A stretch of 64,000 bases of DNA from Ottowia sp. (GTDB taxonomy: Bacteria > Pseudomonadota > Gammaproteobacteria > Burkholderiales > Burkholderiaceae_C). This document shows, piece by piece, positions 1 through 64,000 of the stretch. The notes below the pieces were generated by a model. It saw only the letters and a list, made by a program, of their open reading frames with translations, did not search any database and had not been told where the DNA came from. The stretch covers positions 466,487 to 530,486 of the forward strand of contig NZ_JASGJP010000001.1 of the NCBI RefSeq assembly GCF_047601385.1, written 5' to 3'. Position 1 is the first letter of the stretch, and each line of letters opens with the position of its first letter. The position numbers were made by a program, and so were the translations under genes.

Positions 1-80
1 TTCTGGTATTCCCCGCCGACGACCAGTTGCTCGATGAAGGCCGCCTGACGGTCGGTGATGACGACATTGCGTGTCGGCAT
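1..80 (-). CDS. parD: ParD-like (CC2985/RHH) antitoxin, 5' part only; runs off the window
   Basis: Own translation: MPTRNVVITDRQAAFIEQLVVGGEYQ, the typical N-terminus of ParD/CC2985-family antitoxins. Confidence 0.75.
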   Translation of the reverse strand, partial: MPTRNVVITDRQAAFIEQLVVGGEYQ

Positions 81-191
81 GTTCTTTACTCCCGCTGAGT
101 CGATGGCAGATTATGCCAATGATGTCAGTGTCGCCCAGTCCCAGGTGCTGCTGCTCACGCGCGAGGCGCTGACGGGCGCTGCCTGAAGATT

Positions 192-208
192 CGCATCACT
201 CTGGTGCG
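192..208 (+). promoter_or_regulatory. NtrC-type enhancer site
   Basis: CGCATCA-CTC-TGGTGCG matches TGCACCA-N3-TGGTGCA; lies about 40 bp upstream of a sigma54 promoter. Confidence 0.6.
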
Positions 209-246
209 CACCACCCTCGAAACAGCCCGGAGTTGGTGCGCCAAGC

Positions 247-262
247 TGGCACGGCCATTGCA
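247..262 (+). promoter_or_regulatory. sigma54 (-24/-12) promoter of the ABC transporter operon
   Basis: TGGCACG-GCCA-TTGCA is a perfect TGGCACG-N4-TTGCW match. Confidence 0.8.
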
Positions 263-274
263 TTTAGCCAGGGC

Positions 275-1309
275 ATGCCAGATGCCACGCTCTCCCCCGC
301 CGCCATCGAAGTTGTCGCGCTGACCAAGCGCTACGCCCAGGGCCGTCCGGCGGTGGACGGCATCGACCTGCGCATCGACGGCGGCAGCTACTGCTGCCTG
401 CTGGGCCCCTCGGGCTGCGGCAAGAGCACCACGCTGCGCATGATCGCGGGGCACGAATCGGTGACCAGCGGCGACGTGCTGCTGGACGACCGCAACATCA
501 CCGACCTGCCCGCCGCCGAGCGCGGCACGGCCATGATGTTCCAGAGCTTCGCGCTGTTCCCGCACCTCTCGGCGCTGGACAACGTGGCCTTCAGCCTGAA
601 GATGAAGGGCATTGCCAAGGCCGAGCGCCACCGCCGCGCGCAGGATCTGCTGGAGCGCGTGGCCATGGGCCACCTGGCGCAGCGCAAGCCGGCCGAGATG
701 TCGGGTGGCCAGCAGCAGCGCGTGGCGCTGGCGCGCGCGCTCATCACCCAGCCGCGCGTGCTGCTGCTGGACGAGCCGCTGTCGGCGCTCGACCCGTTCC
801 TGCGCATCCAGATGCGCGCCGAGCTGCGCCGCTGGCAGAAGGAGCTGGGCCTGACCTTCATCCACGTCACCCACAGCCAGGAAGAGGCGATGGCGCTGGC
901 CGACACCATGGTGGTGATGAACCACGGCGTGATCGAGCAGGCCGGCCCGCCGCGCGAGGTCTACAACCACCCCGTCAACGAATTCGTGGCGCGTTTCATG
1001 GGCGGGCACAACGTGATCGACACGCCCGCCGGCAAGGTCGGCGTGCGCACCGACCATGTGCAGGTGCTGCCCCCCGGGCACGCGGCCACGGGCGAGGCGG
1101 CCAGCCTGCCCGCCGTGGTGACCGACGTGGAATACCAGGGCACCTACGTGCTGCTGGGCCTGCAGAAGGCGGGTGCCGCGCTGGCCGCGCACGCCACGGC
1201 GGAGTACGCCGCCATGCTGCCCGAATCCACCTATGCCGCCCAGCCCTTCCAGGTGGGCGAGTCCGTGCAGATGTGCTGGGCGCCGCAGCGCGCGCACGCG
1301 CTGGCCTGA
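275..1309 (+). CDS. ABC transporter ATP-binding subunit (PotA family)
   Basis: Walker A GPSGCGKST, signature MSGGQQQRVALARAL, LLLDEP, C-terminal TOBE-like region. Confidence 0.92.
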   Translation: MPDATLSPAAIEVVALTKRYAQGRPAVDGIDLRIDGGSYCCLLGPSGCGKSTTLRMIAGHESVTSGDVLLDDRNITDLPAAERGTAMMFQSFALFPHLSALDNVAFSLKMKGIAKAERHRRAQDLLERVAMGHLAQRKPAEMSGGQQQRVALARALITQPRVLLLDEPLSALDPFLRIQMRAELRRWQKELGLTFIHVTHSQEEAMALADTMVVMNHGVIEQAGPPREVYNHPVNEFVARFMGGHNVIDTPAGKVGVRTDHVQVLPPGHAATGEAASLPAVVTDVEYQGTYVLLGLQKAGAALAAHATAEYAAMLPESTYAAQPFQVGESVQMCWAPQRAHALA

Positions 1310-1342
1310 CGTTCCCTTTTCTTCACCCAAGGAGTCTTTCCG

Positions 1343-2602
1343 ATGAACGAAACCGAACTCTCCCTCCACCGCCGCACGCTGCTCAAGGGCACGGCGGGCA
1401 TCCTGGCCACGGGCCTCGCGCCCTTCGTGCACGCGCAGGACAAGGTCGTGCTGCGCTACCTGGGCACGGCCACCAACCAGGACAAGGCCATCGCCGACAA
1501 GTTCGAGAAGGACACGGGCATCAAGATCCAGTACGTGGCCGTGACCACGGACGACGTGACCAAGCGCGCCGTCACCGCGCCCAACAGCTTCGACCTGATC
1601 GACACTGAATATTTCTCGCTCAAGAAGATCGTGCCCACGGGCAACCTCAAGGGCATCGACGTCAAGCGCGTGAAGAACGCCGGCAAGATCACCTCGCTGT
1701 TCACCGAAGGCACCGTGGCCGGCAAGGCCGTGGGCGACCAGGGCATGGCGCCCAAGAAGGTGATGTACCTGCAGGCCGAGCGCAGCAAGGCGTTCTCGAA
1801 GGCGCCCACCGGCTGGATGACGCTGATCCCCACCACCTACAACGCCGACACGCTGGGCATCCGCCCCGACCTGATCAAGCGCCCCATCGAGAGCTGGGCC
1901 GAGCTGCTCAACCCCGAGTTCAAGGGCAAGGCCGCGATCCTGAACATCCCCTCCATCGGCATCATGGACGCGGCGATGGCCGTGGAAGCCAAGGGCATCC
2001 ACAAATACGCCGACAAGGGCAACATGACCAAGGCCGAGATCGACCTGACGATCAAGGCACTGATCGACGCCAAGAAGGCCGGCCAGTTCCGCGCGCTGTG
2101 GAAGGACTTCAACGAGTCGGTCAACCTCATGGCCTCGGGCGAGGTGGTGATCCAGTCGATGTGGAGCCCCGCCGTCACCGCCGTGCGCAGCAAGGGCATC
2201 GACTGCGTGTTCCAGCCGCTCAAGGAAGGCTATCGCGCCTGGGCCTCGGGCTTCGGGCTGCCCGCCACGCTCTCGGGCAAGAAGCTGGACGCGGCCTACG
2301 AGTTCATCAACTGGTTCCTCGACGGCTGGGCTGGCGCCTACCTCAACCGCCAGGGCTACTACAGTGCCGTGCTGGAGACGGCCAAGGCCCACATGGAGCC
2401 CTACGAGTGGGCCTACTGGATGGAAGGCAAGCCCGCCGCGCAGGACATCAAGAGCCCGCAGGGCGCGGTGATCGCCAAGGCCGGCAGCGTGCGCGACGGC
2501 GGCAGCTACGAGCAGCGCATGGGCGGCATCGCCTGCTGGAACGCGCTCATGGACGAGAACGAGTACATGGTGCGCAAGTGGAACGAGTTCGTGGCCGCAT
2601 GA
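1343..2602 (+). CDS. ABC periplasmic substrate-binding protein (PotD/PotF family), Tat-like signal
   Basis: RRTLLK twin-arginine-like leader, AAGGAG RBS, position in the ABC operon. Confidence 0.88.
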   Translation: MNETELSLHRRTLLKGTAGILATGLAPFVHAQDKVVLRYLGTATNQDKAIADKFEKDTGIKIQYVAVTTDDVTKRAVTAPNSFDLIDTEYFSLKKIVPTGNLKGIDVKRVKNAGKITSLFTEGTVAGKAVGDQGMAPKKVMYLQAERSKAFSKAPTGWMTLIPTTYNADTLGIRPDLIKRPIESWAELLNPEFKGKAAILNIPSIGIMDAAMAVEAKGIHKYADKGNMTKAEIDLTIKALIDAKKAGQFRALWKDFNESVNLMASGEVVIQSMWSPAVTAVRSKGIDCVFQPLKEGYRAWASGFGLPATLSGKKLDAAYEFINWFLDGWAGAYLNRQGYYSAVLETAKAHMEPYEWAYWMEGKPAAQDIKSPQGAVIAKAGSVRDGGSYEQRMGGIACWNALMDENEYMVRKWNEFVAA

Positions 2603-2609
2603 CGCACGG

Positions 2610-3506
2610 ATGAATGCCATGAACACCGCCGCTCCAACCCAGCAAGGCATCGCCGCCTGGTGGCAGGCGCTGCCGCTCACGGCGGTGTTCGCGCTGTTCT
2701 TCATCGTCCCGCTGGGGCTGATCGCCATGGTCAGCCTGTGGAACTTCAACGACTACGAGCTGCTGCCCGCCTTCAGCCCCCGGAACTACCTGACGGTGTT
2801 CGAGGGCTGCGGCAACCTGGCCGAGCCCTGCGTCACGTTCAAGACCTACCTGTCCACCCTCAAGTTCAGCCTGCTGGTATGGGCCATCACGCTGGTGCTG
2901 GGCTTCGCGGTGGCGTACTTCCTGGCGTTCCACGTGCGCTCCTCCAGCATGCAGACGCTGCTGTTCGTGCTCTGCACGGTGCCGTTCTGGACGTCCAACG
3001 TCATCCGCATGATCTCGTGGGTGCCGCTCTTGGGCCGCAACGGCCTGGTGAACCAGACGCTGCAGGATCTGCACCTGATCGACACGCCCATCGAGTGGCT
3101 GCTGTTCTCCGACTTCTCGGTGGTGCTGGCCTTCGTGCACCTCTACACCATGTTCATGATCGTGCCCATCTTCAACAGCATGATGCGCATCGACCGCAGC
3201 CTGATCGAGGCCGCCGCCGACAGCGGCGCGAGCGGCTGGCAGACGCTGTGGAACGTGATCGTGCCGCTGTCCAAGACCGGCATCATCATCGGCTCGATCT
3301 TCGTCATCACCATCGTCATGGGCGACTTCGTCACCATCGGCGTGATGGGCGGGCAGCAGATCGCCTCGGTCGGCAAGATCATCCAGGTGCAGACCTCGTA
3401 CCTGCAATTCCCGCTCGCGGCGGCCAACGCGGTCATTCTGCTGACCGTGGTGCTGATGATCATCTGGGGCCTCACGCGCCTCGTCGATATCCGCAAGGAG
3501 CTGTGA
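2610..3506 (+). CDS. ABC permease (PotB family)
   Basis: Multiple TM segments; EAA loop IEAAADSGAS. Confidence 0.9.
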   Translation: MNAMNTAAPTQQGIAAWWQALPLTAVFALFFIVPLGLIAMVSLWNFNDYELLPAFSPRNYLTVFEGCGNLAEPCVTFKTYLSTLKFSLLVWAITLVLGFAVAYFLAFHVRSSSMQTLLFVLCTVPFWTSNVIRMISWVPLLGRNGLVNQTLQDLHLIDTPIEWLLFSDFSVVLAFVHLYTMFMIVPIFNSMMRIDRSLIEAAADSGASGWQTLWNVIVPLSKTGIIIGSIFVITIVMGDFVTIGVMGGQQIASVGKIIQVQTSYLQFPLAAANAVILLTVVLMIIWGLTRLVDIRKEL

Positions 3507-3509
3507 GCC

Positions 3510-4391
3510 ATGCGTGTGCGTGAACCCCGCCCCGCCAGCTTCTGGCCGCTCGCCATCGTCTTCGCGCTGTTCGTGCTGTTCATGTACGGGCCGATGGCGG
3601 TGATCTTCGTGCTCAGCTTCCAGGGGCCGGAAGGCGGCCTCACCTTCCCGATGCGCGGCGTGTCGCTGCACTGGTTCCGGCAACTGGCAGAGGGGCTGGG
3701 CACGGTGGACATCGCCGCCGCGCTGCGGCGCTCGCTGGGGCTGGGCCTCGCGGTGATGGCCTGCACCGTCGTCTTCTCGGTACTCGCGGGCCTGGCCTTC
3801 CGCAAGAAGCTGGCGGGCGCGGGCACGCTGTTCTACGTGGTGGTGGCCAGCCTCATCATGCCGTCCATCATCGTCTCGCTGGGCATCGGACTGGAATTCC
3901 GGCTGCTCGATACCGGCGTCAAGGCGCTGCTGGAGCGCATGGGCTGGCAGGACCAGCTCGACAACTACGGCACCGCCCTGGGCCTGTTCACCTCCGCGCT
4001 GGGCGCGCACCTGACGTGGACGCTGCCCTTCGGCCTGCTCATCATGTTCGCGGTGTTCAACCGCTTCAACCCGGCCTACGAAGAGGCCGCGCGCGACCTG
4101 GGCGCCACGCCGTGGCAGACCTTCCGCCACGTGGTGCTGCCGCTGATCGCGCCCTCGGTCGTGGGCATCGGCATGTTCGGCTTCACGCTGAGCTGGGACG
4201 AGATCGCGCGCACCTCGCAGGCCATCGGCGACGTGAACACGCTGCCGCTCGAACTGCAAGGACTGACCAGCACCGTCACCACGCCCGCCATCTATGCGCT
4301 GGGCACGGTGACGACGGTGGTGTCCTTCGTCGTCATCGGAGTGGCGCTGGCGCTGGGCGGCGCCTTGAGCCGGCGCAAGGGCGCGGCTTGA
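3510..4391 (+). CDS. ABC permease (PotC family)
   Basis: TM segments; EEAARDLGA motif. Confidence 0.9.
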   Translation: MRVREPRPASFWPLAIVFALFVLFMYGPMAVIFVLSFQGPEGGLTFPMRGVSLHWFRQLAEGLGTVDIAAALRRSLGLGLAVMACTVVFSVLAGLAFRKKLAGAGTLFYVVVASLIMPSIIVSLGIGLEFRLLDTGVKALLERMGWQDQLDNYGTALGLFTSALGAHLTWTLPFGLLIMFAVFNRFNPAYEEAARDLGATPWQTFRHVVLPLIAPSVVGIGMFGFTLSWDEIARTSQAIGDVNTLPLELQGLTSTVTTPAIYALGTVTTVVSFVVIGVALALGGALSRRKGAA

Positions 4392-5134
4392 GGACCTTGC
4401 TCGTCATCAACCCCAACACCTCGGCGCACGTCAGCGCCCTGCTGCAACGGCACGTGCAGGCCGCCGCCGGCTCCGGGGTGAGCGTGCGCACCGTCACCGC
4501 CCGCTTCGGCGCGCCCTACATCGCCTGCGAGGCCAGCTACGCCGTGGCCGCGCACGCCACGCTGGACGCCTGGGCGGCGGCGCTCGCCGGCGGCGCGCCC
4601 GCGCCCGACGCCGTGCTGGTGGGCTGCTTCGGCGACCCGGGCCTGTTCGCCCTGCGCGAGTGCAGCCCCGTGCCGGTCACCGGCCTGGCCGAGGCCGCCT
4701 TCGCCACGGCGGCGCGCCATGGGCGCTTCGGCGTCGTGACCGGCGGCGAGCGCTGGCGGCCCATGCTCCAGCGGCTGGCGCAGGCGCTGGGCCTCGGCGA
4801 ACGGCTGGCGGGCATCCACACCGTCGCGCCGACGGGCGCCCAGCTCGCGGCCGACCCCGCCGCCGCGCAAAGGCTGCTGGCCCAGGCCTGCCGCGACGCG
4901 GCGCGGCAAATGCAGCTGCAGGCCGTCATCCTGGGCGGCGCGGGACTGGCCGGCATGGCCGCCGCCATCCAGCCCGAGGTGGACGTGCCGGTGATCGACA
5001 GCGTGATGGCCGGCGCGCACGAGGCGCTGCACGCCATGGCGCCCGCGCCACGGCGCGAGCGGCCGGGCTGCGACGTGCCATGGGCCGGCGTGTCGCGCGA
5101 GCTGGCGGCGCTGGGCTTGCCCACGCCGGGCTGA
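4388..5134 (+). CDS. Asp/Glu/hydantoin (allantoin-type) racemase
   Basis: TTG start overlapping the upstream TGA; LVINPNTS, GCFGDPG and ILGGAGLAG motifs. Confidence 0.85.
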   Translation: MRTLLVINPNTSAHVSALLQRHVQAAAGSGVSVRTVTARFGAPYIACEASYAVAAHATLDAWAAALAGGAPAPDAVLVGCFGDPGLFALRECSPVPVTGLAEAAFATAARHGRFGVVTGGERWRPMLQRLAQALGLGERLAGIHTVAPTGAQLAADPAAAQRLLAQACRDAARQMQLQAVILGGAGLAGMAAAIQPEVDVPVIDSVMAGAHEALHAMAPAPRRERPGCDVPWAGVSRELAALGLPTPG

Positions 5135-5166
5135 AACCGGCGGCACCCGATAATCCCGGGCTGCCC

Positions 5167-7146
<1,980 letters not shown>

Positions 7147-7240
7147 GCCAAGACCCCGAAATCAGCCGCGTGGCGGCCGTGGTCATGTTTCCGCGCTACA
7201 GTCCCGCCGTCATCAACCTATCCGGGAAGGAAATAACGCC

Positions 7241-7489
7241 ATGGGCATTATCGTCACCATCATCGTCGGCTTCATCGTGGGCCTGATCGCGCGCGCCATC
7301 ATGCCGGGCGACCAGAAGATGGGCTTCATCATGACCACCATCCTGGGCATCGTCGGCGCCCTGCTGGCCAGCTACGGCGGCGCCGCGCTGGGCCTGTACG
7401 CGGAAGGCACGCCGGCCGGCTGGATCGCCTCGGTGGTCGGCGCGCTGATCGTGCTGTTCCTCTACGGCCTGGCCACCAAGAAGCGCTGA
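7241..7489 (+). CDS. GlsB/YeaQ/YmgE family membrane protein
   Basis: IIVGFIVGLIARAIMPG...GIVGA...ASVVGA pattern. Confidence 0.88.
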   Translation: MGIIVTIIVGFIVGLIARAIMPGDQKMGFIMTTILGIVGALLASYGGAALGLYAEGTPAGWIASVVGALIVLFLYGLATKKR

Positions 7490-7500
7490 GCCGCTCCAGG

Positions 7501-7520
7501 AGCGCCCGCTCAGGGGCGCT
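7501..7520. terminator. GC hairpin between convergent genes
   Basis: AGCGCCC-gctcag-GGGCGCT between the stops of the YeaQ-family gene and puuD. Confidence 0.45.
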
Positions 7521-8730
7521 TGCCGCCCTGCCCTTCGAACCAGCGCGCCACCAGCGCGCGCTCGTCGTCGGTCATCTGCGTCGCGTTCGACAGCGGCATC
7601 TGCCGGGTGAGCACCACCTGCTGGTAGATCTGCTGCGCGTGCGCATTCGCTTGCTCGGGCGAATCGACGCGGATGCCCTTCTGCTGCACGGCCTCGCCGT
7701 GGCAGATGGCGCAGCGCTGCGCCAGCACCGGCTGGATCCGGGCGTAGTCCACCGTCTCAGGCATGGCGGCGGAGGGGGCGCTGGGCGCCGGCTTGAGCCA
7801 GGCGATCATGCCCAGCAGGATCGCCACGCCGGCGGCCGCGAACGGCCACGGATTGCGCGCGCGGCCCAGGTGCCAGCCGTGCCGCTGCACGAAGAACTGG
7901 CGGATCAGCGCGCCGGCCAGCATCAGCAGCAGCAGCACCGCCCAGCGCTGCGGATGGCTGTAGAGAAAGCTGTAGTGGTTGCTGAGCATGGCGATCAGCA
8001 CCGGCAGCGTGAAGTAGGTGTTGTGCACGCTGCGCTGCTTGCCGCGCTTGCCGTGGATGGCCAGGCCATCGGCGTCGCAGGGCTGGCCGCCGGTCATGGC
8101 GGCCACCACCTTGCGCTGGCCGGGGATGATCCAGAAGAACACGTTGGCGCTCATGGTGGTGGCCAGCATGGCGCCGATGATCAGGAACGCCGCCCGCCCC
8201 GAGAACAGCTGGCAGGCCAGCCAGGTCGCCGCCGCCACCACCACGATCAGCAGCGCCGCCACGATGCGCTCGCCGTTCCGGCGGAAGCCGAAGGCCCTGC
8301 AGATGGCGTCGTAGACGAACCAGAACACCACCAGGAAGCCCACCGCCGCGAAGCCCGCGGCCATCGGCGACCAGTCGAGCACCTGCTTGTCGATCAGGAA
8401 CGCGCTGGCGTTCCACAGGTAGAGCACGCAGAACAGCGCGAAGCCCGACAGCCAGGTGCTGTAGCTCTCCCAGTAGAACCAGTGCAGCTTGCTGTCGATG
8501 GTGCCGCCCTGCGGCGCCACCATGTACTTCTGCGGGTTGTAGAAGCCGCCGCCGTGCACCGCCCACATGGCGCCGTCGACGCCTTTCTTCTTCAGGTCCT
8601 CGGCGGTGGGCGCGAGCAGGTTGTTGTCGAGAAATACGAAGTAGAACGAGGAACCGATCCAGGCGATCGCCACGATCACGTGCAGCCAGCGCAGCAGCAG
8701 GTTGGCCCAGTCGAGCAGGTAAGCGTCCAT
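7510..8730 (-). CDS. puuD: Urate hydroxylase PuuD with C-terminal cytochrome c domain
   Basis: LLRWLHVIVAIAWIGSSFYF, WAVHGGGFY, KQRSVHNTYFTLP and CAICH heme motif. Confidence 0.9.
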   Translation of the reverse strand: MDAYLLDWANLLLRWLHVIVAIAWIGSSFYFVFLDNNLLAPTAEDLKKKGVDGAMWAVHGGGFYNPQKYMVAPQGGTIDSKLHWFYWESYSTWLSGFALFCVLYLWNASAFLIDKQVLDWSPMAAGFAAVGFLVVFWFVYDAICRAFGFRRNGERIVAALLIVVVAAATWLACQLFSGRAAFLIIGAMLATTMSANVFFWIIPGQRKVVAAMTGGQPCDADGLAIHGKRGKQRSVHNTYFTLPVLIAMLSNHYSFLYSHPQRWAVLLLLMLAGALIRQFFVQRHGWHLGRARNPWPFAAAGVAILLGMIAWLKPAPSAPSAAMPETVDYARIQPVLAQRCAICHGEAVQQKGIRVDSPEQANAHAQQIYQQVVLTRQMPLSNATQMTDDERALVARWFEGQGGKRP

Positions 8731-8852
8731 CAGAGCATGTCCTATCGAAGGGCCTGCCACTGCGGGCGCTGCAAGCCGGTCAAGGAGGGATCGCGCATCG
8801 GCGGGCGCTTTCTTGTGCGCCCGCCCGTGGGCACCGCTGCGATCAGCGTGAA

Positions 8853-8862
8853 TTGTATACAA
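8853..8862. promoter_or_regulatory. GntR-family-type palindromic operator
   Basis: Perfect palindrome TTGTATACAA between the divergent starts of puuD and a small ORF. Confidence 0.55.
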
Positions 8863-8956
8863 AGCTGTGTGCAAAAACCAGCGAATGCCTGCGAGCGCAA
8901 ATCATGGACAATATCGGGTTTTCCGCCAACACACTCAGCACCCGAAGGATCACATC

Positions 8957-9109
8957 ATGGGCAAGAAACTCGTCACCGAAGCCATGCGCAAGGCCACCCC
9001 GCCGCTGCCCGGCGCCACCGTGCGCAAGGAAGGCACCGGCCAGAAGCGCAGCCTGGAGCGCGGCTCGCACACGCGCAGCAAGAAGAACCCCGGCAAGCGC
9101 CCGCACTGA
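8957..9109 (+). CDS. Small basic hypothetical protein (50 aa)
   Basis: GAAGGA RBS, GC3-rich codons, downstream intrinsic terminator. Confidence 0.65.
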   Translation: MGKKLVTEAMRKATPPLPGATVRKEGTGQKRSLERGSHTRSKKNPGKRPH

Positions 9110-9114
9110 ACAGG

Positions 9115-9316
9115 CCCCCACGCTCCCCCGCCGCGCCCGGTCCGCTGCCCTCCGAGGGAGCTCCGGCCGCCTTGGGACCGGCCCGGCGGCGGCCGGAACG
9201 GCCTCATACCCTCTCGACGAAGCGCCCTGCGGGGCGCTTTTTTCATCTTGGGGCGGCCCGGCGATGAAAAGCCCCCTCGGGGGCAGCGGACCGGGCGCAG
9301 CGGGGGAGCGTGGGGG
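9115..9316. repeat. Pair of ~45-bp inverted REP-like repeats
   Basis: CCCCCACGCTCCCCCGCCGCGCCCGGTCCGCTGCCC near 9115 and its near-perfect reverse complement ending at 9316. Confidence 0.8.
9219..9244 (+). terminator. Rho-independent terminator
   Basis: GAAGCGCCC-TGCG-GGGCGCTTT followed by a T run. Confidence 0.8.
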
Positions 9317-9324
9317 CTATTTCC

Positions 9325-10335
9325 TCACCCCGCCGCGCCAACCCATGCCTGCCGGTGCCAGTCGGACGGCGACAGGCCGAAGCGCGCCTTGAACAGCTTG
9401 CTGAAGTCCGACTGGCTCGCGAACCCGCAGCGCCACGACAGCGCGCCCACGTGCAGCCTGCGGTCCTGCTCGATCAGCGCCCGCGCGCGCTGCAGGCGCA
9501 GCTCGCGCAGCGTGCCCATCACCGTCTGGCCCCGCTCGGCGAAAGCCTCGTACAGCCGCGAGCGCGAGCAGCCGGTGCCGCGCGCGATGGCGGCGACGTC
9601 CAGGCCGTGGCGGTGGACCTCGCGCTCCATCCAGCGCAGCGCCGCCGCGTAGCGGCCCGCGTGCAGGTCTTCGTGCACGTCCGGCAGGTCCACGGCCTCG
9701 CCCTGCCGCCCCAGGTTGCGCAGCGTCAGCAGGGCCAGGGCGCGCGTGGCGTCCAGCAGGCCCGCGTACTCCTGCGCGCTCACGCGGCCGGGCTGGCGCG
9801 CCAGCAGCCCCAGGTGGGCCAGCTGCGCGGCCAGCGCCGGGGCCAGCGCGCAGCGCCGCGGCGCCAGCAGCAGGTTGCCCGGCTCGCGCCCTAGCGCACC
9901 CAGCACCAGGCTGCGCGGCAGCGCCACGTAGGTCTGGCGCGCGCCCTCGCCCCAGCGGTAGCAGCCTTCCTGCCGGGGCGCGTACAGGCCCAGCATGCCC
10001 GCCGTGGCGTGCTGGTGCTCGCCCGGCGCGGCGTTCAGCCGCATCTCGCCGGCCTCCAGCAGCGACAGCACCACCATGTCCTCGCCCGGCGGCACATGCC
10101 TGGGGCTGGTGCGCATCTCGTAGGCGGTGGAGCGCTTGGTGCCGAAGAAGCAGTCCTCGCCGCGCAGCAGCGACCACGAGGCATCGAGCGCATCGCCCGG
10201 CGACAGGGGCTGCACGTCCACCCAGTTGTGCGCCACGTCGCGCCAGTAGTCCAGCCGGATCGACGGATCGACCTCGCGGGAGGACCAGTGCTCCGGCACG
10301 CAGGGCGGCGTTGGCGGTGGCGGGGTGGATCGCAT
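9325..10335 (-). CDS. AraC family regulator (FeaR-like N-domain plus HTH)
   Basis: C-terminal IARGTGCSRSRLYEAF...LRELRLQRARALI...CGFASQSDFSKLFKARFGLSP. Confidence 0.88.
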   Translation of the reverse strand: MRSTPPPPTPPCVPEHWSSREVDPSIRLDYWRDVAHNWVDVQPLSPGDALDASWSLLRGEDCFFGTKRSTAYEMRTSPRHVPPGEDMVVLSLLEAGEMRLNAAPGEHQHATAGMLGLYAPRQEGCYRWGEGARQTYVALPRSLVLGALGREPGNLLLAPRRCALAPALAAQLAHLGLLARQPGRVSAQEYAGLLDATRALALLTLRNLGRQGEAVDLPDVHEDLHAGRYAAALRWMEREVHRHGLDVAAIARGTGCSRSRLYEAFAERGQTVMGTLRELRLQRARALIEQDRRLHVGALSWRCGFASQSDFSKLFKARFGLSPSDWHRQAWVGAAG

Positions 10336-10458
10336 GGCGTGGGATTGTAGGGACGCGGGACGCATTCCCCACACCTGGGACGCCCGCACACAAGACCACG
10401 GTGCCGGCAGGGGCGATGGTAACTAAACTTTTCGGAAGCCGCGTCCGGGTCCGCTGGA

Positions 10459-10521
10459 TTAGAAGTGTTTTTGGCTCCCAGTGACCGTCATTCAAGCGCC
10501 AGCAGCTATCAAAAACATAGT
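10459..10521 (-). repeat. 62-bp element upstream of Lcl gene A
   Basis: Reverse orientation; GCTATCAAAAACATAGT centre. Confidence 0.75.
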
Positions 10522-10535
10522 TTCCAGATTCATCC

Positions 10536-12041
10536 ATGAAACCCATCCCGCACCTTGCCGCGCTGGCGCTGATGCTGGTTCTGAGCACGGCCCACGCGCA
10601 ACTGAACGACACCGGCCAGACCGCCTGCACCGACAGCGCGGGCGCGGCCATCGCCTGCGCCGATCCGGGCGACCACTCCGGGCAGGACGGTCGCTTTGGC
10701 CGCGACGCGCAGGCCGGCGGCGCGGCGTTCAGCTTCTCCTCGCTCGACGGCGGCTGTCTGCAAGACGGCATCACCGGCCTCATCTGGTCGGGCGAAACGC
10801 TGACCGGCCCCTGGGCCAGCTTCAGCGGCCTGGCCTACGACCGCTGCGGCATCGCCACCGGCTGGCGGCTGCCTACGCGGCGCGAGCTGCTGTCCATCGT
10901 GCACCACGGCGCCAGCCAGCCCGCCAGCGCTTTCCCCGGCACGCAAAGCGCGCCGTACTGGAGCAGCGACACGCAGGGCGGCAATGCCTGGGCGGTGGAC
11001 TTTGCCGATGGCGACACGAAGCAGATCGACCAGGCCGAAACCCACGCCGCCCGCCTGGTGGTGCGCCCCGCCAACCAGCCGCCCACCATCACCCTGGGCG
11101 CGAACATCGTGGTGCCGCAAGGCGACAAGCCCGGCCCGCGCACCTACCCCGCCTGGGCCACCGGCATCAGCCCCGGCCCTGCGCGCGAGGCGGGGCAGCA
11201 CCTGACGGCAACGGTGGAGCTGCTGCCCTTGCAACCCGGCGATCCCAAGGCGCTGGAGTTCGAGACACCGCCCGCCATCGACCCGGCCACGGGCGATTTG
11301 ACATTCACCCTGAAGCACCGCATCGCCAACTACGACGCCCAGGCCCGCCCCACCCATGACTATTGGGTCTCCTCCGCCGGGCTGGCGCGCCTGCGCGTCA
11401 CGCTGCAAGACGACGGCGGCACGGCAGGCGGCGGGCACGACAGCACCAGCGCCGACTTCACCGTTTTTCTCGACCCCGTGCCCAGCGTGTTCAGCCCCAA
11501 CATCAAGCACGCCTGGAAGCCCGCCTGCGTCCCCTTCACCATGCTCGCGATGGACCCGGACACCGACTGGGTCATCCCCGACGACTGGTACCACGGCGCG
11601 CCCTGGTGGCCGTACCCCACGTTCAAGTTCCTCACCTACCCGTCCCAGGGCTTCATCACCGACTACGTGTCGTTCCGCACCCCCGATGGGGACGAGGCCA
11701 TCCGCTTTGCCAGCGCACGCGGCAGCTTTGACTACGTGCTGCCCAAGACCGGCATGGTCAAAGTCGGCACCCAGGCCGCCAGCGCGCAGGCCGCCGTCAA
11801 GGCCGTCGTGCAAGACCCCCTGCCCGGCATCCAGGCCGTGATGGAGCCGCGCCCCGCGCACATCACCTGGATCGACGAGGACACCCCCGGCCTGAGCTTC
11901 AACTTCGCCATGACCTGGTGCTACGTGCCCTTCAGCAGCACCTTCACCGGTTCCGACACCTTCACCTACCAAGTCACCGACCCGGACGGCAACGTCAGCC
12001 AACCTGGGGTGGTCAGCATCGAAATCTTTGAGCTCAAGTGA
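10536..12041 (+). CDS. Secreted DUF1566 (Lcl) domain protein A with C-terminal Ig-like regions
   Basis: Signal peptide AHA-Q, LNDTGQTAC..GQDGRFGRD, GWRLPTRREL, YWSS, AWAVDF; C-terminal GSDTFTYQVTD. Confidence 0.8.
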   Translation: MKPIPHLAALALMLVLSTAHAQLNDTGQTACTDSAGAAIACADPGDHSGQDGRFGRDAQAGGAAFSFSSLDGGCLQDGITGLIWSGETLTGPWASFSGLAYDRCGIATGWRLPTRRELLSIVHHGASQPASAFPGTQSAPYWSSDTQGGNAWAVDFADGDTKQIDQAETHAARLVVRPANQPPTITLGANIVVPQGDKPGPRTYPAWATGISPGPAREAGQHLTATVELLPLQPGDPKALEFETPPAIDPATGDLTFTLKHRIANYDAQARPTHDYWVSSAGLARLRVTLQDDGGTAGGGHDSTSADFTVFLDPVPSVFSPNIKHAWKPACVPFTMLAMDPDTDWVIPDDWYHGAPWWPYPTFKFLTYPSQGFITDYVSFRTPDGDEAIRFASARGSFDYVLPKTGMVKVGTQAASAQAAVKAVVQDPLPGIQAVMEPRPAHITWIDEDTPGLSFNFAMTWCYVPFSSTFTGSDTFTYQVTDPDGNVSQPGVVSIEIFELK

Positions 12042-14569
12042 TGGCGATAACTATCAAAAACATAGCTGCTCGCGCCCGTCCAGCAGGCGCTACAGCCCCA
12101 AAATTCTTCAAACTCCTGCTGGCCTGCCTGCTGCCCTGGCTGTTCGCCAGCGCCGCCCTGGCCCAGCCCGTCACCGCCCAATCGCAGGCCGTGCAGACCG
12201 CCTTCAACCAGGTCGTCTTCGTCGCCCTGCAAGCGGCGGACGCCACGCCCGGCGGGCCGCATGCGCTGACCTACGCCATCACCAGCGGGCCGTCGCACGG
12301 CAGCTTCTTCGGCAACTCGCTCAACCTGCAAACCGGCACCTTCTCGTACCAGCCCGCGCCCGACTACTACGGCAGCGACAGCATCACCTTCACCGCCAGC
12401 AACGCCCACGGCACCTCGGCCCCGGCCACGGTCAGCATCACCGTGGCCGCGCCGCTGCCGCCGCTGGCGTATGACAACCAGCATTTCAGCGTGCCCTTCA
12501 ACACCACGCGCGACCTGCTCCTGGCCTATTCCAACGTCAACTTCAGCCTGACGCAGACCAACTACGCGCCCACGTTCGAGTTCGTCACCCCGCCCGCGCA
12601 CGGCAGCGCCACGTTCCACCTCAACGCCGCCACCTACACGCCCACCATCAACTACAGCGGGCCGGACAGCTTCACCTACCGCATCGTCGGGCGCTACGGC
12701 ACCTCGGCCACCGTCACCGCCACCATCGACGTGGCCGCCGCCGGGCTGCCCGTGGCGCAGCCGGGCCACCAGTTCGTGCCGCACGGCACGGCCACCGCCA
12801 TCCCCCTGGCGGCGCAGGACGGCAACCCCGGCGGTCCCTGGCCGCTGACCTACGCCGCCGCCGACCAGCCCGCGCACGGCGGCGTCACCGTCAGCGGCAG
12901 CACGGCCACTTACACACCCGCCAGCGGGTATTGGGGCGAAGACAGCTTTACCTACACCGCCACGTCGGCCAACGGCACATCGGCCCCCGCCGCCGTGCGC
13001 GTGCTGGTGGGCCAGCCCGTCACGCTGGGCGTGGCAGGCGGGCGCGGCGACACGGGCCAGATCGCCTGCACCGACAGCACGGGCGCGGCCCTGCTCTGCG
13101 CCGCGCCATCGGCCCACCCCGGCCAGGACGGCCGCTTTGGCCGCGACGCGCAGGCGGGCGCGGCGGCGTTCGACCTGGTGGCCGACAGCGGCTGCGTGCA
13201 GGACCGCGTGACCGGCCTCACCTGGTCGGACGAAACGCTGACCGGCCCCTGGGCCAGCTTCAACGGCATGGCCTACACCCGCTGCGGCATCGCCAGCGGC
13301 TGGCGGCTGCCCACGCGGCGCGAGCTGCTGACCACCGTGCACCACGGCGCCAGCCACCCCGCCAGCACGCTGCCCAACACCCAAAGCGCGCCGTACTGGA
13401 GCAGCGACGCGCAGGGCGCGAACGCCTGGGCGGTGGACTTCACCGACGGCAACACCACAAAGATCGCCCAGGCCGAAAGCCACGCCGCCCGCCTGGTGGC
13501 ACTGCCCGCCAACCAGCCGCCCACCATCACCCTGGGCGCGGCGGAAATCGTGCTGTCCAACAACGAAATGCCCGGCCCGCGCCGCTACCCCGGCTGGGCC
13601 ACCGGCATCAGCCCCGGCCCGGCGCGCGAGGCCGGGCAGCAGCTCATCGCCACCGTGCGCCTGCTGCCCGTGCCGGGCGAAAAGACGCTGACCTTCGACG
13701 TGCCCCCCGCCATCGACCCGGCCACCGGCGACCTGACCTTTACCGTGGAGCACCGCATCTACCCCAAAGGCCAGTTGCCCGTCTATGACCCGGACACCCC
13801 CCTGAACACACCCCCGGATCAATGGCCGGTGCGCGACGTTTTCTACTGGGCCTCCGCCGCCGGGCGCGTGCGCGTCGAAGTGACCCTGCAAGACGACGGC
13901 GGCACCGCAGGCGGCGGCGCGGACACCACCGTCCAGACCTTCGACATCGCCATCTCGCCCGTGCCCCTGGCCTTCGACATCGACATCAAGCACCCGTGGA
14001 AGGCCGCCTGCATCCCCGTCACCATGCACGCGCAGGACATCGACACCGACACCGAGGTCAGCGTCACCTACCCCCTGCGCTACGCGCCGCTGTTCCGCAT
14101 CAAGACGTACTCGAACGAAGGCTTCCTGACCGACTACGTAGCGCGCCGCACGCCCGACGGCGACGAGGCGATCCGCTTTGCCAGCGCACGCGGCAGCTTT
14201 GACTACGTGCTGCCCAAGACCGGCATGGTCAAAGTGGGCACGCAAGCCGCCGCCAGGGTCGTGCCCAGCCCCGCCCGCGCCGCCGCCCTGTCCACCAAAT
14301 CCGCCACGTCCACCGCATCCACCAGCGGCATCAGCGTGCCCCTGGGCGACACGGTGGACTCCGTACCCGACCACGTCGGCATCACCGGCAGCCGCGCGCC
14401 CGTGCCCGGCCCCGTCAGCCCCTGGGGCTTCTTCGCCGACACCCTCTGCTACGTGCCCTTCAGCAGCACCTTCGTCGGCTCTGACGTCTTCACCTACACG
14501 GTGGTGGACGTGGATGGCAACGAAAGCGCGCCCGCCAGCGTGAGCATTGAAATCTACGAGGTGAAATGA
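12038..14569 (+). CDS. Secreted protein B: three tandem Ig-like (Big_9/cadherin-like) repeats plus a paralogue of protein A
   Basis: Repeated PxHG..YxP..Y.G.DSFTY units, then a DUF1566 domain; ATGA coupling to gene A. Confidence 0.8.
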   Translation: MMAITIKNIAARARPAGATAPKFFKLLLACLLPWLFASAALAQPVTAQSQAVQTAFNQVVFVALQAADATPGGPHALTYAITSGPSHGSFFGNSLNLQTGTFSYQPAPDYYGSDSITFTASNAHGTSAPATVSITVAAPLPPLAYDNQHFSVPFNTTRDLLLAYSNVNFSLTQTNYAPTFEFVTPPAHGSATFHLNAATYTPTINYSGPDSFTYRIVGRYGTSATVTATIDVAAAGLPVAQPGHQFVPHGTATAIPLAAQDGNPGGPWPLTYAAADQPAHGGVTVSGSTATYTPASGYWGEDSFTYTATSANGTSAPAAVRVLVGQPVTLGVAGGRGDTGQIACTDSTGAALLCAAPSAHPGQDGRFGRDAQAGAAAFDLVADSGCVQDRVTGLTWSDETLTGPWASFNGMAYTRCGIASGWRLPTRRELLTTVHHGASHPASTLPNTQSAPYWSSDAQGANAWAVDFTDGNTTKIAQAESHAARLVALPANQPPTITLGAAEIVLSNNEMPGPRRYPGWATGISPGPAREAGQQLIATVRLLPVPGEKTLTFDVPPAIDPATGDLTFTVEHRIYPKGQLPVYDPDTPLNTPPDQWPVRDVFYWASAAGRVRVEVTLQDDGGTAGGGADTTVQTFDIAISPVPLAFDIDIKHPWKAACIPVTMHAQDIDTDTEVSVTYPLRYAPLFRIKTYSNEGFLTDYVARRTPDGDEAIRFASARGSFDYVLPKTGMVKVGTQAAARVVPSPARAAALSTKSATSTASTSGISVPLGDTVDSVPDHVGITGSRAPVPGPVSPWGFFADTLCYVPFSSTFVGSDVFTYTVVDVDGNESAPASVSIEIYEVK
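12050..12112 (+). repeat. 62-bp element encoding the N-terminus of Lcl gene B
   Basis: ACTAT-CAAAAAC-ATAGC-TGCTCGCGC...GCGCTACA-GCCC. Confidence 0.85.
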
Positions 14570-15561
14570 TGAGCGCTATCAAAAACAAAGCTGCCAGCGC
14601 TTGCCAGACGGGCGCTACAGGCCAAAAAGGCTTGAAACTTTTGCTGATCCCCGCAGCCCTCGCCGCCGTCGTTGCCCACGCCGAGCCCCTGCAATGGGAC
14701 ACCTGCGCCTGGGGCCAAACCGAATCGGGCAACGCCTGCACCGGCACGCCCGCCGCCCTCACCTGGCAGCAGGCCCTGCAAGCCGCGCAGCAGGCCAACG
14801 GCGCGGGCCACCAGGGCCACAGCGACTGGCGCGTGCCCAACCGCACCGAGCTGGAATCCACCGTCGATCTGGCCGCGCCGCAAGCGGGCGCGTACTGGTC
14901 CTCCACCAGCTACCACCCCGCCCCCGCCCAGGCATGGGGCGTGGACTTCGCCGACGGCAGCTCCAGCCCCGCCGCCAAGACCAGCGCGCAGGCCCTGCGC
15001 CTGGTGCGCGGCGGCGACGACTACCGCGCGCCCGGCCCCGCCACCACGCCGCCGCTGCCCCTGCCCAGCAACCCCGGCGAGACGGCGCAGGCCGCCGTGA
15101 CGGGCGGCGGCAGCACCTGCGGCTTTGCCAGCGCGGGCTTCATCAGCGCCGCCACGCTGCCCGCGCCGCCCGCCCACGTCACGCTGGCGGCGGACCCGTT
15201 CGACTTCGTGCTCGACGGCTGCACGCCCGGCAGCACGGTGCAGATCACCATCACCTACCCGCAGCCGCTGCCCAGCGGCGCGCAGTTCTGGAAGCACGGC
15301 CCGCGCCCCGGGCAGGCGGCGGGCTGGTACGCCTACCCCCATGCCGCCGTCAGCGGCAACACCGTGGTGCTCACGCTGACCGACGGCGCCCTGGGCGACG
15401 ACGACCTGGACGCCACCAACGGCCGCATCGTGGACGCGGGCGCGCCGGCGGTGATGGCCATGGCGGCCGGCGGTGTGGCGGCGATCCCCACGCTGTCGCA
15501 GTGGGGCATGCTGCTGCTGTCGGCCCTGCTGGGGCTGGTGGCGCTGCGCCGCAGGGCTTGA
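14566..15561 (+). CDS. DUF1566 plus choice-of-anchor-U-like domain with IPTL-CTERM sorting signal (protein C)
   Basis: DWRVPNRTEL/YWSS/AWGVDF; LTLTDGALGDDD; C-terminus IPTLSQWGMLLLSALLGLVALRRRA. Confidence 0.85.
   Translation: MMSAIKNKAASACQTGATGQKGLKLLLIPAALAAVVAHAEPLQWDTCAWGQTESGNACTGTPAALTWQQALQAAQQANGAGHQGHSDWRVPNRTELESTVDLAAPQAGAYWSSTSYHPAPAQAWGVDFADGSSSPAAKTSAQALRLVRGGDDYRAPGPATTPPLPLPSNPGETAQAAVTGGGSTCGFASAGFISAATLPAPPAHVTLAADPFDFVLDGCTPGSTVQITITYPQPLPSGAQFWKHGPRPGQAAGWYAYPHAAVSGNTVVLTLTDGALGDDDLDATNGRIVDAGAPAVMAMAAGGVAAIPTLSQWGMLLLSALLGLVALRRRA
14575..14637 (+). repeat. 62-bp element encoding the N-terminus of Lcl gene C
   Basis: GCTAT-CAAAAAC-AAAGC-TGCCAGCGC...GCGCTACA-GGCC-AAAAAGGCTTGAAA. 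Confidence 0.9.
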
Positions 15562-15639
15562 CCTGCGCCGGCAAGCCGGCGCCTAGGGTGCAGGGGCATC
15601 GTGGGCGTAGATGTCCCGGTAGAGCCGCAGCGCGGCCGC

Positions 15640-16070
15640 GCGCAGTTCATCCCTGGGCCGATCGGCGCGGCTTGTGAAAACAGCAGCGCGTTGAGCTCGC
15701 AGAAGCGCGCGTAAACGGCTGCGTGCGCACGATGCGGACAAGGCTCAGCCGAAGCGGGCCGCACCCCCAGCGAGGCCCGCACGGCACGTAGCCAGCCGGC
15801 ATCCAGATGCAGCATCTGGTAGCCCCACGCCGTGCCGCGCAAGGGGTTGCAGGCGTGCACGCGACCGGCCGGCACGAGGATGACGGCACCCGGGTGCAGC
15901 AGCACGGGGCCGTCGCCCGCGTCGGCGAACACGCTGGTGCCTTCATCGACCGCGCCGATGGAAAACGTGGGATGGCTGTGCAGCCGGCAGCAGGCCCGGC
16001 TGCGGCAGGCGCGCCGGCTTTCGGCATACGGCAGCACGGGGTCGCGCCAGAACCGGGCGGTGCCATCCAT
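15640..16070 (-). pseudogene. Truncated AraC-family regulator (ligand-binding cupin only, no HTH)
   Basis: FWRDPVLPYAESRRAC...HSHPTFSIGAVDEG...VHACNP; reading then degenerates into the antisense of gene C. The 3' boundary is approximate. Confidence 0.65.
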
Positions 16071-16081
16071 GCATCTTTTCG

Positions 16082-16142
16082 ACTATGTTTTCAATAGCGC
16101 CTTGCGTTTGTTCGGCGCCCGCTGGCAGCCTAAAGCACCGCG
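16082..16142 (+). repeat. 62-bp element, degenerate
   Basis: ACTAT-GTTTTCA-ATAGC, 28 nt, then AGCC. Confidence 0.65.
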
Positions 16143-16149
16143 ATCACGT

Positions 16150-17019
16150 CTACGCCTTCGGGTAGTCGTCGTACAGCCCGCGCCCGTTCTTGCGCCCCAG
16201 GCGCCCGTCGGCCAGCAGTTGCCGCAGCAGCACGCGCGGCCCTTCCGGCAGGCCGGCGCGCTTCTGGGCATAGTTCTCCTCGATGTCCAGCACCACGTCC
16301 AGCCCCACCAGATCCATCAGCCGGCAGGGGCCCGCCGCCATGCCGGTGGCCTGGGTGTAGATGGCATCCACCTCGGCCGGCGTGGCCACGCCCTCGGCCA
16401 CCACGGCCAGCGTCTCGCGCTTGATGGCGGCCCAGATGCGGTTGAAGATGAAGCCCGTGCTCTCGCGCCGCACCACGTAGGGCGTCAGGCCGTAGCGCGG
16501 CAGCAGTTCGGCCAGCAGCGGGATGATGGCCGGGTCGGTCTGGCCGCAGGACATCAGCTCCACCGGGGGCATCTCCGGCGGCTGAAGGAAGTGGGTGTTC
16601 AGCAGGCGCGCCGGGTTGCGCACGCTGTCCGAGAACTCGCTGGAGGCGTAGGACGAGGAGTTGCTGGCCAGGATGGCGTCGGGCTCGGCCAGCGCATCGA
16701 CCTGGGCGAAGATTTCCCTCTTCAGCGCCAGCTGCTCGGGCACCGATTCGAACACCAGCCACGCGCCCTTCAGCGCGTCGGCCAGGTTGTCCACGGCGAC
16801 GATGCGGCCGGCGGTGCTGCCGGGCAGCTTGGCAAGCATGGCGGGCAGCTGCTCGCGCGCCCAGGCCACGCCGGCGTCGCGCGTGGCGGCGCTGCGGGCG
16901 TACAGGCGCACCTCGGCGCCGCGCGTGGCCATCATCAGCGCGATGCGGCGGCCCAGGGTGCCGGCGCCCAGCACGGCGATGGGGCGGGTGTCGATGCGGT
17001 CGGGAAGGGTAAAACTCAA
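16150..17019 (-). CDS. 3-hydroxyacyl-CoA dehydrogenase family protein
   Basis: GAGTLG Rossmann motif, ESVPE, LASNSSS, THF, GFIFNR; probable TTG start with GGAG RBS. Confidence 0.88.
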   Translation of the reverse strand: MSFTLPDRIDTRPIAVLGAGTLGRRIALMMATRGAEVRLYARSAATRDAGVAWAREQLPAMLAKLPGSTAGRIVAVDNLADALKGAWLVFESVPEQLALKREIFAQVDALAEPDAILASNSSSYASSEFSDSVRNPARLLNTHFLQPPEMPPVELMSCGQTDPAIIPLLAELLPRYGLTPYVVRRESTGFIFNRIWAAIKRETLAVVAEGVATPAEVDAIYTQATGMAAGPCRLMDLVGLDVVLDIEENYAQKRAGLPEGPRVLLRQLLADGRLGRKNGRGLYDDYPKA

Positions 17020-17040
17020 GGCATGTCTCCAGGGGTGGTT

Positions 17041-17104
17041 ACTCTTATATTCATAGCTGCTCGCGCTTTCTGCAAGCGCGCTACAGGCCAAAAACACTTA
17101 AAAA
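17041..17104 (+). repeat. 62-bp element containing the dnaB stop codon
   Basis: ATAGC-TGCTCGCGCT...GCGCTACA-GGCC-AAAAACACTTAAAA. Confidence 0.9.
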
Positions 17105-18513
17105 TCATCACTGGCGCCGACGGCCAGACTCTCGAAGCGCGTCAGCGGCTTGATGAAGGCGAGCTTGACGGTGCCGGTGGGCCCGTTGCGCTGCTTGCCG
17201 ATGATGATCTCGGCCACGCCGGGCTCGCGCGAGTCCTTGTTGTAGTAGTCGTCGCGGTAGATGAACATGATGATATCGGCGTCCTGCTCGATGGCGCCGG
17301 ACTCGCGCAGGTCGCTCATCATGGGCCGCTTGTCGGTGCGCTGCTCCACGCTGCGGTTGAGCTGCGAGAGCGCGATCACCGGGCATTGCAGCTCCTTGGC
17401 CAGCGCCTTCAAGCCGCGCGATATCTCGCCCAGCTCGGTGGCGCGGTTCTCGTCGCCGCTGCTGCTGCCGCTCATCAGCTGCAGGTAGTCCACCACGATC
17501 AGGCCCAGCTTGCCGCACTGGCGCGCCAGCCGGCGCGCGTTGGCGCGCAGCTCGCTGGGCGTGAGGCCGGGCGTCTCGTCGATGTGCAAGCTGACGTTGC
17601 GCAGGCGCTCGATGGCCTCGGTCAGGCGCGGCCACTCCTCGTCGGTGAGCTTGCCGGTGCGCAGGTGGCTCTGATCGATGCGCCCGATGGAGCCGACGAT
17701 GCGCACCGCCAGCTGCGAGGCGCCCATTTCCATCGAGAACACGGCCACCGGCAGCCCTTCGTTCAGCGCCGCGTGCTCGGCGATGTTGATGGCGAAGGCG
17801 GTCTTGCCCATCGACGGGCGCGCGGCCAGCACCACCAGGTCGCCGGCTTGCAGGCCGGCGGTCATGCGGTCGAGGTCGTAGAAGCCCGTCGGCACGCCGG
17901 TGACGTCGTTCGGGTTGTCGGCCATCTCCTGCACGCGGTCGAGCAGCTGCACCACCAGGCTGTCCATGGCCTGGAAGCCCTGCTTCATGCGCGAGCCTTC
18001 CTCGCCGATGTGGAAGATCTTGGCCTCGGCTTCGTCCAGGATCTTGTCCACCGCGCGGCCCTGCGGGTTGAAGGCGCTGGTGGCGATCTCGTCGCTGGCG
18101 CTGACCAGCTTGCGCAGCACCGAGCGCTCGCGCACGATCTCGGCGTAGCGGCGGATGTTGCTGGCGCTGGGCACGTACTGCGCCAGCGAGTTCAGGTAGG
18201 CCAGCCCGCCCGCGTCCTCGGCCTTGCCCTGGCGCTGCAGTTCCTCGTGGACGGTGATGACGTCGGCCGGCTTGGTCTCGTTGACGAGCTTGCCGACGGC
18301 GGCGTAGACCAGGCGGTGTTCGTAGCGGTAGAAGTCGCTGTCGATCAGCAGGTCGCCCACGCGGTCCCAGGCGCCGTTGTCCAGCAGCAGGCCGCCGAGC
18401 ACGCTGGACTCGGCCTCGATCGAATGCGGCGGAATGCGCAGCTGCGCCACCTGGCGGTCGGTCGGCAGGTCGTCGCCGAGGTCGGCGTAGCTGGGGGGGA
18501 AAACGGAGGACAT
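17098..18513 (-). CDS. dnaB: Replicative DNA helicase
   Basis: PPHSIEAE, AARPSMGKTA, VVDYLQLM, DLRESGAIEQDAD, KQRNGP. Confidence 0.98.
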   Translation of the reverse strand: MSSVFPPSYADLGDDLPTDRQVAQLRIPPHSIEAESSVLGGLLLDNGAWDRVGDLLIDSDFYRYEHRLVYAAVGKLVNETKPADVITVHEELQRQGKAEDAGGLAYLNSLAQYVPSASNIRRYAEIVRERSVLRKLVSASDEIATSAFNPQGRAVDKILDEAEAKIFHIGEEGSRMKQGFQAMDSLVVQLLDRVQEMADNPNDVTGVPTGFYDLDRMTAGLQAGDLVVLAARPSMGKTAFAINIAEHAALNEGLPVAVFSMEMGASQLAVRIVGSIGRIDQSHLRTGKLTDEEWPRLTEAIERLRNVSLHIDETPGLTPSELRANARRLARQCGKLGLIVVDYLQLMSGSSSGDENRATELGEISRGLKALAKELQCPVIALSQLNRSVEQRTDKRPMMSDLRESGAIEQDADIIMFIYRDDYYNKDSREPGVAEIIIGKQRNGPTGTVKLAFIKPLTRFESLAVGASDDF

Positions 18514-18614
18514 GCAGCGGAAGAAGCGTCGGCGCCCATGCTACGCCTCCGGGCGGCGCGTGTCATGGGAAAAGGCTGTGGAAAAGCGGTGCGCAAATCG
18601 GCGCGCCAAACGAC

Positions 18615-18637
18615 AAGGCCGCCCATGGGGCGGCCTT
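18615..18637 (-). terminator. Hairpin after rplI
   Basis: AAGGCCGCCC-ATG-GGGCGGCCTT. Confidence 0.55.
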
Positions 18638-18657
18638 GCGCGCGGGATCAACAGGCG

Positions 18658-19110
18658 TCAGGCGGTTTCGCCGTAGACGGCCACGGTGATCTCGGCGTCC
18701 ACATCGGTGTGCAGGGACACGGACACGGTGGTGTCGCCCACGGTCTTGATCGGGCCGCTGGGCAGGCGCACCTGCGACTTGTGCACGTCGAAGCCCTGCT
18801 TCTTCAGCTCGTCGGCGATGTCGTGGTTGGTGACCGAGCCGAACAGGCGGCCGTCGACGCCGGCCTTCTGCGTCAGCTTGACGGTCTGGCCGTTCAGCTT
18901 CTCGCCCACGGCTTGCGCGGCGGCCAGCTTCTCGGCGGCCTGCTTCTCCAGCTCGGCGCGGCGGGCCTCGAACTCGGCCTTGGCGGCCTCGGTGGCGCGG
19001 CGGGCGCGGCCGCTGGGGATCAGGAAGTTGCGGGCATACCCGTCCTTGACCTTGACGATCTCGCCCAGGTTGCCCAGGTTGACAACCTTGTCCAGAAGAA
19101 TGACTTGCAT
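18658..19110 (-). CDS. rplI: 50S ribosomal protein L9
   Basis: [25 protein letters not shown]; GRLFGSVT. Confidence 0.98.
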
Positions 19111-19123
19111 GGTGGCTTCTCCT

Positions 19124-19405
19124 TCAGACGCGGTGCTGGTCGCTGTAGGGCAGCAGCGCCAGGAAGCGCGCGCGCTTGATGGCGGTGTTGAGCTGGCGCT
19201 GGTAGATGGCGCGCGTGCCGGTCAGGCGCGCGGGCACGATCTTGCCGTTCTCGCCGATGAAGTCGCGCAGGGTGTCGACGTCCTTGTAGTCGATCTCCTC
19301 GACGCCGGCGACGGTGAAGCGGCAGAAGCGCTTGCGCTTGAACAGCAGCGACTGGGTGTTGCGCTTGGGGCGCCGATCCTTGTTGAATTTCTTGAACGTG
19401 GCCAT
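19124..19405 (-). CDS. rpsR: 30S ribosomal protein S18
   Basis: [36 protein letters not shown]. Confidence 0.98.
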
Positions 19406-19744
19406 TTAAGAGCCTCCTTGAAACTGGTCTTGCTGAAAATCCTGGATGTGGAGCACCACTGACTTGCCGTTGCGCGGGCTGGCCAGAAAGCCGGTGAAGC
19501 ACCAGCTGGAGCCGACCGCCTGCCTGCCGAGCCGCTCGGCGACGGCGCCCAGCGCCACCGCCTTGAGCGCCACCTTCGCCTGCCGGCCCTGCCCCGCCTC
19601 CTCCACCGCCGACTCGTGTTCGAGCCGCAGATCGAGGGCGGGCAGCCCGGCGGGCGTGAGGCGCGGCGCGCCCAGCTCGGCGATGCAGGCCGTGATGCGG
19701 AGCTGGTTCGCCCCGCCGGCCCGCGCGCCGGGTTCGGTCGTCAG
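19406..19744 (-). CDS. priB: Primosomal protein PriB (start uncertain, possibly CTG)
   Basis: [16 protein letters not shown] and [17 protein letters not shown]; located between rpsF and rpsR. Confidence 0.85.
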
Positions 19745-20106
19745 TGGCTGGCCTCCGCCTGCTGGGCCTTGCGGGCCTCTTCGCGCTCGACGGTCTTCAT
19801 CATCGAGGACGGGCCGGTGTCGGCCTTCTTGCGCAGCACCGTCAGGTGGCGCAGCACGGCGTCGTTGAACTTGAAGGCGTGCTCCAGCTCGCCCATCACG
19901 GCCTGATCGGCCTCGATGTTCAGGCACAGGTAGTGGGCCTTGGCCAGCTTGTTGATCTGGTAGGCCAGCTGGCGGCGGCCCCAGTCTTCCTCGCGGTGGA
20001 TCTTGCCGCCGCCGGCGGTGATCATGCCCTTGTAGCGCTCCAGCATGGCCGGAACCTGCTCGCTTTGATCCGGGTGGATCAGCAGAATGATTTCATAGTG
20101 ACGCAT
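19741..20106 (-). CDS. rpsF: 30S ribosomal protein S6
   Basis: [36 protein letters not shown]. Confidence 0.97.
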
Positions 20107-20204
20107 GGACTCTCCTTGTGGATGAAGGCGCTTTGAGCTTTCGCGCAAAGCAAAAGCCGCCCCCGGCGTCAGATCGGGGTGCGGCAAGGGAACCCGGGAT
20201 TATA
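20107..20204 (-). promoter_or_regulatory. rpsF promoter (-10 TATAAT at 20199-20204) and structured leader, possibly the S6:S18 autoregulatory RNA
   Basis: Minus strand: TATAAT, then CCCTTGCCGCACCCC...GGGGGCGGC hairpin, then AAGGAG RBS. Confidence 0.5.
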
Positions 20205-20213
20205 GCCGGGCCG

Positions 20214-21008
20214 TCATTTCAGGCGCGACAGGCGTTCGCGGCCGGCCTGCGCGGCCTCGGACTGCGGGTACGTCTTGACCAGCGAATCCAGCGTGGCGCG
20301 GGCGGCGCGCGTGTCCTTCAGCTCGATCTGGCAGTTGGCGATGGACAGCATGGCCTCGGGCGCGCGCTGGTGGTTGGGCGCGGCCGTCAGCAGCGAGCGG
20401 AAGTTGGTGATGGCTTCCTTGTAGTCGCGCGTGGCGTACTGCGCATTGCCCAGCCAGAACAGTGCCGACGGCGCCAGCGTGCTGCGCGGGTAGCGCTTGA
20501 TGAAGTTGGCGAAGCCGGTCTGCGAGCCCTTGAAGTCACCCGCACGGAACACCGCCAGCGCGGCGTCGTACTCCTGCTTCTCGCCGCCGGACGCGGCAGC
20601 GGGTTCGCCGCCCTGCGGGGGCGCCGACGCCTGGGCCGACGGATCGGCGGCGCGCGCCGCCTCGCCGGCCTCCAGCTTCTGCAGGCGCTCCTCCAGCGTC
20701 TGCTGCGCGGTCAGCTTCTGGCGCAGCTCGCCGATGTCGCGCGTGAGCTGCTCCTCCTGGCCGCGCGAGCGCGCCAGCTCGCCGCGCAGCGACTCGATCT
20801 GCTGCTGCAAGTCGAGCATGCCGCGGCGCAACTGCGCGTTCTCGTCCACCAGCCGGTTCTGCGCCGTCACCGCCTGGTCGAAGCGCTGGCGCAGGTCCAG
20901 GATGGCCTGGCGCGCCTGGTCGTCGCCGAAAAGCTGCGCCTGCGCGCCCTGCGCGGCGGCCAGCGCCGCCACGGCCAGCACGCCGGCCCTGAGCGAAGTC
21001 CTGATCAT
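20214..21008 (-). CDS. cpoB: Tol-Pal TPR protein CpoB/YbgF
   Basis: QLFGDDQARQAILDLR, TPR region ALFWLGNAQY..APEAMLSIA; downstream of pal. Confidence 0.92.
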   Translation of the reverse strand: MIRTSLRAGVLAVAALAAAQGAQAQLFGDDQARQAILDLRQRFDQAVTAQNRLVDENAQLRRGMLDLQQQIESLRGELARSRGQEEQLTRDIGELRQKLTAQQTLEERLQKLEAGEAARAADPSAQASAPPQGGEPAAASGGEKQEYDAALAVFRAGDFKGSQTGFANFIKRYPRSTLAPSALFWLGNAQYATRDYKEAITNFRSLLTAAPNHQRAPEAMLSIANCQIELKDTRAARATLDSLVKTYPQSEAAQAGRERLSRLK

Positions 21009-21020
21009 GGAAGCCTTCGC

Positions 21021-21560
21021 TCAGCGGTAGCGCAGCTCGACGCGGCGGTTCTGCGAATAGGCGTCCTCGCTGGAGCCGGTGGCGGCGGGCTTCTCCTCGC
21101 CGAAGCTCACGGCCTCGATCTGCGCGTCGCCGGCGCCCACCAGGGTCAGCGCGCGGCGCACGGCCTCGGCGCGCTTCTGGCCCAGCGCCAGGTTGTATTC
21201 GCGGCTGCCGCGCTCGTCGGTATGACCTTCCAGCGACACGCCGCGGCCCTTGTTGGCCTGCAAGAAGCGAGCGTGCTGGTCCACCAGGCCCTGGTATTCG
21301 GGCTTGACGGTGAAGCTGTCGAAGTCGAACAGGATCACGCGACCCACGCCCACCGGACCCTGCGCGTCGGCACCAGGGCCGCCGGCCTGCACCTGCGTGA
21401 CGGTGCTCTCGCCCGTGCCCTGCCCGGTTGCGCCTGCACCGGCGCCCGCGCTGGCGCCGGTGGTGGGGCTGCCCTCGACGGGCGGGTCCATCTTGACGTT
21501 GGAGCCGCAACCGGCCAACACCACGGCCAGCGCGGCCACCATCAGATAACGCTTCATCAT
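21021..21560 (-). CDS. pal: Peptidoglycan-associated lipoprotein
   Basis: Lipobox LAGC; EGHTDERGSREYNLALGQKRA; QNRRVE. Confidence 0.97.
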   Translation of the reverse strand: MMKRYLMVAALAVVLAGCGSNVKMDPPVEGSPTTGASAGAGAGATGQGTGESTVTQVQAGGPGADAQGPVGVGRVILFDFDSFTVKPEYQGLVDQHARFLQANKGRGVSLEGHTDERGSREYNLALGQKRAEAVRRALTLVGAGDAQIEAVSFGEEKPAATGSSEDAYSQNRRVELRYR

Positions 21561-21615
21561 CTCTGCTCTCCTGGATTGATACGAAATGGAAGGCCCGCCC
21601 CGCGGGCCCGGAAAT

Positions 21616-22914
21616 TCAACGCTGGAACGGCCCCCACGAGGGCTCGCGGATGTCGCCGCCCTGCCCGGCCAGGCGGGCCTTGATCTTGCCGTCGAGCGTA
21701 GTGGTCATCAGGGCCTCGCGGCCGCCCTGGCGGGTGGCGTAGACGATCAACCGGCTGTTGGGCGCGAAACTGGGGTTCTCGTCCTCGGCGGTGTCGGTCA
21801 ACGCGGCCACGTTGCCCGAAGAGAGTTCCATCACGTGCAGTTTGTAGCCGCCGGTGCGTGAGATGTAGGCCAGCCAGCGGCCGTCGGGGCTGATGGCGGG
21901 CGACACGTTGTAGCCGCCGCTGAAGGTGACGCGCTGCGCATTGCCGCCGCTGGCCGGCATGCGGTAGATCTGCGGCGCGCCGCCGCGGTCGCTGACGAAG
22001 TAGATGGTGCTGCCGTCGGGCGAGAAGGCGGGCTCGGTGTCGATGCTCTGCGACTGCGTGAGCCGGCGCGGCTCGCCGCCGCTGGCGCTGATCAGGTACA
22101 GCTGCGAGCCGCCGTCGCGCGACAGCGTAACGGCCAGGCTGCGGCCGTCGGGCGACCAAGCGGGCGCGCTGTTGGAGCCCTTGAAGTTGGCCAGCAGGCG
22201 CCGGCGCCCGGTGGACACGTCGTGCACGTAGATGACCGGCTTGCGCGACTCGAACGACACGTAGGCCAGCTGCGCGCCGCTGGGCGACCAGGTGGGCGAG
22301 ATGATGGGCTCGGGGCTGGAGAGCGCGGGCTGGGCGTTCTCGCCGTCGGAGTCGGCCACCCACAGCGTGTAGCGGCTGCCGCCCTTGGTGACGTAGGCCA
22401 GGCGGGTGGAGAACACGCCCTTCTCGCCGGTGAGCTTCTCGTAGATGTAGTCGGCGATCTTGTGCGCCGCCAGCCGCAAATCGGCCTGCGGCACTACGTA
22501 GCCCTGGCCGCCCAGGTCCTGGCCGCGCACCACGTCCCACAGGCGGAAGCGCACGTCCCAGCGGCCGTCGGGCAGGCGGCTGGCGCTGCCGCCGGCCAGG
22601 GCGTCGGCGGTGCGCTGGCGCCAGACCGACATGTCGGGGCGGGTGGTCTCGTCCATCGACTGGCCGGCGGCATCGACGGGGCGGAACCGGCCGCTGCGCT
22701 CCAGGTCGGCGCGGATGATGGCGCTGATCTTCTGCGGCGCGGCGTCCTCGCCGCGGAACGGCACCAGCGCGATGGGCAGCTGCGTCAGGCCGACGCCGGA
22801 CACTTCGACGCGGAACTGCGCCCAGGCCGGCAGCGCGGGCGCCACGGCCAGCGCGCCCAGCAGGGCGCGGCGAACAGGGTTGGGGGGGGAAATCGGATCG
22901 GATGGCAAGTTCAT
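21616..22914 (-). CDS. tolB: Tol-Pal beta-propeller protein TolB
   Basis: PD40 repeats (PTWSPSG, PAWSPDG, PAFSPDG); AYVSFE. Confidence 0.96.
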   Translation of the reverse strand: MNLPSDPISPPNPVRRALLGALAVAPALPAWAQFRVEVSGVGLTQLPIALVPFRGEDAAPQKISAIIRADLERSGRFRPVDAAGQSMDETTRPDMSVWRQRTADALAGGSASRLPDGRWDVRFRLWDVVRGQDLGGQGYVVPQADLRLAAHKIADYIYEKLTGEKGVFSTRLAYVTKGGSRYTLWVADSDGENAQPALSSPEPIISPTWSPSGAQLAYVSFESRKPVIYVHDVSTGRRRLLANFKGSNSAPAWSPDGRSLAVTLSRDGGSQLYLISASGGEPRRLTQSQSIDTEPAFSPDGSTIYFVSDRGGAPQIYRMPASGGNAQRVTFSGGYNVSPAISPDGRWLAYISRTGGYKLHVMELSSGNVAALTDTAEDENPSFAPNSRLIVYATRQGGREALMTTTLDGKIKARLAGQGGDIREPSWGPFQR

Positions 22915-23079
22915 GTCCAGAATGCGGCGGATCGGTCCCGGCAGGAGAGAAGGGGCGCCGCCCTGCCCTGAAAAGCCGCCAATGGTAGCAAGCCGGCATG
23001 TCGCCGCGTTTCAAACTGTGCATTGGTCCATGGGCGCACGGCCGAAGTTCCCGCCGCGTTCGTAGAATCGCCGCAGCCG

Positions 23080-24885
23080 ATGCCCGACCACCCCGCCCCG
23101 CCCCCACCATCGACCGCCGCCGAGCGCCCGCTCAAGGACCGCCTGCTGCGGCTGTGGACGTATTTCCGCGAGTACCGGCTGGGCTGGGCCATCGCCGTCA
23201 TCGGCTCGCTGGTCAGCGCGCTGACCGAGGCGTCGGTACCGATGCTGCTCAAGCCGCTGCTGGACGAGGGGTTCACCCAGGGCAGCCTGCCGGTCTGGGC
23301 GGTGCCGCTGGCCATCGTCGGGCTGTTCGCGCTGCGCGGCTTCGCCCACTTCGGCAGCCAGTACGCGCTGGCGCGCATCGCCAGCGAGGGCATGGTCAAG
23401 CTGCGGCGCCAGCTGTTCGACCGCCTGCTGACGGCCGACCTCGCGCTGTTCTCACGCCAGTCGGCCAGCCAGCTCTCCAACACCATCGTGTACGAGGTGC
23501 AGACCGGCGCCACCCTGCTGGTCACCGCGCTGCTCAACCTGGCGCGCGACAGCTTCACCGTGCTGGCGCTGCTGGCCTACCTGTTCTATTTGAACTGGTC
23601 GCTGACGCTGATCGTGTTCCTGCTGGTGCCGATCGTCGCCTGGATCATGAAGACCATGTCGCGGCGCCTGTACCGCTACACGCGCCAGAGCCAGGCCACC
23701 ACCGACGAGCTGGCCTACGTGGTGGAAGAAAACGTGCTGGCCCACCGCATGGTGCGGCTGCACGGCGCGCAGGCGCAGCAGGCGCGGCGCTTCGACGAAC
23801 TCAGCCGCAAGCTGCGCGGCCTGACCGTGAAGGCCGCCAGCGCTTCGGCCGGCGCCATGCCGCTGGCGCAGATGGCGGCGGCGGTGGCGCTGTCGGTGGT
23901 GATCGGCATCGCGCTCTACCAGGGCCAGAGCAGCGACGGGCGCAGCATCACGGTGGGCGGCTTCGTGGCCTTCATCAGCGCCATGCTGATGCTGGTCCAG
24001 CCGCTGCGCCGGCTGACCGACGTGATCGGCCCCGTCACGCGCGGCCTGACGGCGCTGGAGCGCGGCCTGGACCTGATGGCCGAGGTGCTGCCGGAGCCCG
24101 GCGCCGAGGCCGATGCGGGCGGCCCGGCCCCACGCGCGCGCGGCGACATCGCGCTGCGCGGCGTCAGCGTGGCCTACGCGGCCGACGGCGCGCCGGCATT
24201 GGACCAGCTCGACCTCGAAGTGCGCGCGGGCGAGACGGTGGCGCTGGTCGGCCCCTCCGGCGCCGGCAAGACGACGCTGGTCAACCTGCTGCCGCGCTTC
24301 GTGGCGCCCAGCGCCGGCCAGGTGCTGCTGGACGGCCGCGACGCGGCCGACTGGCCGCTGCCCGCGCTGCGCGCGCAGATGGCGCTGGTCAGCCAGGACG
24401 TGGTGATGCTCAACGACACCGTGGCCGCCAACGTGGCGCTGGGCGCGCCCGCCATCGACCGCGCGCGCGTGCAGCGCTGCCTGGAAGACGCCAACCTGGC
24501 CGCCCACGTCGCCACCCTGCCGCAGGGCATGGACACGGTGCTGGGCCACAACGCCACGCAGCTCTCGGGCGGGCAGCGCCAGCGCCTGGCGATCGCCCGC
24601 GCGCTGTACAAGGATGCGCCGGTGCTGCTGCTGGACGAGGCCACCTCGGCGCTGGACACCGAGAGCGAGCGCCTGGTGCAGCAGGCCATGGCGCGCGCCA
24701 TGGCCGGCCGCACCACGCTGGTCATCGCGCACCGGCTCTCGACCATCGAGCACGCCGACCGCATCGTCGTGATGGAGCGCGGCCGCATCGCCGAGCAGGG
24801 CACGCACGCGGCGCTGCTGGCCCAGGGCGGGCTGTACGCGCGCCTGCACAGCGCGGCGAGGCTGACGCCCGGCCCCGACCTCTGA
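23080..24885 (+). CDS. msbA: Lipid A export ABC transporter
   Basis: TM domain plus [34 protein letters not shown]. Confidence 0.88.
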
Positions 24886-24886
24886 T

Positions 24887-24948
24887 GCTACTTATTGCAT
24901 AGCTTCCAGCGCTTGTCTGGCGGGCGCTGGAAGCCTCTTTTATGGAAA
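24887..24948 (+). repeat. 62-bp element filling the msbA/rng convergent gap
   Basis: GCTAC-TTATTGC-ATAGC, 28 nt, then AGCC. Confidence 0.85.
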
Positions 24949-26439
24949 CTACAACAGCACGATGTCGTAGCGGTCCGGCCCGATGCTGCTCTCGGCTTGC
25001 AGCGAGATGGGCTTGCCGATGAAGTCCGACAGCCCCGCCAGGTGCGTGCTCTCCTCGTCCAGCAGCATGTCCACCACGGCGGGCGCGGCCACCACGCGGA
25101 ATTCCCTGGGGTTGAACTGGCGCGCCTCGCGCAGCAGCTCGCGCAGGATGTCGTAGGCCACGGTGCGCGCCGTGCGCACGCGGCCGGCACCCTGGCACTG
25201 CTCGCAGGGCTCGCACAGCAGCTGCGCCAGCGATTCGCGCGTGCGCTTGCGCGTCATCTCCACCAGGCCCAGCGGCGAGAAGCTGCCCACCTGCGTCTTC
25301 ACGCGGTCGCGCGCGAGCTGCTTGCGGAACTCGGCCAGCACGGCCTGCTGATGCTCGGGCTGCGCCATGTCGATGAAGTCGATGATGACGATGCCGCCCA
25401 GGTTGCGCAGCCGCAGCTGGCGGGCGATGGCCTGCGCCGCCTCCAGGTTGGTCTTGAAGACCGTGTCGTCGAAGTTGCGCGCGCCGACGAAGCCGCCGGT
25501 GTTGACGTCGATGGTGGTCAGCGCCTCGGTCTGGTCGATGATGAGGTAGCCGCCCGACTTCAGGTCCACACGCCGGCCCAGTGCCTTGGTGACTTCCTCG
25601 TCCACCGAATACAGGTCGAAGATCGGCCGCTCGCCCTTGTAGTGCTGCAAGCGCGCGGCGGCGGCGGGCATGTATTCGCGCCCGAAGGCCATCAGCACGT
25701 GGAACTGCTCGGTGGAGTCGATGCGGATGGTGCTGGTGTGCTCGCCCGCCATGTCGCGCAGCACGCGCTGCAGCAGGCTCAGGTCCTGGTGCAGCAGGCT
25801 GGCGGGCGGCTGCTGCACCGAGGCTTCGCGGATGCGCGCCCAGGCCTTGCGCAGGTAGGCGATGTCCTCGGCCAGCTCGGCGTCCTCCGCATCCTCGGCG
25901 TTCGTGCGCAGGATGTAGCCGCCCGGCTTGGCACCCTCGGCCGCCGCCTGGGCCAGCGCCTGCACGCGGGCGCGCAGCGCGTCGCGCTGGGCGGCGGGGA
26001 TCTTCTGCGACACGCCCACATGCTCGTCCTGCGGCAGGAACACCAGCATGCGCCCGGCGATGCTGATCTGCGTGGACAGGCGCGCGCCCTTGGTGCCGAT
26101 GGGGTCCTTGATGACCTGCACCATCAGCGTCTGGCCCTCGAACACCTGCTTCTCGATCGGGCGCGGCGGCGCGCCGTGGCGGTGCGCCGGCAGCGTCTCG
26201 CCCTCCAGCGGGCGCTGCCACAGGTCGGCCACGTGCAGGAAGGCCGCGCGCTCCAGCCCGATGTCGACGAAGGCCGACTGCATGCCCGGCAGCACGCGCG
26301 CCACCTTGCCCAGGTAGATGTTGCCGACCAGCCCGCGCTCCAGCGTGCGCTCGACGTGCACCTCCTGCACGGCGCCGTTCTCGACGATGGCCACGCGCGT
26401 CTCCTGCGGCGACCAGTTGATGAGGATCTCTTGCTGCAT
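24949..26439 (-). CDS. rng: Ribonuclease G
   Basis: VGNIYLGKVARVLPGMQSAFVDIG; IDVNTG; RNLGGIVIIDFIDM. Confidence 0.96.
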   Translation of the reverse strand: MQQEILINWSPQETRVAIVENGAVQEVHVERTLERGLVGNIYLGKVARVLPGMQSAFVDIGLERAAFLHVADLWQRPLEGETLPAHRHGAPPRPIEKQVFEGQTLMVQVIKDPIGTKGARLSTQISIAGRMLVFLPQDEHVGVSQKIPAAQRDALRARVQALAQAAAEGAKPGGYILRTNAEDAEDAELAEDIAYLRKAWARIREASVQQPPASLLHQDLSLLQRVLRDMAGEHTSTIRIDSTEQFHVLMAFGREYMPAAAARLQHYKGERPIFDLYSVDEEVTKALGRRVDLKSGGYLIIDQTEALTTIDVNTGGFVGARNFDDTVFKTNLEAAQAIARQLRLRNLGGIVIIDFIDMAQPEHQQAVLAEFRKQLARDRVKTQVGSFSPLGLVEMTRKRTRESLAQLLCEPCEQCQGAGRVRTARTVAYDILRELLREARQFNPREFRVVAAPAVVDMLLDEESTHLAGLSDFIGKPISLQAESSIGPDRYDIVLL

Positions 26440-26493
26440 TTTGAATAGCTGCCCGCGCAGGTCTGGTAAGCGCTAGCGCCTGATTTCCTTCAG
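26433..26493 (+). repeat. 62-bp element containing the rng start and maf stop
   Basis: GCTGC-ATTTTGA-ATAGC, 28 nt, then GCCT. Confidence 0.8.
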
Positions 26494-27069
26494 AAGCGCG
26501 GCCGTCTCGAACAGCGGCAGCCCCATGATGCCGCTGTAGCTGCCGCTGATGTGGCATGCGAAGGCCGCCGCGCGGCCCTGGATGCCGTAGGCGCCGGCCT
26601 TGCCCTGCCATTCGCCGCTGGCCACGTAGGCGGCGATGTCGGCTTCAGCGAGGCGGGCGAAGCGCACGCGCGATTCGCTCAGCGCCTCGTGCCGCGCGTC
26701 GCCGGCCTGCACGGCCACGAAGGTGAGCACGCGGTGCGTGCCGCCCGACAGTGCGCGCAGCATGTCGGCGGCCTCCTCCGCATCTGCCGGTTTGCCCAGG
26801 ATGCGGCGGCCCAGCGCCACCGTGGTGTCGGCGCACAGCACCGGCGCGGGCGTGCGCTGCTGGCGCGCCAGGCGCTCCACCGCGTCCGCCAGCTTCAGGC
26901 GCGTGACGCGCCGCACGTAGGCGGCCGGCGCCTCGCCGGGGCGCACGGCCTCCAGCGCCTCGGCGGCCTCGGCGTCGTCGGGCGGCAGCAGGGCCAGAGC
27001 AACGCCGATCTGCTCCAGCAGTTGGCGGCGGCGCGGGCTTTGCGAGGCGAGGTAGATGAAATCAGACAC
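26473..27069 (-). CDS. maf: Maf-family nucleotide pyrophosphatase
   Basis: YLASQSPRRRQLL, CADTTV, GKAGAYGIQG, GSYSGIMGLP; GTG start. Confidence 0.93.
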   Translation of the reverse strand: MSDFIYLASQSPRRRQLLEQIGVALALLPPDDAEAAEALEAVRPGEAPAAYVRRVTRLKLADAVERLARQQRTPAPVLCADTTVALGRRILGKPADAEEAADMLRALSGGTHRVLTFVAVQAGDARHEALSESRVRFARLAEADIAAYVASGEWQGKAGAYGIQGRAAAFACHISGSYSGIMGLPLFETAALLKEIRR

Positions 27070-27171
27070 TTGAACCCATGTAGCGGAAAAGCGGACACGG
27101 AAGCACCACGCGCCCAACGCCCCAGGCAGGGCCGCGCGTGAATGACCCGCGAGCCACGCACTTCGGAACCG

Positions 27172-27939
27172 TCAGCATGCCACGGCCCAACGCAAGCCCG
27201 CCGGCAATGCTGGCGGCGCAAAGACGAAATGCAGCACGCGCCGGCGCCGGCCAGCGGCTGCCTGGGCGTCCGCGCCCTGCGGCGCCATGCGCGAGGAAGC
27301 ATGCACGAGCAAGGGGCGCATCAGCAAGGCGTCCCCCGCCGCGGCCGTGCAGGCCACTTCGCCCAACCGGGTGCGCAACGTGCGGATGATGCGCTGGTCG
27401 GCCGGCAAGCGGCCCAAACGGTGTGACGCGGGCAATACCCGCAATGGCCCGTGGCCCGCTCCGCAGGAATCGATGTGCACGCGCACGGCCAGCAGGCTTT
27501 GCAGGAAATCTGCGGGCGGCTGGCAGAAAGCACCCCCCTGCTTGACCGACCAGCCGCGCCAGCCCGGTGCGTTGGTTTTACCCTGCATGGGCACCGACAG
27601 GTCCTGATGCCAGGCCACCAGCCAGTTGCGCGCGGGGGATTTGTCGAACAGCGTGCACTGCACGGCCAGCGCATCGTCCGCCAGCACGCCTTGCGCCGCC
27701 AGGCGCCGCCGCACGCGGGCCGCCAGCGCCGCGCACCAGGGCTGCGCCAGCAGGTCGCGCTGGCCCGCGTGGGGCAAGGGGTGGCGCAGCAGGCGCTTCA
27801 GCGCACGCGTTTCACGCGCCAGAAGCAGCGACGAGGCCAAGGCATAGCCTTGCGCGCTCAGATCCACCGTCAAAACCGATGGCTCCGGCGCAGCGCGGCA
27901 GCCGGAATCGGCGGGCCGATGATGCGGATCGCTATTCAC
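27172..27939 (-). CDS. Phytanoyl-CoA dioxygenase-family (2OG-Fe(II)) protein
   Basis: [36 protein letters not shown]. Confidence 0.8.
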
Positions 27940-28402
27940 GGTGGTACGGATGCCCGGCGTTCACCGACCAGGCGCGGTAGAGCTGCTCGACGAGCAGCAC
28001 GCGCACCATGGCGTGCGGCAGCGTCAGGTCGGACAGGCGGATGCGCTCGTGCGCGGCCTGGCGCAGCGCCGGCTCCAGGCCGTCCGGGCCGCCGATGAGC
28101 AGCGCCACGTCGCCGCCCTGCCCCTGCCAGCGCGCCAGCGCGGCGGCCAGCGCGGGCGTGGTCAGCGCGGTGCCGCGCTCGTCCAGCGCGACGATGTGCG
28201 CGCCCCTGGGGATGGCCGCCTCGATGCGCGCGCGCTCGGCCGCCATCACCTGCGCGGTGGTCTTGCCGCCGCTGCGCGGCTCGGTCTTGAGGGCTTTCAG
28301 CTCCACCCGCAGCTCGGGCGGAAAGCGCTTGGCGTAGTCGTCCCAGGCCGCCTGCGCCCAGCCGGGCACCCGCTGGCCGACGGCGGCGACGACGAGCTTC
28401 AT
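27932..28402 (-). CDS. rlmH: 23S rRNA pseudouridine-1915 N3-methyltransferase
   Basis: [42 protein letters not shown]. Confidence 0.96.
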
Positions 28403-29070
28403 CGGGCCTTGCTGGGCGCAGCCTTGCGCGGAGCGGCTTTCCTGGCCGGTGCGGCCTGGCGCGGCGCGGCCTTCTTGGCGGGCGCGGGCTTGTTCACGGC
28501 CAGCACCTTCTGCGGCGCCGCCTTCTTGGCGGCGGTCTTGCGCGGCGCGGATTTCCTGGCGGGCGACTGCTTGGCCGCGACCGGCTGGGCGGCGTTTTTC
28601 TTGCCCGCAGCGGCGGATGCCGGCGCTTTCCTGGCAGCTACTTTTTTCGTAGCTGCGGGCGCTTGGCTGGCGGGCGCTGGAGTCGTTTTCTTCTTGATTT
28701 CAGGCGCAGCGGAGCGCAGCCGCACCGGCTTCTCGCCCCAGATCTCTTCCAGGTGGTAGTACTGGCGGATGGCCGGCTGCATGATGTGCGCCACGGCGGC
28801 GCCGCAGTCCACGATGATCCACTCGCCGTTGTCCTCGCCCTCGATGCGCGGCTTGGGGAAGCCGCCTGCGCGCACCTTGTCGCGCACGCTGGAGGCCAGT
28901 GCCTTGGTCTGCCGGTTGGAGGTGCCGCTGGCGACGATCACGCGCTCGAACAGCGGCGAGAGGTGCTCGGTGTTGAACACGCGGATGTCCTGGGCTTTGA
29001 CGTCTTCCAGGCCATCGACGATGGCGCGCTGGAGTTTCTGGACGTCTTTCTTGGCGGCGGTTTCGCTCAT
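28399..29070 (-). CDS. rsfS: Ribosome silencing factor with long Lys/Ala-rich C-terminal tail
   Basis: [40 protein letters not shown], then AKKAAP-type repeats. Confidence 0.93.
28594..28699. repeat. Two-armed element in-frame in the rsfS tail
   Basis: GCAGCTAC-TTTTTTC-GTAGCTGC centre with an arm on each side. Confidence 0.75.
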
Positions 29071-29688
29071 CTAGGCAGGTGTGTAGAGGTGGTGGTCGGC
29101 AATATACCCGGCGACCGGGGCGGGAACCAGATGGCCGATGCCCTGCCCCGCGGCCGCCAGGCGGCGCACCTCGGTGGCGCTGTGCGGCATGGCGGGCAAG
29201 GGGAGCACGCGCACGCGGGCCGGATCGACGGCCAGGCCGGGCAACGGGTTTTTTAGATCAAATTGGCCCTCAGCGCCCGTCTGTCCTGCGCGAGCAGCTA
29301 TGGATACCGTAGCTATGGCGACGATCTCACGGGCCCGCCGCCAGGTGTGAAAGGCCGCTGCCTGGTCGGCGCCGATCTGCAGGAACAGCGCGGCGCCGGG
29401 GTATTGGGCGCGCAGCTCGGTGAGCGTGTCGATGGTGTAGGTGGGGCCGTCGCGGCGCAGCTCGCGGTCATCGACGAACACGCGCGGCAGGCCGCCGAAG
29501 GCCAGCCGGCACATCGCCAGGCGGTCGGCGGCGGGGCTCAGGGGGCGCGACTTGTGCCAGGCGTCGCCCGTGGGCACGACGTGCAGGCGGTCCAGCGCCA
29601 GCTCGGCCACGGCCGCGCGCGCCAGCGCCACGTGGGCGTCGTGCGGCGGATCGAACGCGCCGCCGAATAAACCGGCATTCAAGCCCAT
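29071..29688 (-). CDS. nadD: Nicotinate-nucleotide adenylyltransferase
   Basis: FGGAFDPPHDAH, TYTIDTL, IGADQ, SATEVR. Confidence 0.93.
   Translation of the reverse strand: MGLNAGLFGGAFDPPHDAHVALARAAVAELALDRLHVVPTGDAWHKSRPLSPAADRLAMCRLAFGGLPRVFVDDRELRRDGPTYTIDTLTELRAQYPGAALFLQIGADQAAAFHTWRRAREIVAIATVSIAARAGQTGAEGQFDLKNPLPGLAVDPARVRVLPLPAMPHSATEVRRLAAAGQGIGHLVPAPVAGYIADHHLYTPA
29251..29313 (-). repeat. 62-bp element in-frame in nadD
   Basis: AAATTGGCCCTCAGCGC...GCGCGAGCAGCTAT-GGATACC-GTAGC. Confidence 0.85.
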
Positions 29689-29741
29689 ATCAATCCGCAG
29701 CGCTGCACATCACCCGCAGCGCATGAACCCCAAAGAGCCCA

Positions 29742-29863
29742 AAGGCCGCGGAGCAGGCCATGCCAATGCGCTCCTGGCCGGGGTTCCCCCGGCCAGCGGG
29801 CGCGCCCCCTTGAGGGGGGAGGCGTAACAGCGCGCAGCGCGTGGAGCAACGGGGGTGGGTCAT
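29742..29863. repeat. ~120-bp dispersed repeat, copy 1
   Basis: AAGGCCGCGGAGCAGGCCA...CCCCCTTGAGGGG...GTGGAGCAACGGGGGTGGGTCAT; closely similar copy at 36662-36784. Confidence 0.85.
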
Positions 29864-30765
29864 ATCCATGCGCGCGGCGGCAGGAAGCGCTCGGTCAGCG
29901 CGGCCTCGGGCGAGCCGGGGTGGGGCTGGTACTGGTAGCGCCACGCCACCTGCGGCGGCATGGAGAGCAGGATGGATTCGGTGCGCCCGCCCGATTGCAG
30001 GCCGAAGTGCGTGCCGCGGTCCCACACCAGGTTGAACTCGACGTAGCGGCCGCGCCGCACGCGTTGATGGTCGCGCTCGCGCTCGCCCCAGGGCATGGCG
30101 CGGCGGCGCTCCACGATGGGCAGGTAGGCGGGCAGGAAGGCATCGCCCACGGCGCGGATCAGCGCGAAGCCGTGCTCCGCCCCACCCTCGGCGAAGTCGT
30201 CGAAGAAGATGCCGCCGATGCCGCGCGGCTCGCCGCGATGCTTGTTGAAGAAGTACTCGTCGCACCACTGCTTGAAGCGCGGGTACTTGTCGCCGCCGAA
30301 AGGCGCCAGCGCGTCGCGGCAGACGGCGTGGAAGTGCACGCAGTCGTCCTCGAAGCCGTAGTACGGCGTCAGGTCCATGCCGCCGCCGAACCAGCAGGCG
30401 TCGGCGGCCGCGATCATGCGCACGTTCATGTGCACGGTGGGCACGTAGGGATTGAGCGGATGGAACACCAGCGACACGCCCATCGCCTCGAACGGCGCGC
30501 CGGCCAGTTCGGGCCGATGCTGCGTGGCCGAGGGCGGCAGCCGGGGGCCGCGCACGTGCGAGAAGCCGACGCCGGCGCGCTCGAACACGGCGCCGCCTTC
30601 CAGGATCTTCGTGACGCCGTCGCCCTGCAGCGGCTCGCCGGGCGCCTTCTGCCAGCGGTCTTCGAGGAACCGGGCCGGGCCGTCGAGGGCTTCGATGGCG
30701 CCGGTGATGCGGTCTTGCAGGCCGGCCAGCCAAGCGCGCACGGCGCCGGTATCGATCGTCGGCAT
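29860..30765 (-). CDS. hemF: Oxygen-dependent coproporphyrinogen III oxidase
   Basis: [48 protein letters not shown]. Confidence 0.96.
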
Positions 30766-30766
30766 A

Positions 30767-32053
30767 TCAGTGATTGGCCTTGATCGCACGATGGCCAATG
30801 TCTCGCCGGTACTGCATGCCGTCGAAGTGGATGCCGCGCGCCACGTCGTAGGCGCGCGCCTGCGCCTGCTTGACCGAATCGGCCAGCACGGTGACGCACA
30901 GCACGCGGCCGCCCGCCGTTTTGACCTGCTCGCCCTCGGCCACGGTGCCGGCGTGGAAGACCACGGCGTCGTCGACCGGCTTGGGCAGGCCGGTGATGAG
31001 GTCGCCCTTCTTGGGGTTCAGCGGGTAGCCGCCCGCCGCCATCACCACGCCCAGGGCGGCGCGGCGGTCCCATTGCAGCTCGACTTCATGAAGCCTGCCG
31101 CTGGTGGCGGCCAGCAGCACGTCCACCAGGTCGGACTTCAGCCGCATCATGATGGGCTGCGTCTCGGGGTCGCCCATGCGGGTGTTGAACTCCAGCGTCT
31201 TCGGCCGGCCTTCGGCGTCGATCATCAGGCCGGCGTACAGGAAGCCGGTGAAGGGGATGCCGTCCTTGTCCATGCCGCGGATGGTGGGCAGGATCACGTC
31301 GCGCATCACGCGCGCGTGCACGTCGGGCGTGACCACGGGCGCGGGCGAGTACGCGCCCATGCCGCCGGTGTTGGGGCCCTCGTCGCCGTCCTTCAGGCGC
31401 TTGTGGTCCTGGCTGGTGGCCAGCGCCGCCACGTCCTTGCCGTCGCACAGCACGATGAAGCTGGCCTCCTCGCCCGCCAGGAACTCCTCGATCACCACGC
31501 GCGCGCCGCCTTCGTTGTGCGCCACGCCCAGCGTGTTGCCGCCCAGCATGTCGTCGATGGCGGCATGCGCTTCTTCTTTTGTAGCAGCCACCACCACGCC
31601 CTTGCCGGCGGCCAGGCCGTCGGCCTTGACGACGATGGGCGCGCCCAGGCGATCGACGTAGGCATGCGCGGCGGCCGGGTCGCTGAAGGTCTCGTAGGCC
31701 GCGGTGGGAATGCCGTGGCGCTTCATGAAGTCCTTGCTGAAGGCCTTGGAGCTTTCGAGCTGCGCGGCCGCCCGGGTGGGGCCGAAGATGCGCAGGCCGT
31801 GCGCGCGGAAATCGTCCACCACGCCGGCGGCCAGCGGCTGCTCGGGGCCGACCACGGTGAGGCCGATCTTTTCCTTCAGCGCCCAGTCGCGCAGCGCGGC
31901 CACGTCGGTGAGGGGCACGTTCTTCAGGGTAGGCGACAGCGCCGTGCCGCCGTTGCCGGGGGCCACGTACACCTGCTGCACCTTGGGCGATTGCGCCAGC
32001 TTCCAGGCCAGCGCGTGTTCACGGCCGCCGCCGCCGATCACCAGGACTTTCAT
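30767..32053 (-). CDS. purD: Phosphoribosylamine-glycine ligase
   Basis: [40 protein letters not shown]. Confidence 0.98.
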
Positions 32054-32778
32054 GCCAGCTCGATGTTGGCGTTGTGGAACACGTCCTGCACGTCGTCCAG
32101 GTCCTCGATCATGTCCAGCAGCTTCTGCATGCGCGCGGCGTCCTCGCCGGCCAGGTCGATGGTGTTCTCGGCGCGCATCGTCACCTCGGCCACCTCGGGC
32201 TTCAGGCCGGCGGCCTCCAGCGCGTTCTTCACGGCCTCGAACTGCGCCGGGTCGGTCAGCACCTCGATGGCGCCGTCCTCATCGGCGATCACGTCGTCGG
32301 CACCGGCTTCCAGCGCCACTTCCATCACCTGGTCCTCGCTGGCGCCGGGGGCGAACACGAGTTGGCCCACGTGCCTGAACTGGAACGCCACCGAGCCCTC
32401 GGTGCCCATGTTGCCGCCGTACTTTGAAAAGACGTGGCGCACCTCGGCCACGGTGCGCACGCGGTTGTCCGTCATGGTGTCCACGATGATGGCGGCGCCG
32501 CCGATGCCGTAGCCCTCGTAGCGGATCTCTTCATAGCTCACGCCTTCGAGGTTGCCGGTGGCCTTGTCGATGTTGCGCTTGACCGTGTCGGCCGGCATGT
32601 TGGCGGCCTTGGCCTTCTCGATGGCCAGGCGCAGGCGCGGGTTGGCCGACGGGTCGCCTCCGCCGGTGCGCGCCGCCACCATGATCTCGCGCACCACGCG
32701 CGTCCAGATGCGCTGGCGCTTCTCGTCCTGGCGCCCCTTGCGGTGCTGGATGTTCGCCCATTTGCTGTGGCCGGCCAT
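32050..32778 (-). CDS. yebC: YebC/PmpR family protein
   Basis: [27 protein letters not shown]. Confidence 0.95.
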
Positions 32779-32844
32779 GAAACCCTGCTTTCTCTAGAAG
32801 TCGTCTGATAATCGAGCGATTTTACTTTTCATGGACACGACACC

Positions 32845-34365
32845 ATGGCCGACCCCCTGCTGATCGCCAAGCACGGCGACATCGAATCCCTGCTGCTGCC
32901 CGGCCTGGCGAACCGCCACGGCCTGATCACCGGCGCCACCGGCACCGGCAAGACGGTGACCTTGCAGAAGATGGCCGAGGAATTCAGCCGCATCGGCGTG
33001 CCGGTGTTCATGAGCGACGTGAAGGGCGACCTCTCCGGTATCAGCCAGGCCGGCAGCATCCAGGGCAAGCTGGCCGAGGTGCTGAAGGAGCGCGGCCTGC
33101 CCGCGCCCGAGCCCATGGCCTGCCCCGTCACCTTCTGGGACGTGTTCGGCGAGCTGGGCCACCCGGTGCGCGCCACCATCAGCGACATGGGGCCGCTGCT
33201 GCTGGGCCGCATGCTCGACCTGAACGACACCCAGGCCGGTGTGCTGAACCTGGTGTTCAAGATCGCCGACGACAACGGCCTGCTGCTGCTCGACCTGAAG
33301 GACCTGCGCGCCATGCTCACCCACGTGGGCGAGAACGCCAAGGACTTCACCACCCAGTACGGCAACATCAGCACCGCCAGCGTCGGCGCCATCCAGCGCG
33401 GCCTGCTGCAACTGGAGAGCCAGGGCGCCGACAAGTTCTTCGGCGAGCCCATGCTCGACATCGCCGACCTGATGCAGACCGTGCAGGGCCGGGGCGTGGT
33501 CAACATCCTCTCGGCCGACAAGCTGATGACGGCGCCGCGCCTGTACGCCAGCTTCCTGCTGTGGCTGCTGTCCGAGCTGTTCGAGCACCTGCCCGAGGTG
33601 GGCGACCCCGAGAAGCCCAAGTTCGTCTTCTTCTTCGACGAGGCGCATCTGCTGTTCGCCGACGCGCCCAAGGTGCTGCTGGAGCGCATCGAGCTGGTGG
33701 TGCGCCTGGTGCGCTCCAAGGGCGTGGGCGTGTATTTCGTCACGCAGAACCCCATCGACGTGCCCGACACCGTGCTGGCGCAGCTGGGCAACCGCGTGCA
33801 GCACGCGCTGCGCGCCTTCACCCCGCGCGACCAGAAGGCGGTGAAGGCCACCGCGCAGACCATGCGCGCCAACCCGGGGCTCGACATCGAGAGCGCCATC
33901 ACCGAGCTGGGCACCGGCGAGGCGCTGGTGAGCTTCCTCGACGCCAAGGGCCGCCCAGGCGTGACCGAGCGCGTATTCGTCATCCCGCCCGGCAGCCAGA
34001 TCGGCCCGATCACCGACGCCCAGCGCGCCGAGGTTGTGAAGGGCTCGCTGGTGGCCGGCGCGTATGACCAGGCGGTGGACCGCGAATCGGCCTACGAGCT
34101 GCTGGCCGCGCGCGGCGGCGCGGCCACCGCCGCACCGGGCGCCCCCGCCAAGCCGGGTGCCCCCGCGCCCGCCCCGGCCGACGACGGCGGCCTGCTGGGG
34201 AGCGCCGGCGCCGCCCTCAAGGAAGCCCTGTTCGGCCGCACCGGCCCGCGCGGCGGCCAGTACGACGGCATCGTGCAGAACGTGGTCAAGGGCGAGATGC
34301 GCCGCATGGGCCGAGAGCTGGTGCGCGGCGCCCTGGGCAGCCTGCTGGGCGGCAAGCGGCGCTGA
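32845..34365 (+). CDS. DUF853/HerA-like P-loop ATPase (YjgR family)
   Basis: [39 protein letters not shown]. Confidence 0.9.
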
Positions 34366-34461
34366 ATGCGCCGCGTCGCCAAGGTGAATCGGCTCGAAGC
34401 ATCCGATCCCTAGAATCCGCTTTCACGAACACCTCTCCACCCTTTCAACCGATCCGAGCAC

Positions 34462-35277
34462 ATGGCAACCCAACACCCCCACACCGGCCATCCCAGCCCG
34501 CTCCACTCTTGGCTGGAGATGCGCGTGTTCAACGAAATCGCCACCCTGCCCATGGCCTGGCCGATGCTCATGCAAACGCCCAAGGGCGACGGCCACCCGG
34601 TGCTGCTCTCGCCCGGCTTCATGGGCGACGAAGGCTCGCTCTTCGCGCTCAAGCGCTTTCTCGAAAGCCGGGACTACGAGGTGCACACCTGGGGCATGGG
34701 CCGCAACGTCGGCTTCAAGACGCGGCACGCCCAGGCGCTGGAGCAGAAAATCCGCCACCTGCATCACCACACGGGCCGCAAGGTCAGCCTGATCGGCTGG
34801 AGCCTGGGCGGCCTGTTCTCGCTCTACGGCGCGCTGGAGGCGCCCGAGTGCGTGCGCCAGCTGATCACGCTGGGCAGCCCCGTCACGATGGACCCCGAGC
34901 ACGGCAGCCAGTCGGCGCCTTTCGTGCGCAAGCTGTACCGCATCATCGCGCACCCCATGGGCCCCAGCGTGCACCTGATGCAGCCGCGCTCCAAGAAACT
35001 GCGCAACCGGCAGTTGCCGCCGGTGCCCATCAGCTGCCTGTACTCGATCAGCGACGGCGTGGTGCCCGCGCAGGAGGCGACCATCACCGGCGACCCCAGC
35101 CATTGCGAGAACATCCGCGTCTACGGCAGCCACGTCGGCCTGGGCTTCAACGCGATGGTGCTGGCCATCGTCGCCGACCGCCTGGCCCAGCCCGAGGGCG
35201 AGTGGAAGCCCTTCGAGCCCACCGGCGTGAGCGGCATGGCCTACCGCATGGCGACGCACGACGCGGTGCTGATCTGA
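34462..35277 (+). CDS. Alpha/beta hydrolase (lipase/esterase family)
   Basis: GWSLGG nucleophile elbow, TLGSP, DGVV, SHVGL. Confidence 0.88.
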   Translation: MATQHPHTGHPSPLHSWLEMRVFNEIATLPMAWPMLMQTPKGDGHPVLLSPGFMGDEGSLFALKRFLESRDYEVHTWGMGRNVGFKTRHAQALEQKIRHLHHHTGRKVSLIGWSLGGLFSLYGALEAPECVRQLITLGSPVTMDPEHGSQSAPFVRKLYRIIAHPMGPSVHLMQPRSKKLRNRQLPPVPISCLYSISDGVVPAQEATITGDPSHCENIRVYGSHVGLGFNAMVLAIVADRLAQPEGEWKPFEPTGVSGMAYRMATHDAVLI

Positions 35278-35299
35278 GCACGCCGCGCTCTCCCGCGGC

Positions 35300-36253
35300 T
35301 CACCTCCCCGCCATCAGTTCCCGCGCCAGATCGCTGTAGATTCTATAGCGGCTGGCGTTGATCGCTCCTGGGCTGGAGGCCGATTCGACCATTGAAATCA
35401 CCCCGCAGCCCGGCTCGTGCAGGTGGGTGCAGTTATAGAACCGGCATGCGGCCACGTGGGGGTTGATGTCGGGCATGTAGGCGGCCAGCTGCGCCGGCTC
35501 GATGTGGCGCAGGCCGAACTCCTGGAAGCCAGGGGAGTCGATCAGGGCGCTCGCGCGCGCATCGTCCAGCCAGTACCAGGTGGTGCTGGTGGTGGTGTGG
35601 CGGCCGCTGTTCAGGGCCTGCGAGATCTCGCCCGTCTGCGCGCCGGCGCCGGGCACCAGGCGGTTGATGAGGGTGCTCTTGCCGGCGCCCGAGGGGCCCA
35701 GGATCAGCGTGGTGCGGCCGTGCAGCCGCCGGGCCAGGGCGTCGATGGATTCAATGGGCACGTCCACCGCCTGGCGCGGCTTGGCGGCCAGGCCCAGCAC
35801 GGCATAGCCCATGGCGCGGTAGGGCGCCAGCCGCGCCCAGGCGCGCGCGAAAGGCACCCCCAGGTCGGCCTTGTTCAGCACGATCAGCGGCGCGATGTGC
35901 TCGGCCTCGCAGGCGATCAGGGCGCGGGCGAGCTGGTGCTCGGAGAACTCGGGCTCGGCGGCGACCAGGATCAGCACCTGGTCCAGGTTGGCGGCGAAGG
36001 ACTTGGTGCGCACCTCGTCCTGGCGGTACAGCAGGTTGCGGCGTTCCACCACCTGCTCGATGGTGCCCTCGTCCTGCGAGGGCAGCCAGCGCACGCGGTC
36101 GCCCACCACCACGGCCAGCTTCTTGCCGCGCGGGTGGCAGATGACGCGCTCGCCGCCCGGCGTCTCGACCACGCAGTGGCGCCCGTGGGCGCTGACGACC
36201 AGCCCGTCCTGCAGGCGAGCGTCAGCGGCAGAAGGAGAGCGTGGGCGGCTCAA
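35300..36253 (-). CDS. rsgA: Ribosome small subunit-dependent GTPase A
   Basis: VVGDRV, NKAD, GPSGAGKSTLIN, GRHTTT, DSPG, CRFYNCTHLHEPGC. Confidence 0.95.
   Translation of the reverse strand: MSRPRSPSAADARLQDGLVVSAHGRHCVVETPGGERVICHPRGKKLAVVVGDRVRWLPSQDEGTIEQVVERRNLLYRQDEVRTKSFAANLDQVLILVAAEPEFSEHQLARALIACEAEHIAPLIVLNKADLGVPFARAWARLAPYRAMGYAVLGLAAKPRQAVDVPIESIDALARRLHGRTTLILGPSGAGKSTLINRLVPGAGAQTGEISQALNSGRHTTTSTTWYWLDDARASALIDSPGFQEFGLRHIEPAQLAAYMPDINPHVAACRFYNCTHLHEPGCGVISMVESASSPGAINASRYRIYSDLARELMAGR
35333..35397 (+). repeat. 62-bp element in-frame in the rsgA 3' end
   Basis: GCTGT-AGATTCT-ATAGC, 28 nt, then GGCC-GATTCGACCATTGAAA. Confidence 0.8.
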
Positions 36254-36591
36254 GGCGTGGCGCGGGGCTGGGCGCGAGCAGCGTCGGCCAGTTCGTCAGT
36301 GGCGCGCGCGGCGCGCACGTCGAGCGCGGTCACGCCGCCGGCGTCGTGCGTGGTCCAGACCACGGCCAGGTGGCCCCAGCCGACGTGCAGGTCGGGGTGG
36401 TGGTTCAGGCGCTCGGCCAGCCCGGCCACGGCCTGCGCCAGTGCCATCGCCTGGGCGAAGTCGGGCAGGCGCCAGCGCTTCTCCAGCGCCGGCACGCCGC
36501 CGCGCACGACCTGCGCCCAGCCGGGCGGCGGCGCGTCGATTGCTCCGGATTCAGGAGCTGCTGGCGCAGGTGGGACGGGCGCTGGAGCCAT
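36250..36591 (-). CDS. Pterin-4-alpha-carbinolamine dehydratase
   Basis: AERLNHHPDL..WTTHDAGGVTALD. Confidence 0.88.
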   Translation of the reverse strand: MAPAPVPPAPAAPESGAIDAPPPGWAQVVRGGVPALEKRWRLPDFAQAMALAQAVAGLAERLNHHPDLHVGWGHLAVVWTTHDAGGVTALDVRAARATDELADAARAQPRATP

Positions 36592-36603
36592 ATTTTTCTT
36601 AGA
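36542..36603 (+). repeat. 62-bp element overlapping the start of the dehydratase gene
   Basis: GCTCC-GGATTCA-GGAGC (compensatory centre), 28 nt, then GCCA. Confidence 0.75.
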
Positions 36604-36661
36604 AGATCAGTTGTTCAAGGCGCACTGCACAAGCTGCGGCACATCCAGCACCTCGGCACGC

Positions 36662-36784
36662 AAGGCCGCGGAGCAGGCCAAGCCAGCGCACCCGTGGCCG
36701 GGGGCCCCCCGGCCAGGGGGTGCGCCCCCTTGAGGGGAGATGCCGCAACATCGCGCAGCGAGTGGAGCAACGGGGGTGGGTCAT
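36662..36784. repeat. ~120-bp dispersed repeat, copy 2
   Basis: Homologous to 29742-29863. Confidence 0.85.
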
Positions 36785-38082
36785 AGAACCTGCGCGCCCA
36801 TGCGCGCGATGCGCTCGCTGGCGGGCGGGTGCGAGTAGTAGAAGCGCACGTACACCGGGTCGGGCGTGAGCGTGCTGGCGTTGTCCTTGTAGAGCTTGAC
36901 CAGCGCGTTGCTCAGGTCTTGCGCGCTGGCCTGGGCGGCGGCGTAGGCGTCGGCCTCGAACTCGTGCTTGCGCGACAGTTGCGCCATCAGCGGCGACAGG
37001 AAGAAGCTGAACACCGGCACCACCAGCATGAACAGCAGCAGCGCCAGCGCGTGGTTGGGCACGGTTCCGCCCAGTTCGGCCGGCAGGTTGGGCGTGACGC
37101 CCAGGCCCGCATAGAACCAGCTCTGCCGCGCCAGCCAGCCCAGCAGCGCCAGCCCGCCCAGGCTGAGCGCGAACATCCCGGCGATGCGCTGGGCGATGTG
37201 CCGGTGCTTGAAGTGGCCCAGCTCGTGCGCCAGCACGGCCTCCACCTCGGGCGGGGTGAGCTGCTCCAGCAGCGTGTCGAAGAACACCACGCGCTTGGCG
37301 GCGCCGAAGCCGGTGAAATAGGCGTTGGCGTGCGCGCTGCGGCGGCTGCCGTCCATCACGAACAGGCCCTTGGCGGCAAAGCCGCAGCGGGCCATCAGGC
37401 CGGTCACCCGCGCCTTCAGCGACTCGTCCTGCAAGGGCTGGAACTTGTTGAACAGCGGCGCGATGAACATCGGGTAGACCACCAGCATCAGCAGGCTGAA
37501 GCCCATCCACGCGCCCCAGGTCCACAGCCACCACCAGGCGCCGGTGGCGTTCATCAGCCACAGCACCAGCGCGGCCAGCGGCACGCCGATGGCGATGCCG
37601 AGCAGCGTGGACTTCAGCAGGTCGCCCAGCCACAGCCCGAGCGTCATCTTGTTGAAGCCGAAGCGCTGCTCCAGCACGAAGGTGTTGAACAGCGCCACCG
37701 GCAGGTCGATCAGCCCGTTGATGGCGGCAAAGGCCACCAGCAGCGCCAGCGGCTGCAACAGCGGGCGCTGGGCGCCCATCAGGTCCAGCAGGGCGCCGTT
37801 CAGCCCGTCCAGCCCGCCCAGCAGCGTCCAGCCCAGCAGCACGGCGGCGCCCAGGGCCAGCTCGATCAGGCCGAAGCGCAGCTTGGCCACCGTGTAGTCG
37901 GCCGCGCGCTGGTGCGAGGCGAGCGGAATCGCCTGCGCGAACTCCGCCGGCACCTGGGCGCGGTGGCGGGCCACAGCGCGGATCTGGCGCGAGGCCAGCC
38001 ACAGCTTGACCAGCAGGTTGGCCAGCAGCGCCGCGCCCAGGATGAGGCTGACGACGAGGGCGGGAGTGAGCGGTTCGTTCAA
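36781..38082 (-). CDS. M48 (Ste24-like) zinc metallopeptidase
   Basis: ANAYFTG, VLAHELGHF (HExxH), EFEAD, YSHPP. Confidence 0.93.
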   Translation of the reverse strand: MNEPLTPALVVSLILGAALLANLLVKLWLASRQIRAVARHRAQVPAEFAQAIPLASHQRAADYTVAKLRFGLIELALGAAVLLGWTLLGGLDGLNGALLDLMGAQRPLLQPLALLVAFAAINGLIDLPVALFNTFVLEQRFGFNKMTLGLWLGDLLKSTLLGIAIGVPLAALVLWLMNATGAWWWLWTWGAWMGFSLLMLVVYPMFIAPLFNKFQPLQDESLKARVTGLMARCGFAAKGLFVMDGSRRSAHANAYFTGFGAAKRVVFFDTLLEQLTPPEVEAVLAHELGHFKHRHIAQRIAGMFALSLGGLALLGWLARQSWFYAGLGVTPNLPAELGGTVPNHALALLLFMLVVPVFSFFLSPLMAQLSRKHEFEADAYAAAQASAQDLSNALVKLYKDNASTLTPDPVYVRFYYSHPPASERIARMGAQVL

Positions 38083-38141
38083 GGTGAAAGGTCGGGTTGG
38101 CGGCCGAAGCGCCGAGTGTAGAACGTGGACAATCGCCCCCC

Positions 38142-38726
38142 ATGACCGACCAAGCCCCCTCCCCCAGCGACGCCCTGCCCAAGTCCGACCAGAACCTGGT
38201 CTGGCTGGACTGCGAGATGACCGGCCTGGACCCGGAGAAGGAACGCATCATCGAGATCGCCGTGGTCGTCACCGGCCCGCAGTTGACGCCGCGCGTCGAA
38301 GGGCCGGTGCTGGTCGTCCACCAGAGCGACGCCGTGCTGGACGCCATGGACGCCTGGAACAAGGGCACGCACGGGCGCAGCGGGCTGATCGACAAAGTGA
38401 AGGCCGCCACCACCACCGAGGCCGAGGCCGAGGCCAAGCTGATCGCCTTCCTCTCGCGCTACGTGCCCAAGGGCGCCTCGCCGATGTGCGGCAACACCAT
38501 CGGCCAGGACCGGCGCTTCCTGGTCAAGTACATGCCGCGGCTGGAGGCGTTCTTCCACTACCGCAACATCGACGTCAGCACGCTGAAGGAACTGGCGCGC
38601 CGCTGGCGGCCGGAAGTGGTCGATGCCTTCACCAAGCGCCAGGCGCATACGGCGCTGGCGGACGTGCATGAGTCGATTGATGAACTGGCGCACTACCGCG
38701 AGCGCTTCATCCGGCTGCACGGCTGA
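38142..38726 (+). CDS. orn: Oligoribonuclease
   Basis: [43 protein letters not shown]. Confidence 0.97.
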
Positions 38727-38863
38727 CACCCCCTGTCGGCCCGCATCTCGCCCACCTGCCGAGAAACACCGGCATTGCGCCGGGCCGCCTCGGTGCGCGT
38801 CCAGTCGAGCACATCAACGCCCAAGCTCAGCGGGTGCCGCAGGCGGTCTATTAGAGTGAAGAG

Positions 38864-39181
38864 TCAGACCGCAGAGGCATCCCGAAAAGCGCGAAGAACA
38901 GAGTTGATCCGCGTCTGGTAGCCAGCGCCTTGTGCCTTGAACCACTCAATAACGTCCTGGTCAATGCGCAGCGAGATCAGTTCCTTATTGGGAACTGGCG
39001 CAAGCCCGCGCCGGACGATGCCGCGAACGATGTGATCCGGGTCGAACTCGGGATGCTCTTGAGACGGTTGGGCCTGGGTGTTGGGCGACATGAGCTGGGG
39101 CCAGTCAGTTCTGGACTTGGCTGAAGAAGAAGCGCGCTTCTCGATCGGTTGCTTTGCGGAAGGAGATGATGCGGATTTCAT
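38864..39181 (-). CDS. brnA: BrnA-family antitoxin (start uncertain)
   Basis: SRTDW..; ISLRIDQDVIEWFKAQGAGYQTRINSVLR. Confidence 0.88.
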   Translation of the reverse strand: MKSASSPSAKQPIEKRASSSAKSRTDWPQLMSPNTQAQPSQEHPEFDPDHIVRGIVRRGLAPVPNKELISLRIDQDVIEWFKAQGAGYQTRINSVLRAFRDASAV

Positions 39182-39380
39182 CGTTGGTCTCCGTGTGAGC
39201 GATGGACACAGGCACCCCGGCCAGAAGGCCCAGCGTGACGAAGCGTTGTTCACCGTAGTCGAAGCGGTCATCCTCGTAGGTGAAGGTCAAGCCTTCAAAG
39301 ACGCGCGGTGCATCAACGAAATCAAGGCCATGATCCTTGAGATTGATCCCGCGCTTGCGCTCTGACCATGTGAAACGCAT
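39105..39380 (-). CDS. brnT: BrnT-family toxin
   Basis: FTWSERKR.IN.K.HGLDF..A..VF; YGEQRF; IRIISFRKA. Confidence 0.9.
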   Translation of the reverse strand: MRFTWSERKRGINLKDHGLDFVDAPRVFEGLTFTYEDDRFDYGEQRFVTLGLLAGVPVSIAHTETNDEIRIISFRKATDREARFFFSQVQN

Positions 39381-39386
39381 GCAGCA

Positions 39387-39398
39387 TTGTAGCTACAA
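39387..39398. promoter_or_regulatory. Palindromic operator overlapping the brnT -10 box
   Basis: Perfect TTGTAGCTACAA immediately upstream of brnT; minus-strand TACAAT. Confidence 0.65.
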
Positions 39399-39444
39399 GG
39401 CGTAGGTGCATCAAGGGCGGGGGATTCCTGCGACTCAAGGATTT

Positions 39445-39496
39445 AATTTTCATCTGACCCTGATTTCCTCAAATTTTCATCTGACCCTGATTTCCT
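39445..39496 (-). repeat. Two exact 25-bp direct repeats (27-bp period) of the AAATCAGGGTCAGAT site
   Basis: AATTTTCATCTGACCCTGATTTCCT at 39445-39469 and 39472-39496. Confidence 0.9.
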
Positions 39497-39667
39497 TCAG
39501 ACGTGGCCGGCCTGATCGACGCCGTGCACGTGAAAAATGTTCTTCGCCAGATCGATGCCAACGGTGGTAGCTTGCATGGGGGACGCTCCTGTCTGGATGA
39601 CAAGTGGTTGTTCGGACCTCCACTTTGGCTCTTCAGGGCCGATCAGGTGGGGGCGTCCATTCCATTA
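39497..39667 (-). mobile_element. IS110-family left-end remnant with a 26-codon transposase stub
   Basis: 39577-39497 translates to MQATTVGIDLAKNIFHVHGVDQAGHV* (IS110 N-terminal GIDLAK motif); upstream TAATGGAATGGACGCCCC resembles an IS1111-type end. Confidence 0.8.
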
Positions 39668-39731
39668 ATTACCCCGCTGATTTTCCCGCCCTGATTTCTC
39701 ATGACCCAAATTTCCCCCTGATTTTTCCTAG
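39668..39731 (-). repeat. Cluster of four degenerate GGAAAATCAGGG half-sites
   Basis: Minus strand: GGAAAAATCAGGG / GGAAATTTGGGTCA / GAGAAATCAGGGC / GGGAAAATCAGCGGGG. Confidence 0.7.
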
Positions 39732-39747
39732 TGGTTTGATGAACCGT

Positions 39748-40185
39748 TCAGGAGACATCAGGCCCTTGCTCCTTATTCCCTCGTGGCTGAGATAACAAGC
39801 TGGCCACAGCTGAAAAGGCCATGCTAGTCAACCAAAAATAGAAGCCTAAACCCACTGTATATGGAAAGTCTCCCGCGCTTCCAACTGGGATTGTGGTGCC
39901 GAGTGGAAACAATGCGGCCACGACGAGTGCCAATGAAGCGAGCATGAACCCTAAGCCAGGGTCTGTGCGCTTACCCCAAGCGAACCATAAAAGCACGTTG
40001 GCCAGCCAAGAAAAGTGGCCCGCAAATATGCCTATTGGCCCAAGTAGCAGTGCCTCAAGGCCGTAGTGGGGCTGTAGCTTCCCATAGTAGTCAGCAAAGT
40101 ACGCCGGAAACGCAAGGCTTGCTGCATACAAGCCAATGCTGAGCCAGCCGCACAACTGCGACAGAATTTGAGAGCGACGTCGCAC
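39748..40185 (-). CDS. Small multi-pass membrane protein of unknown function (lower GC)
   Basis: About four hydrophobic segments; AGGAG RBS before GTG (the track uses TTG at 40203). Confidence 0.75.
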   Translation of the reverse strand: MRRRSQILSQLCGWLSIGLYAASLAFPAYFADYYGKLQPHYGLEALLLGPIGIFAGHFSWLANVLLWFAWGKRTDPGLGFMLASLALVVAALFPLGTTIPVGSAGDFPYTVGLGFYFWLTSMAFSAVASLLSQPRGNKEQGPDVS

Positions 40186-40210
40186 GCGTCTCCTAACGGA
40201 CAAAGTAAGA

Positions 40211-40247
40211 GGGAAAATTAGGGAAAATTAGGGTCAGATCACAATTT
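40211..40247 (+). repeat. AAATCAGGGTCAGAT-type site with duplicated GGGAAAATTA
   Basis: GGGAAAATTA GGGAAAATTA GGGTCAGATCACAATTT. Confidence 0.8.
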
Positions 40248-40252
40248 ATTCC

Positions 40253-40717
40253 CTATGCCACGGCTTCCTCGGGTTCACTCTGGGTGTGTCCTACCCATTT
40301 GCCGCGCCGTTCGGTGGCGACCAACTTCTGGTTGCAGAGCCGGTCAACGGTGTTGATCCGGTCCAGAATTTCAGTGACCTTGCCGTTGCCCTTGAACTTC
40401 TCGAAGGCAACGATGCGCAGCAGGGCATCGGCCTGGGCGGGTACTCGGCCGGTTCTCTCCCACAGGGAGACGGATTGCTCGGTCGTCAGCAGCACGCGCT
40501 GCGCCAGCGACTGCTGCGACAGGCCCAGCAGCGTGCGCAGAAAGCGCAGCTCCTTGCCGGTGATGCGACCAGGCTTCTTGATGATCGACTGGGCGATGAC
40601 GAGGTGCAGGCCGTCGGTGTCTTCAATGGACACGCCTTTGCCGTAGGGCGTGCGGTGGATGGTGTAGCCGTTTTCCAGCCACACGTTGTCGAGGCCGGAT
40701 TCCGTGTAGTGGTACAT
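40253..40717 (-). CDS. HTH antitoxin-like regulator (MqsA/YgiT-like)
   Basis: MYHYTESGLDNVWLENGY..ELRFLRTLLGLSQQSLA..SVSLWER. Confidence 0.78.
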   Translation of the reverse strand: MYHYTESGLDNVWLENGYTIHRTPYGKGVSIEDTDGLHLVIAQSIIKKPGRITGKELRFLRTLLGLSQQSLAQRVLLTTEQSVSLWERTGRVPAQADALLRIVAFEKFKGNGKVTEILDRINTVDRLCNQKLVATERRGKWVGHTQSEPEEAVA

Positions 40718-40725
40718 GTCAGCTC

Positions 40726-41043
40726 TCATTCAATATAGAAGACCGTGACCATGATGACGTTGGGCGTGTCGTCGCTGATGGCCGCGACGACGCAGCAGTT
40801 GTGGCCTGAGCAGAAGTGCTCCATCCGGCACTCCAGTGTTCCCTTGTAGGTATTGGGCTCGGGAGTGCGCCGAATCACACCTCTGCGCAGACACTCGATG
40901 GCTACGTGCAGCGGCATCTTCCGATCCTTCATCTGCTTGCGGGCATGCGCGGTGATGATGACCTTTGCAGAATCGCCCGCCGCAGACCTGATGAGCTTCG
41001 CAAGCTGCGATTTCGATAGCGTGAAGACCGAGCCTGTGACCAT
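40726..41043 (-). CDS. DUF4258-like (RelE-superfamily) putative toxin
   Basis: IITAHARKQMKDRKM...IMVTVF; directly upstream of the HTH gene. Confidence 0.72.
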   Translation of the reverse strand: MVTGSVFTLSKSQLAKLIRSAAGDSAKVIITAHARKQMKDRKMPLHVAIECLRRGVIRRTPEPNTYKGTLECRMEHFCSGHNCCVVAAISDDTPNVIMVTVFYIE

Positions 41044-41070
41044 AAAATTTATGGGTTCATGGTACCCCAT

Positions 41071-41095
41071 AAATCAAGGGTCAGATCAAGATTTT
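41071..41095 (+). repeat. AAATCAGGGTCAGAT-type site at the right island boundary
   Basis: AAATCAAGGGTCAGATCAAGATTTT, next to the stop codon of the core lipoprotein gene. Confidence 0.8.
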
Positions 41096-41097
41096 TC

Positions 41098-41727
41098 TTA
41101 CCGCCCTGCCCCCACCAAATCCATCCGGCGCCTGAGCCGCGCCGCCTCGTCCGCGCCGCCCCGCTCGTCGGCCAGCCGCGCCTGCACGCCCAGCCAGGCC
41201 AGCAGCGGGCGGCGCCAGCCTTGTTGGGACGCGGTATCGACCGCACGCGCCACCACGTTGGGGCTGGCGTCGGCGCGGCGCAGTTGCACGCCGGCGGCGA
41301 TCAGGCGGGCGAAGGGGTCGGCGGGCGGGGTGGCGCTGCGGTGCGGTTCGGGCAGCAGCGCGGTATCGGCGGCGGTGAGCCGCTCGCCGGCCAGGTAGCG
41401 GGCATAGGCGCGCTCGGCGTCGCCGGCGTCGGCGCGCAGCGGCTCGAAGCCGGCGCAGGGCTCGAACACCAGGCTGGCGACCTGCGCGGCGCAGCGCGTC
41501 AGCTCGATGCGGGCCACCAGCTCGGGGCGACCGGTGCGGGCGGTTTCGGCGCGGGCCTGCTCGAACTCGCGCGCGGCGACGCGGGCGTCGCCTTTCAGGT
41601 AGGCCTCGGCAAAGCGCTCGGCGTGGCCGACGGCATTGATGCTCCAGTCAGGCACTTTCGGGCCACCAGCGCAGGCGCAGAGCGCGCCGGCAGCTATCAG
41701 AAGTGAAGCAATGGTGATTCGCCTCAT
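41098..41727 (-). CDS. Putative lipoprotein of the MlaD/MlaE-like cluster
   Basis: MRRITIASLLIAAGALCAC lipobox-like leader; ATGA coupling to the MlaD-like gene. Confidence 0.75.
   Translation of the reverse strand: MRRITIASLLIAAGALCACAGGPKVPDWSINAVGHAERFAEAYLKGDARVAAREFEQARAETARTGRPELVARIELTRCAAQVASLVFEPCAGFEPLRADAGDAERAYARYLAGERLTAADTALLPEPHRSATPPADPFARLIAAGVQLRRADASPNVVARAVDTASQQGWRRPLLAWLGVQARLADERGGADEAARLRRRMDLVGAGR
41657..41709 (-). repeat. 62-bp element encoding the lipoprotein signal and lipobox
   Basis: GGCCACCAGCGC...GCGCGCCGGCAGCTAT-CAGAAGT-GAAGC. Confidence 0.65.
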
Positions 41728-42731
41728 GGCAGCTTCACCTCCTTCTCCTTCGGGGCGAAGGGCCACTTGCGGTTCAGCTCGGCGATCAGCGCGTCGATCT
41801 TGCGCAGGCTGCTTTCCACGTCGGCGCGCAGGCCGCCCAGGTCGGCGGTGGCCTCGCGCGCGTTGCCGGCGACGGCCTGCACGTCCTTCAGCACGGCATC
41901 GACCTGCGCCATGCTCTGGCGCACGTCCTTCAGCAGCGCGTCGAGCTGGCCGACGGCGGCGCGGGCGCCGTTGACCAGGCCGTCCTGGCCCAGCACCTGC
42001 TGGTCGGCCTTCTTGAGTACGCCGTCGGTGCGCACGGCCACGGCGTCGAGGTTCTTCACCAGCTGGTTGGTGCGCTCCAGCAGCTCGGCCACGCGGCGGG
42101 CGTCGGCCTCGTTGCCGGTCAGCGCGCCCAGCAGGCCGCCCTGGGTGCTGTTCATCTTCTGGGTGAAGGCGCGCACGTCGGCCAGCATGCCGGCCAGCGC
42201 GGACTGCTCGGCGGTGAGCTGGCTGAGGTTCTGCAACACGTCGCGCGCGTCGGCCACCATCTTGGGGATCTCGGCCGACACGTCGCCGCGCAGCACGGTG
42301 CGCTCGGCGCCGGCGGGCAGCGGCGGGTCGTCCAGGATGCCGGTGAAGGCGCGCAGCCGGGCGGCGCCGACCAGCCCTTTCTCCAGCGTGAAGATGCTGG
42401 AGGTGCGCAGCCAGTGCGCGTCCTTCAGCGGCACGTCCACCGCGATGCGCACGGTGCCCTGCTCGACCAGCTCGATGCCGCTCACGCGGCCGACGGGAAA
42501 GCCGGAGAAGGTCATGTCCATGCCGACCACCACGCCCTCGGAGTCGTCGGTGGCCAGGTACAGGCGCTGCGTGGCCTCGAAGGCACCGCGCGCCCACATC
42601 AGGTACAGCACCACGCCGGCGATCAGCGCCGCCATGAACAGCAGCAGCAGCGCGGCGCGCACCTCCAGGCCGCGCTGGGCGCGGCTGGCGGCCAGCGGGG
42701 GCGGGTCGTCGTCTTGGGGGGGGCTGCTCAT
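41724..42731 (-). CDS. MlaD/MCE family protein
   Basis: N-terminal TM, FSGFPVGRVSGIEL MCE motif, helical C-terminus. Confidence 0.88.
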   Translation of the reverse strand: MSSPPQDDDPPPLAASRAQRGLEVRAALLLLFMAALIAGVVLYLMWARGAFEATQRLYLATDDSEGVVVGMDMTFSGFPVGRVSGIELVEQGTVRIAVDVPLKDAHWLRTSSIFTLEKGLVGAARLRAFTGILDDPPLPAGAERTVLRGDVSAEIPKMVADARDVLQNLSQLTAEQSALAGMLADVRAFTQKMNSTQGGLLGALTGNEADARRVAELLERTNQLVKNLDAVAVRTDGVLKKADQQVLGQDGLVNGARAAVGQLDALLKDVRQSMAQVDAVLKDVQAVAGNAREATADLGGLRADVESSLRKIDALIAELNRKWPFAPKEKEVKLP

Positions 42732-42735
42732 GCCC

Positions 42736-43539
42736 TCAATAGTAGTTGCCCACCAGCGACGCGATCTCGATCACCAGCATCAGCACGAACATGCGCACCA
42801 GGCCCTGCAACTCCACGCTGGTGCGCGAGGCGCGGTGCGGCATGTCGCGCAGCGCGTTGGCCACCGGCAGCAGCGCCACCGCCAGCGCGAACAGCAGCGT
42901 CTTCAGCCCGAAGATCAACGACACCACCGGGTTGAAGATGTGCCCCACCCCCCGGTTGTACGCCGCCATGCCGGCCAGGTTGAAGCCGTGCACGCCGATG
43001 TAGGCCAGCACCAGCGAGATCACGCAACTGAACGCCGCCAGCAGCAGCACGGCGGCCACGCCGGCCAGCACGCGCGGCAGCACTTCATGCACCAGCGGGT
43101 CGATGCCGCGCGCGCGCAGCGCCTGAAAACCGCCGTCGCGCTTGAGTTTGTACAGCTCCGAGCCGCTCGGGATGCTGTATTCCACCGCCACGAACAGCGC
43201 CGCCGCCAGCGGGATCAGCTCCAGCACCAGCACGCGCACCACGGCGTCCAGCGCGTACTGCGTCAGCCCGTAGGCGAAGGCGGTGACCACCACGATGCGG
43301 ATCACCACCACGTTGAACAGCGCCATCAGCGTGGTGAAGCCCGGCAGCCCCGGCCCGGCGGCGGCGTACACCTGCCGCAGCACGGCGCCGCGCGTCTCGC
43401 GCCGCCAGCTGGACGGCGACAGCGCCAGCACCGCCACCTGCGCGCCGATGAAGGCCATCAGCCACCAGCCCCGCAGCCATTGCAGCACCTCGCGCCCCAA
43501 GTGCAGCAGCCAGCCGTACAACGAGAAACCCGTGGTCAT
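42736..43539 (-). CDS. MlaE family ABC permease
   Basis: VLVLELIPLAAALFV, GIDPLVHEVLPRV. Confidence 0.85.
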   Translation of the reverse strand: MTTGFSLYGWLLHLGREVLQWLRGWWLMAFIGAQVAVLALSPSSWRRETRGAVLRQVYAAAGPGLPGFTTLMALFNVVVIRIVVVTAFAYGLTQYALDAVVRVLVLELIPLAAALFVAVEYSIPSGSELYKLKRDGGFQALRARGIDPLVHEVLPRVLAGVAAVLLLAAFSCVISLVLAYIGVHGFNLAGMAAYNRGVGHIFNPVVSLIFGLKTLLFALAVALLPVANALRDMPHRASRTSVELQGLVRMFVLMLVIEIASLVGNYY

Positions 43540-43566
43540 GCGGGCATGATACGACGGGCGCCGCGT

Positions 43567-43628
43567 TCAGGCATTAAATTGGCCTTCAGCGCTTATGGGG
43601 CAATCGCTGGCAGCTATCATTATTGAAG
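43567..43628 (-). repeat. 62-bp element between the divergent mlaE-like and phaZ genes
   Basis: AAATTGGCCTTCAGCGCTTATG...CGCTGGCAGCTATCATTATTGAAG. Confidence 0.85.
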
Positions 43629-43802
43629 TCATCGCGCGCATGCGCCGGGCACGTTTTCGCGTCCGGCGCCACACTGGCGCAATCTGCGCCACACTGGCGC
43701 AATCTGCGCCACAACTGCCCTCGTTTAGAGATTCATGCCCACTGCAATCCGCGCGCGCCTGCGCTATATTGCACCGCAGCATCCGCCCATAACAACCGCC
43801 CC

Positions 43803-45128
43803 ATGCTCTACCAAATCTACGACGCCCAGCGCTCCCTGATCGAACCCTTCGCCGACATGGCCGACGCCACGGCCAAGCTGTACAGCAACCCGCACACGCT
43901 GTGGGGCCAGATGCCGATGGCGCAGCGCGTGGCGGCCTCCTTCGCGCTGTTCCACCGCCTGGGCAAGGACTACGAGAAGCCCGAGTTCGGCATCCGCCAC
44001 GTCGACGTCGACGGCGTGCACGTGGCCATCGACGAGCGCATCGAGCTGGAAAAGCCCTTCTGCCAGTTGCGCCGCTTCAAGCGCTTCACCGACGACACGG
44101 GCACGCTGGGCAAGCTCAAGGGCCAGCCGCCGGTGCTGGTGGTCGCCCCGCTGTCGGGCCACTACGCCACCCTGCTGCGCGACACCGTGCGCACCCTGCT
44201 GGAGGGCCACAAGGTCTACATCACCGACTGGAAGAACGCCCGCATGGTGCCGCTGTCGGAGGGCAGCTTCCATCTGGACGACTACGTGAACTACGTGCAG
44301 GACTTCATCCGCCACCTGCAAGGCATCTACGGCAACTGCCACGTGATCAGCGTGTGCCAGCCCACCGTGCCGGTGCTGGCCGCGGTGTCGCTGATGGCCA
44401 GCCGGGGCGAGAAGACCCCCATCACCATGACCATGATGGGCGGCCCCATCGACGCGCGCAAGTCGCCCACCGCCGTCAACAACCTGGCCGTGCAGCGCAG
44501 CTTCGAGTGGTTCGAGAACAACGTGATCTACCGCGTGCCGCCCAACTACCCCGGTGCCGGCCGCCGCGTGTACCCGGGCTTCCTGCAACATACCGGCTTC
44601 GTGGCGATGAACCCCGACCGCCACGCCAGCAGCCACTACGACTATTTCAAGGACCTGATCAAGGGCGACGAGTCCAGCGCCGAGGCGCACCGCAAGTTCT
44701 ACGACGAGTACAACGCCGTGCTCGACATGGACGCGGACTACTACCTCGAAACCATCCGCACCGTGTTCCAGGACTTCAGCCTGGTCAACGGCACCTGGGA
44801 CGTGCGCAACCCCGCCGGCGAGCCCGAGCGCGTGCGCCCGCAGGACATCCACGCCACCGCCCTGCTCACCGTCGAGGGCGAGTTGGACGACATCTCCGGC
44901 TCCGGCCAGACGCGCGCCGCGCATGGGCTGTGCACCGGCATCCCCGAGGCGCAGCGCGACCACCTGGAGGTGCCCGGCGCCGGCCACTACGGCATCTTCA
45001 GCGGCCGCCGCTGGCGCACGGTGGTCTATCCGCGCGTGAAGGCGTTCATCGCCGAGCACGCCCAGGCCCTGGCCGCGCCGGCCCTGGCCGCCGCGCCCAA
45101 GGCCCCGGCACGCCGCCGCGCCGGCTGA
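43803..45128 (+). CDS. phaZ: Intracellular PHA depolymerase
   Basis: [39 protein letters not shown]. Confidence 0.93.
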
Positions 45129-45153
45129 CCGCCGGCATGCCCGGGCCCGGCCG

Positions 45154-45825
45154 GTGACCGCCCTGCCCGCCGCCGACCTGGCCCGCCGCGTGCTGGACGC
45201 GCTGCCGCAGACGCAGTGCACGCGCTGCGGCTACCCCGACTGCGCGGCCTACGCCGAGGCCGTCGCCCTGGGCGAGGCCGGCATCAACCAGTGCCCGCCC
45301 GGCGGCGCCGAAGGCGTGGCGCGGCTGGCCGCCCTCACCGGCCGGCCGGCCGGGCCGCTCAACCCCGGCAACGGCCTGGAAGGCCCGCGCGGCGTGGCCT
45401 GGATCGACGAGAGCTGGTGCATCGGCTGCACGCTGTGCATCGCCGCCTGCCCGGTGGACTGCATCGTCGGCGGCAACAAGCGCATGCACACCGTCGTCGA
45501 GGCGCAGTGCACCGGCTGCGCGCTGTGCATCCCCGCCTGCCCGGTGGACTGCATCGCGCTGGAGAACGTCACCGGCACCCGCACCGGCTGGGACGCCTGG
45601 TCGCCCGCCCAAGCCGGCGAGGCCCGCGATCGCTATGAATTCACGAGCTGGCGGCGCAAGCGGGAAGCGGGCGAGCAGGCCAAAAGGCTTGAAGAAAAGG
45701 CCGCGCGCAAGCTGGCCCATCTGCCTGAGTTGACGCACGGCGCCGAGGGCGCCGAACAGGGCCGCAAGCGCGCCGTGATCGAGGCCGCGCTGGCGCGCGC
45801 GCGTGCCCGAAAGAACGCCGGCTGA
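45154..45825 (+). CDS. RnfB/RsxB-like Fe-S protein
   Basis: [21 protein letters not shown], two CxxCxxCxxxCP motifs. Confidence 0.9.
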
Positions 45826-45828
45826 TCT

Positions 45829-47388
45829 TCAATGCGCCCCGGCGGCGGCATCGCCCCCCGCCCCGCCGTGCGTGCGCCTGGCGAACCACACCAGCCCGAT
45901 CAGCGCCAGGAACAGCAGCGCCGAGCCGTAGAAGATCTCCTGCGTGGACAGCATGAAGGCCTGCTGCGTCAGCAGGTTGTTCACCATGCCCAGCGCCTGC
46001 TCCTGCGTCAGGCCGCTGGCGCGCAGGCCGTCGAGCGTCTGCATGGCGACGGGGTTGCCGGCATTGATCGACTCGGCCAGTTGCGCGTGGTGCAGCGCGC
46101 TGCGGTTCTCCCACAGCGTGGTGCTGATCGAGGTGCCCATGGCGCCGGCCGTGATGCGCGTGAAGTTCGACAGCCCCGAGGCCGCCGGGATCCGCGCCGG
46201 CTCGATGCCCGAGAGCGTGATCGTCACCAGCGGGATGAAGAAGAACGCCATCGCCACGCCCTGCACCAGGGTCGGGATCATGATGGTGGTGAAGTCGGTC
46301 TGCGTGGTGAACAGCGAACGCATCCACAGCACCACGGCGAACACGAGGAAGGCGAAGCTGGCGTACAGGCGCGGATCGACCCGGTTCACCGTCAGCCCCA
46401 CCAGGGGCGACAGCACGATGGCCAGGATGCCCACCGGCGCCAGCACCATGCCCGCCTGCGTGGCGGTGTAGCCCATGAACTGCTGCAACCACAGCGGCAG
46501 GATCACCACGTTGCCGAAGAACACGCCGTAGCCCACCGCCGTGGCCAGCGCGCCCGACCAGAAGTTGCGCCGCGCGAACAGCGACAGGTCCACCACCGGG
46601 TGCTCCTCGGTCAGCTCCCAGACCAGGAAGAAGGCAAAGCCCACCACCGCCACCACGGCGAAGGCCACGATCTGCGGCGAATGGAACCAGTCCAGCTCCT
46701 TGCCCTTGTCCAGCATGAGCTGCAGCGCGCCCACCCAGACCACCAGCAGCGACAGGCCGATGGCGTCGATCGGCAGCTGGCGCGTGGCCGACTCGCGCTC
46801 GCGGTAGATCAGCCAGGTGGCGCCGGCCGCCAGCAGGCCCACCGGGATGTTGATGTAGAAGATCCACGGCCAGCTCACGTTGTCGGTGATCCAGCCGCCC
46901 AGCAGCGGCCCCATGATGGGCGCCACCAGCGTGGTCATGGACCACATCGCCATCGCCAGCCCGGCCATGGCCCGCGGGTAGCTGGACAGCAGCAGCGTCT
47001 GCGACAGCGGGATCATCGGCCCGGCGACGAAGCCCTGCAGCGCGCGGAAGGCGATCAGCAGCGTCATGTTCGGCGCCAGCCCGCACAGCCACGAGGCCAG
47101 CACGAACAGCAGCACGCTGGCCATGAACAGGCGCACCTGGCCCACGCGCTGCGTCAGCCAGCCGGTCAGCGGTACGGCGATGGCGTTGGCCACCGCGAAG
47201 CTGGTGATGACCCAGGTGCCCTGCACCGGGCTCACGCCCAGGTCGCCCGAGATGGCGGGCAGCGACACGTTGGCGATGGAGGAGTCCAGCACGTTCATGA
47301 ACGTGGCCGCCGACAGCGCGATGGTGCCCAGCACGCGCGCGCCGCCGGTCAGCGGCGGGTGCGCGGCGTGGGCCGGGGTGGCGCTCAT
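45829..47388 (-). CDS. emrB: DHA2 MFS efflux subunit
   Basis: FMNVLDSSIANV, TWVITSF, WIFYINIP, ELDWF. Confidence 0.92.
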   Translation of the reverse strand: MSATPAHAAHPPLTGGARVLGTIALSAATFMNVLDSSIANVSLPAISGDLGVSPVQGTWVITSFAVANAIAVPLTGWLTQRVGQVRLFMASVLLFVLASWLCGLAPNMTLLIAFRALQGFVAGPMIPLSQTLLLSSYPRAMAGLAMAMWSMTTLVAPIMGPLLGGWITDNVSWPWIFYINIPVGLLAAGATWLIYRERESATRQLPIDAIGLSLLVVWVGALQLMLDKGKELDWFHSPQIVAFAVVAVVGFAFFLVWELTEEHPVVDLSLFARRNFWSGALATAVGYGVFFGNVVILPLWLQQFMGYTATQAGMVLAPVGILAIVLSPLVGLTVNRVDPRLYASFAFLVFAVVLWMRSLFTTQTDFTTIMIPTLVQGVAMAFFFIPLVTITLSGIEPARIPAASGLSNFTRITAGAMGTSISTTLWENRSALHHAQLAESINAGNPVAMQTLDGLRASGLTQEQALGMVNNLLTQQAFMLSTQEIFYGSALLFLALIGLVWFARRTHGGAGGDAAAGAH

Positions 47389-47412
47389 GAGGGTTCGCCT
47401 TCCTGCACGGAT

Positions 47413-47475
47413 TTATGAATCAAATCGGCCTCCAGCGCCCGCCAGGCAAGCGCTGGCAGCTATCAATCATGAAGC
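47413..47475 (-). repeat. 62-bp element containing the emrA stop
   Basis: GAATCAAATCGGCCTCCAGCGCCCG...GCGCTGGCAGCTATCAATCATGAAGC. Confidence 0.9.
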
Positions 47476-48693
47476 GTGGCGGGCGCCCATGTTGCGCGCG
47501 ATGATCTCGCGCACCAGCGCCTCGGCGCCGCCGTCGGCCTGGGCGAACACGCGGGTCTGCGCCAGCGGCTCGGTGCGCGCGGCGGAGGCCAGCTCGGCGC
47601 CGCTCTGGTCGGCCACGTCCACGCGCGCCTCCATCGACAGGCCGACGCGCAGCGGGTGCGCCTTGACCTGCTCGGGCTCCAGCGCGATGCGCACCGGCAC
47701 GCGCTGCACCACCTTGATCCAGTTGCCGGTGGCGTTCTGCGCCGGCAGCAGCGCCGAGGCGGCGCCGGTGGCGATGCCCAGGCCCGCCACCCTGCCGCGG
47801 AATTCGACCTTGCCGCCGTACATGTCGGCCGTCAGCGTGACGGGCTGGCCGACACGGATGTGGCGCAGCTGGTTCTCCTTGAAGTTGGCATCGACCCACA
47901 GCTGGTCCAGCGGCACCAGCGCCATCAGCGGCGCGCCGGGCGCCACGCGCTGGCCGAGCTGCACGCTGCGCTTGCTGACGTAGCCCGACACGGGCGCCGG
48001 CAGCTCGGTGCGGTGCGCGGCCAGCCAGGCCTCGCGCAATTTGGCGGCGGCGGCCAACACGCTGGGGTGCTGGTCCACGTCGGTGCCGTCGGTCAGCGCC
48101 TGGTTGCTGGCCAGCTGCTCGCGCGCGGCGGCCACGGCGGCCTGGGCGGCGTCGAGCGCGCTCTGCGCCGCCGCGACCTGGGCGCGCGCGTGCGCCAGCT
48201 CCTCGCCCGAGACGGCGCCGCCGCCGGCCAGGCCCTGGCGCCGCGCCAGGTCCTGCTGCGCGGTGGCGAGCTGGGTGCGGGCCTTGGCGGCGTCGGCCTC
48301 GCGCAGCTTGACCTGCGCGCCGAAGGAGGCGTTGTTGGCGTACAGCGTGCGCACCTGGCGCACCGCCTGGCCCAGCGCGGCCTCGGCCTGCGCCTGCGCC
48401 ACGCCGGCGTCGGCCGGGTCGAGCCGCACCAGCGGCTGCCCGGCCTGCACGGGCTCGGTCTCGTCGGCGAAGATGGCGGTGACGGTGCCGCCGATCTGCG
48501 GCGTGATCTGCACCAGGTTGCCCTGCACGTAGGCGTTGTCGGTGTCCTCGAAGTGGCTGAGCACCAGCCAGTCGTACACGCCCCAGGCGATGGCGGCCAG
48601 CAGGACGACGCCGGCGAGCCCGGCCAGGGCGCGCCTGCGGCGCGGGTTGCCGTTGGGAGCCGGCTGGCTTGGGGCGGATGTGGGATCGGCCAT
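47467..48693 (-). CDS. emrA: Efflux membrane fusion protein
   Basis: EDTDNAYVQG, LWVDANFKE, NATGNWIKVVQRVPVRI. Confidence 0.92.
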   Translation of the reverse strand: MADPTSAPSQPAPNGNPRRRRALAGLAGVVLLAAIAWGVYDWLVLSHFEDTDNAYVQGNLVQITPQIGGTVTAIFADETEPVQAGQPLVRLDPADAGVAQAQAEAALGQAVRQVRTLYANNASFGAQVKLREADAAKARTQLATAQQDLARRQGLAGGGAVSGEELAHARAQVAAAQSALDAAQAAVAAAREQLASNQALTDGTDVDQHPSVLAAAAKLREAWLAAHRTELPAPVSGYVSKRSVQLGQRVAPGAPLMALVPLDQLWVDANFKENQLRHIRVGQPVTLTADMYGGKVEFRGRVAGLGIATGAASALLPAQNATGNWIKVVQRVPVRIALEPEQVKAHPLRVGLSMEARVDVADQSGAELASAARTEPLAQTRVFAQADGGAEALVREIIARNMGARHAS

Positions 48694-48713
48694 GGTGTTC
48701 TTCTCTGAAAGGT

Positions 48714-50135
48714 TCAGTGGTTCGACGGCAGGTCGGGCGTCGGCTGCCAGCCGCCACCCATGGCCTGCGCCACGCCGGCCTGGCTGATGAAGGCCTGGGC
48801 CGCCAGGTCGGCCTGCTGGCGGCGCTGCGCCAGCACGGCGGTCTCGGCCGTCAGCACCTGGAGGTAGTTGCCCAGGCCCGCCTGGTAGCGCTGGCGTGCG
48901 ATGTCGTAGGCGCCCTCGGCGGCTTGCAGCGCGCGCGCCTGCTCGGCCTGCTGGCGGGCGGTGGCGCGCACCGCCTGCGACTGGTCGGCCGCCTCGCGCA
49001 TGGCGTCGATCACGGTGGCGTTGTAGGTCTCGATGGCGGCGTCGACGTCGGCGCTCCTGGCGGCCAGGCCGGCGCGCAGGCGCCCGGCCTCGAAGATGGG
49101 CAGGCGGATCGCCGGGCCCACGCCCCACTGGAAGCTGTCGCCCTTGAGCAGGTTGCCGAAGCCCAGGCTCTGGAAGCCGGCGAAGGCCGCCAGGTTGATG
49201 TTGGGATAGAACTGCGCCCTGGCCACGTCCACCTCGCCGCGCGCGGCCTCCACGCGCCAGCGCGCGGCCACGATGTCGGCGCGGCGCGCCAGCCAGTCGG
49301 CGTGCAGTTCGGACGGCACGGCCAGCGGCCGCAAGGCGGACAGGCTGGGCGCCTGCACGTCATCGGCCAGGCGCGGCTGGCCCAGCAGCGCGGCCAGGGC
49401 GTTGCGGCTGGCTTCGATCTGCTGGTCGAAGGCGGCGATCTGCGTGCGCGAGTCGGCGCGCACGGTCTCGTTCTGGCGCACTTCGAGCTGCGTGTCCAGG
49501 CCCGCCTGCACGCGGTCCCGCACCAGCGCCACCATCTGCTGGCGCTGTGCCAGCGCGCGTTCGGCCAGCGCGCGCTGCCCGGCCAGGCGCGCCCACTGCA
49601 CGTAGCCGCGCACGACGTTGGTGGCCAGCAGCACGCGGGCGGCGTCGGCCTCGGCCTCGGCGGCGCGCAGCTGGCCGACGGCGGCGCGGATGGCGCCGGC
49701 GTGCCTGCCGAAGAAGTCCAGCTCCCAGCCGCCGTTGATCTGCAGGTTGCCCAGGTTCTGGGTGGAGCCGCCGAGCGGCGCCGGGTAGATGTAGTTGCCG
49801 GAGAAGGCCTGGCGGTTCAGGTCGAGCGCGCCGTTGACCTGCGGTTGCAGCGCGGCGGCGGCCACCTGCTCGGCGGCGCGCGCCTTGGCCACGCGCGCGG
49901 CGGCCACTTGCAGGCCGGGGTTGCGCGCCAGCGCCTCGGCGACCAGGCGGTCGAGCTGCGCGTCGCCCAGCGCCGTCCACCAGTCCTGCGCCGGGGCGAT
50001 GGTGGGCGATTCGGCATCGAGGCCCAGCGCGGCGGGCTCGGTGAGTTGCGCCGACGAGCGGATGCCCCGCGTGTCGGCACAGCCGGCCAGCAGCGCGAGC
50101 GCGGCGAGGCCGATGGCGGCGGTCCGGCGGATCAT
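48714..50135 (-). CDS. Outer-membrane efflux lipoprotein (NodT family)
   Basis: LAGC lipobox, WELDFFG, AQFYPNINL, AMGGGW. Confidence 0.92.
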   Translation of the reverse strand: MIRRTAAIGLAALALLAGCADTRGIRSSAQLTEPAALGLDAESPTIAPAQDWWTALGDAQLDRLVAEALARNPGLQVAAARVAKARAAEQVAAAALQPQVNGALDLNRQAFSGNYIYPAPLGGSTQNLGNLQINGGWELDFFGRHAGAIRAAVGQLRAAEAEADAARVLLATNVVRGYVQWARLAGQRALAERALAQRQQMVALVRDRVQAGLDTQLEVRQNETVRADSRTQIAAFDQQIEASRNALAALLGQPRLADDVQAPSLSALRPLAVPSELHADWLARRADIVAARWRVEAARGEVDVARAQFYPNINLAAFAGFQSLGFGNLLKGDSFQWGVGPAIRLPIFEAGRLRAGLAARSADVDAAIETYNATVIDAMREAADQSQAVRATARQQAEQARALQAAEGAYDIARQRYQAGLGNYLQVLTAETAVLAQRRQQADLAAQAFISQAGVAQAMGGGWQPTPDLPSNH

Positions 50136-50704
50136 GGCCGGGTCTCCTGCGCGGCAGCCCGGCCCAGCAGGGACTCGGCCTTGCCGGCCACGCGGTCCAG
50201 CAGCATGCGCAACTGCGCCCACTCCTCGGGCGTGAAGTCTTCCAGCACCTCGTTGTAGACGCGGGCCAGCACGCGCGGCATCTGCTCGGCGGCGGCCACG
50301 CCTTCGGGCGTGAGCGCGATGTGCACCACGCGGCGGTCGGTCTCGGAGCGCACGCGGCGGCACAGGCCGCGCGCCTCCAGGCGGTCGAGCAGGCGCGTCA
50401 TGTAGCCGGCGTCCACGGTGCAGCGGCGCGCCAGGTCGGCCACGGTGTCGGCCTCGCCGCGGTGGATCTTGTAGAGCGGCACCCATTGCGGCACGGTGGC
50501 GCCGCCCAGCTCGGTGGCCTCGCTGACGAGCTGGCCGATGGCCACCTGCGCGCGGCGCAGCATCCACAGCACGCTGGTCTCGGGGCGGATGCCGTCGTTG
50601 TCGAAGAAGGGCTTGGACGCGCGGCGGCGGCTGGCGCGGGGCGCGGGTTCGGGCGCGGATGCGGTGGCGGGCATGGCGGCGGGTTCGGGCTGAACGGCCG
50701 CCAT
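50132..50704 (-). CDS. MarR (EmrR-like) regulator
   Basis: MTRLLDRLEARGLCRR..DRRVVHIALTPEG. Confidence 0.9.
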   Translation of the reverse strand: MAAVQPEPAAMPATASAPEPAPRASRRRASKPFFDNDGIRPETSVLWMLRRAQVAIGQLVSEATELGGATVPQWVPLYKIHRGEADTVADLARRCTVDAGYMTRLLDRLEARGLCRRVRSETDRRVVHIALTPEGVAAAEQMPRVLARVYNEVLEDFTPEEWAQLRMLLDRVAGKAESLLGRAAAQETRP

Positions 50705-50708
50705 CTTA

Positions 50709-50751
50709 TTTGCCCATGCAAACATTGTGATCACAATGTTTGCATGGGCAC
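50709..50751. promoter_or_regulatory. Perfect 40-bp palindrome containing two MarR-type boxes
   Basis: TGCCCATGCAAACATTGTGA|TCACAATGTTTGCATGGGCA (50711-50750), just upstream of the MarR start. Confidence 0.75.
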
Positions 50752-50768
50752 GTTCATGGCAGGGGCAT

Positions 50769-51230
<462 letters not shown>

Positions 51231-51245
51231 GGTGTGCTCCGGTTG

Positions 51246-51305
51246 ACTACGAATTCGATAGCTGCTTGCGCTTGCCAGTCAAGCGCTGGAGGCCTATTTT
51301 CCTCA
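51246..51305 (+). repeat. 62-bp element at the 3' end of the serine hydrolase gene
   Basis: ACTAC-GAATTCG-ATAGC, 28 nt, then GGCC. Confidence 0.9.
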
Positions 51306-52361
51306 TGAACGCGGCACGGCGGGCAGGATCTCGCGCCGGATCAGCGCCAGCGCCTGGTTGCGCGCGGCGCTGTCGGGCGTGCGGCGCGAGGTGGCGGCGA
51401 TCACCGCCTGGCGTTGCGCATCGACGTAGATCCACTGCCCGCCGTAGCCGCTGGCCATGACGGCCTCGGGCGACACCCACCACAGGTAGCCGTAGGGCGT
51501 GAACGCCGGCCAGCCGCCGGCGTTGCGGCGCGTGGTGGCCTGGCGCAGGTAGTCGGCCGGCACCAGTTCGCGGCCCTGCCAGCGGCCGCCGGCCAGCACC
51601 AGCTCGCCCACGCGCGCCATGTCGCGCGGGCTCAGCATCAGCCCGAAGGCGCCGATGGCGTGGCCCTGCGCGCCGCGCCGCCAGTCGAAGCGCGCGATGC
51701 CCAGCGGCCCCAGCAGCCGCTGGCGCGCGTAATCATCCAGCGGCCGGCCGACGGCGCGCGCCAGCGCCAGGGCCAGCACGTTGGTGGCGCCGTTGTCGTA
51801 GGCGAAGCGCGCGCCCGGCTCGGCCACGAAGGGGCGGCGCGCCAGCCAGCCCAGGTTGTCGTCGCGGTCGCGCCGCGCGGTGACATCGGCGGTCCAGCCG
51901 GCCGTCATCGTCAGCAGGTGGGCGAAGCGCAGGCGCTGCAAACGCGCGTCACCGCCCAGGCGCAGCATCTCGGGCAGGCGCATGGCCACCAGTTCGTCCA
52001 CGCCGCGCACGTGCCCGTCGGCCAGCGCGCAGCCGAACAGCAGCGAGAGCACGCTCTTGGTGACCGACTGCACGTCATGCAGGCTGTCCGCCGTCGTGCC
52101 GGGTCGATAGAACTCGAAGGCCAGCGCGCCGCGCTGTACCACGGCCACGCTCAGCACGTCGGGCGCCAGCGTGGCGATGCGGGCGGCGAGGCCGCCGAAG
52201 CCGCGGGCGCGCTGCGCATGCACGGCGGGCCAGCCGGCCAGGCCGGCGCCCAGGACCAGCGTACGGCGGCGCAGGGCTGGATAATTTGAATCAAATCGGC
52301 CTCCAGCGCCCGTCCAGCAAGCGCCAGCAGCTATGTTTATAGAAGCATCCGGCTCACGCAT
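51303..52361 (-). CDS. Serine hydrolase, beta-lactamase/6-aminohexanoate-dimer hydrolase family
   Basis: QSVTKS (SxxK), HLLTMTAG, FAYDN, YGYLWW, SGYGGQ; start uncertain. Confidence 0.85.
   Translation of the reverse strand: MREPDASINIAAGACWTGAGGRFDSNYPALRRRTLVLGAGLAGWPAVHAQRARGFGGLAARIATLAPDVLSVAVVQRGALAFEFYRPGTTADSLHDVQSVTKSVLSLLFGCALADGHVRGVDELVAMRLPEMLRLGGDARLQRLRFAHLLTMTAGWTADVTARRDRDDNLGWLARRPFVAEPGARFAYDNGATNVLALALARAVGRPLDDYARQRLLGPLGIARFDWRRGAQGHAIGAFGLMLSPRDMARVGELVLAGGRWQGRELVPADYLRQATTRRNAGGWPAFTPYGYLWWVSPEAVMASGYGGQWIYVDAQRQAVIAATSRRTPDSAARNQALALIRREILPAVPRS
52285..52346 (-). repeat. 62-bp element at the 5' end of the serine hydrolase gene
   Basis: Shares 26 identical nt (52287-52312) with the 47413 copy (47416-47441). 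Confidence 0.9.
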
Positions 52362-52650
52362 CGCCCACCGCCATCCAGTCCGCGACCAGCGCCCGGGCCG
52401 CCGCCAGCGCCGCCGCATCGTCGAAGCGCACGCCCAGCGTCTTCTGCCGGCCGGCGGCGCCGTGCAGCAGCTCGACACGGGCCTTGGGCACGCCGAAGGC
52501 GCGGGCGGCCCAGTCGATCAGCGCGGCATTGGCCTTGCCGTCCACCGGCGGCGCGCCCAGCCGCACGCGCAGCGCGCCGGCGTAGGCGCCCGCCGCTTCG
52601 GTGCGCTTCGCGCCTGGCGTGGCGTGGACGGGGAGTTTCAGCACGTGCAT
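52354..52650 (-). CDS. DUF167/YggU family protein
   Basis: TPGAKRT, LRVRLGAPPVDGKAN, GAAGRQK. Confidence 0.85.
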   Translation of the reverse strand: MHVLKLPVHATPGAKRTEAAGAYAGALRVRLGAPPVDGKANAALIDWAARAFGVPKARVELLHGAAGRQKTLGVRFDDAAALAAARALVADWMAVGDA

Positions 52651-52667
52651 CGCGCGCGGCGCAGCGC

Positions 52668-54728
<2,061 letters not shown>

Positions 54729-54747
54729 GGGGACTCCAGAGCTGCGT

Positions 54748-55422
54748 TCAGATGCCGCAGGATTTCAATAAAAGTTGTGAAAGCTCGCGGCGCTGCGCTG
54801 CCGGGGGCATGCGCTCCAGCAGGGAACGCGGGCCACCGCGCCAAGTGGTCATCGTCTTGAGGGGTGTTTGAAACCAGCCGATGTTGAAACACACCTCGTC
54901 GGAGTGCTCCGGCGTGGCGAAGAATTCGACATGGCTCCACTCCGCCAGGTTGTCGTGCATCCACCATGCGAGCGCCTCATAGGGCATCTGGCCGCTCAGA
55001 ACAACGCGCGAGATTCGGGGGATGCTGATGCAGGCGGTGGCGCCCATGCCGTTCTTGCGGCCGGGGTGATCCCAGGTATGAAGGCCATCGTTGTCCGCCG
55101 CGCAGTTGTGTTTGCCGACGCCTGCTTCATTCACCGCGCGGCTGCGGTAGCCGGAGCGCACATGGATGCGGCCAAACCGCGCCTGCAAAGGCTCCAGCAG
55201 CAGGGTGCATAGCTTGGAGCCCGCCTTGATCGCGGTCTCGATATGCGCCGCATCGGGCACGTTGCGCAGCCCGTAATGCACGGCGATTTCGCTGTGGAGA
55301 AATTCGCGCAGGTGGAAACTGTCGGACAGCGGGATGCGCCCGAGCCGATCCAGCCCCGAGTAGGTCTGAGGATCAAGACGAATCACGGGTAATCCTTGGG
55401 GGTCTGAAGGTCGAACAATCAA
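54748..55422 (-). CDS. Peptidase M15-like (hedgehog/DD-peptidase fold) hypothetical protein
   Basis: LSDSFHLREFLHSE..N.P..LLEPLQARFG.IHVRSGYRS..VN. Confidence 0.6.
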   Translation of the reverse strand: MIVRPSDPQGLPVIRLDPQTYSGLDRLGRIPLSDSFHLREFLHSEIAVHYGLRNVPDAAHIETAIKAGSKLCTLLLEPLQARFGRIHVRSGYRSRAVNEAGVGKHNCAADNDGLHTWDHPGRKNGMGATACISIPRISRVVLSGQMPYEALAWWMHDNLAEWSHVEFFATPEHSDEVCFNIGWFQTPLKTMTTWRGGPRSLLERMPPAAQRRELSQLLLKSCGI

Positions 55423-55481
55423 GTGCTCCGAAATGCACCGTTAACTACTGGAATCAGGGTTTTCTGTTCAAAAGAGAACGC

Positions 55482-56087
55482 TTATATCGAGGCCATCTGG
55501 CGCCCCATCCGGGTCAAGCCGTCCCAGGCATCGCGGATGGGAGGGAACGCACGTGGATCGATGAAGCCCACCTCCTCCAGCGTCCACTGCCCACGGCCGA
55601 ACTGGCAGGCATTGCATGCCGTCACGAGATTCGGTTCGTCGTTGGTGCCGCCCCGGCTGTGCGGCACGACGTGGTCCAGCGAGGCGCTCAACGCGGCCAG
55701 CGCGCTGTGCTTGTCGGCGTTGCGCGCACCCCAGCGGGCCGCCTCGGGCATCAGCCGATGCAGCCGGGTGCGCATGGCGCGCTCGACGACGCGCGTGCCG
55801 CAGTAGCGGCAGCGCCAGCCGTCTCTCATGTAAATGGCGCGCTCCCGGCTTGCGGAGGGCATGCGCGGGGCGCTGCGCGCCAGCCCCGGGGCTGCGGCGG
55901 GCATGGTGCGCTGCCAGTGCACCAGGGGGTTGACCGCGCCGGTGATGAATGCCGTGTACTCGGCGATCAGCGGCAGGTCGGCACGCGCGACGAGTTGGCG
56001 CGCCTCGGCCATCCGGCCCGCCACCACGCAATCGGCCGCCTCGCCCAACAAATCGGCCGCTGCGGCCAGTTCGGGGATCGGCGTCAT
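55482..56087 (-). CDS. HNH endonuclease
   Basis: RDGWRCRYCG..DHVVPHSRGGTNDEPNLVTACNAC. Confidence 0.85.
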   Translation of the reverse strand: MTPIPELAAAADLLGEAADCVVAGRMAEARQLVARADLPLIAEYTAFITGAVNPLVHWQRTMPAAAPGLARSAPRMPSASRERAIYMRDGWRCRYCGTRVVERAMRTRLHRLMPEAARWGARNADKHSALAALSASLDHVVPHSRGGTNDEPNLVTACNACQFGRGQWTLEEVGFIDPRAFPPIRDAWDGLTRMGRQMASI

Positions 56088-56125
56088 GAAGCAGCGCCTG
56101 GATGGGACATGCTGGCCAGGCATGG

Positions 56126-56566
56126 TCAGGCACCCTCCGCCTGAATGTGCGGGTTGCCGTGCCGCAGCGCCTGCACGAACGCCCGCGGGTCCTTCGGCGA
56201 CACCAGCACCTGCCCGGCGCGGCCGTGGCGGATGCGCAGCCGGTCGAGCGACAGCGCGGGCGAGGACAGCCAGCTGCGCGAAGGCTCCACCGCGTGGATG
56301 TCCTTCAGCGGAATGCGCCAGCGGAACGGGCCGCTGCGGATCACCAGCGCGTCCTGCCCCACCCGGTAGCCGGTGGCCGCCAGCACCCACAGCGGCAGGC
56401 CGGCGCCCAGGGCCAGCACGGCGACCAGCAGCACGGCGTGGGCGGGCGCTGCCTGGCGCGGCCAACCGGTGATCACCGCAGCCAGCACCAGCAGCGCGCT
56501 GGCCAGCAGCACGGCCGCCAGCCAGGCATCGACCTTGGAGGGGAAGGTGTGCGTCGCTTCGGACAT
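56126..56566 (-). CDS. Bacterial PH-domain membrane protein
   Basis: FPSKVDAW, two TM segments, GPFRWRIPL..SSPALSLDRLRI..VSP. Confidence 0.8.
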   Translation of the reverse strand: MSEATHTFPSKVDAWLAAVLLASALLVLAAVITGWPRQAAPAHAVLLVAVLALGAGLPLWVLAATGYRVGQDALVIRSGPFRWRIPLKDIHAVEPSRSWLSSPALSLDRLRIRHGRAGQVLVSPKDPRAFVQALRHGNPHIQAEGA

Positions 56567-56573
56567 GGCGATT

Positions 56574-56629
56574 ATTCAAGCGTTTTATGCCTCCAGCGCT
56601 TATGTGTCATGCGCTGGCAGCTATCAAAA

Positions 56630-56636
<7 letters not shown>
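56574..56636 (-). repeat. 62-bp element containing the pccB stop
   Basis: TTTTATGCCTCCAGCGCTTATG...GCGCTGGCAGCTATCAAAATCAAAGC. Confidence 0.9.
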
Positions 56637-58162
<1,526 letters not shown>

Positions 58163-58186
58163 GGTCTCGTGCCTTCAAAGAATCGG

Positions 58187-59017
58187 TCAGGAAGCCTGGC
58201 CCGTCGCGGAGGACGTGCCATGCCGTTGGGAGAATCGGTGAGCGGCGGCGGCAGCGGCTTGCAGGGCCACGGTGTCGCGGCCGAAGCGCCTGCTGCGCGG
58301 CAGGTGGCGCAGCCAGCCCAGGCCGCGGCCCGCTCGCAGGAACAGCGCGCGCACGGGCGGCGGCTCGGCCGCCATCCAGGCGTCCAGCCGGGCATCCACT
58401 GCGTCGGCAGGCAGCGCCAGCGTCCACAGCGTGCTCTGCAGGAAAGCCAGCCAGTCGCGCACCTGTGCCTCGGGCACGCTCATCACTTCGGCCGGATCGT
58501 CCTCGAAGTCGATGGCGCCGGCCAGGCGCGGGGGCTGGGCCTGGGTATCGACGATCAGGTTGCGCGCGAAACCCTGGCTGAGGTACTGCCCGCGCTCGTG
58601 CATGCGCACCAGCGCGTCGCCCGCCTCGCGCCACAGCGCGGGCGCATGCGGGTGGTGGGCTTGCAGCAGCGTGCCCAGGTGCTCGTCGCCCAGCCACTGC
58701 ATGACGAAGTGGTCGGGCGCCACGTGCAGCACCTGGGGCACGTGGGCACCAGCGGCGTGCAGCGCGCGCAGGCGCGCCACCTCCACCTGCTGCGCCCGCG
58801 CGCCGCCGTGCATGGGCGCGGCCTTGAGGAAGGGCGCGCCGGTGAGCCGCGCCAGCGCGTTCAACAGGCGGTACAGGGCCGGATGCCGCTCGGGCCGCTG
58901 GCCCTTGGCCAGCACCTTGCCCAACGCGGTGTCGAACACCTCGATGCGGCGCGCGCGCCAGCCGGGGGACTGGCTGATGCGCGCCAATTCTTGCGTGGAG
59001 AGGGTCATCGCGGTCAC
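58187..59017 (-). CDS. Kinase-like (Kdo/InaA/BUD32-type) hypothetical protein
   Basis: VLAK, VPQVL, SQGFARNL, IDFE kinase-like motifs. Confidence 0.6.
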   Translation of the reverse strand: MTAMTLSTQELARISQSPGWRARRIEVFDTALGKVLAKGQRPERHPALYRLLNALARLTGAPFLKAAPMHGGARAQQVEVARLRALHAAGAHVPQVLHVAPDHFVMQWLGDEHLGTLLQAHHPHAPALWREAGDALVRMHERGQYLSQGFARNLIVDTQAQPPRLAGAIDFEDDPAEVMSVPEAQVRDWLAFLQSTLWTLALPADAVDARLDAWMAAEPPPVRALFLRAGRGLGWLRHLPRSRRFGRDTVALQAAAAAAHRFSQRHGTSSATGQAS

Positions 59018-59841
59018 GCCGTCTGCTCCTCGGCAACCCGCTCGCCGCGCGCCGATTGACGCACCAGCCCGAAGATGCCCGCTTCGATGCGCGCCAGCGA
59101 ATGCGGCAAGGCGTACCGCCGCCTGAACCGGCGCAACTCGTGCATGAAAAAGGCGTAGCCCGCGGGGTTCAGGGCGAAGCCCAGGCCGATCGACAGCACT
59201 TCGTCCAGCACGGCATAGCGTTCAGGCGCCAGGAAGCGCAGATGCTTGCTGGCGAAGGAAACGCCCAGGCCCTTGATGTCGAGTCCCCCTGCAATCGCGT
59301 CTCTGTCATCGTCTGAGGCTCCCACGCGGTCGAACCATTCGCGCAACGCCTTCTCCAGCGCGTCCTGCGTGTAATGCCTCTCCAGGTTGCCCCAGACGCG
59401 GTGCCCCCGCCCCCATTTGCAGGTGTGTTGCGAGAACTTGTAGGCTTCGCGCGACGTGCCTGCCAGCAGCGCACTGCCCCGCACTTCCAGCTTCTCGATT
59501 TCGATCCCCGTCTTTTTGTCTTCCACCTGGAGCCAGTGCAGCGAACTCTCGAAGGCCGACACGGTGAACCGGAACTGGCAGAACTCATAGACCGAAGGCG
59601 CCGCCCCATCAAAGTCGCGCACCGTGGCCATCAGCCCCTGGCTGGTGGAAAACGGAATGGGGTTCTGGAGCTTGGCCCCCAGAAGATCAGCATGTGCGCG
59701 CGGATCAACCGGCACCCGATCTTTCGGCCGGAAAGGACCGTTGGGATGCGTGACTCCCGTCTCGGATGAAACCAGGCGCAGCGTCCTGCCATTGATCCAG
59801 CAGCCGCGCGTGTCCAGTGGCTCGAAGGTCGGCGGTGGCAT
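59014..59841 (-). CDS. Hypothetical protein with helix-hairpin-helix (OGG-like glycosylase) motif
   Basis: ATG at 59841 just after the meaB stop; IKGLGVSFASKHLRFLAPERYAVLD. Confidence 0.6.
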   Translation of the reverse strand: MPPPTFEPLDTRGCWINGRTLRLVSSETGVTHPNGPFRPKDRVPVDPRAHADLLGAKLQNPIPFSTSQGLMATVRDFDGAAPSVYEFCQFRFTVSAFESSLHWLQVEDKKTGIEIEKLEVRGSALLAGTSREAYKFSQHTCKWGRGHRVWGNLERHYTQDALEKALREWFDRVGASDDDRDAIAGGLDIKGLGVSFASKHLRFLAPERYAVLDEVLSIGLGFALNPAGYAFFMHELRRFRRRYALPHSLARIEAGIFGLVRQSARGERVAEEQTA

Positions 59842-59843
59842 GG

Positions 59844-60890
59844 TCAGTTCGCAATGTCCTGCGGCTGGGCCGCCTGCGCCAGCAGCAGGCCTCGCGCGGC
59901 GGTGCTGGCCGCGATGCGCCCCTCGGCCACGTCGGCCTGCAACTGCGGCAGCAGTGCCTTGACTCGCGGATGCGCGCGGAAGGCTTGTTTGAGCCCGGCG
60001 TCGATGCGCTCCCACATCCACGCCAGCGACTGCCGCTGACGCCGCTCGGCCAGCCGGCCGTTGGCGGCCTGAACGTCGCGGAAGCGGGTGACGGCGGACC
60101 AGAACGCATCCAGCCCCTCGCCCTTCAGGCCGCTGATCTGCATCACCTCCGGCTGCCACTGCGCGGCGGCGGCTTCGGCATGCGGGTCGCCCCGGGCCGG
60201 GTTGCCGTGCAGGCCGAACAGGCGCAGCGCCGACTGGATCTGCGCCCGCGCGCGCGTGGCGGCGGCGGGGTCGATATCGGCCTTGTTGATGACCACCAGG
60301 TCGGCCAGCTCCATCACACCCTTCTTGATGGCCTGCAAGTCGTCGCCGGCGTTGGGCAGTTGCAGCAGAACGAACATGTCGGTCATGCCGCTGACGGCGG
60401 TCTCGCTCTGGCCCACGCCCACGGTCTCGACCAGCACCACGTCGTAGCCGGCGGCCTCGCACACCAGCATGCTCTCGCGCGTCTTCTCGGCCACGCCGCC
60501 CAGCGTGCCGCTGCTGGGGCTGGGGCGGATGTAGGCGTGCTCGTGCAGCGACAGGCGCTCCATGCGCGTCTTGTCGCCCAGGATCGAACCGCCCGACAGC
60601 GTGGACGACGGGTCGATGGCCAGCACCGCCACGCGGTGGCCGCGCTCGATGAGGAAGAGGCCGAGCGTCTCGATGAAGGTGCTCTTGCCCACGCCCGGCA
60701 CGCCGCTGATCCCTAAGCGCAGCGCATGGCCGGTGTGCGGCAGCAGGGCCGTCAGCAGCTCGTCGCCCTGCGCGCGGTGGTCGGCGCGGGTCGATTCGAG
60801 CAGCGTGATGGCCTTGGCCATGGCGCGGCGCTGGGCGGCGGGCGTGCCGTGCAGGATGGCGTCGGTGCTTGCGACGGCAGGCAAAGTCAT
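59844..60890 (-). CDS. meaB: Methylmalonyl-CoA mutase-associated GTPase
   Basis: GISGVPGVGKST, AIDPSS, GSILGDKTRM, ETVGVGQSE, NKAD. Confidence 0.95.
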   Translation of the reverse strand: MTLPAVASTDAILHGTPAAQRRAMAKAITLLESTRADHRAQGDELLTALLPHTGHALRLGISGVPGVGKSTFIETLGLFLIERGHRVAVLAIDPSSTLSGGSILGDKTRMERLSLHEHAYIRPSPSSGTLGGVAEKTRESMLVCEAAGYDVVLVETVGVGQSETAVSGMTDMFVLLQLPNAGDDLQAIKKGVMELADLVVINKADIDPAAATRARAQIQSALRLFGLHGNPARGDPHAEAAAAQWQPEVMQISGLKGEGLDAFWSAVTRFRDVQAANGRLAERRQRQSLAWMWERIDAGLKQAFRAHPRVKALLPQLQADVAEGRIAASTAARGLLLAQAAQPQDIAN

Positions 60891-61300
60891 CGGCTCGGCT
60901 CCTCTGGTAGAGGCTCTTCCCCCCACCGTTCGGGCTGAGCTTGTCGAAGCCAGGGACCAGCCGCTGTCGTACCCTTTTGCCCTTCGACAGCGCCAGAGGA
61001 TGCGGGTGAACGGGCAAGGCCTGTGCGGGAACGCGCCAACTGCTGAATCGCGGCCCAGTCCCCACGGATCAGCGCTTCCTTCTTGGCTCGGGACCACCCT
61101 TTAATCTGCCGCTCGAATGCGATCGCGCCTTCGCGCGCCTCGAATTCGCCCTGCCAGAGCAATTCGACCGGCTTGCGCGTCGCGGTGTAGCCGATCAAGC
61201 CGTCAGCGTGCTGCCGCATGCGTAACTCTATATCGTCGGTTTGTCCTACGTAGTAAGACCCATCCGAACAACACAGCAGATAGACAAAGAAGGGTTTCAA
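60887..61300 (-). CDS. GIY-YIG nuclease (YhbQ/UPF0213-like) with repeat-derived tail
   Basis: FVYLLCCSDGSYYVGQT..RMRQH..ERQIKGWSRAKKEAL. Confidence 0.88.
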   Translation of the reverse strand: MKPFFVYLLCCSDGSYYVGQTDDIELRMRQHADGLIGYTATRKPVELLWQGEFEAREGAIAFERQIKGWSRAKKEALIRGDWAAIQQLARSRTGLARSPASSGAVEGQKGTTAAGPWLRQAQPERWGEEPLPEEPSR

Positions 61301-61346
61301 GCGATGGGGCGAGAAAGGGCTTCGACAAGCTCAGCCCGAACGGTGG
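60923..61346. repeat. Perfect 29-bp inverted repeats enclosing the GIY-YIG core
   Basis: CCACCGTTCGGGCTGAGCTTGTCGAAGCC (60923-60951) and its exact reverse complement (61318-61346); degenerate third copy near 60980-61013. Confidence 0.9.
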
Positions 61347-61385
61347 AGCATAAGCATCGCACGGGCAAGACGCGATACACCGAAG

Positions 61386-63545
<2,160 letters not shown>

Positions 63546-63643
63546 GGCGCGCGCGTGATGGAGATCGGCTGATCGATACCCGTAATTATTAATTCAAAAC
63601 CCTCTCGGCGGCTTACAATCGCCGAAATTTTTTCGCCCGACCG

Positions 63644-64000
63644 ATGAACGCGCCTCCACCGCTCGCCCCCCGCGCCTTGTACGAAGAGGTGGCCGAGCAC
63701 CTGCGCCAGCGCATCTTCAACCGCGCGCTGGCGCCGGGCGACTGGATCGACGAGGTGCGCATCGCCGAAGCGCTGGGCATCAGCCGCACGCCGCTGCGCG
63801 AGGCGCTGAAGGTGCTGGCCGCCGAGGGCCTGGTCACCATGAAGGTGCGGCGCGGCGCCTACGTCACCGAATCCAGCGCCAAGGACATGGCCGACGTGTA
63901 CCACCTGCTCGCCCTGCTGGAGGCCGACGCCGCCGCCGCCACGGCCGAGCGCATCACCGATGCCGAGCTGGCCGAGCTGCGCGCCCTGCACGCCGAGCTG
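63644..64000 (+). CDS. GntR (FadR/FCD) regulator, 5' part
   Basis: LYEEVAEHLRQRI..LGISRTPLREALKVLAAEGLV. Confidence 0.9.
   Translation, partial: MNAPPPLAPRALYEEVAEHLRQRIFNRALAPGDWIDEVRIAEALGISRTPLREALKVLAAEGLVTMKVRRGAYVTESSAKDMADVYHLLALLEADAAAATAERITDAELAELRALHAEL

What the first reader, a model, noticed from the sequence alone, without database searches (positions are those of the whole stretch)
9325..15561. AraC-linked three-gene Lcl/Ig/IPTL-CTERM operon: candidate multi-subunit surface adhesin with one anchor subunit
Seen: three translationally coupled secreted proteins (ATGA overlaps), all with a DUF1566/Lcl domain. A and B are paralogues, B adds three Ig-like repeats, and only C carries IPTL-CTERM; a divergent AraC gene sits upstream. 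Established: IPTL-CTERM is a predicted C-terminal sorting signal, and DUF1566 is a CLec-like fold found in adhesins. Inference: C anchors, and A and B are exported partners forming an inducible ligand-binding surface structure.
Basis: partly seen in the sequence, partly recalled or inferred. Interest (0 to 1): 0.62.

Follow-up and report, generated by a model that had tools for sequence, protein, structure and literature searches.

The report
Split two-part lectin-like surface protein operon
Three adjacent genes for exported lectin-like proteins are real, and they are a "split" form of a widespread two-domain unit, with only the last protein carrying the sorting tail. This makes a docked surface complex likely, though nobody has tested it.

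Summary
Genes A (10536-12041), B (12038-14569) and C (14566-15561) each encode a signal peptide and one Lcl_C/DUF1566 domain. A and B are 60% identical paralogues, and B has three extra Big_9 repeats. Only C has choice-of-anchor U plus IPTL-CTERM. A divergent AraC gene lies upstream. The genome holds exosortase H and 28 IPTL-CTERM proteins.

The Lcl_C domains fall into two subtypes.
- **Type-1 (A, B):** a conserved LNDTGQ...GQDGRFGRD leader precedes the domain.
- **Type-2 (C):** the domain starts right after the signal peptide.

Evidence that the two subtypes work together:
- A type-2 gene lies next to every full-length A/B homologue examined (10 contexts).
- Among 40 genomes searched, 40 of 45 listed type-1 hits have a type-2 hit under 4 kb downstream on the same strand. 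Only 2 have one upstream.
- Many proteins fuse type-1 and type-2 in that order in one chain, some ending in an IPTL-like tail.
- AlphaFold2 models one such fusion as a single rigid body.

I conclude that A and B probably dock on C through Lcl_C pairing, and that XrtH sorts C. Complex formation, surface location and ligand remain inferred. The operon is accessory (1 of 36 congeners), and the AraC link holds only in close relatives.

The parts
9325..10389 (-). AraC-family regulator (354 aa), divergent from gene A
   Evidence: HTH_18 62.6 bits and AraC_binding_2 41.5 bits. It is 81% identical to the AraC next to the G030 operon and 68% identical to the AraC next to the Melaminivora A/B genes. A terminator-like hairpin lies at 9284-9271.
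10459..10520 (-). 62-bp repeat element (inverted copy) in the 146-bp AraC/A intergenic region
   Evidence: Core CTATCAAAAACATAG at 10506. The arm GCTGCTGGCGCTTG lies on the minus strand, by reading.
10536..12041 (+). Gene A. Signal peptide aa 1-21; conserved type-1 leader LNDTGQ...GQDGRFGRDA aa 22-63 (10599-10724); Lcl_C aa 74-175 (10755-11060); three cadherin/Ig-like beta-sandwiches aa 180-501 (11073-12038)
   Evidence: AlphaFold2 model m78dbcf6d6389 has pLDDT 73.7. Foldseek matches the Lcl_C part to Lcl-CTD 8q4e (TM 0.59, rmsd 2.6) and the rest to the SraP binding region and cadherins. Invariant leader residues are listed.
12038..14569 (+). Gene B. Long signal peptide; three Big_9/tandem-95 repeats aa ~50-325 (12185-13012); type-1 leader aa 336-377 (13043-13168); Lcl_C aa 385-487 (13190-13498); cadherin-like region aa 492-843 (13511-14566)
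   Evidence: B is 93% identical to the B-type protein of metagenome locus L026.
12051..12121 (+). 62-bp repeat element inside the 5' end of B, read in frame as ...TIKNIAARARPAGATAPKFFK
   Evidence: Family D6.
14576..14646 (+). 62-bp repeat element inside the 5' end of C, read in frame as ...AIKNKAASACQTGATGQKGLK
   Evidence: Family D6. The same extension occurs in the C orthologues of G030, L026 and L019.
14566..15561 (+). Gene C. Signal peptide; type-2 Lcl_C aa 40-148 (14683-15009); choice-of-anchor U aa 202-296 (15169-15453); IPTL-CTERM aa 305-330 (15478-15555)
   Evidence: C is 84% identical to L026 C. It matches the second half of fusion protein P0071 best.
15665..16070 (-). Remnant of a second AraC-type gene: cupin/AraC_binding domain only, with no HTH. 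The open frame then runs antisense into C
   Evidence: AraC_binding 48 bits at aa 28-125 of ORF 15336-16070, and no HTH hit.

Best explanation
This is an accessory operon of an Ottowia-like betaproteobacterium. It encodes the split form of a widespread two-domain DUF1566 (Lcl_C) unit.

**The parts.** A and B are Sec-exported proteins. Each has a type-1 Lcl_C domain, preceded by the conserved LNDTGQ...GQDGRFGRD leader, joined to cadherin/Ig-like stalks. C carries the partner type-2 Lcl_C domain, a choice-of-anchor U beta-sandwich and an IPTL-CTERM tail.

**Proposed mechanism.**
1. C is held in the inner membrane by its C-terminal helix.
2. A and/or B dock on C in the periplasm through a type-1:type-2 Lcl_C contact.
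3. Exosortase H cuts at IPTL and passes C, with its bound partners, to the cell surface or exopolysaccharide matrix.
4. There the Ig-like stalks and lectin-like heads bind a glycan or another cell. This would serve adhesion or floc formation.

**Regulation.** The divergent AraC regulator controls expression in this lineage.

**Shown:** domain content, paralogy, presence of XrtH, conserved adjacency and order, and natural fusions.

**Inferred:** docking, the export route, surface location, the ligand, and AraC control.
For: - **Domains:**
- **Sorting system complete in this genome:** XrtH scores 206 bits against a cut-off of 86, and there are 28 IPTL-CTERM hits.
- **Second locus in the same genome:** a minimal pair, a 247-aa type-1 protein followed by a type-2 protein with IPTL-CTERM.
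- **Adjacency:** all 10 contexts of full-length A/B homologues hold an adjacent type-2 gene.
- **Order:** among 40 genomes searched, 40 of 45 listed type-1-like hits have a full-length type-2 hit under 4 kb downstream on the same strand. Two have one upstream and none on the opposite strand.
- **Fusions:** type-1 and type-2 occur in one chain in G100 and in 16 of 18 database proteins aligned.
- **Reciprocal matches to fusion P0071:** A matches the first half best (117 against 45 bits), and C the second half (86 against 45 bits).
- **Fusion model:** the AlphaFold2 model of P0071 has pTM 0.61 although only 62% of its residues are ordered. This implies that the two domains form one rigid body.
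- **Homologue behaviour:** the solved homologue Lcl-CTD is a stable homo-oligomer (a trimer), and its authors suggest that DUF1566 may promote oligomerisation or bind carbohydrate (PMC11162425).
- **Anchor tracks sortase:** XrtH is absent exactly in the two genomes whose type-2 protein has another C-terminal module.
- **Gene spacing:** tight spacing or overlaps occur in relatives that lack the repeat element.
Against: - No interaction, localisation or expression data exist.
- No multimer prediction was possible.
- The fusion inference rests on pTM alone. I could not see PAE or coordinates.
- The number of A/B-type genes per C varies from 1 to 3, so no fixed complex is implied.
- One type-2 partner (L025, Rhodanobacteraceae) has no anchor although its genome has XrtH.
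- The acceptor and export route of any exosortase substrate are unknown.
- My type-1 and type-2 calls in the 40-genome survey use match extent and score as a proxy. I checked them by sequence in only about a dozen loci.
- Neither A's nor C's Lcl_C domain has been shown to bind anything.
Confidence: 0.5

Rival explanations
1. Co-regulated but independent paralogues. A, B and C are separate secreted or surface lectin-like proteins that share an operon because they arose by duplication and serve the same process. They have no physical contact. A and B are released (for example by type II secretion, as for Legionella Lcl), and only C is cell-bound.
For: All three have their own signal peptides. 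Two GspD secretins are present. Lcl itself is a T2SS substrate that acts as a homotrimer (PMC11162425). The number of A/B-type genes per locus varies. One C-type partner lacks any anchor.
Against: Duplication alone does not explain three things. Two distinct Lcl_C subtypes keep a fixed order in at least 27 of the 40 genomes searched. They are repeatedly fused in that order. The fusion is modelled as one rigid body.
Confidence: 0.3
2. Cassette array. The three genes are unrelated cargo units separated by 62-bp elements, as another first reader proposed for 10459-17104, and were brought together by element-mediated capture and not by shared function.
For: Element copies sit upstream of A and at both junctions. 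The A-B-C block, at 84-93% protein identity, lies in a different genomic context in L026. The operon is present in only 1 of 36 congeners.
Against: The same type-1/type-2 pairing and tight spacing occur in lineages whose junctions lack the element (L021, L028). The genes are homologous to each other. The elements lie inside the reading frames of B and C, not between them.
Confidence: 0.05
3. Diversity-generating retroelement target. The DUF1566/C-type-lectin-like domains are variable proteins diversified by a reverse transcriptase.
For: DUF1566 is common among DGR target proteins (for example PMC4159848 and PMC5758913, listed).
Against: The only reverse transcriptase in the genome lies about 0.5 Mb away. 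No template/variable repeat pair occurs in 9200-17200 apart from the A/B paralogy.
Confidence: 0.02

Closest known systems
IPTL-CTERM / exosortase H (XrtH) sorting system (TIGR04174/PF18203 and TIGR04177; curated in silico)
   Same: C has the full tripartite tail (IPTLSQWG, hydrophobic helix, RRRA) at its extreme C-terminus and an N-terminal signal peptide. The genome has XrtH and 28 such proteins.
   Different: The system has no experimental study in the paper library: zero papers mention IPTL-CTERM. Nothing in its description, as I recall it, covers untagged partner proteins encoded upstream of the tagged one.
Legionella pneumophila Lcl (collagen-like adhesin; Lcl-CTD structures 8Q4E/8QK8; PMC11162425)
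   Same: The same Pfam domain (Lcl_C) is present. The A model superposes on Lcl-CTD (TM 0.59, rmsd 2.6 A, 26% identity). Both are exported proteins with a lectin-like head, and Lcl-CTD oligomerises.
   Different: A, B and C have no collagen-like repeats and no N-terminal amphipathic anchor helix. Lcl is a homotrimer from one gene, whereas here two Lcl_C subtypes sit on different genes. Conservation of the GAG-binding lysines of Lcl was not examined.
Fused type-1/type-2 DUF1566 proteins (e.g. P0070-P0072, P0076-P0079; annotated only as 'DUF1566 domain-containing protein')
   Same: They show the same two domain subtypes in the same N-to-C order as the gene order A/B then C. Some end in an IPTL-like CTERM tail.
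   Different: They are single chains, most lack the A/B-specific cadherin-like C-terminal region, and none is characterised.
PEP-CTERM/exosortase surface and matrix proteins of floc-forming Burkholderiales (e.g. Aquincola, PMC9850573)
   Same: They belong to the same sortase superfamily and have the same kind of C-terminal signal. The habitat is similar: most homologues here come from wastewater or activated-sludge metagenomes. They play a role in aggregation.
   Different: The motif (PEP versus IPTL) and the exosortase subtype differ. The described PEP-CTERM proteins are single gene products without docked partners.
Tandem-95 / Big_9 cadherin-like repeat adhesins (NF012211, PF17963)
   Same: B passes the NF012211 cut-off (91.8 against 90 bits). 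The C-terminal regions of A and B fold like cadherin/SraP modules.
   Different: Those adhesins are usually giant single proteins exported by type I secretion. A and B are short, Sec-dependent and headed by a lectin-like domain.

Membership tests
IPTL-CTERM sorting-signal proteins (TIGR04174 / PF18203) | HMM match above the curated cut-off at the extreme C-terminus: motif, transmembrane helix, basic cluster | tested here: met
   C: PF18203 38.2 bits (cut-off 20.8) and TIGR04174 33.8 bits (cut-off 20.5), at aa 305-330 of 331. A and B have no hit.
IPTL-CTERM sorting-signal proteins (TIGR04174 / PF18203) | Cognate exosortase H encoded in the same genome | tested here: met
   TIGR04177 scores 206.4 bits (cut-off 86) at G000:C1:356285-356755.
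IPTL-CTERM sorting-signal proteins (TIGR04174 / PF18203) | Multiple tagged paralogues per genome | tested here: met
   28 hits in the own genome.
IPTL-CTERM sorting-signal proteins (TIGR04174 / PF18203) | Cleavage at IPTL and transfer to a surface acceptor | not testable with these tools
   This needs proteomics or mutants. No paper in the library mentions IPTL-CTERM.
Lcl_C / DUF1566 (PF07603) | HMM match above the gathering score | tested here: met
   A 64.1, B 63.2 and C 76.7 bits, against a cut-off of 34.9.
Lcl_C / DUF1566 (PF07603) | C-type-lectin-like fold of Lcl-CTD | tested here: met
   The A model against 8q4e_A gives TM 0.59 and rmsd 2.6 A over 105 columns. The profile hits the 8q4e sequence at E = 8.5e-4.
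Lcl_C / DUF1566 (PF07603) | Oligomerisation through the domain, as in the Lcl-CTD trimer | tested here: inconclusive
   The support is indirect only: natural type-1/type-2 fusions, and a fusion model with pTM 0.61 and 62% ordered residues. No multimer tool was available.
Lcl collagen-like adhesin of Legionella | Collagen-like GXY repeat region and N-terminal amphipathic helix | tested here: not met
   No such regions appear in the A, B or C sequences and there are no collagen hits.
Tandem-95 repeat / Big_9 adhesins (NF012211) | HMM match above the cut-off | tested here: met
   B scores 91.8 bits against a cut-off of 90. A scores only 21.1 bits and is not a member.
choice-of-anchor U domain (NF041766) | HMM match above the cut-off, next to a C-terminal sorting signal | tested here: met
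   C aa 202-296 scores 89.5 bits (cut-off 32) and is followed directly by IPTL-CTERM.
DGR variable proteins | Nearby reverse transcriptase and template repeat | tested here: not met
   The sole RVT_1 hit is at C1:3965973-3966626, about 0.5 Mb away. No template-like repeat was found.

The most novel reading that the evidence does not exclude
The type-1 and type-2 DUF1566 domains form an obligate heteromeric lectin head. This head can be encoded either as one chain or as two. In the split form, the exosortase-sorted type-2 subunit acts as a universal dock, letting a cell display interchangeable untagged type-1 proteins (A, B and others). That would be a modular "one tagged carrier, several passengers" surface-display principle for exosortase systems, not described so far.
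Probability: 0.3. Interest if true: 0.7.

Novelty: new variant of a known kind. Interest (0 to 1): 0.5.

Why it matters
Exosortase systems are common in environmental and wastewater bacteria, but they are almost unstudied, and XrtH/IPTL-CTERM has no experimental literature that I could find. If untagged proteins reach the surface by docking on a tagged partner, then counts of tagged proteins underestimate the exosortase-dependent surface proteome. DUF1566, a very widespread orphan domain, would also gain a concrete role as a hetero-oligomerisation and lectin module. The split and fused forms give a ready test system: co-express two small domains and check whether they bind. The practical interest is in adhesion and floc formation in activated sludge. 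If the genes turn out to be merely co-regulated paralogues, the locus is ordinary.

Tried and rejected
- **Modelling the G100 fusion.** I tried to model it with unpaired rows for each half. MAFFT placed all type-2 segments on the first domain (alignments A3 and A4), so I dropped this. I used database fusion proteins instead (A5).
- **DGR reading.** Rejected.
- **Promoter and terminator scan.** It found no sigma-70-like promoter and no plus-strand terminator inside A-C. This is uninformative for a 70% GC genome.
- **Position of the L026 flanking adhesin in the own genome.** The aim was to define an empty site. Only the shared C-terminal module matched, so no empty site could be shown.
- **Search of the Melaminivora record for XrtH.** The record is not held.
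- **PDB sequence search with C alone.** It gave only the weak Lcl-CTD hit.
- **Pfam PF26707.** It is listed in precomputed annotations of some fusion proteins, but it is absent from the local Pfam copy, so I could not identify it.
- **Other loci.** The 40-genome survey therefore had to be parsed from the printed, truncated table, and its counts are lower bounds.
Full report
**1. What is there**

The window is about 70% GC. It lies at 466487-530486 of a complete 4.0-Mb genome. Same-genus genomes include MAGs labelled Ottowia sp. and Rubrivivax sp., so the organism is an Ottowia-like member of the Comamonadaceae.

Four genes match the finding:
- An AraC-family gene at 9325-10389 (-).
- A at 10536-12041 (+, 501 aa).
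- B at 12038-14569 (+, 843 aa).
- C at 14566-15561 (+, 331 aa).

- Lcl_C occurs in all three proteins, at 63-77 bits against a cut-off of 34.9.
- B has three Big_9/tandem-95 repeats.
- Only C has choice-of-anchor U and IPTL-CTERM.
- The regulator has HTH_18 plus AraC_binding_2.

A aligns with the C-terminal 506 residues of B at 60% identity. A and C share only the Lcl_C core (38% over 69 residues). Each protein has a Sec-type signal peptide ending in AxA.

**2. Corrections to the observation**

Only the B/C junction is ATGA. The A/B junction is GTGA, or TGATG.

Both junctions and the region upstream of A contain a 62-bp repeat. Its 16-nt core occurs 197 times in the genome with up to 3 mismatches. 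In B and C the repeat lies inside the reading frame and encodes an N-terminal extension (...AIKN.A......GA.GQKGLK) ahead of the hydrophobic core of the signal peptide.

The same extension is seen in orthologues from G030, L026 and L019, and in several database homologues. B has no later in-frame start that would keep its signal peptide. C could start at TTG 14632.

Relatives that lack the repeat still have overlaps or gaps of 1-10 nt between these genes (L021, L028). Tight packing is therefore a property of the gene set, not of the repeat.

**3. The sorting system is complete**

The tail of C reads IPTLSQWG, then a hydrophobic helix, then RRRA. The genome encodes exosortase H (206 bits, cut-off 86) and 28 IPTL-CTERM proteins. 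C is therefore a predicted XrtH substrate.

No paper in the library mentions IPTL-CTERM. Earlier notes of this scan on other genomes likewise describe XrtH systems as curated but untested. For related exosortases there is genetic evidence of roles in exporting PEP-CTERM proteins and in aggregation (PMC12188702, PMC9850573).

**4. Structure**

An AlphaFold2 model of A (43-sequence alignment, pLDDT 73.7) shows a lectin-like head. The head superposes on the crystal structure of the Legionella Lcl C-terminal domain (8q4e; TM 0.59, rmsd 2.6 A). It is followed by three beta-sandwich domains that resemble cadherins and the SraP binding region.

Residues 22-63 are highly conserved. D25, T26, G27, C31 and C41 are nearly invariant, and Q50, D51, G55, R56, D57 and A58 are invariant. 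This stretch is nevertheless modelled with low confidence.

Lcl-CTD is a stable trimer. Its authors propose that DUF1566 may serve carbohydrate recognition and/or trimer formation (PMC11162425).

**5. Two Lcl_C subtypes that travel together**

Type-1 (A, B) has the LNDTGQ...GQDGRFGRDA leader before the domain. Type-2 (C) starts directly after the signal peptide (TVTD..TGL.WD.C.WGQ...DWRVPNRTELES).

The genome has just five Lcl_C domains. They are A, B, C and a second locus at C1:1628487-1626791. That locus holds a 247-aa type-1 protein followed by a type-2 protein with IPTL-CTERM.

Full-length A/B homologues are rare. There are about 70 clusters in the 5.8-billion-protein set, roughly eight of 185,579 species representatives, and 1 of 36 congeners. 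In all ten contexts examined, a type-2 gene is adjacent.

| Context | Gene arrangement |
|---|---|
| Window | AraC, then A, B, C |
| G030 | AraC, AraC, one A/B-like gene, C (ATGA overlap) |
| L026 | A, B, C in the same order; 84-93% identity; different flanks; no AraC |
| L021 | three A-like genes, then C |
| L028 | one B-like and two A-like genes, then C |
| L019 | C, then two A-like genes |
| L024 | B-like gene, then a C-like gene with a variant tail |
| L025 | A-like gene, then a C-like gene with no tail |
| L022 (Melaminivora) | A/B-like genes, then a C-like gene with a long alternative C-terminal domain |
| L023 (Acidovorax soli) | A/B-like gene, then a C-like gene with a long alternative C-terminal domain |

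The pairing is much wider than the A/B family. I searched a type-2 profile against 40 genomes that hold type-1 domains. Of the 45 partial, type-1-like hits listed, 40 have a full-length type-2 hit less than 4 kb downstream on the same strand. Two have one upstream and none on the opposite strand. At least 27 genomes show the pairing, spanning Burkholderiales, Gallionellaceae, Thiobaca and others.

The table was truncated, and the subtype calls are by match extent and score. I checked them by sequence at about a dozen loci (for example G033).

**6. Fusions**

A Comamonadaceae MAG (G100) encodes proteins with type-1 and type-2 domains joined by a linker of about 10 residues. In one protein the pair occurs twice.

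Sixteen of 18 database proteins that I aligned have the same fused layout. Three end in an IPTL-like tail. A matches the first half of fusion P0071 best (117 against 45 bits), and C the second half (86 against 45 bits).

The AlphaFold2 model of P0071 has pLDDT 75-95 across both domains. Its pTM is 0.61 although only 62% of its residues are ordered. I read this as the two domains being placed as one rigid body. I could not inspect PAE or coordinates, so this is indirect.

**7. The anchor tracks the sortase**

XrtH is present in 9 of 11 genomes carrying the pair. It is absent in exactly the two genomes (A. soli and G100) whose type-2 proteins carry the long alternative C-terminal domain instead of IPTL-CTERM. 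One exception runs the other way: the L025 genome has XrtH, but its C-like protein has no tail.

**8. Regulation and mobility**

The AraC protein is 81% identical to the one at the G030 operon and 68% identical to the one beside the Melaminivora genes. Other loci have LuxR/GerE regulators, a two-component system, LysR, or nothing nearby. The AraC link is therefore specific to this lineage.

Three observations point to an accessory, mobile block:
- The operon is absent from 35 of 36 congeners.
- The A-B-C block sits in another context in L026.
- A truncated AraC-type gene (cupin domain only) abuts the 3' end of C.

**9. Interpretation**

The best reading is a split two-domain lectin head. C is the XrtH-sorted carrier, and A and B dock on it through type-1:type-2 Lcl_C contact and project cadherin-like stalks. 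The likely role is adhesion or aggregation.

Two GspD secretins exist, so independent type II secretion of A and B, as for Legionella Lcl, remains a live rival. I put about 0.5 on the docking model and 0.3 on co-regulated independent proteins. The cassette and DGR readings get little.

**10. Verdict**

- All parts belong to known families. The split/fused two-subtype DUF1566 unit and the tagged-carrier idea appear undescribed in the papers I could search.
- I rate the finding as a new variant of a known kind, of moderate interest.

Noticed in passing
window 10459-10520 (-), 12051-12121 (+), 14576-14646 (+), 16082-16140, 17042-17112; also 56621 and 62002: A 62-bp repeat (core CTATCAAAAACATAG plus a GC-rich hairpin plus CCAAAAA...) has 197 core matches in the genome. 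At B and C, and in orthologues and some distant homologues, it lies in frame and supplies the start codon and the positively charged n-region of the signal peptide (...AIKN.A...GQKGLK).
   Followed up: partly
window 15665-16070 (-): An AraC-type gene is reduced to its cupin/ligand-binding half, with no HTH, and ends against the 3' end of gene C. It may mark the edge of an insertion or deletion that brought in the operon.
   Followed up: partly
own genome C1:1628487-1626791 (-), outside the window: A second, minimal DUF1566 pair: a 247-aa secreted type-1 protein followed by a 315-aa type-2 protein with IPTL-CTERM.
   Followed up: yes
own genome C1:533697-542130, 3-12 kb beyond the window's right end: A dense cluster of at least ten IPTL-CTERM hits lies within about 8.5 kb. 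In the related metagenome locus L026, the A-B-C block sits among IPTL-CTERM genes and not next to AraC.
   Followed up: no
L022:10959-13466, L023:8475-10547, L109:24-4043: Type-2 proteins in genomes without XrtH share an uncharacterised C-terminal domain of about 450 residues with no Pfam match (...VVGPGGDGATIVLPG...QITVNGQ...). It appears to replace the IPTL-CTERM tail and is a candidate alternative attachment module.
   Followed up: partly
alignment A1, C-termini of A/B family proteins: All family members end within 1-3 residues of a conserved final strand (...VSIEI[FY]E[VLI]K). The chain end is unusually fixed for a secreted multi-domain protein.
   Followed up: no
window 10607-11044 vs 13048-13482: The Lcl_C-coding parts of A and B are 84-87% identical at the DNA level, against 72-80% for the remainder. 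This would fit gene conversion or stronger constraint on the head domain.
   Followed up: no

Follow-up and report, generated by a model that had tools for sequence, protein, structure and literature searches.

A dispersed repeat at toxin and antitoxin modules of Ottowia sp., probably belonging to the resident RAYT transposase

The AAATCAGGGTCAGAT site of Ottowia sp. is probably, at a rough probability of 0.6, a member of the dispersed repeat family of the resident RAYT, in a system of the REPtron type. The window analysed is a stretch of 64,000 nt (assembly GCF_047601385.1, contig NZ_JASGJP010000001.1, positions 466,487-530,486); the genome is referred to below as G000. The RAYT gene is bracketed by the site, and genomes of the genus without a RAYT are, with one exception given below, free of copies; the two together point to a REPtron-type system and to a correct guess of a RAYT in the first-pass annotation. 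That annotation had also proposed a new cassette-capture system. The arrangement is not a new kind of system, since a RAYT flanked by its own repeats is already described as a REPtron (PMC3333891, PMC2817692, PMC6006769), and capture is not supported. Nor does the "island" of the window constitute a new mobile element bounded by ends of its own. The site is a minor and atypical partner repeat of the RAYT, beside an abundant repeat of the GTAG type.

In the window, between 39445 and 41103, a site of about 32 bp, GGGAAWWWTYR-GGGTCAGAT-SANGATTTTYMC, is present in four copies and four arm-only fragments. Its neighbours are an IS110 stub, an orphan membrane gene and a DUF4258/HTH toxin-antitoxin pair. 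Two complete sites (AGGAAATCAGGGTCAGATGAAAATT; nhmmer 21.4 and 22.8 bits) stand in tandem on the minus strand at 39445..39496 with a period of 27 nt. They hold the exact 25-bp direct repeat AATTTTCATCTGACCCTGATTTCCT (39445-39469 and 39472-39496), with sequence, coordinates and strand as first annotated. The arm-only repeats (GGRAAAWWTYRG...), also on the minus strand, occupy 39668..39731 directly against the left end of the IS110 element and read GGAAAAATCAGGGG, GGAAATTTGGGTCATGA, GAGAAATCAGGGC and GGGAAAATCAGCGGGG. They had been described as half-sites; all four copies are present, but they are fragments of the left arm only and not half palindromes. On the plus strand, a site with a tandemly duplicated left arm of period 10 (40211..40247; 30.7 bits) reads AGGGAAAATT AGGGAAAATT AGGGTCAGATCACAATTT, and the right-most site, AAATCAAGGGTCAGATCAAGATTTTTCTTAC, lies at 41071..41103 (23.1 bits); both had been placed correctly. 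The right-most site overlaps the TTA at 41098-41100, which is the stop codon of the minus-strand core lipoprotein gene (41098-41730); the first reading had it abutting a core-gene stop codon. Inverted repeats were found with 40-nt arms (39439-39478 and 40213-40252, 80% complementary) and with 17-18-nt arms (39445/39471 versus 41077-41094, 88-89% complementary), the latter bearing out the description of the outermost sites as imperfect inverted repeats. For a 15-mer with up to 2 mismatches, 3 occurrences were observed against 0.02 expected by chance. The orientation of the sites across the window is minus, minus, plus and plus, and the cargo genes lie on either strand.

The IS110-family stub (39497..39667, minus strand) consists of the left end and the first ~26 codons of a DEDD transposase (MQATTVGIDLAKNIFHVHGVDQAGHV) and is 96% identical to G000:949018-949204. 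Positions 39501-39687 share 96% identity with the 5' end of the only DEDD_Tnp_IS110 (PF01548) match in the genome, which agrees with the IS110 fragment annotated on the left of the island. This single match has an open frame of 210 aa, is truncated by a site and lacks the C-terminal domain; no intact two-domain DEDD transposase was found in G000. In the window, the stub breaks off exactly at the 39472-39496 site, on the arm side of the latter. Five left-end junctions of the IS110 element fall at the same nucleotide, arm-(T)AATTAATGGAATGG, and the arm-then-TAATTAATGGAATGG junction of the window recurs in four other stubs. All right ends are lost, and the fixed junction is known from left ends. 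Insertion of the element between arm and core of a site would be expected to leave arm repeats directly against the left end. The presumed target junction, written over arm and core with a slash at the junction, is GGGAAATTA/GGGTCAGAT. Remnants of the one element stand against sites in the window and at 62.5, 941.5, 949, 2473 and 2487 kb, and a seventh, at 3399 kb, lies beside the other REP. REPs are known targets of IS110 elements (PMC1525189, PMC12288879). It is very improbable that an IS110-family recombinase (bridge/seek-RNA guided DEDD) was the main actor, with the sites as its targets, the RAYT as a bystander, and the mosaics made by repeated insertion, modular circle formation and decay. 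The seven remnant loci and the constant nucleotide at which the left end meets the arm would suit such a role, as would the circles with extra modules that IS110 elements in REPs can form (PMC12288879). However, the element has no intact copy, most site clusters bear no trace of it, and the presence of sites in 39 genomes of the genus and their fixed spacing to the RAYT would be left unexplained. Insertion, moreover, splits a target in two and makes no whole sites on both sides of a cargo. A search of 38500-41500 against Rfam (E up to 1) gave no match, hence no known RNA or guide RNA lies there.

The first accessory module past orn is BrnTA, with the BrnA antitoxin at 38864-39100 (minus strand; Pfam BrnA_antitoxin 67.4 bits) and the BrnT toxin at 39105-39380 (minus strand; Pfam BrnT_toxin 77.6 bits). 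Its promoter region touches the left-most site, and the GC content here is 0.56-0.60, down from 0.66-0.70. The orphan ORF (39748..40203, minus strand) encodes a predicted membrane protein of 151 aa with no Pfam or NCBIfam match, and it was found in none of the 48 other genomes of the genus, being within the genus confined to G000. The toxin-antitoxin pair that had been annotated on the right of the island was recovered at 40253..41043, both genes on the minus strand. It comprises a MqsA-like HTH antitoxin (40253-40729; HTH_31 and TIGR03830, both below cut-offs) and a DUF4258 toxin (40726-41043; Pfam DUF4258 29.6 bits). The most likely start of the toxin is 41043 (MVTGSV...), in agreement with its homologues of 103 aa, and not 41070. 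This pair is trimmed to a bare operon, with one site 5 nt past the stop and another 27 nt ahead of the start. Homologues with 60-69% identity retain a promoter and a terminator of their own and lack the site; it is absent from all six other contigs with a homologous pair, which argues that site and cassette do not travel together. No recombinase gene was found among the genes of the island, in keeping with the first reading. The layer-by-layer nesting proposed there describes the layout well, but REP-like repeats in the intergenic gaps, one of them hit by IS110, explain it equally. The orn interval was compared in 80 relatives, and the site was found in none of them. In other Ottowia the lipoprotein-mlaD-permease block lies on the opposite side of M48-orn, so that the island stands at a synteny break and not at a simple inversion. 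An exact 26-mer of the lipoprotein gene retrieved nothing from metagenome contigs. A degenerate pattern of the site matched 2 metagenome contigs, in one of which sites follow a small ORF of low GC content.

The RAYT gene lies outside the window, just upstream of gltB (G000:C1:1601633-1602328), and encodes 232 aa. It holds the single Y1_Tnp match (Pfam, 39.7 bits; 1601963-1602289) of the 4.0 Mb genome and scores 79.4 bits with NCBIfam REP_Tyr_transpos, against a cut-off of 80. In 30 orthologues, the HxH motif (H60, H62) and Tyr103 show conservation of 90% or more. While phmmer gave no match to the PDB, the AF2 model (pLDDT 90) has as its best PDB match 4ER8 (E 1.7e-7, TM 0.73), which is TnpAREP bound to a REP hairpin. 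Sites are found on both sides of the gene in inverted orientation, at 1601520-46 (plus strand) and 1602343-69 (minus strand), and a Y1/HUH enzyme flanked by the site, for which the first-pass annotation had recommended a search, is thus at hand. Of 28 RAYT loci in the same genus, 26 are accompanied by a site on one side or both, and about 19 of these on both. The 5' site usually stands 22 nt from the gene; in about 14 copies the distance from GGGG to the RAYT ATG is 21-22 nt. Orthologues with 54-72% identity are present in about 30 of 36 genomes of the genus, mostly upstream of gltB. The site boxes persist beside RAYT variants of only ~40% identity, and two genomes without a RAYT have none upstream of gltB.

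Copies of the site, from 1 to 54 per genome, are carried by 39 of 49 genomes of the genus; the reversed pattern, used as a control in this search, gave 0-1 hits. Four genomes without a RAYT (G006, G010, G031, G034) have 0 copies. The exception is G023, a MAG of 86% completeness, which has 9 copies and no RAYT match. The 3'-arm variant seen on the RAYT flanks of G026 and G015 recurs in the dispersed copies of the respective genome, and in G008 the dispersed copies differ from the arm variant of the RAYT flank. In G000, nhmmer at 12 bits or more gave 64 matches in 19 clusters, of which 62 in 17 clusters are non-coding, so that the site is not unique to the locus in the window, and the refuting condition set in the first reading fails. 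The matches at 665497 (dnaE2-like gene) and 2841816 (1457-aa ORF) are coding sequence and were rejected as sites. The repeat is over-represented, dispersed and extragenic, with a copy number that is low for a REP. Nearly all copies adjoin toxin-antitoxin, polymorphic-toxin or Rhs modules. The toxin arrays encode polymorphic toxins of ~875 aa with an AHH nuclease end (Pfam). IS5- and IS30-like elements adjoin sites, and none lies between sites. A cargo-free doublet is found at 3842045-3842117, where the region past a transglycosylase gene is unalignable among 20 species and only G021 also has a site. Tandem partial units occur at 16 of the 62 sites, versus 7% in the control, in line with the cleave-extend-cleave model of amplification by TnpAREP (PMC3333891).

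The site is without the GT[AG]G tag (GTAG or GTGG) of a REP and is weakly structured. Among single copies, the best folding energy is only -6.8 kcal/mol (z -3.2), and the copies of the window, at -0.4 to -3.1 kcal/mol, do not surpass shuffled sequences. Most copies are singlets, often with a tandemly duplicated arm; doublets capable of forming a hairpin are rare, a clear one being that at 951674-951754 (-18.4 kcal/mol), with its duplicates. No conserved tetranucleotide of the kind that marks Y1 targets was evident by eye at the outer edges of the sites. A classical GTAG-tagged palindromic REP is also present in G000. It has 155 exact 17-mers and supplies the top 16-mer of the genome, and its 62 bp fold at -14.6 kcal/mol (z -3.9). 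One copy, with both palindrome and tag, stands directly after the RAYT stop. Site and REP also occur as a natural composite with 20 nt between them. This position and its abundance, far above that of the site, suggest that the GTAG-type REP may be the true substrate of the RAYT and the site only an accessory box. Nearly half of the REPtrons have more than one repeat subfamily (PMC6006769), and some RAYT classes have non-GTAG, weakly structured repeats (Quentin et al., PMC6006769). A literature search with the site and REP sequences matched unrelated primers only.

It is very unlikely that the site is a passive motif of small accessory operons (promoter/operator, terminator or nucleoid-protein site) spread by ordinary duplication. 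Sites do occupy the very short spaces between operons, where their TTGATC could act as a -35-like element, one stands 22 nt before the RAYT ATG, and many of the copies at toxin loci belong to larger duplicated segments. Against this, the orientation varies (on the same strand as the RAYT, on the opposite strand to the toxin-antitoxin pair of the window) and the homologous operons elsewhere work without a site. Tandem partial units, truncated genes at the edges and the absence of the site from RAYT-less genomes would also be unexpected of such a motif.

The RAYT may, with lower probability, do more than spread a repeat. It is unlikely that the RAYT recombines at the sites and so builds the arrays of toxin-antitoxin and toxin-immunity cassettes. 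A segment between co-oriented sites would then leave as a single-stranded circle with one site and re-insert at another site, or DNA of variable length beside a site would be picked up by one-ended events; this puts the cassette idea of the first-pass annotation in concrete form. It is equally doubtful that the RAYT serves as a Y1-HUH cassette system on GGGTCAGAT sites, which would excise, insert or capture cargo of variable length (toxin-antitoxin pairs, toxin-immunity modules, stray genes) as single-stranded DNA; this would amount to an integron- or ISCR-like cassette system built from a domesticated REP transposase. Several features of G000 would suit such an activity. Seven co-oriented sites at 454235-456604 enclose DUF4258, ParE, HepT/MNT and ParE modules, and five at 2072358-2075531 enclose PIN/RHH modules and others, with one module per interval. 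The window pair, flanked by two sites, is reduced to the operon itself. Genes frequently end flush with a site, at differing codons in the IS110 transposase (at least 3 points), the antitoxin of a ParE cassette and orphan 5'-truncated AHH-toxin genes (2 points), and a hotspot downstream of a pilin gene (453-457 kb in G000) has sites in both G000 and G008 but different cargo. TnpAREP is also able to make circles and recombine sites in vitro (PMC3333891). However, the same cassette was not found at two unlinked site-bounded places, the sole duplicate being local and beginning inside a gene. The orientation of the sites relative to the cargo genes is inconsistent, and the six homologous toxin-antitoxin loci of other organisms have no site. 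Of the trans-acting RAYT-like enzyme first proposed, the dispersed site and the RAYT flanked by it have stood, and the addition of DNA between sites is not supported.

Two further kinds of element were considered and rejected. For an integron, G000 has eight PF00589 (tyrosine recombinase) matches, none of them within ~13 kb of a site cluster or in the island of the window, and the ~32-bp site has neither the GTTRRRY/RYYYAAC pair nor the R''-L''...L'-R' architecture of attC; on direct reading it is indeed not attC-like, as had been stated. For a DDE transposon or MITE, no direct repeat is present outside 39445 and 40247 (flanks CAAGGATTT and ATTCCCTAT). The sole transposase gene bracketed by inverted sites is the Y1 RAYT, and there is no autonomous DDE partner.

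With the site taken as a repeat of the RAYT, a course of events can be proposed by analogy with TnpAREP of E. coli. The RAYT would bind the structured repeat on single-stranded DNA at replication forks, cut nearby with relaxed specificity and rejoin the ends. By this the repeats would spread, partial tandem units would be added, and a repeat would sometimes be joined to unrelated DNA. The island of the window would be a patch of 2.4 kb with addiction modules gained by horizontal transfer (BrnTA and the DUF4258/HTH pair) and an orphan membrane gene, with a repeat in every intergenic gap, one of which would have been hit by an IS110-family element later reduced to a stub. REPs are not known for a bias towards toxin-antitoxin and toxin modules such as the site shows, and selection may explain it: recombination of co-oriented repeats would delete the DNA between them, and only modules lethal on loss would persist.

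The genus offers a compact natural case of one RAYT with two partner repeats, the minor of which stands at nearly every border of an addiction or toxin-immunity module. Repeats of RAYTs are abundant, but to our knowledge observations of their movement are rare and no cargo has ever been linked to them. If the enzyme makes the junctions, RAYTs would shape accessory gene arrays beyond keeping selfish repeats. If it does not, the locus still shows REP-like repeats as IS110 targets and as points of rearrangement, and the persistence of toxin-antitoxin modules between recombining repeats.

Superintegrons of Vibrio have cassette arrays rich in toxin-antitoxin modules, with short co-oriented sites and one small module per interval, and their enrichment in such modules plausibly reflects resistance to deletion. 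Unlike chromosomal integrons, the Ottowia arrays have no IntI nearby, no attC and a mixed orientation of cargo, and the only enzyme linked to them is a single-strand HUH transposase. One-ended rolling-circle capture by ISCR/IS91 elements also employs an HUH enzyme, and leaves one fixed and one arbitrary junction end around DNA of variable length. The Ottowia junctions likewise have one end fixed at a short element and the other arbitrary, with an HUH enzyme; the RAYT, however, is a Y1 enzyme of the IS200/IS605 branch and not of the Y2 type of IS91, its gene lies outside the captured segments, and there is no oriIS/terIS pair. In Neisseria, GGGAAT/ATTCCC-like arms of NIME/dRS3 stand at the junctions of mosaic maf and tps toxin-immunity islands, and the dRS3 repeats are targets of an IS110-like DEDD recombinase. 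Sequence and organism differ from those in Ottowia, and we know of no link described between dRS3 and a RAYT. The REPIN-RAYT systems of Pseudomonas (PMC3116915, PMC5581495) are similar in the homogeneity of the repeats within a genome and their match to the RAYT flanks (in G026, G015 and partly G000), in vertical inheritance, and in that genomes lacking the RAYT have lost the repeat. They differ from the Ottowia system in that hairpin-capable doublets are rare in the latter, which has mostly singlets with a tandemly duplicated arm. In comparison with the REPtron at the yafM locus of E. coli K-12, where REP/BIME repeats flank tnpAREP (PMC3333891, PMC2817692, PMC6006769), the Ottowia site has no GT[AG]G tag and no strong stem, has ~60 copies and not hundreds, is found almost only beside toxin-antitoxin, toxin-immunity and Rhs modules and not in core intergenic space, and has its 5' copy usually 22 nt from the RAYT start codon. 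What the two share is a Y1/HUH gene with the RAYT fold that is present once and inherited vertically; on either side of it stands, in inverted orientation, a repeat that is dispersed in the genome, more than one repeat subfamily occurs at the RAYT, and IS elements lie inside the repeats.

The island is a 2.4-kb patch of low GC content (0.49-0.63 vs ~0.70 on either side) between the orn stop codon (38726) and the stop codon of a minus-strand lipoprotein gene (41098). In order of position, a BrnA/BrnT pair (38864-39380, minus) is followed by two complete tandem sites (39445-39496, minus) and by an IS110 stub (39497-39667). Four repeats consisting of the site arm only (39668-39731) come next, then a membrane ORF of 151 aa without a family assignment (39748-40203, minus). 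A further site, whose arm is duplicated (40211-40247, plus), precedes an MqsA-like HTH antitoxin with a DUF4258 toxin (40253-41043, minus), and the last site overlaps the lipoprotein stop codon (41071-41103, plus). A 15-mer of the site occurs three times at ≤2 mismatches against 0.02 expected; the repeated site reported in the first-pass annotation was thus correctly described. The membrane gene is present within the genus only in the host genome (G000). The toxin-antitoxin (TA) pair is reduced to its operon alone, whereas six homologous loci elsewhere (60-69% identity) retain their own promoter and terminator, and no site was found at these six. The DUF4258 ORF, as called from 41070, is probably nine codons too long, the likely start being the ATG at 41043; the homologues have 103 aa, and their start codon corresponds to this ATG and follows a conserved ...CATAAAAATTATG leader. 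The closest orn genes to that of the window are from Ottowia. Other Ottowia carry the lipoprotein-mlaD-permease block on the opposite side of M48-orn, the order in three genomes being permease-mlaD-lipoprotein, then w35300-M48-orn. In the window (35300-43600) the block follows orn in inverted orientation, and the island occupies the junction. No site was found near orn in any relative. Judged by gene order, these observations place the island at a synteny break.

The host genome has 4.0 Mb and 69% GC, the window corresponding to G000:C1:466487-530486. A profile built from site copies gave 64 matches of ≥12 bits in 19 clusters. Two of the 64 are coding look-alikes within long high-GC3 ORFs (dnaE2-like; 1457 aa). 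The site-like 19-mer TTGGGGTCAGATCAYGATT in the dnaE2-like gene of two species (G000:C1:665497-665526; L115 1493-1521) is a conserved coding look-alike and no repeat copy. The site consensus is GGGAAWWWTYR-GGGTCAGAT-SANGATTTTYMC, with partial complementarity between the outer arms. Folding energies are -6.8 kcal/mol (z -3.2) for the best site type and -18.4 kcal/mol (z -6.4) for the back-to-back pair at 951674-951754; the copies in the window are not more stable than shuffled sequences. Of 62 sites, 16 have a tandem copy of their own left arm next to them (periods 9-29 nt), vs 7% in the control. A genus-wide pattern search detected the site in 39 of 49 genomes, with 1-54 copies each, and control patterns gave 0-1 matches. 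The same search found no copy in four genomes lacking a RAYT (REP-associated tyrosine transposase); the incomplete MAG G023 holds nine copies and no RAYT match.

The only Y1_Tnp match in the host genome (1601963-1602289, minus) belongs to a RAYT gene outside the window (G000:C1:1601633-1602328, minus; 232 aa), directly upstream of gltB and bracketed by one inverted site per side, at 1601520-46 (+) and 1602343-69 (-). The protein scores 79.4 bits against NCBIfam REP_Tyr_transpos (cut-off 80). Its predicted model has a pLDDT of 90, and the solved structure most closely related to it is that of E. coli TnpAREP bound to a REP hairpin (4ER8). About 30 of 36 genus genomes have one copy of an orthologue (54-72% identity); H60-x-H62 and Tyr103 are kept across 30 orthologues. 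The site lies on at least one flank of the gene in 26 of 28 same-genus loci and on both in ~19. The upstream copy is on the strand of the RAYT, its GGGG preceding the ATG by 21-22 nt in ~14 loci; in G000 a duplication of 15 bp has taken the site-to-ATG distance from the usual 22 nt to 37 nt. The downstream copy has the inverse orientation and adjoins a conserved box, AATTGGGGACATATCAAATT, and the 5' flank in G000 carries four tandem GCTATTTGGGGTCT units. Since the flanking boxes also occur beside RAYT variants with no more than ~40% identity and are absent upstream of gltB in two genomes without RAYT, they are, on this distribution, assigned to RAYT and not to gltB. Dispersed copies in G026 and G015 share the 3'-arm variant of the RAYT flanks of the same genome, whereas those in G008 differ from theirs.

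A second repeat is found in the same genome. The most frequent 16-mer (178 occurrences) is part of a classical palindromic REP of the GTAG type, consensus GCTACTnnTTTGATAGCTGCCAGCGCTTGCCnGGCGnGCGCTGGAGGCCGATTTG, which is represented by 155 exact 17-mers, has a folding energy of -14.6 kcal/mol (z -3.9) and contains a CTAC that reads GTAG on the opposite strand. One copy lies directly 3' of the RAYT stop, and the combination of a site and a REP spaced by ~20 nt is seen again, with constant register, at five further loci. The window holds a copy at 62014-62075 (+), with many others genome-wide. The GTAG-type REP is probably the main partner of the enzyme, and the GGGTCAGAT site a minor, atypical one. 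More than one repeat subfamily is present in nearly half of REPtrons, and some RAYT classes have non-GTAG repeats of weak structure (Quentin et al., PMC6006769).

Nearly all site clusters are located in low-GC patches (0.52-0.67) adjoining addiction-type genes. In the 454-457 kb array, seven co-oriented sites separate PemK, DUF4258, ParE, HepT/MNT and a second, duplicate ParE; this TA array (G000:C1:452900-457600) lies immediately downstream of a type IV pilin gene, ~10-13 kb ahead of the window. Sites are present downstream of the pilin gene in G008 as well as in G000, and the cargo differs between the two. A 2072-2075 kb array has sites between PIN/RHH and related pairs, and single sites adjoin HigA-like genes, PIN genes and an Rhs protein. 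Six of the clusters belong to loci encoding polymorphic toxins of ~875 aa that end in an AHH nuclease; here truncated orphan toxin fragments have a site at their 5' edge. Toxins of ~875-920 aa with a C-terminal AHH domain are encoded at G000:C1:941000-957700, 1204100-1216500, 2468200-2488200, 2802000-2808400 and 57000-65300, each with a trailing mosaic of orphan toxin fragments truncated at the 5' end and of small low-GC ORFs, likely immunity genes; IS5-, IS30- and IS110-type remnants are scattered throughout. Sites in G008, G015 and G026 are likewise beside addiction-type or toxin genes.

Gene truncation exactly at a site boundary recurs. It affects the IS110 transposase (three or more different codons), orphan toxin genes (two positions) and an antitoxin at the start of the duplicated ParE segment. 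E. coli TnpAREP cleaves at relaxed C|T sites near a REP and recombines such sites; a cleave-extend-cleave route has been put forward for its addition of partial units (PMC3333891). Comparable activities here would account for both the truncated genes and the tandem arm copies. Capture of cassettes via the sites, as first suggested, is conceivable but unlikely. Over 39501-39687 the IS110 sequence shares 96% identity with the 5' end of the genome's sole DEDD_Tnp_IS110 match, which is itself cut at 210 aa; no intact copy of this element is left in the genome. Five stubs have the same left-end nucleotide joined to a site arm, as expected of a REP-targeting IS110-family element; such targeting is described in PMC1525189 and PMC12288879. 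Insertions of IS5-like and IS30-like elements lie no more than a few bases from the 3' site edge (G000:C1:60181-61365, 1216461-1216540), so several IS families land beside these repeats.

As a repeat linked to a RAYT, the site belongs to a system of a kind already known, and the RAYT-like Y1/HUH enzyme postulated from the island has its counterpart in the single Y1_Tnp gene flanked by inverted sites. A RAYT gene with its repeats on both flanks has been termed a REPtron (PMC3333891; PMC2817692; PMC6006769). The present system shows this layout, with the RAYT between inverted site copies and the site dispersed genome-wide.

Follow-up and report, generated by a model that had tools for sequence, protein, structure and literature searches.

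The DNA considered here is a window of 64,000 nucleotides (the whole stretch that was analysed) from Ottowia sp., and coordinates are positions in this window unless they are given as genome positions. At its centre of interest lies a low-GC island of 2.4 kb (38730-41097; GC 0.55-0.58 versus approximately 0.70 in the surroundings), flanked by an RNase T-like gene and an MlaD-like gene. The cargo of the island comprises a brnTA toxin-antitoxin pair, a small ORF without a Pfam family and a DUF4258/HTH gene pair, each separated by units of a short repeat that is treated below as a REP family. Wedged into the repeats are 167 bp of minus-strand DNA derived from an insertion sequence (IS) of the IS110 superfamily, consisting of the element's left end and the first 26 codons of its transposase gene (Table 1). 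Relative to a genome of the same genus (G020:C1:1816657-1823133), the island is situated exactly at an inversion/synteny break point, and the orthologous locus of that genome was found to possess neither an island nor a REP.

Table 1. Features of the low-GC island and their coordinates in the window.
Feature	Position	Strand	Remarks
brnT (39105-39380) and brnA (~38864-39092), toxin-antitoxin pair	38864-39380	-	PF04365, PF14384; beside the REP doublet
Two tandem REP-derived units with TTCAG tail	39445-39500	+	Units at 39445-39469 and 39472-39496; core TGATCTGACCC; the IS break abuts
Stub ORF P0123	39497-39577	-	26 codons and TGA; residues identical to the N-terminus of copy A
IS1111-type left-end fragment	39501-39667	-	7-nt extension, subterminal inverted repeat, 5' UTR, first 25-26 transposase codons
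Left subterminal inverted repeat ATGGACGCCCCC	39649-39660	-	Complement pairs 3 nt from the right end in L140 and L151
REP-arm half-sites and degenerate REP (39692-39716)	39668-39731	-	Left-side target of the IS; last arm ends ...GGGGTAAT at the terminus
151-aa ORF	39748-40203	-	No Pfam family; hydrophobic by eye
REP unit with two arm repeats	40213-40247	-	Between the HTH gene and the membrane ORF
HTH gene	40253-40729	-	Island cargo
DUF4258 gene	40726-41070	-	Paired with the HTH gene
REP unit	41077-41094	-	Outer edge of the low-GC island

Arrays of a similar kind occur elsewhere. For example, a toxin-antitoxin array at genome positions 452,900-456,600 (L137), 10-14 kb upstream of the window start, carries genes for PIN, PemK/MazF, ParE (twice) and HepT with its MNT partner, between which nine co-oriented REPs are placed, and one of its ParE cassettes has been tandemly duplicated together with the REP. 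Low-GC arrays that combine Rhs-type/polymorphic-toxin C-terminal modules with small immunity-like ORFs, a co-oriented REP standing before each, were found in the same-genus genome mentioned above (L120; G020:C1:1223000-1233000) and at 57-65, 941-957, 1205-1216 and 2469-2488 kb of the Ottowia genome itself. A 790-bp segment, in which a REP is joined to the conserved 5' portion of an ORF whose family is unknown, is present about eight times in the latter.

The transposase stub and its edges

The reading frame of the stub starts with an ATG at 39577 on the minus strand and terminates with a TGA at 39499-39497; upstream of the ATG is a leader of approximately 90 nt that opens with a conserved block. 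A preliminary description of the sequence had noted that the stub ends at a stop codon with repeats immediately behind it, and that repeat sites adjoin the fragment directly at either end. Both points hold: the TGA is directly followed, on the minus strand, by two units that are exact 25-bp repeats, and the IS is separated from sites by 0-4 nt at its right and by nothing at its left, where four or five half-sites and one degenerate full site lie directly upstream of 39667.

The right edge could be placed precisely by alignment with further IS copies from this genome (described below). Homology between the window and these copies spans approximately 39682 to 39501, and homology to the longest of them, copy A, breaks between 39501 and 39500. 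Past the break, copy A and a full-length relative read TGTCTTCAGC, where the window reads CTGA and then the repeat. Since the window leaves the copy A sequence before the TGA, the stop codon of the stub comes from the flank of the repeat; and since a repeat copy at genome position 456,580 is also trailed by CTTCAG, the gap between the IS and the repeat unit amounts to just 0-4 nt. The parent has CTTCAG where the window, beyond the break, has CTGAAG; this inverted match of 6 nt is too short to support any conclusion.

It had also been suggested that the fragment may still bring in an IS promoter or non-coding region, and here the preliminary description was not borne out. No promoter was predicted in the stub, the sole sigma-70-like site between 38700 and 41200 being located at 39414-39386, downstream of the REP doublet and in front of brnT; its fold is unremarkable (z = -0.47), and an Rfam search of the stub returned no match. 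In the IS1111 family, moreover, the left end supplies at most the -10 half of the circle-junction promoter (PMC11187229). With the guide-RNA (seekRNA) region and the right end lost, and with no promoter, fold or Rfam match to its name, the stub is likely inert and devoid of function. The leader (39578-39667, minus strand) contains an inverted copy of the subterminal repeat that spans the ribosome-binding site and start codon and may form an occluding hairpin or represent a pseudo-right end. Solo units of approximately 95 nt situated between two such inverted copies, and resembling miniature derivatives, were seen in another genome (G090; L025, G090:C2).

The repeat sites and the RAYT gene

The repeat consists of a core, TGATCTGACCC, and A/T-rich arms. 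It was matched three times in the window against 0.19 expected, and 47 times genome-wide against a single match for a reversed-pattern control. Among 251 sampled genomes of the family it was found in 81, in up to 43 copies, and the copies that were inspected all lie between ORFs. The key to its identity is its association with a transposase gene: in another genus, two inverted copies bracket a gene for a 232-aa IS200-like Y1 transposase, and the Ottowia genome possesses exactly one PF01797 (Y1_Tnp) gene, which is likewise bracketed by inverted copies (locus L124, with sites at 1056-1090 and 1885-1910 around an ORF at 1171-1866 on the minus strand). Orthologs of this RAYT gene are present in 231 of the 251 genomes, usually singly. 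When the repeat scan was cross-read with the ortholog search, the repeat was within about 150 nt of the ortholog in 16 genomes; all twelve RAYT loci examined have a repeat nearby (on both sides in nine), and the repeat flanks the orthologous gene in more than 20 other genera. Because inverted copies bracket the genome's single RAYT gene, an arrangement by which RAYTs and their REPs are defined, the repeats can be regarded as RAYT-associated REPs, and on the evidence of sequence the sites in the window are shown to be diverged REP copies belonging to that single RAYT family.

The divergence is considerable. In other genera, the repeat folds cleanly into a hairpin whose stem measures 9-10 bp and whose loop measures 7 nt (-8 kcal/mol and z = -6.4 in L116), versus no fold (0 to -1.4 kcal/mol) in the four copies of the window, which keep the loop/core and are placed in the family by that shared core and not by structure. 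Inverted pairs about 66 bp apart, resembling REPINs, occur in REP-rich genera (L112, L114, L115; G055, G166), while tandem direct units and arm repeats predominate in the Ottowia genome. Compared with described REP/REPIN-RAYT systems (Nunvar 2010; Bertels & Rainey 2011, PMC3116915; Ton-Hoang 2012), the family has in common a single-copy, near-universal Y1 gene with inverted flanking repeats, a repeat that is also dispersed intergenically, and, in other genera, the clean stem-loop and the ~66-bp inverted pairs. It differs in that the Ottowia genome has only approximately 47 copies, most of which have kept the loop/core without the palindrome, arm repeats occur in tandem, there is no GTAG tag, and the copies are concentrated between toxin-antitoxin and polymorphic-toxin cassettes as opposed to being spread genome-wide.

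Several other identities for the site were considered and rejected. A terminus of a Tn7-, Mu-, Tn3- or IS21-like DDE transposon does not fit, as the rve (PF00665) matches, also those near repeat clusters, belong to unrelated IS30-family and other rve-type IS copies, and the positions of these copies do not match those of the site clusters. A 1.2-kb IS5-family element (seven copies) is located directly beside a REP at genome positions 60,212-61,416; as a source of the repeat it was dismissed, having its own inverted repeats and being merely inserted alongside. A tyrosine-recombinase or integron site was rejected because PF00589 has no match within 100 kb of the window or of the repeat clusters and no attC (GTTRRRY) cores are present; site spacing and content are irregular. 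A promoter was discounted on the grounds that the genes are not oriented consistently with respect to the site.

Identity of the IS and its left junction

A BLAST search of the 4.0-Mb genome recovered four further left-end copies that are 88-98% (mostly 97-98%) identical to the window, and a motif search added two shorter left-end remnants to these five. Copy A, at 949 kb, reaches codon 181; its N-terminus is identical to the 26 residues of the window, and its 181 aa match PF01548 at 67.3 bits, through which the DEDD (RuvC-like) N-terminal transposase domain was recognised. There is no full-length copy in the genome. The right end is missing in all seven copies, the right inverted repeat was not found anywhere in the genome, and the 3' two-thirds of a relative, including its 3' non-coding region, has no match there. 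Transposase_20 and other C-terminal transposase fragments are absent from the window and from the whole genome, where tblastn with a full-length relative returned N-terminal pieces only. The window element is thus a fragment and not a complete IS1111 member.

Complete relatives had to be sought elsewhere. The protein collection contains a 348-aa transposase that is 96% identical (P0003) and further relatives at 85% (P0005) and 82%, and the C-terminal Transposase_20 domain is present in the full-length relatives L014 and P0003-P0006. The 82% relative was examined as DNA in a metagenomic, full-length element (L151), which is 90% identical to the window stub. Among species-representative genomes no close parent was found, the best proteins being 61-66% identical and the same-genus nucleotide match 74%; in named genomes, the transposases of the nearest relatives are 51-66% identical. 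Both L151 and a same-genus element (L140, from G276) have 12-bp subterminal inverted repeats with extensions of 7 nt at the left (TAATGGA) and 3 nt at the right (GTA), and a non-coding region of approximately 290-345 nt downstream of the gene (stop at 1589 and IS end at 1880 in L151; about 345 nt in L140). Subterminal inverted repeats of 11-13 bp, extensions of ~7 nt at the left and 3 nt at the right, and a downstream seekRNA region distinguish IS1111 from IS110 proper (PMC11187229). On the strength of the subterminal repeats, the 7-nt/3-nt extensions and the long downstream non-coding region of its relatives, the IS is shown, as far as sequence can tell, to be of the IS1111 type of the IS110 superfamily; what its own right end and right flank looked like is extrapolated from relatives that are 74-82% identical.

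The full-length relatives also define the left terminus, 7 nt outside the 12-bp subterminal repeat, and it falls at 39667, the very coordinate that the preliminary description had given. What lies beyond this terminus proved informative. The six independent left flanks of the genome all read GGGRAWAAT, that is, REP arms, and they differ among themselves far more than do the IS bodies, which are 97-98% identical; for this reason the flanks represent the target and not the IS. L151, for its part, is inserted between ...GAAT and TGGGGTCAGA, which corresponds to the boundary between the arm and the core of a REP belonging to the present family, with a canonical REP 40 nt downstream. Insertion is therefore seen at one target sequence and in one orientation, both in the six flanks and in L151, and the preference of the IS for REP arms as its insertion target is shown by these sequences. 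The possibility had also been raised that the parent IS continues into the supposed site, which would make the site part of the IS; it does so at neither end, as judged by the other copies and the full-length relatives, and the variability of the left flanks contradicts it as well.

REP-specific insertion is well known in the IS110 superfamily (PMC1525189, PMC12288879). ISPa11 of P. aeruginosa and ISPpu9 and ISPpu10 of P. putida (Tobes & Pareja 2006, PMC1525189; Siddiquee et al. 2024, PMC11187229; Pares-Guillen et al. 2025, PMC12288879) share with the present element the DEDD transposase, the subterminal repeats with 7-nt/3-nt extensions and downstream seekRNA region of its full-length relatives, and orientation-specific insertion at one REP position with no target duplication. 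The differences are that only the left 167 bp survive here, and that the REP belongs to a different family with the core TGATCTGACCC.

These observations bear on the idea, inherent in the preliminary description, that a dedicated site-specific acquisition system stored the IS fragment between two sites in the manner of a spacer or cassette. The fragment is indeed flush with sites on both sides, and the neighbouring genes are also separated by sites. The left junction is nonetheless the element's own targeted insertion, given that L151 occupies the same REP position and all six flanks are REP arms, and a natural IS terminus at its natural target calls for no capture process. Further, apart from unrelated IS copies there is no PF00589 or rve gene near the repeat clusters, the sites are the REPs of a widely conserved single-copy RAYT, and copies C, D and E are stubs that were propagated with neighbouring DNA, not captured anew. 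Storage by such a system is accordingly an explanation to which we attach almost no probability. The IS1111-attC group (ISPa21, ISKpn4, ISPst6) offers an instructive parallel, since in that case an IS lands in a cassette-separating site and so ends flush with sites; the sites of the island, by contrast, are not attC, have no R'/R'' cores and no PF00589 tyrosine-recombinase gene near their clusters, and are RAYT-owned.

The right junction and the origin of the relic

Unlike the left junction, the right one lies within the IS and probably reflects a second event. Under the target model, a REP core is predicted at the right of the element, yet a complete REP unit is found there, and deletion offers the simplest history. 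No remainder of the IS was found beyond brnTA or elsewhere in the genome, which makes an insertion of REP-led DNA into the IS the less parsimonious alternative. From this we infer that the right junction is a deletion and not an insertion.

The window is not alone in ending at a REP. Its break at codon 26 abuts a REP in the orientation of the natural right flank; copy A is broken at codon 181 and copies C, D and E, through one shared event, at codon 17, in both cases against a REP of opposite orientation; and a stub of a diverged IS in G020, of the same genus, is broken at codon 7 against a REP that again has the orientation of the natural right flank. Taken together, elements of this kind have been broken internally in four independent events, one of which took place in another species, and each time an intact REP unit adjoins the break with its outer edge, with 0-4 nt of filler in between. 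In G020, the IS sat in a different, GTAGG-type hairpin, and the REP abutting it is for this reason not the element's own target. REP edges are not the sole break points, as three further stubs (B, F and another in G284) terminate in DNA that is not a REP. The REP-rich genomes G055, G237, G166, G092 and G096 contain almost no IS110-family copies and are uninformative on the generality of the pattern.

Some further features of the breaks were recorded. On the IS side they read CACGT in the window (39501), CACG in copies C, D and E (genome position 2,473,403) and ATCG in copy A (948,555), and three cases are too few for a motif. Copy B (3,398,960; 88% identical) is cut within approximately 6 nt of the window break, at codon 27-28, with no REP adjoining, and the break region that it shares with the window may be a fragile point in the IS. 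At genome positions 2,988,471-2,988,500, 27 nt of the IS left end are fused directly to the conserved start of a toxin C-terminal module, CCGGCCTGAGCC, and the same module start also follows the REP after stub copy E. An IS30-family element is inserted in two of the IS stub copies (62,380-62,560 and 941,400-941,530).

Could such junctions have arisen by chance? An IS that sits in a repeat cluster may suffer a spontaneous deletion that happens to end beside a repeat, and the three stubs cut at non-REP positions, as well as the IS30 and IS5 hits at these loci, which speak of general instability, are in keeping with such erosion. Set against this is the fact that in four independent cases the break is 0-4 nt away from the outer edge of a unit of about 30 bp, an outcome with a chance of approximately 1 in 100 per hit for deletions ending within a few hundred bp of the cluster, and that one of the four occurred in another species and in a diverged IS. 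Random erosion is therefore considered very unlikely. The contention of the preliminary description that the fragment was trimmed in association with its sites, and not eroded at random, is upheld by the four REP-edge breaks; its companion claim of acquisition or spacer capture falls with the finding that the left edge is a natural terminus at its target.

The 3' cut, then, does not look random, and the recurrent junctions point to a REP-edge-anchored process that is possibly RAYT-mediated; they hint that repeat edges serve as break-and-join points. With a repeat edge as its constant end point and a second end point that shifts from case to case, the pattern is reminiscent of the adjacent deletions, anchored at transposon ends, that IS1, IS26 and Tn3-type intramolecular transposition produce. 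Here the anchor is a REP edge, and any enzyme involved would be a RAYT of the HUH/Y1 type, working on single-stranded DNA. A reaction in which RAYT cuts and rejoins DNA at REP edges is an attractive candidate for the cause, and resection blocked by a hairpin or a protein is the alternative. Loss of the hairpin in the REPs of the window weakens models that need RAYT recognition of structure.

A RAYT-type reaction could conceivably have worked the other way around, by joining REP-led DNA (the doublet, perhaps together with brnTA) into an intact IS through cleavage and ligation, the distal part of the IS being lost later. Such a course would account for whole REP units with constant outer edges at four different IS-internal positions and for the RAYT-REP in G020 that is not the IS's own target, and it would accord with the separation of toxin-antitoxin and toxin-immunity cassettes by REPs in several arrays and with the duplication of one ParE cassette and its REP. 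It encounters the difficulty that the remaining part of the IS is absent from the opposite side, and from the genome, in all four cases, each of which would need a second loss; in addition, no common target motif was apparent beyond CG before the break (n = 3), and REPIN mobility is known for inverted REP pairs and not for direct doublets. We regard it as rather unlikely.

The history that we consider probable is one of targeted IS1111 insertion into a REP cluster followed by deletion to a REP edge. A guide-RNA-directed element of the IS1111 type would have inserted into the RAYT-associated REP cluster by its normal site-specific mechanism, at the point where the REP arm (...AAT) meets the core. 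This would have been followed by a deletion that started at codon 27 and took with it the remaining transposase sequence, the downstream guide-RNA region, the right terminus and the half of the target REP split off by the insertion. The far end of the deletion would have lain at the outer edge of the next REP unit still intact, leaving the inert 167-bp relic behind. We infer this order of events, in which the REP edge presumably acted as an active or protected end, be it through a RAYT "adjacent deletion" or through hairpin- or protein-blocked resection. The model carries one extra assumption: as a complete REP unit and not a REP core follows the stub, the deletion must have passed the original right junction.

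A bolder proposal can be made from the same junctions, according to which REP edges are live recombination ends, where RAYT would cut on the outer side of a REP unit and rejoin the unit to DNA in the vicinity. RAYT would thereby trim REP-parasitic IS1111 elements, in a conflict or "immune" role, and would also shuffle the toxin-antitoxin and toxin-immunity cassettes between which the REPs lie. If this were true, the REP/RAYT pair would be an organiser of cassette arrays analogous to the integron, although we hold the proposal to be rather unlikely.

The object itself is an ordinary IS1111-type relic in a REP cluster, and the one thing about it that deserves further attention is that truncation at REP edges has recurred. 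Its value is first that of a marker, by which the "mystery sites" of the island are revealed as the REPs of a conserved RAYT, and no new capture system is therefore needed here. It also adds a new pairing of a REP family with an IS1111 element to the known cases of REP-targeting, guide-RNA-directed IS. To our knowledge, RAYT activity in cells has so far been very hard to observe, and natural junctions at REP edges are useful evidence for that very reason. The recurrent truncation of ISs at such edges may thus be taken as a hint, and one open to testing, that anchored deletions are produced in vivo by REP/RAYT systems.

Follow-up and report, generated by a model that had tools for sequence, protein, structure and literature searches.

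Between the genes for methylmalonyl-CoA mutase and its chaperone MeaB, the genome of Ottowia sp. carries a small unit that is probably Ssn-like, consisting of a single-domain GIY-YIG nuclease gene set between inverted copies of a hairpin repeat that the enzyme probably recognises. The idea of a small GIY-YIG nuclease with its own hairpin repeats is largely published (Chenal et al., 2025, PMC11893778), and the "non-RAYT REPtron" that an earlier sequence-only reading of this DNA put forward had thus been anticipated; the hairpin found here differs from the published SRM pattern. New here is the observation that the nuclease frame is kept open through the repeats up to meaB in all 23 loci that share this gene order.

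Anatomy of the unit and its hairpin

The window, the whole stretch of 64,000 nucleotides that was analysed, contains the operon on its minus strand. The upstream gene, scpA (mcm), encodes methylmalonyl-CoA mutase (61386-63545, minus strand; Pfam MM_CoA_mutase, 1.2e-239, and B12-binding, 1.3e-20), and the downstream gene is meaB, which encodes the G-protein chaperone of the mutase (59844-60890, minus strand; Pfam MeaB, 8.3e-110). The nuclease ORF between them (60887-61300, minus strand; 137 aa) comprises a GIY-YIG domain of residues 1-95 (61016-61300, minus strand) and a tail of 42 codons plus stop (60887-61015, minus strand). Two 29-nt arms, the upstream one in gene orientation at 61318-61346 (minus strand) and the downstream one at 60923-60951 (plus strand), were found in a repeat search of the window to be 100% complementary and 366 nt apart, just as the sequence-only reading had described them. 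These two are the only matches to the 29-mer in the window, with 0 expected from 100 shuffles. Each arm contains a small hairpin, designated hairpin H. In the upstream arm a stem of GGGCT/AGCCC (61317-61321 and 61333-61337) encloses the loop GAGCTTGTCGA at 61322-61332 on the coding strand, and in the downstream arm a stem of GGCT/AGCC (60933-60936 and 60948-60951) encloses GAGCTTGTCGA at 60937-60947 on the plus strand.

The nuclease starts at a TTG 17 nt past the end of the upstream arm, and a TGA within the loop of that arm shuts its frame upstream. Downstream of the domain the ORF is translated first through a degenerate arm (60980-61013, plus strand), which from its sequence is of the CCGTTCAC type with a decayed loop, and then through the left arm, across which it reads ...WLRQAQPER... 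before its TGA (60887-60889) overlaps the meaB ATG (60888-60890) as ATGA; a GGAG precedes the meaB ATG by 9 nt. The degenerate copy, the read-through, the tail peptide and the overlap had all been noticed before and are all present. The degenerate and left arms together form one decayed palindromic unit directly downstream of the nuclease domain, of which the degenerate arm is the decayed partner; its intact counterpart occupies the same place in three homologous loci (L001, L004 and L006). The tail is read as a translational-coupling linker rather than a protein domain. No target-site duplication was seen, the bases outside the arms (...TGCT on one side and GGGG... on the other) not forming a direct repeat, and no DDE-type transposase is encoded, which sets the unit apart from TIR transposons and MITEs despite its inverted repeats. 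An Rfam search of 60500-61700 returned no family at E <= 1.

The same arms occur elsewhere in this genome as eight tight palindromes. Because the arms of these gene-less palindromes lie 12 nt apart, the nuclease gene here fills the loop of such a palindrome; the REP-like arms reported around the gene are present, but they are not confined to it. Two hairpin units back to back make up palindromes of about 110 nt that are scattered after genes in this genome and sit just past stop codons in the manner of REPs. The hairpin of each arm has a covarying 5-bp stem and a conserved 11-nt loop, GAGCYTGTCGA; over the repeat units the loop consensus is 11-12 nt long (GAGC-N3/4-GTCGA) and the stem sequence is variable. 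In a set of 159 distinct arms, 77-93% are paired at the five positions flanking the loop, and compensatory swaps are seen: at stem position 3 GC occurs 71 times and CG 66 times, and at position 4 CG occurs 56, GC 47 and TA 35 times. From position 6 outward, pairing falls to background level. The thermodynamics of the small hairpin are ordinary (-3.8 kcal/mol, z = 0.28; second z = 0.22) and lend it no significance, so that the case for it rests on covariation; in the tight palindromes a long hairpin of -30.6 kcal/mol would compete with it. A literature search with the repeat sequence and its peptide translations found no paper, and a search of sequencing runs matched metagenomes only, at no more than 15% of words, with no isolate or RNA data among the matches. 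In many bacterial phyla the reading frames of this repeat presumably give rise to the spurious peptides ...FDKL(R/S)(A/P)NG..., ...LRQAQ(G/P)ER... and ...VRAELVE....

The nuclease and related systems

The nuclease matches Pfam PF01541, its only Pfam domain, over residues 4-74 with 57.6 bits (cut-off 22.6; E = 1.6e-15), and the core of about 95 aa recognised in the sequence-only reading is thus an intact GIY-YIG domain. The best PDB sequence matches are 1zg2 (BH0048, UPF0213; 2.7e-13) and 1ywl (EF2693; 1.2e-08), and NCBIfam gave only a sub-threshold match, to the group-I-intron endonuclease TIGR01453 (14 bits against a cut-off of 56). Across 65 clade members Y7, Y17, G19, R27, H31 and E63 are conserved, as is a clade motif, K67-G-W69-x-R71-x-K73-K74; the catalytic residues Y7, Y17, R27 and E63 are found in 95-100% of members and align with the genome's own UvrC. 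The gene is present in a single copy in this genome, and dN/dS values of 0.07-0.19 (median 0.11) indicate purifying selection.

Ssn nucleases are single-domain GIY-YIG enzymes flanked by their own hairpin repeats (NTS/SRM), for which an analogy with IS and REP-RAYT systems has been drawn (Chenal et al., 2025, PMC11893778). SsnA of Neisseria meningitidis (CAX49033.1) binds the NTS hairpin only as ssDNA and cuts a few bases upstream, with no dsDNA cleavage, and the family (cd10448) comprises single domains of about 94 aa delimited by blastp E < 1e-10 and at least 75% cover to SsnA, with cd10448 as the best CDD match; the flanking figures given are 71% and 42% (PMC11893778). The Ottowia unit is similar in several respects, including a single GIY-YIG domain of about 95 aa (the remaining 42 residues being a repeat-encoded linker), the position of the gene between inverted repeats that form hairpins and have further copies scattered over the genome, an upstream hairpin that ends 10-20 nt before the start codon, and a correlation between repeat abundance and gene presence. 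The C-terminal motif QIKGW-R-KK-LI, in its more general form QIK(G/K)W-R-K-LI, is common to the clade and canonical Ssn. Identity is 40% over residues 4-78 (E = 5e-11 or 7e-10) to a homologue (L081) that served as a stand-in for N. meningitidis SsnA and that has canonical NTS on both sides in the same hairpin-gene-inverted-hairpin layout. The two repeats nevertheless differ in what is conserved: here a constant loop, GAGCYTGTCGA, sits on a varying stem, whereas NTS keeps its stem and a 5' CGTC constant and varies in the loop. Canonical NTS is itself present in this genome, as six doublets. A search of 60400-61900 with the published SRM pattern, HGTCWYN(0-2)YYVSBRHN(0-5)WNVSBRGN(0-2)RNCYNB (PMC11893778), gave no match, and one of 80 homologous loci matched it; in the positive controls, L081 and L110, it is found on both sides of the gene. 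Also unlike Ssn, the gene forms part of a metabolic operon and its frame stays open as far as the next gene, and the protein appears to fall outside the canonical Ssn group, with a higher score to UPF0213.

The clade scores about 75 bits against a UPF0213-like profile and about 50 bits against a canonical-Ssn profile, and in a tree of only 96 columns it forms a grade between canonical Ssn and UPF0213; a UPF0213-like sample from the same order is a group of its own (SH-aLRT 97) that excludes the clade except for one row. Profiles and this short tree together suggest that the clade lies between the two families. With UPF0213/YhbQ (cd10456) it has size, fold family and the motifs C-x-DG-x-Y-x-G and YT-x-R-x-P in common, but the UPF0213-like genes sampled from the same order do not have the W69 of its K-G-W motif. 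Searches for YhbQ/UPF0213 literature and for follow-ups of the Ssn work gave nothing further.

The REPtron or RAYT-REPIN systems (Nunvar et al., 2010, PMC2817692; Bertels and Rainey, 2011, PMC3116915; Ton-Hoang et al., 2012, PMC3333891) also pair an enzyme gene that is present once, inherited vertically and subject to purifying selection with flanking palindromic repeats, which are scattered through the genome as inverted doublets. The enzyme here differs in being a hydrolytic GIY-YIG nuclease and not an HUH/Y1 transposase (PF01797), so that no known cut-and-rejoin chemistry applies. A further difference is that genomes lacking the GIY-YIG gene still hold many copies of the repeat. This genome's own RAYT-like (PF01797) gene lies at C1:1601963-1602289; a RAYT as alternative mobiliser of the repeat was rejected, because PF01797 genes had no hairpin H within 1 kb in the 7-8 genomes searched, this one and six relatives included. 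We know of no strand-transfer chemistry for hydrolytic GIY-YIG nucleases, and as there is also no visible target-site duplication, the term mobiliser could be applied to this enzyme only conditionally.

By analogy with SsnA, the Ottowia enzyme would nick ssDNA at or beside hairpin H when strands are exposed during replication, repair, uptake or transcription unwinding, and might have a role in spreading or policing the repeats. The gene is not jumping at present. Many Comamonadaceae and some Rhodocyclaceae have inherited it in one and the same place, the mcm-meaB gap, and selection keeps the nuclease functional much as it does RAYT genes. Recognition of the hairpin by the enzyme would extend the Ssn principle to a second clade with another logic, a conserved loop on a free stem; it would be of direct use for the ssDNA tool-building proposed for Ssn, and would give a very common bacterial palindromic repeat a candidate protein partner. 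A more ambitious version, which is offered tentatively, takes the conserved-loop hairpin (stem-GAGCYTGTCGA-stem) as the element recognised by a second branch, so far undescribed, of GIY-YIG nucleases specific for hairpins in ssDNA. The enzyme might then supply the partner that has long been missing for a very widespread family of GC-rich palindromic repeats, in a domesticated partnership like that of RAYT and REPIN but built on a hydrolytic nuclease, and nicking at hairpins could seed copying or homogenisation of the repeats by host repair.

Association of gene and repeat across genomes

Hairpin H is found within 250-350 nt of the gene in 50 of 80 homologous loci and on both sides in 22, at a density of 3.0 per kb near the gene versus 0.09 per kb in the far flanks (about 33-fold). 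The homologues that have it beside them come from Beta- and Alphaproteobacteria, Bdellovibrio, Myxococcales, Chloroflexi, Bacteroidota and Ignavibacteriales. The arrangement of two inverted hairpins around the gene is a recurring one, and many loci place the upstream hairpin 26-37 nt ahead of the start. The sequence-only reading had proposed a survey of whether this GIY-YIG clade is consistently flanked by the GCTGAGCTTGTCGAAG repeat, and the tie proved to be specific and to span several phyla. Its companion proposal, that repeat copy number tracks the gene, was also borne out. Repeats are abundant in 7 of 10 genomes with the gene versus 11 of 141 without it in a draw from the family (Fisher p = 1e-5) and in 12 of 19 versus 27 of 382 in a draw from the order (p = 4e-9), statistics that ignore phylogenetic relatedness, but complete genomes with 43-132 exact repeat copies have no small GIY-YIG at all. 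A distant small GIY-YIG hidden in such repeat-rich genomes was considered and rejected: six of them (G408, G452, G483, G504, G506 and G524) show a UvrC-sized match only, and a seventh (G440) shows a UvrC-sized match plus one weak match in a 260-aa frame. The repeats thus persist, and perhaps spread, without the enzyme, which sets a clear and testable limit on the mobiliser idea; the suggestion that this GIY-YIG is the cognate enzyme spreading the repeat gains from the tie between clade and repeat and loses from a repeat that does not need the gene.

The same facts could be accommodated, with a rather low probability, if the palindromes were independent and the gene were a selfish one of the homing type, a GIY-YIG parasite whose enzyme cleaves palindromes that are still intact, whereupon repair, guided by the homology of the arms, copies the gene into the loop, the copy between mcm and meaB being one fixed landing. 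Placement of the gene exactly at the 12-nt loop site of gene-less palindromes would follow, as would abundant repeats in genomes without it, its patchy distribution (9 of 150 genera in the family), the unrelated genomic contexts of homologues in other taxa, the 2-3 close copies in some genomes (e.g., G532), and the presence of other small cargo (RHH+PIN, GNAT, NYN-like) in the mcm-meaB gap of relatives. Homing GIY-YIG enzymes, such as I-TevI and the Seg proteins, join the catalytic domain to a separate DNA-binding domain. The Ottowia nuclease shares with them the catalytic domain and a gene inside what may be its own target site, but it has neither linker nor DNA-binding domain, is not in an intron or phage, and stays at a fixed position in a single copy despite eight intact palindromes on offer. 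The canonical SsnA has no dsDNA cleavage (PMC11893778), and the strong purifying selection on the nuclease likewise speaks against homing. The order mcm-nuclease-meaB is shared by no fewer than 23 genomes, which belong to two families and several genera, and at this locus the divergence of the gene roughly matches that of MeaB and Mcm. The position between scpA and meaB was correctly noted in the sequence-only reading; shared position and purifying selection nevertheless show that the gene is not the recent insertion which the word "inserted" implied.

Compared with an Ssn-like unit, it is very unlikely that the gene is a housekeeping repair nuclease of the UPF0213/YhbQ type surrounded by unrelated REP-like clutter, which would have piled up in the closest intergenic gaps and would act on the mRNA (its stability, or differential expression of mcm versus meaB) with no recognition between enzyme and repeat. 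The higher score of the UPF0213-like profile, the best PDB match to 1zg2, the occurrence of palindromes directly after stop codons and of repeats without the gene, and the possibility that hairpins within the operon transcript modulate expression are all compatible with it; against it stand the 33-fold local enrichment beside the clade in several phyla and many genomic contexts, and the recurring inverted layout. Furthermore, 22 UPF0213-like genes of the same order have no match to the NTS core or SRM pattern in their 600-nt flanks (a scan limited to these two patterns), and the orthologue of Xenophilus azovorans (L002) stands beside an identical 29-mer, the arms being 100% identical versus 89% for the protein.

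The mcm-meaB position and the open frame

Empty scpA-meaB sites, for which the sequence-only reading had advised looking, do exist, and mcm and meaB overlap there as ATGA/GTGA; in about 94% of the family's genera mcm and meaB occur with no nuclease gene between them. Where the nuclease is present in this order, its frame is open through 21-627 nt of repeats to meaB in 23 of 23 loci. Fifteen of these are in-frame fusions with meaB with no stop between, six (this genome and five others) have the ORFs in different frames with an ATGA/GTGA overlap, and in the remaining two a stop lies 11-16 nt upstream of meaB. The linkers consist of repeat hairpins, and over their 4707 nt the nuclease frame has 2 stops, compared with 29 and 59 in the remaining frames. 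Nuclease genes outside this operon have short tails, mostly of 0-40 aa.

Translational coupling offers a plausible reason for the open frame. Without an insert, mcm and meaB would be coupled through their ATGA/GTGA overlaps, and the survivors among insertions would be those arrangements in which ribosomes leaving the nuclease gene can continue across the structured repeats and reach the start of meaB. That only ribosome-continuous arrangements seem to survive would account both for the repeat-encoded tail here and for the in-frame GIY-YIG-MeaB fusions elsewhere. The alternative is a functional fusion protein, in which MeaB has gained the nuclease domain as its N-terminal module, or the nuclease serves the mutase pathway as an operon partner, and the repeats are merely linker. 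The 15 in-frame loci, the purifying selection on the domain and the hundreds of PF01541+PF03308 proteins called in public data fit such a protein, but it has little chance of being the explanation, given the separate frames in six loci and the upstream stops in two more, linkers of such variable length made of repeat hairpins, the large majority of genera in the family that do without the nuclease, and a clade whose other members include frames that continue into SpoU methylase and GNAT genes and, in most other taxa, free-standing proteins.

An Ssn-like unit would thus be able to live in the operon of an essential pathway, every surviving arrangement keeping translation into meaB. The open-frame arrangement would also explain hundreds of puzzling "GIY-YIG-MeaB" fusion annotations: 858 database proteins match the GIY-YIG end of a fusion query, and among 120 listed nearly all are PF01541+PF03308. 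The other cargo in the mcm-meaB gap of relatives consists of RHH+PIN toxin-antitoxin pairs, GNAT and an NYN-like gene.

The nuclease gene at the mcm-meaB junction

On the minus strand of the window, the methylmalonyl-CoA mutase gene (mcm; 61386..63545), a GIY-YIG ORF of 137 codons (60887..61300; Pfam PF01541, 1.6e-15, residues 4-74) and meaB (59844..60890) lie in succession, with mcm and meaB likewise assigned by Pfam. The nuclease domain is bracketed by a perfect 29-nt inverted repeat (60923-60951 and 61318-61346), both arms being of the CGG type; the arm is found nowhere else in the window, and its chance expectation there is zero. The ORF extends across the left arm and its stop joins the meaB start as ATGA. 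The repeat, the read-through and the overlap had been described in the sequence-only reading and are confirmed here, as is the degenerate copy near 60980-61013, which is the left arm's decayed partner, of CAC type. Read in gene orientation, the order is arm, gene, decayed arm and inverted arm, and the middle arm is still intact in three related loci (L001, L004, and L006). Across the 4.0-Mb genome, a 16-mer core of the repeat gives 22 matches at ≤1 mismatch, against one control match. Sixteen of these copies pair up as eight tight palindromes with arms just 12 nt apart, most of which lie just past a stop codon. Aligned in a common orientation, they are oriented, imperfect elements of roughly 110 nt with arms of different type, one CCGTTCGG and the other CCGTTCAC, and the tight palindrome folds at -30.6 kcal/mol (z = -9). 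The focal gene occupies the loop of this genome-wide palindrome family.

A related-locus search yielded 80 homologous loci (38-89% protein identity) from several phyla. At 23 of these, mcm and meaB flank the homologue; they span Xenophilus, Variovorax, Rhodoferax, Polaromonas, Hydrogenophaga, Ideonella, Pelomonas, Piscinibacter, and Pseudothauera, among others; L011, whose contig stops short of meaB, is probably a 24th. The gene had been read as inserted here, which as a recent event does not fit this shared position, a divergence that broadly parallels that of neighboring genes, or a dN/dS of 0.07-0.19 (median 0.11). The catalytic residues are conserved. Distribution is patchy (9 of 150 genera of the family), and the focal gene is the only small GIY-YIG gene in its own genome. 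Among 20 non-carriers, mcm is immediately upstream of meaB in all, and the expected empty site was found in nine, where the gap is small or absent and the clearest cases overlap as ATGA or GTGA; exact GAGCYTGTCGA, the loop of the hairpin described below, occurs in none of the 20 mcm-meaB stretches. In others of the 20, the gap holds other small cargo, identified by eye, including RHH antitoxin and PIN toxin pairs (L114, L117, and L132), GNAT acetyltransferases (L130 and L131) and an NYN/PIN-like gene (L119), which marks the junction as a recurrent landing place.

A hairpin with a conserved loop and its association with the gene

Judged from covariation among 159 distinct arms (own genome plus the 80 related loci), the repeat unit is a small hairpin whose loop is conserved. 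On either side of GAGCYTGTCGA, five positions are paired in 77-93% of arms, and compensatory swaps are common (position 3, GC in 71 and CG in 66; position 4, CG in 56, GC in 47, and TA in 35); at position 6 and beyond, pairing is at background level. The same loop tops stems as varied as GCCCT/AGGGC, GTGGT/ACCAC, ATCCT/AGGAT, and GCGCT/AGCGC, while Chloroflexi and Bacteroidota carry the variant GAGCG(A/G)AGTCGA. The case rests on covariation because the stability of the lone hairpin is not unusual in a folding-energy test. The 29-nt arms are identical letter for letter to those of the Xenophilus azovorans locus L002 (1455-1483 and 1850-1878), even though the protein between them shares only 89% identity and synonymous sites differ widely (dS = 0.6); either strong constraint acts on the arms or they are homogenized against the repeat family.

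Stem-checked hairpins lie ≤250 nt upstream or ≤350 nt downstream of the gene at 50 of the 80 loci, on both sides in 22, with a density of 3.0 per kb beside the gene versus 0.09 per kb in far flanks. Most commonly a sense hairpin precedes the start by 26-37 nt and an antisense hairpin directly follows the domain, often with extra downstream arrays. Repeat abundance also tracks the gene: at least 10 exact copies occur in 7/10 carriers versus 11/141 non-carriers in a family draw of one genome per genus, and in 12/19 versus 27/382 in an order-wide draw (Fisher p = 1e-5 and 4e-9, respectively, relatedness ignored). The link holds across bacteria. Against the earlier proposal that the nuclease may be the cognate enzyme spreading the repeat, four complete genomes without the gene carry 132 (G440), 72 (G506), 47 (G408), and 43 (G483) exact copies, and G452 (87% complete) carries 295. 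No homologue of the focal protein was found in these five at E ≤ 0.01, and a PF01541 scan returned only a UvrC-sized match in each, save a weak extra match in a 260-aa frame of G440. RAYT-like genes of the repeat-rich, gene-less genomes have no flanking hairpin within 1 kb. The repeat does not need the GIY-YIG gene, and the data therefore do not call for a cognate mobilizer.

Relationship to Ssn nucleases

SsnA of Neisseria meningitidis is a 94-aa single-domain GIY-YIG nuclease (CDD cd10448) that binds the NTS hairpin repeat only as ssDNA, cutting just upstream (Chenal et al., 2025; PMC11893778). Its homologues are widespread, with an SRM motif near 71% of them and on both sides in 42%, and the NTS-ssnA-NTS arrangement recalls IS and REP/RAYT systems (PMC11893778). 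By analogy, the focal unit would work like an Ssn unit. The clade's C-terminal QIKGW-R-KK-LI motif is also found in Ssn, and its N-terminal C-x-DG and YT-x-R-x-P motifs recur in UPF0213. The clade is not filed under cd10448 because the SRM pattern does not match its repeat, a UPF0213-like profile gives it a higher score than a canonical-Ssn profile does, and a tree from a short alignment places it as a grade that gives rise to both of the well-supported groups. Canonical NTS begins with a conserved CGTCA crucial for binding (PMC11893778), and the focal loops (61322-61332 and 60937-60947) include TGTCGA; by resemblance, the two repeats may share a GTC beside a stem as a recognition feature. The exact NTS core is common in the order (89 of 401 genomes), and L081, whose protein is 40% identical to the focal nuclease, has the textbook NTS-gene-NTS layout. 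The genome itself carries six canonical Neisseria-type copies outside the window, CGTCATTCCCGCG[A/C]AGGCGGGAATCC[A/C]G (G000:C1:178142, 912915, 2248420, 2948055, 3845379, and 3852401), five with a degenerate inverted copy ~20 nt further on and 2248420 with only a truncated one; it has no canonical Ssn gene, its GIY-YIG genes being the focal one and UvrC. A literature search for the focal repeat sequence found no paper. The earlier interpretation is thus supported in part, its outline having been published for the sister family (PMC11893778); new here are the conserved-loop hairpin class of this clade, the fixed mcm-meaB operon position and the nuclease frame kept open into meaB.

The open frame into meaB

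At the 23 syntenic loci, focal locus included, the nuclease frame runs on through 21-627 nt of linker built from repeats. It is in frame with meaB without an intervening stop at 15, ends in an ATGA/GTGA-type overlap at six and stops 11-16 nt ahead of the meaB start at two. Over 4707 nt of linker this frame holds 2 stops and the other two 29 and 59; homologues outside the operon mostly stop 0-40 codons past the domain. The simplest reading is that host selection would preserve translational coupling of meaB, as with mcm at empty sites. Alternatively, GIY-YIG-MeaB could be a true fusion protein. The GIY-YIG end of one fusion matched 858 database proteins, and nearly all of the 120 listed combine PF01541 with PF03308, under the name MeaB or 'LAO/AO transport system kinase'. 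A few of the database proteins (P0003, P0007, P0008, P0010, and P0098) are instead annotated as in-frame fusions of this clade to a SpoU-type methyltransferase (PF00588) or GNAT (PF00583/PF13508), so meaB is not the only downstream gene that the nuclease frame enters. Hairpin arrays 3' of the nuclease in L013 (1792-2240), L009 (1783-2050), L018 (1799-2015), and L021 (1801-2040) comprise 6-12 alternating units, one about every 40-80 nt, and are stop-free in the nuclease frame.
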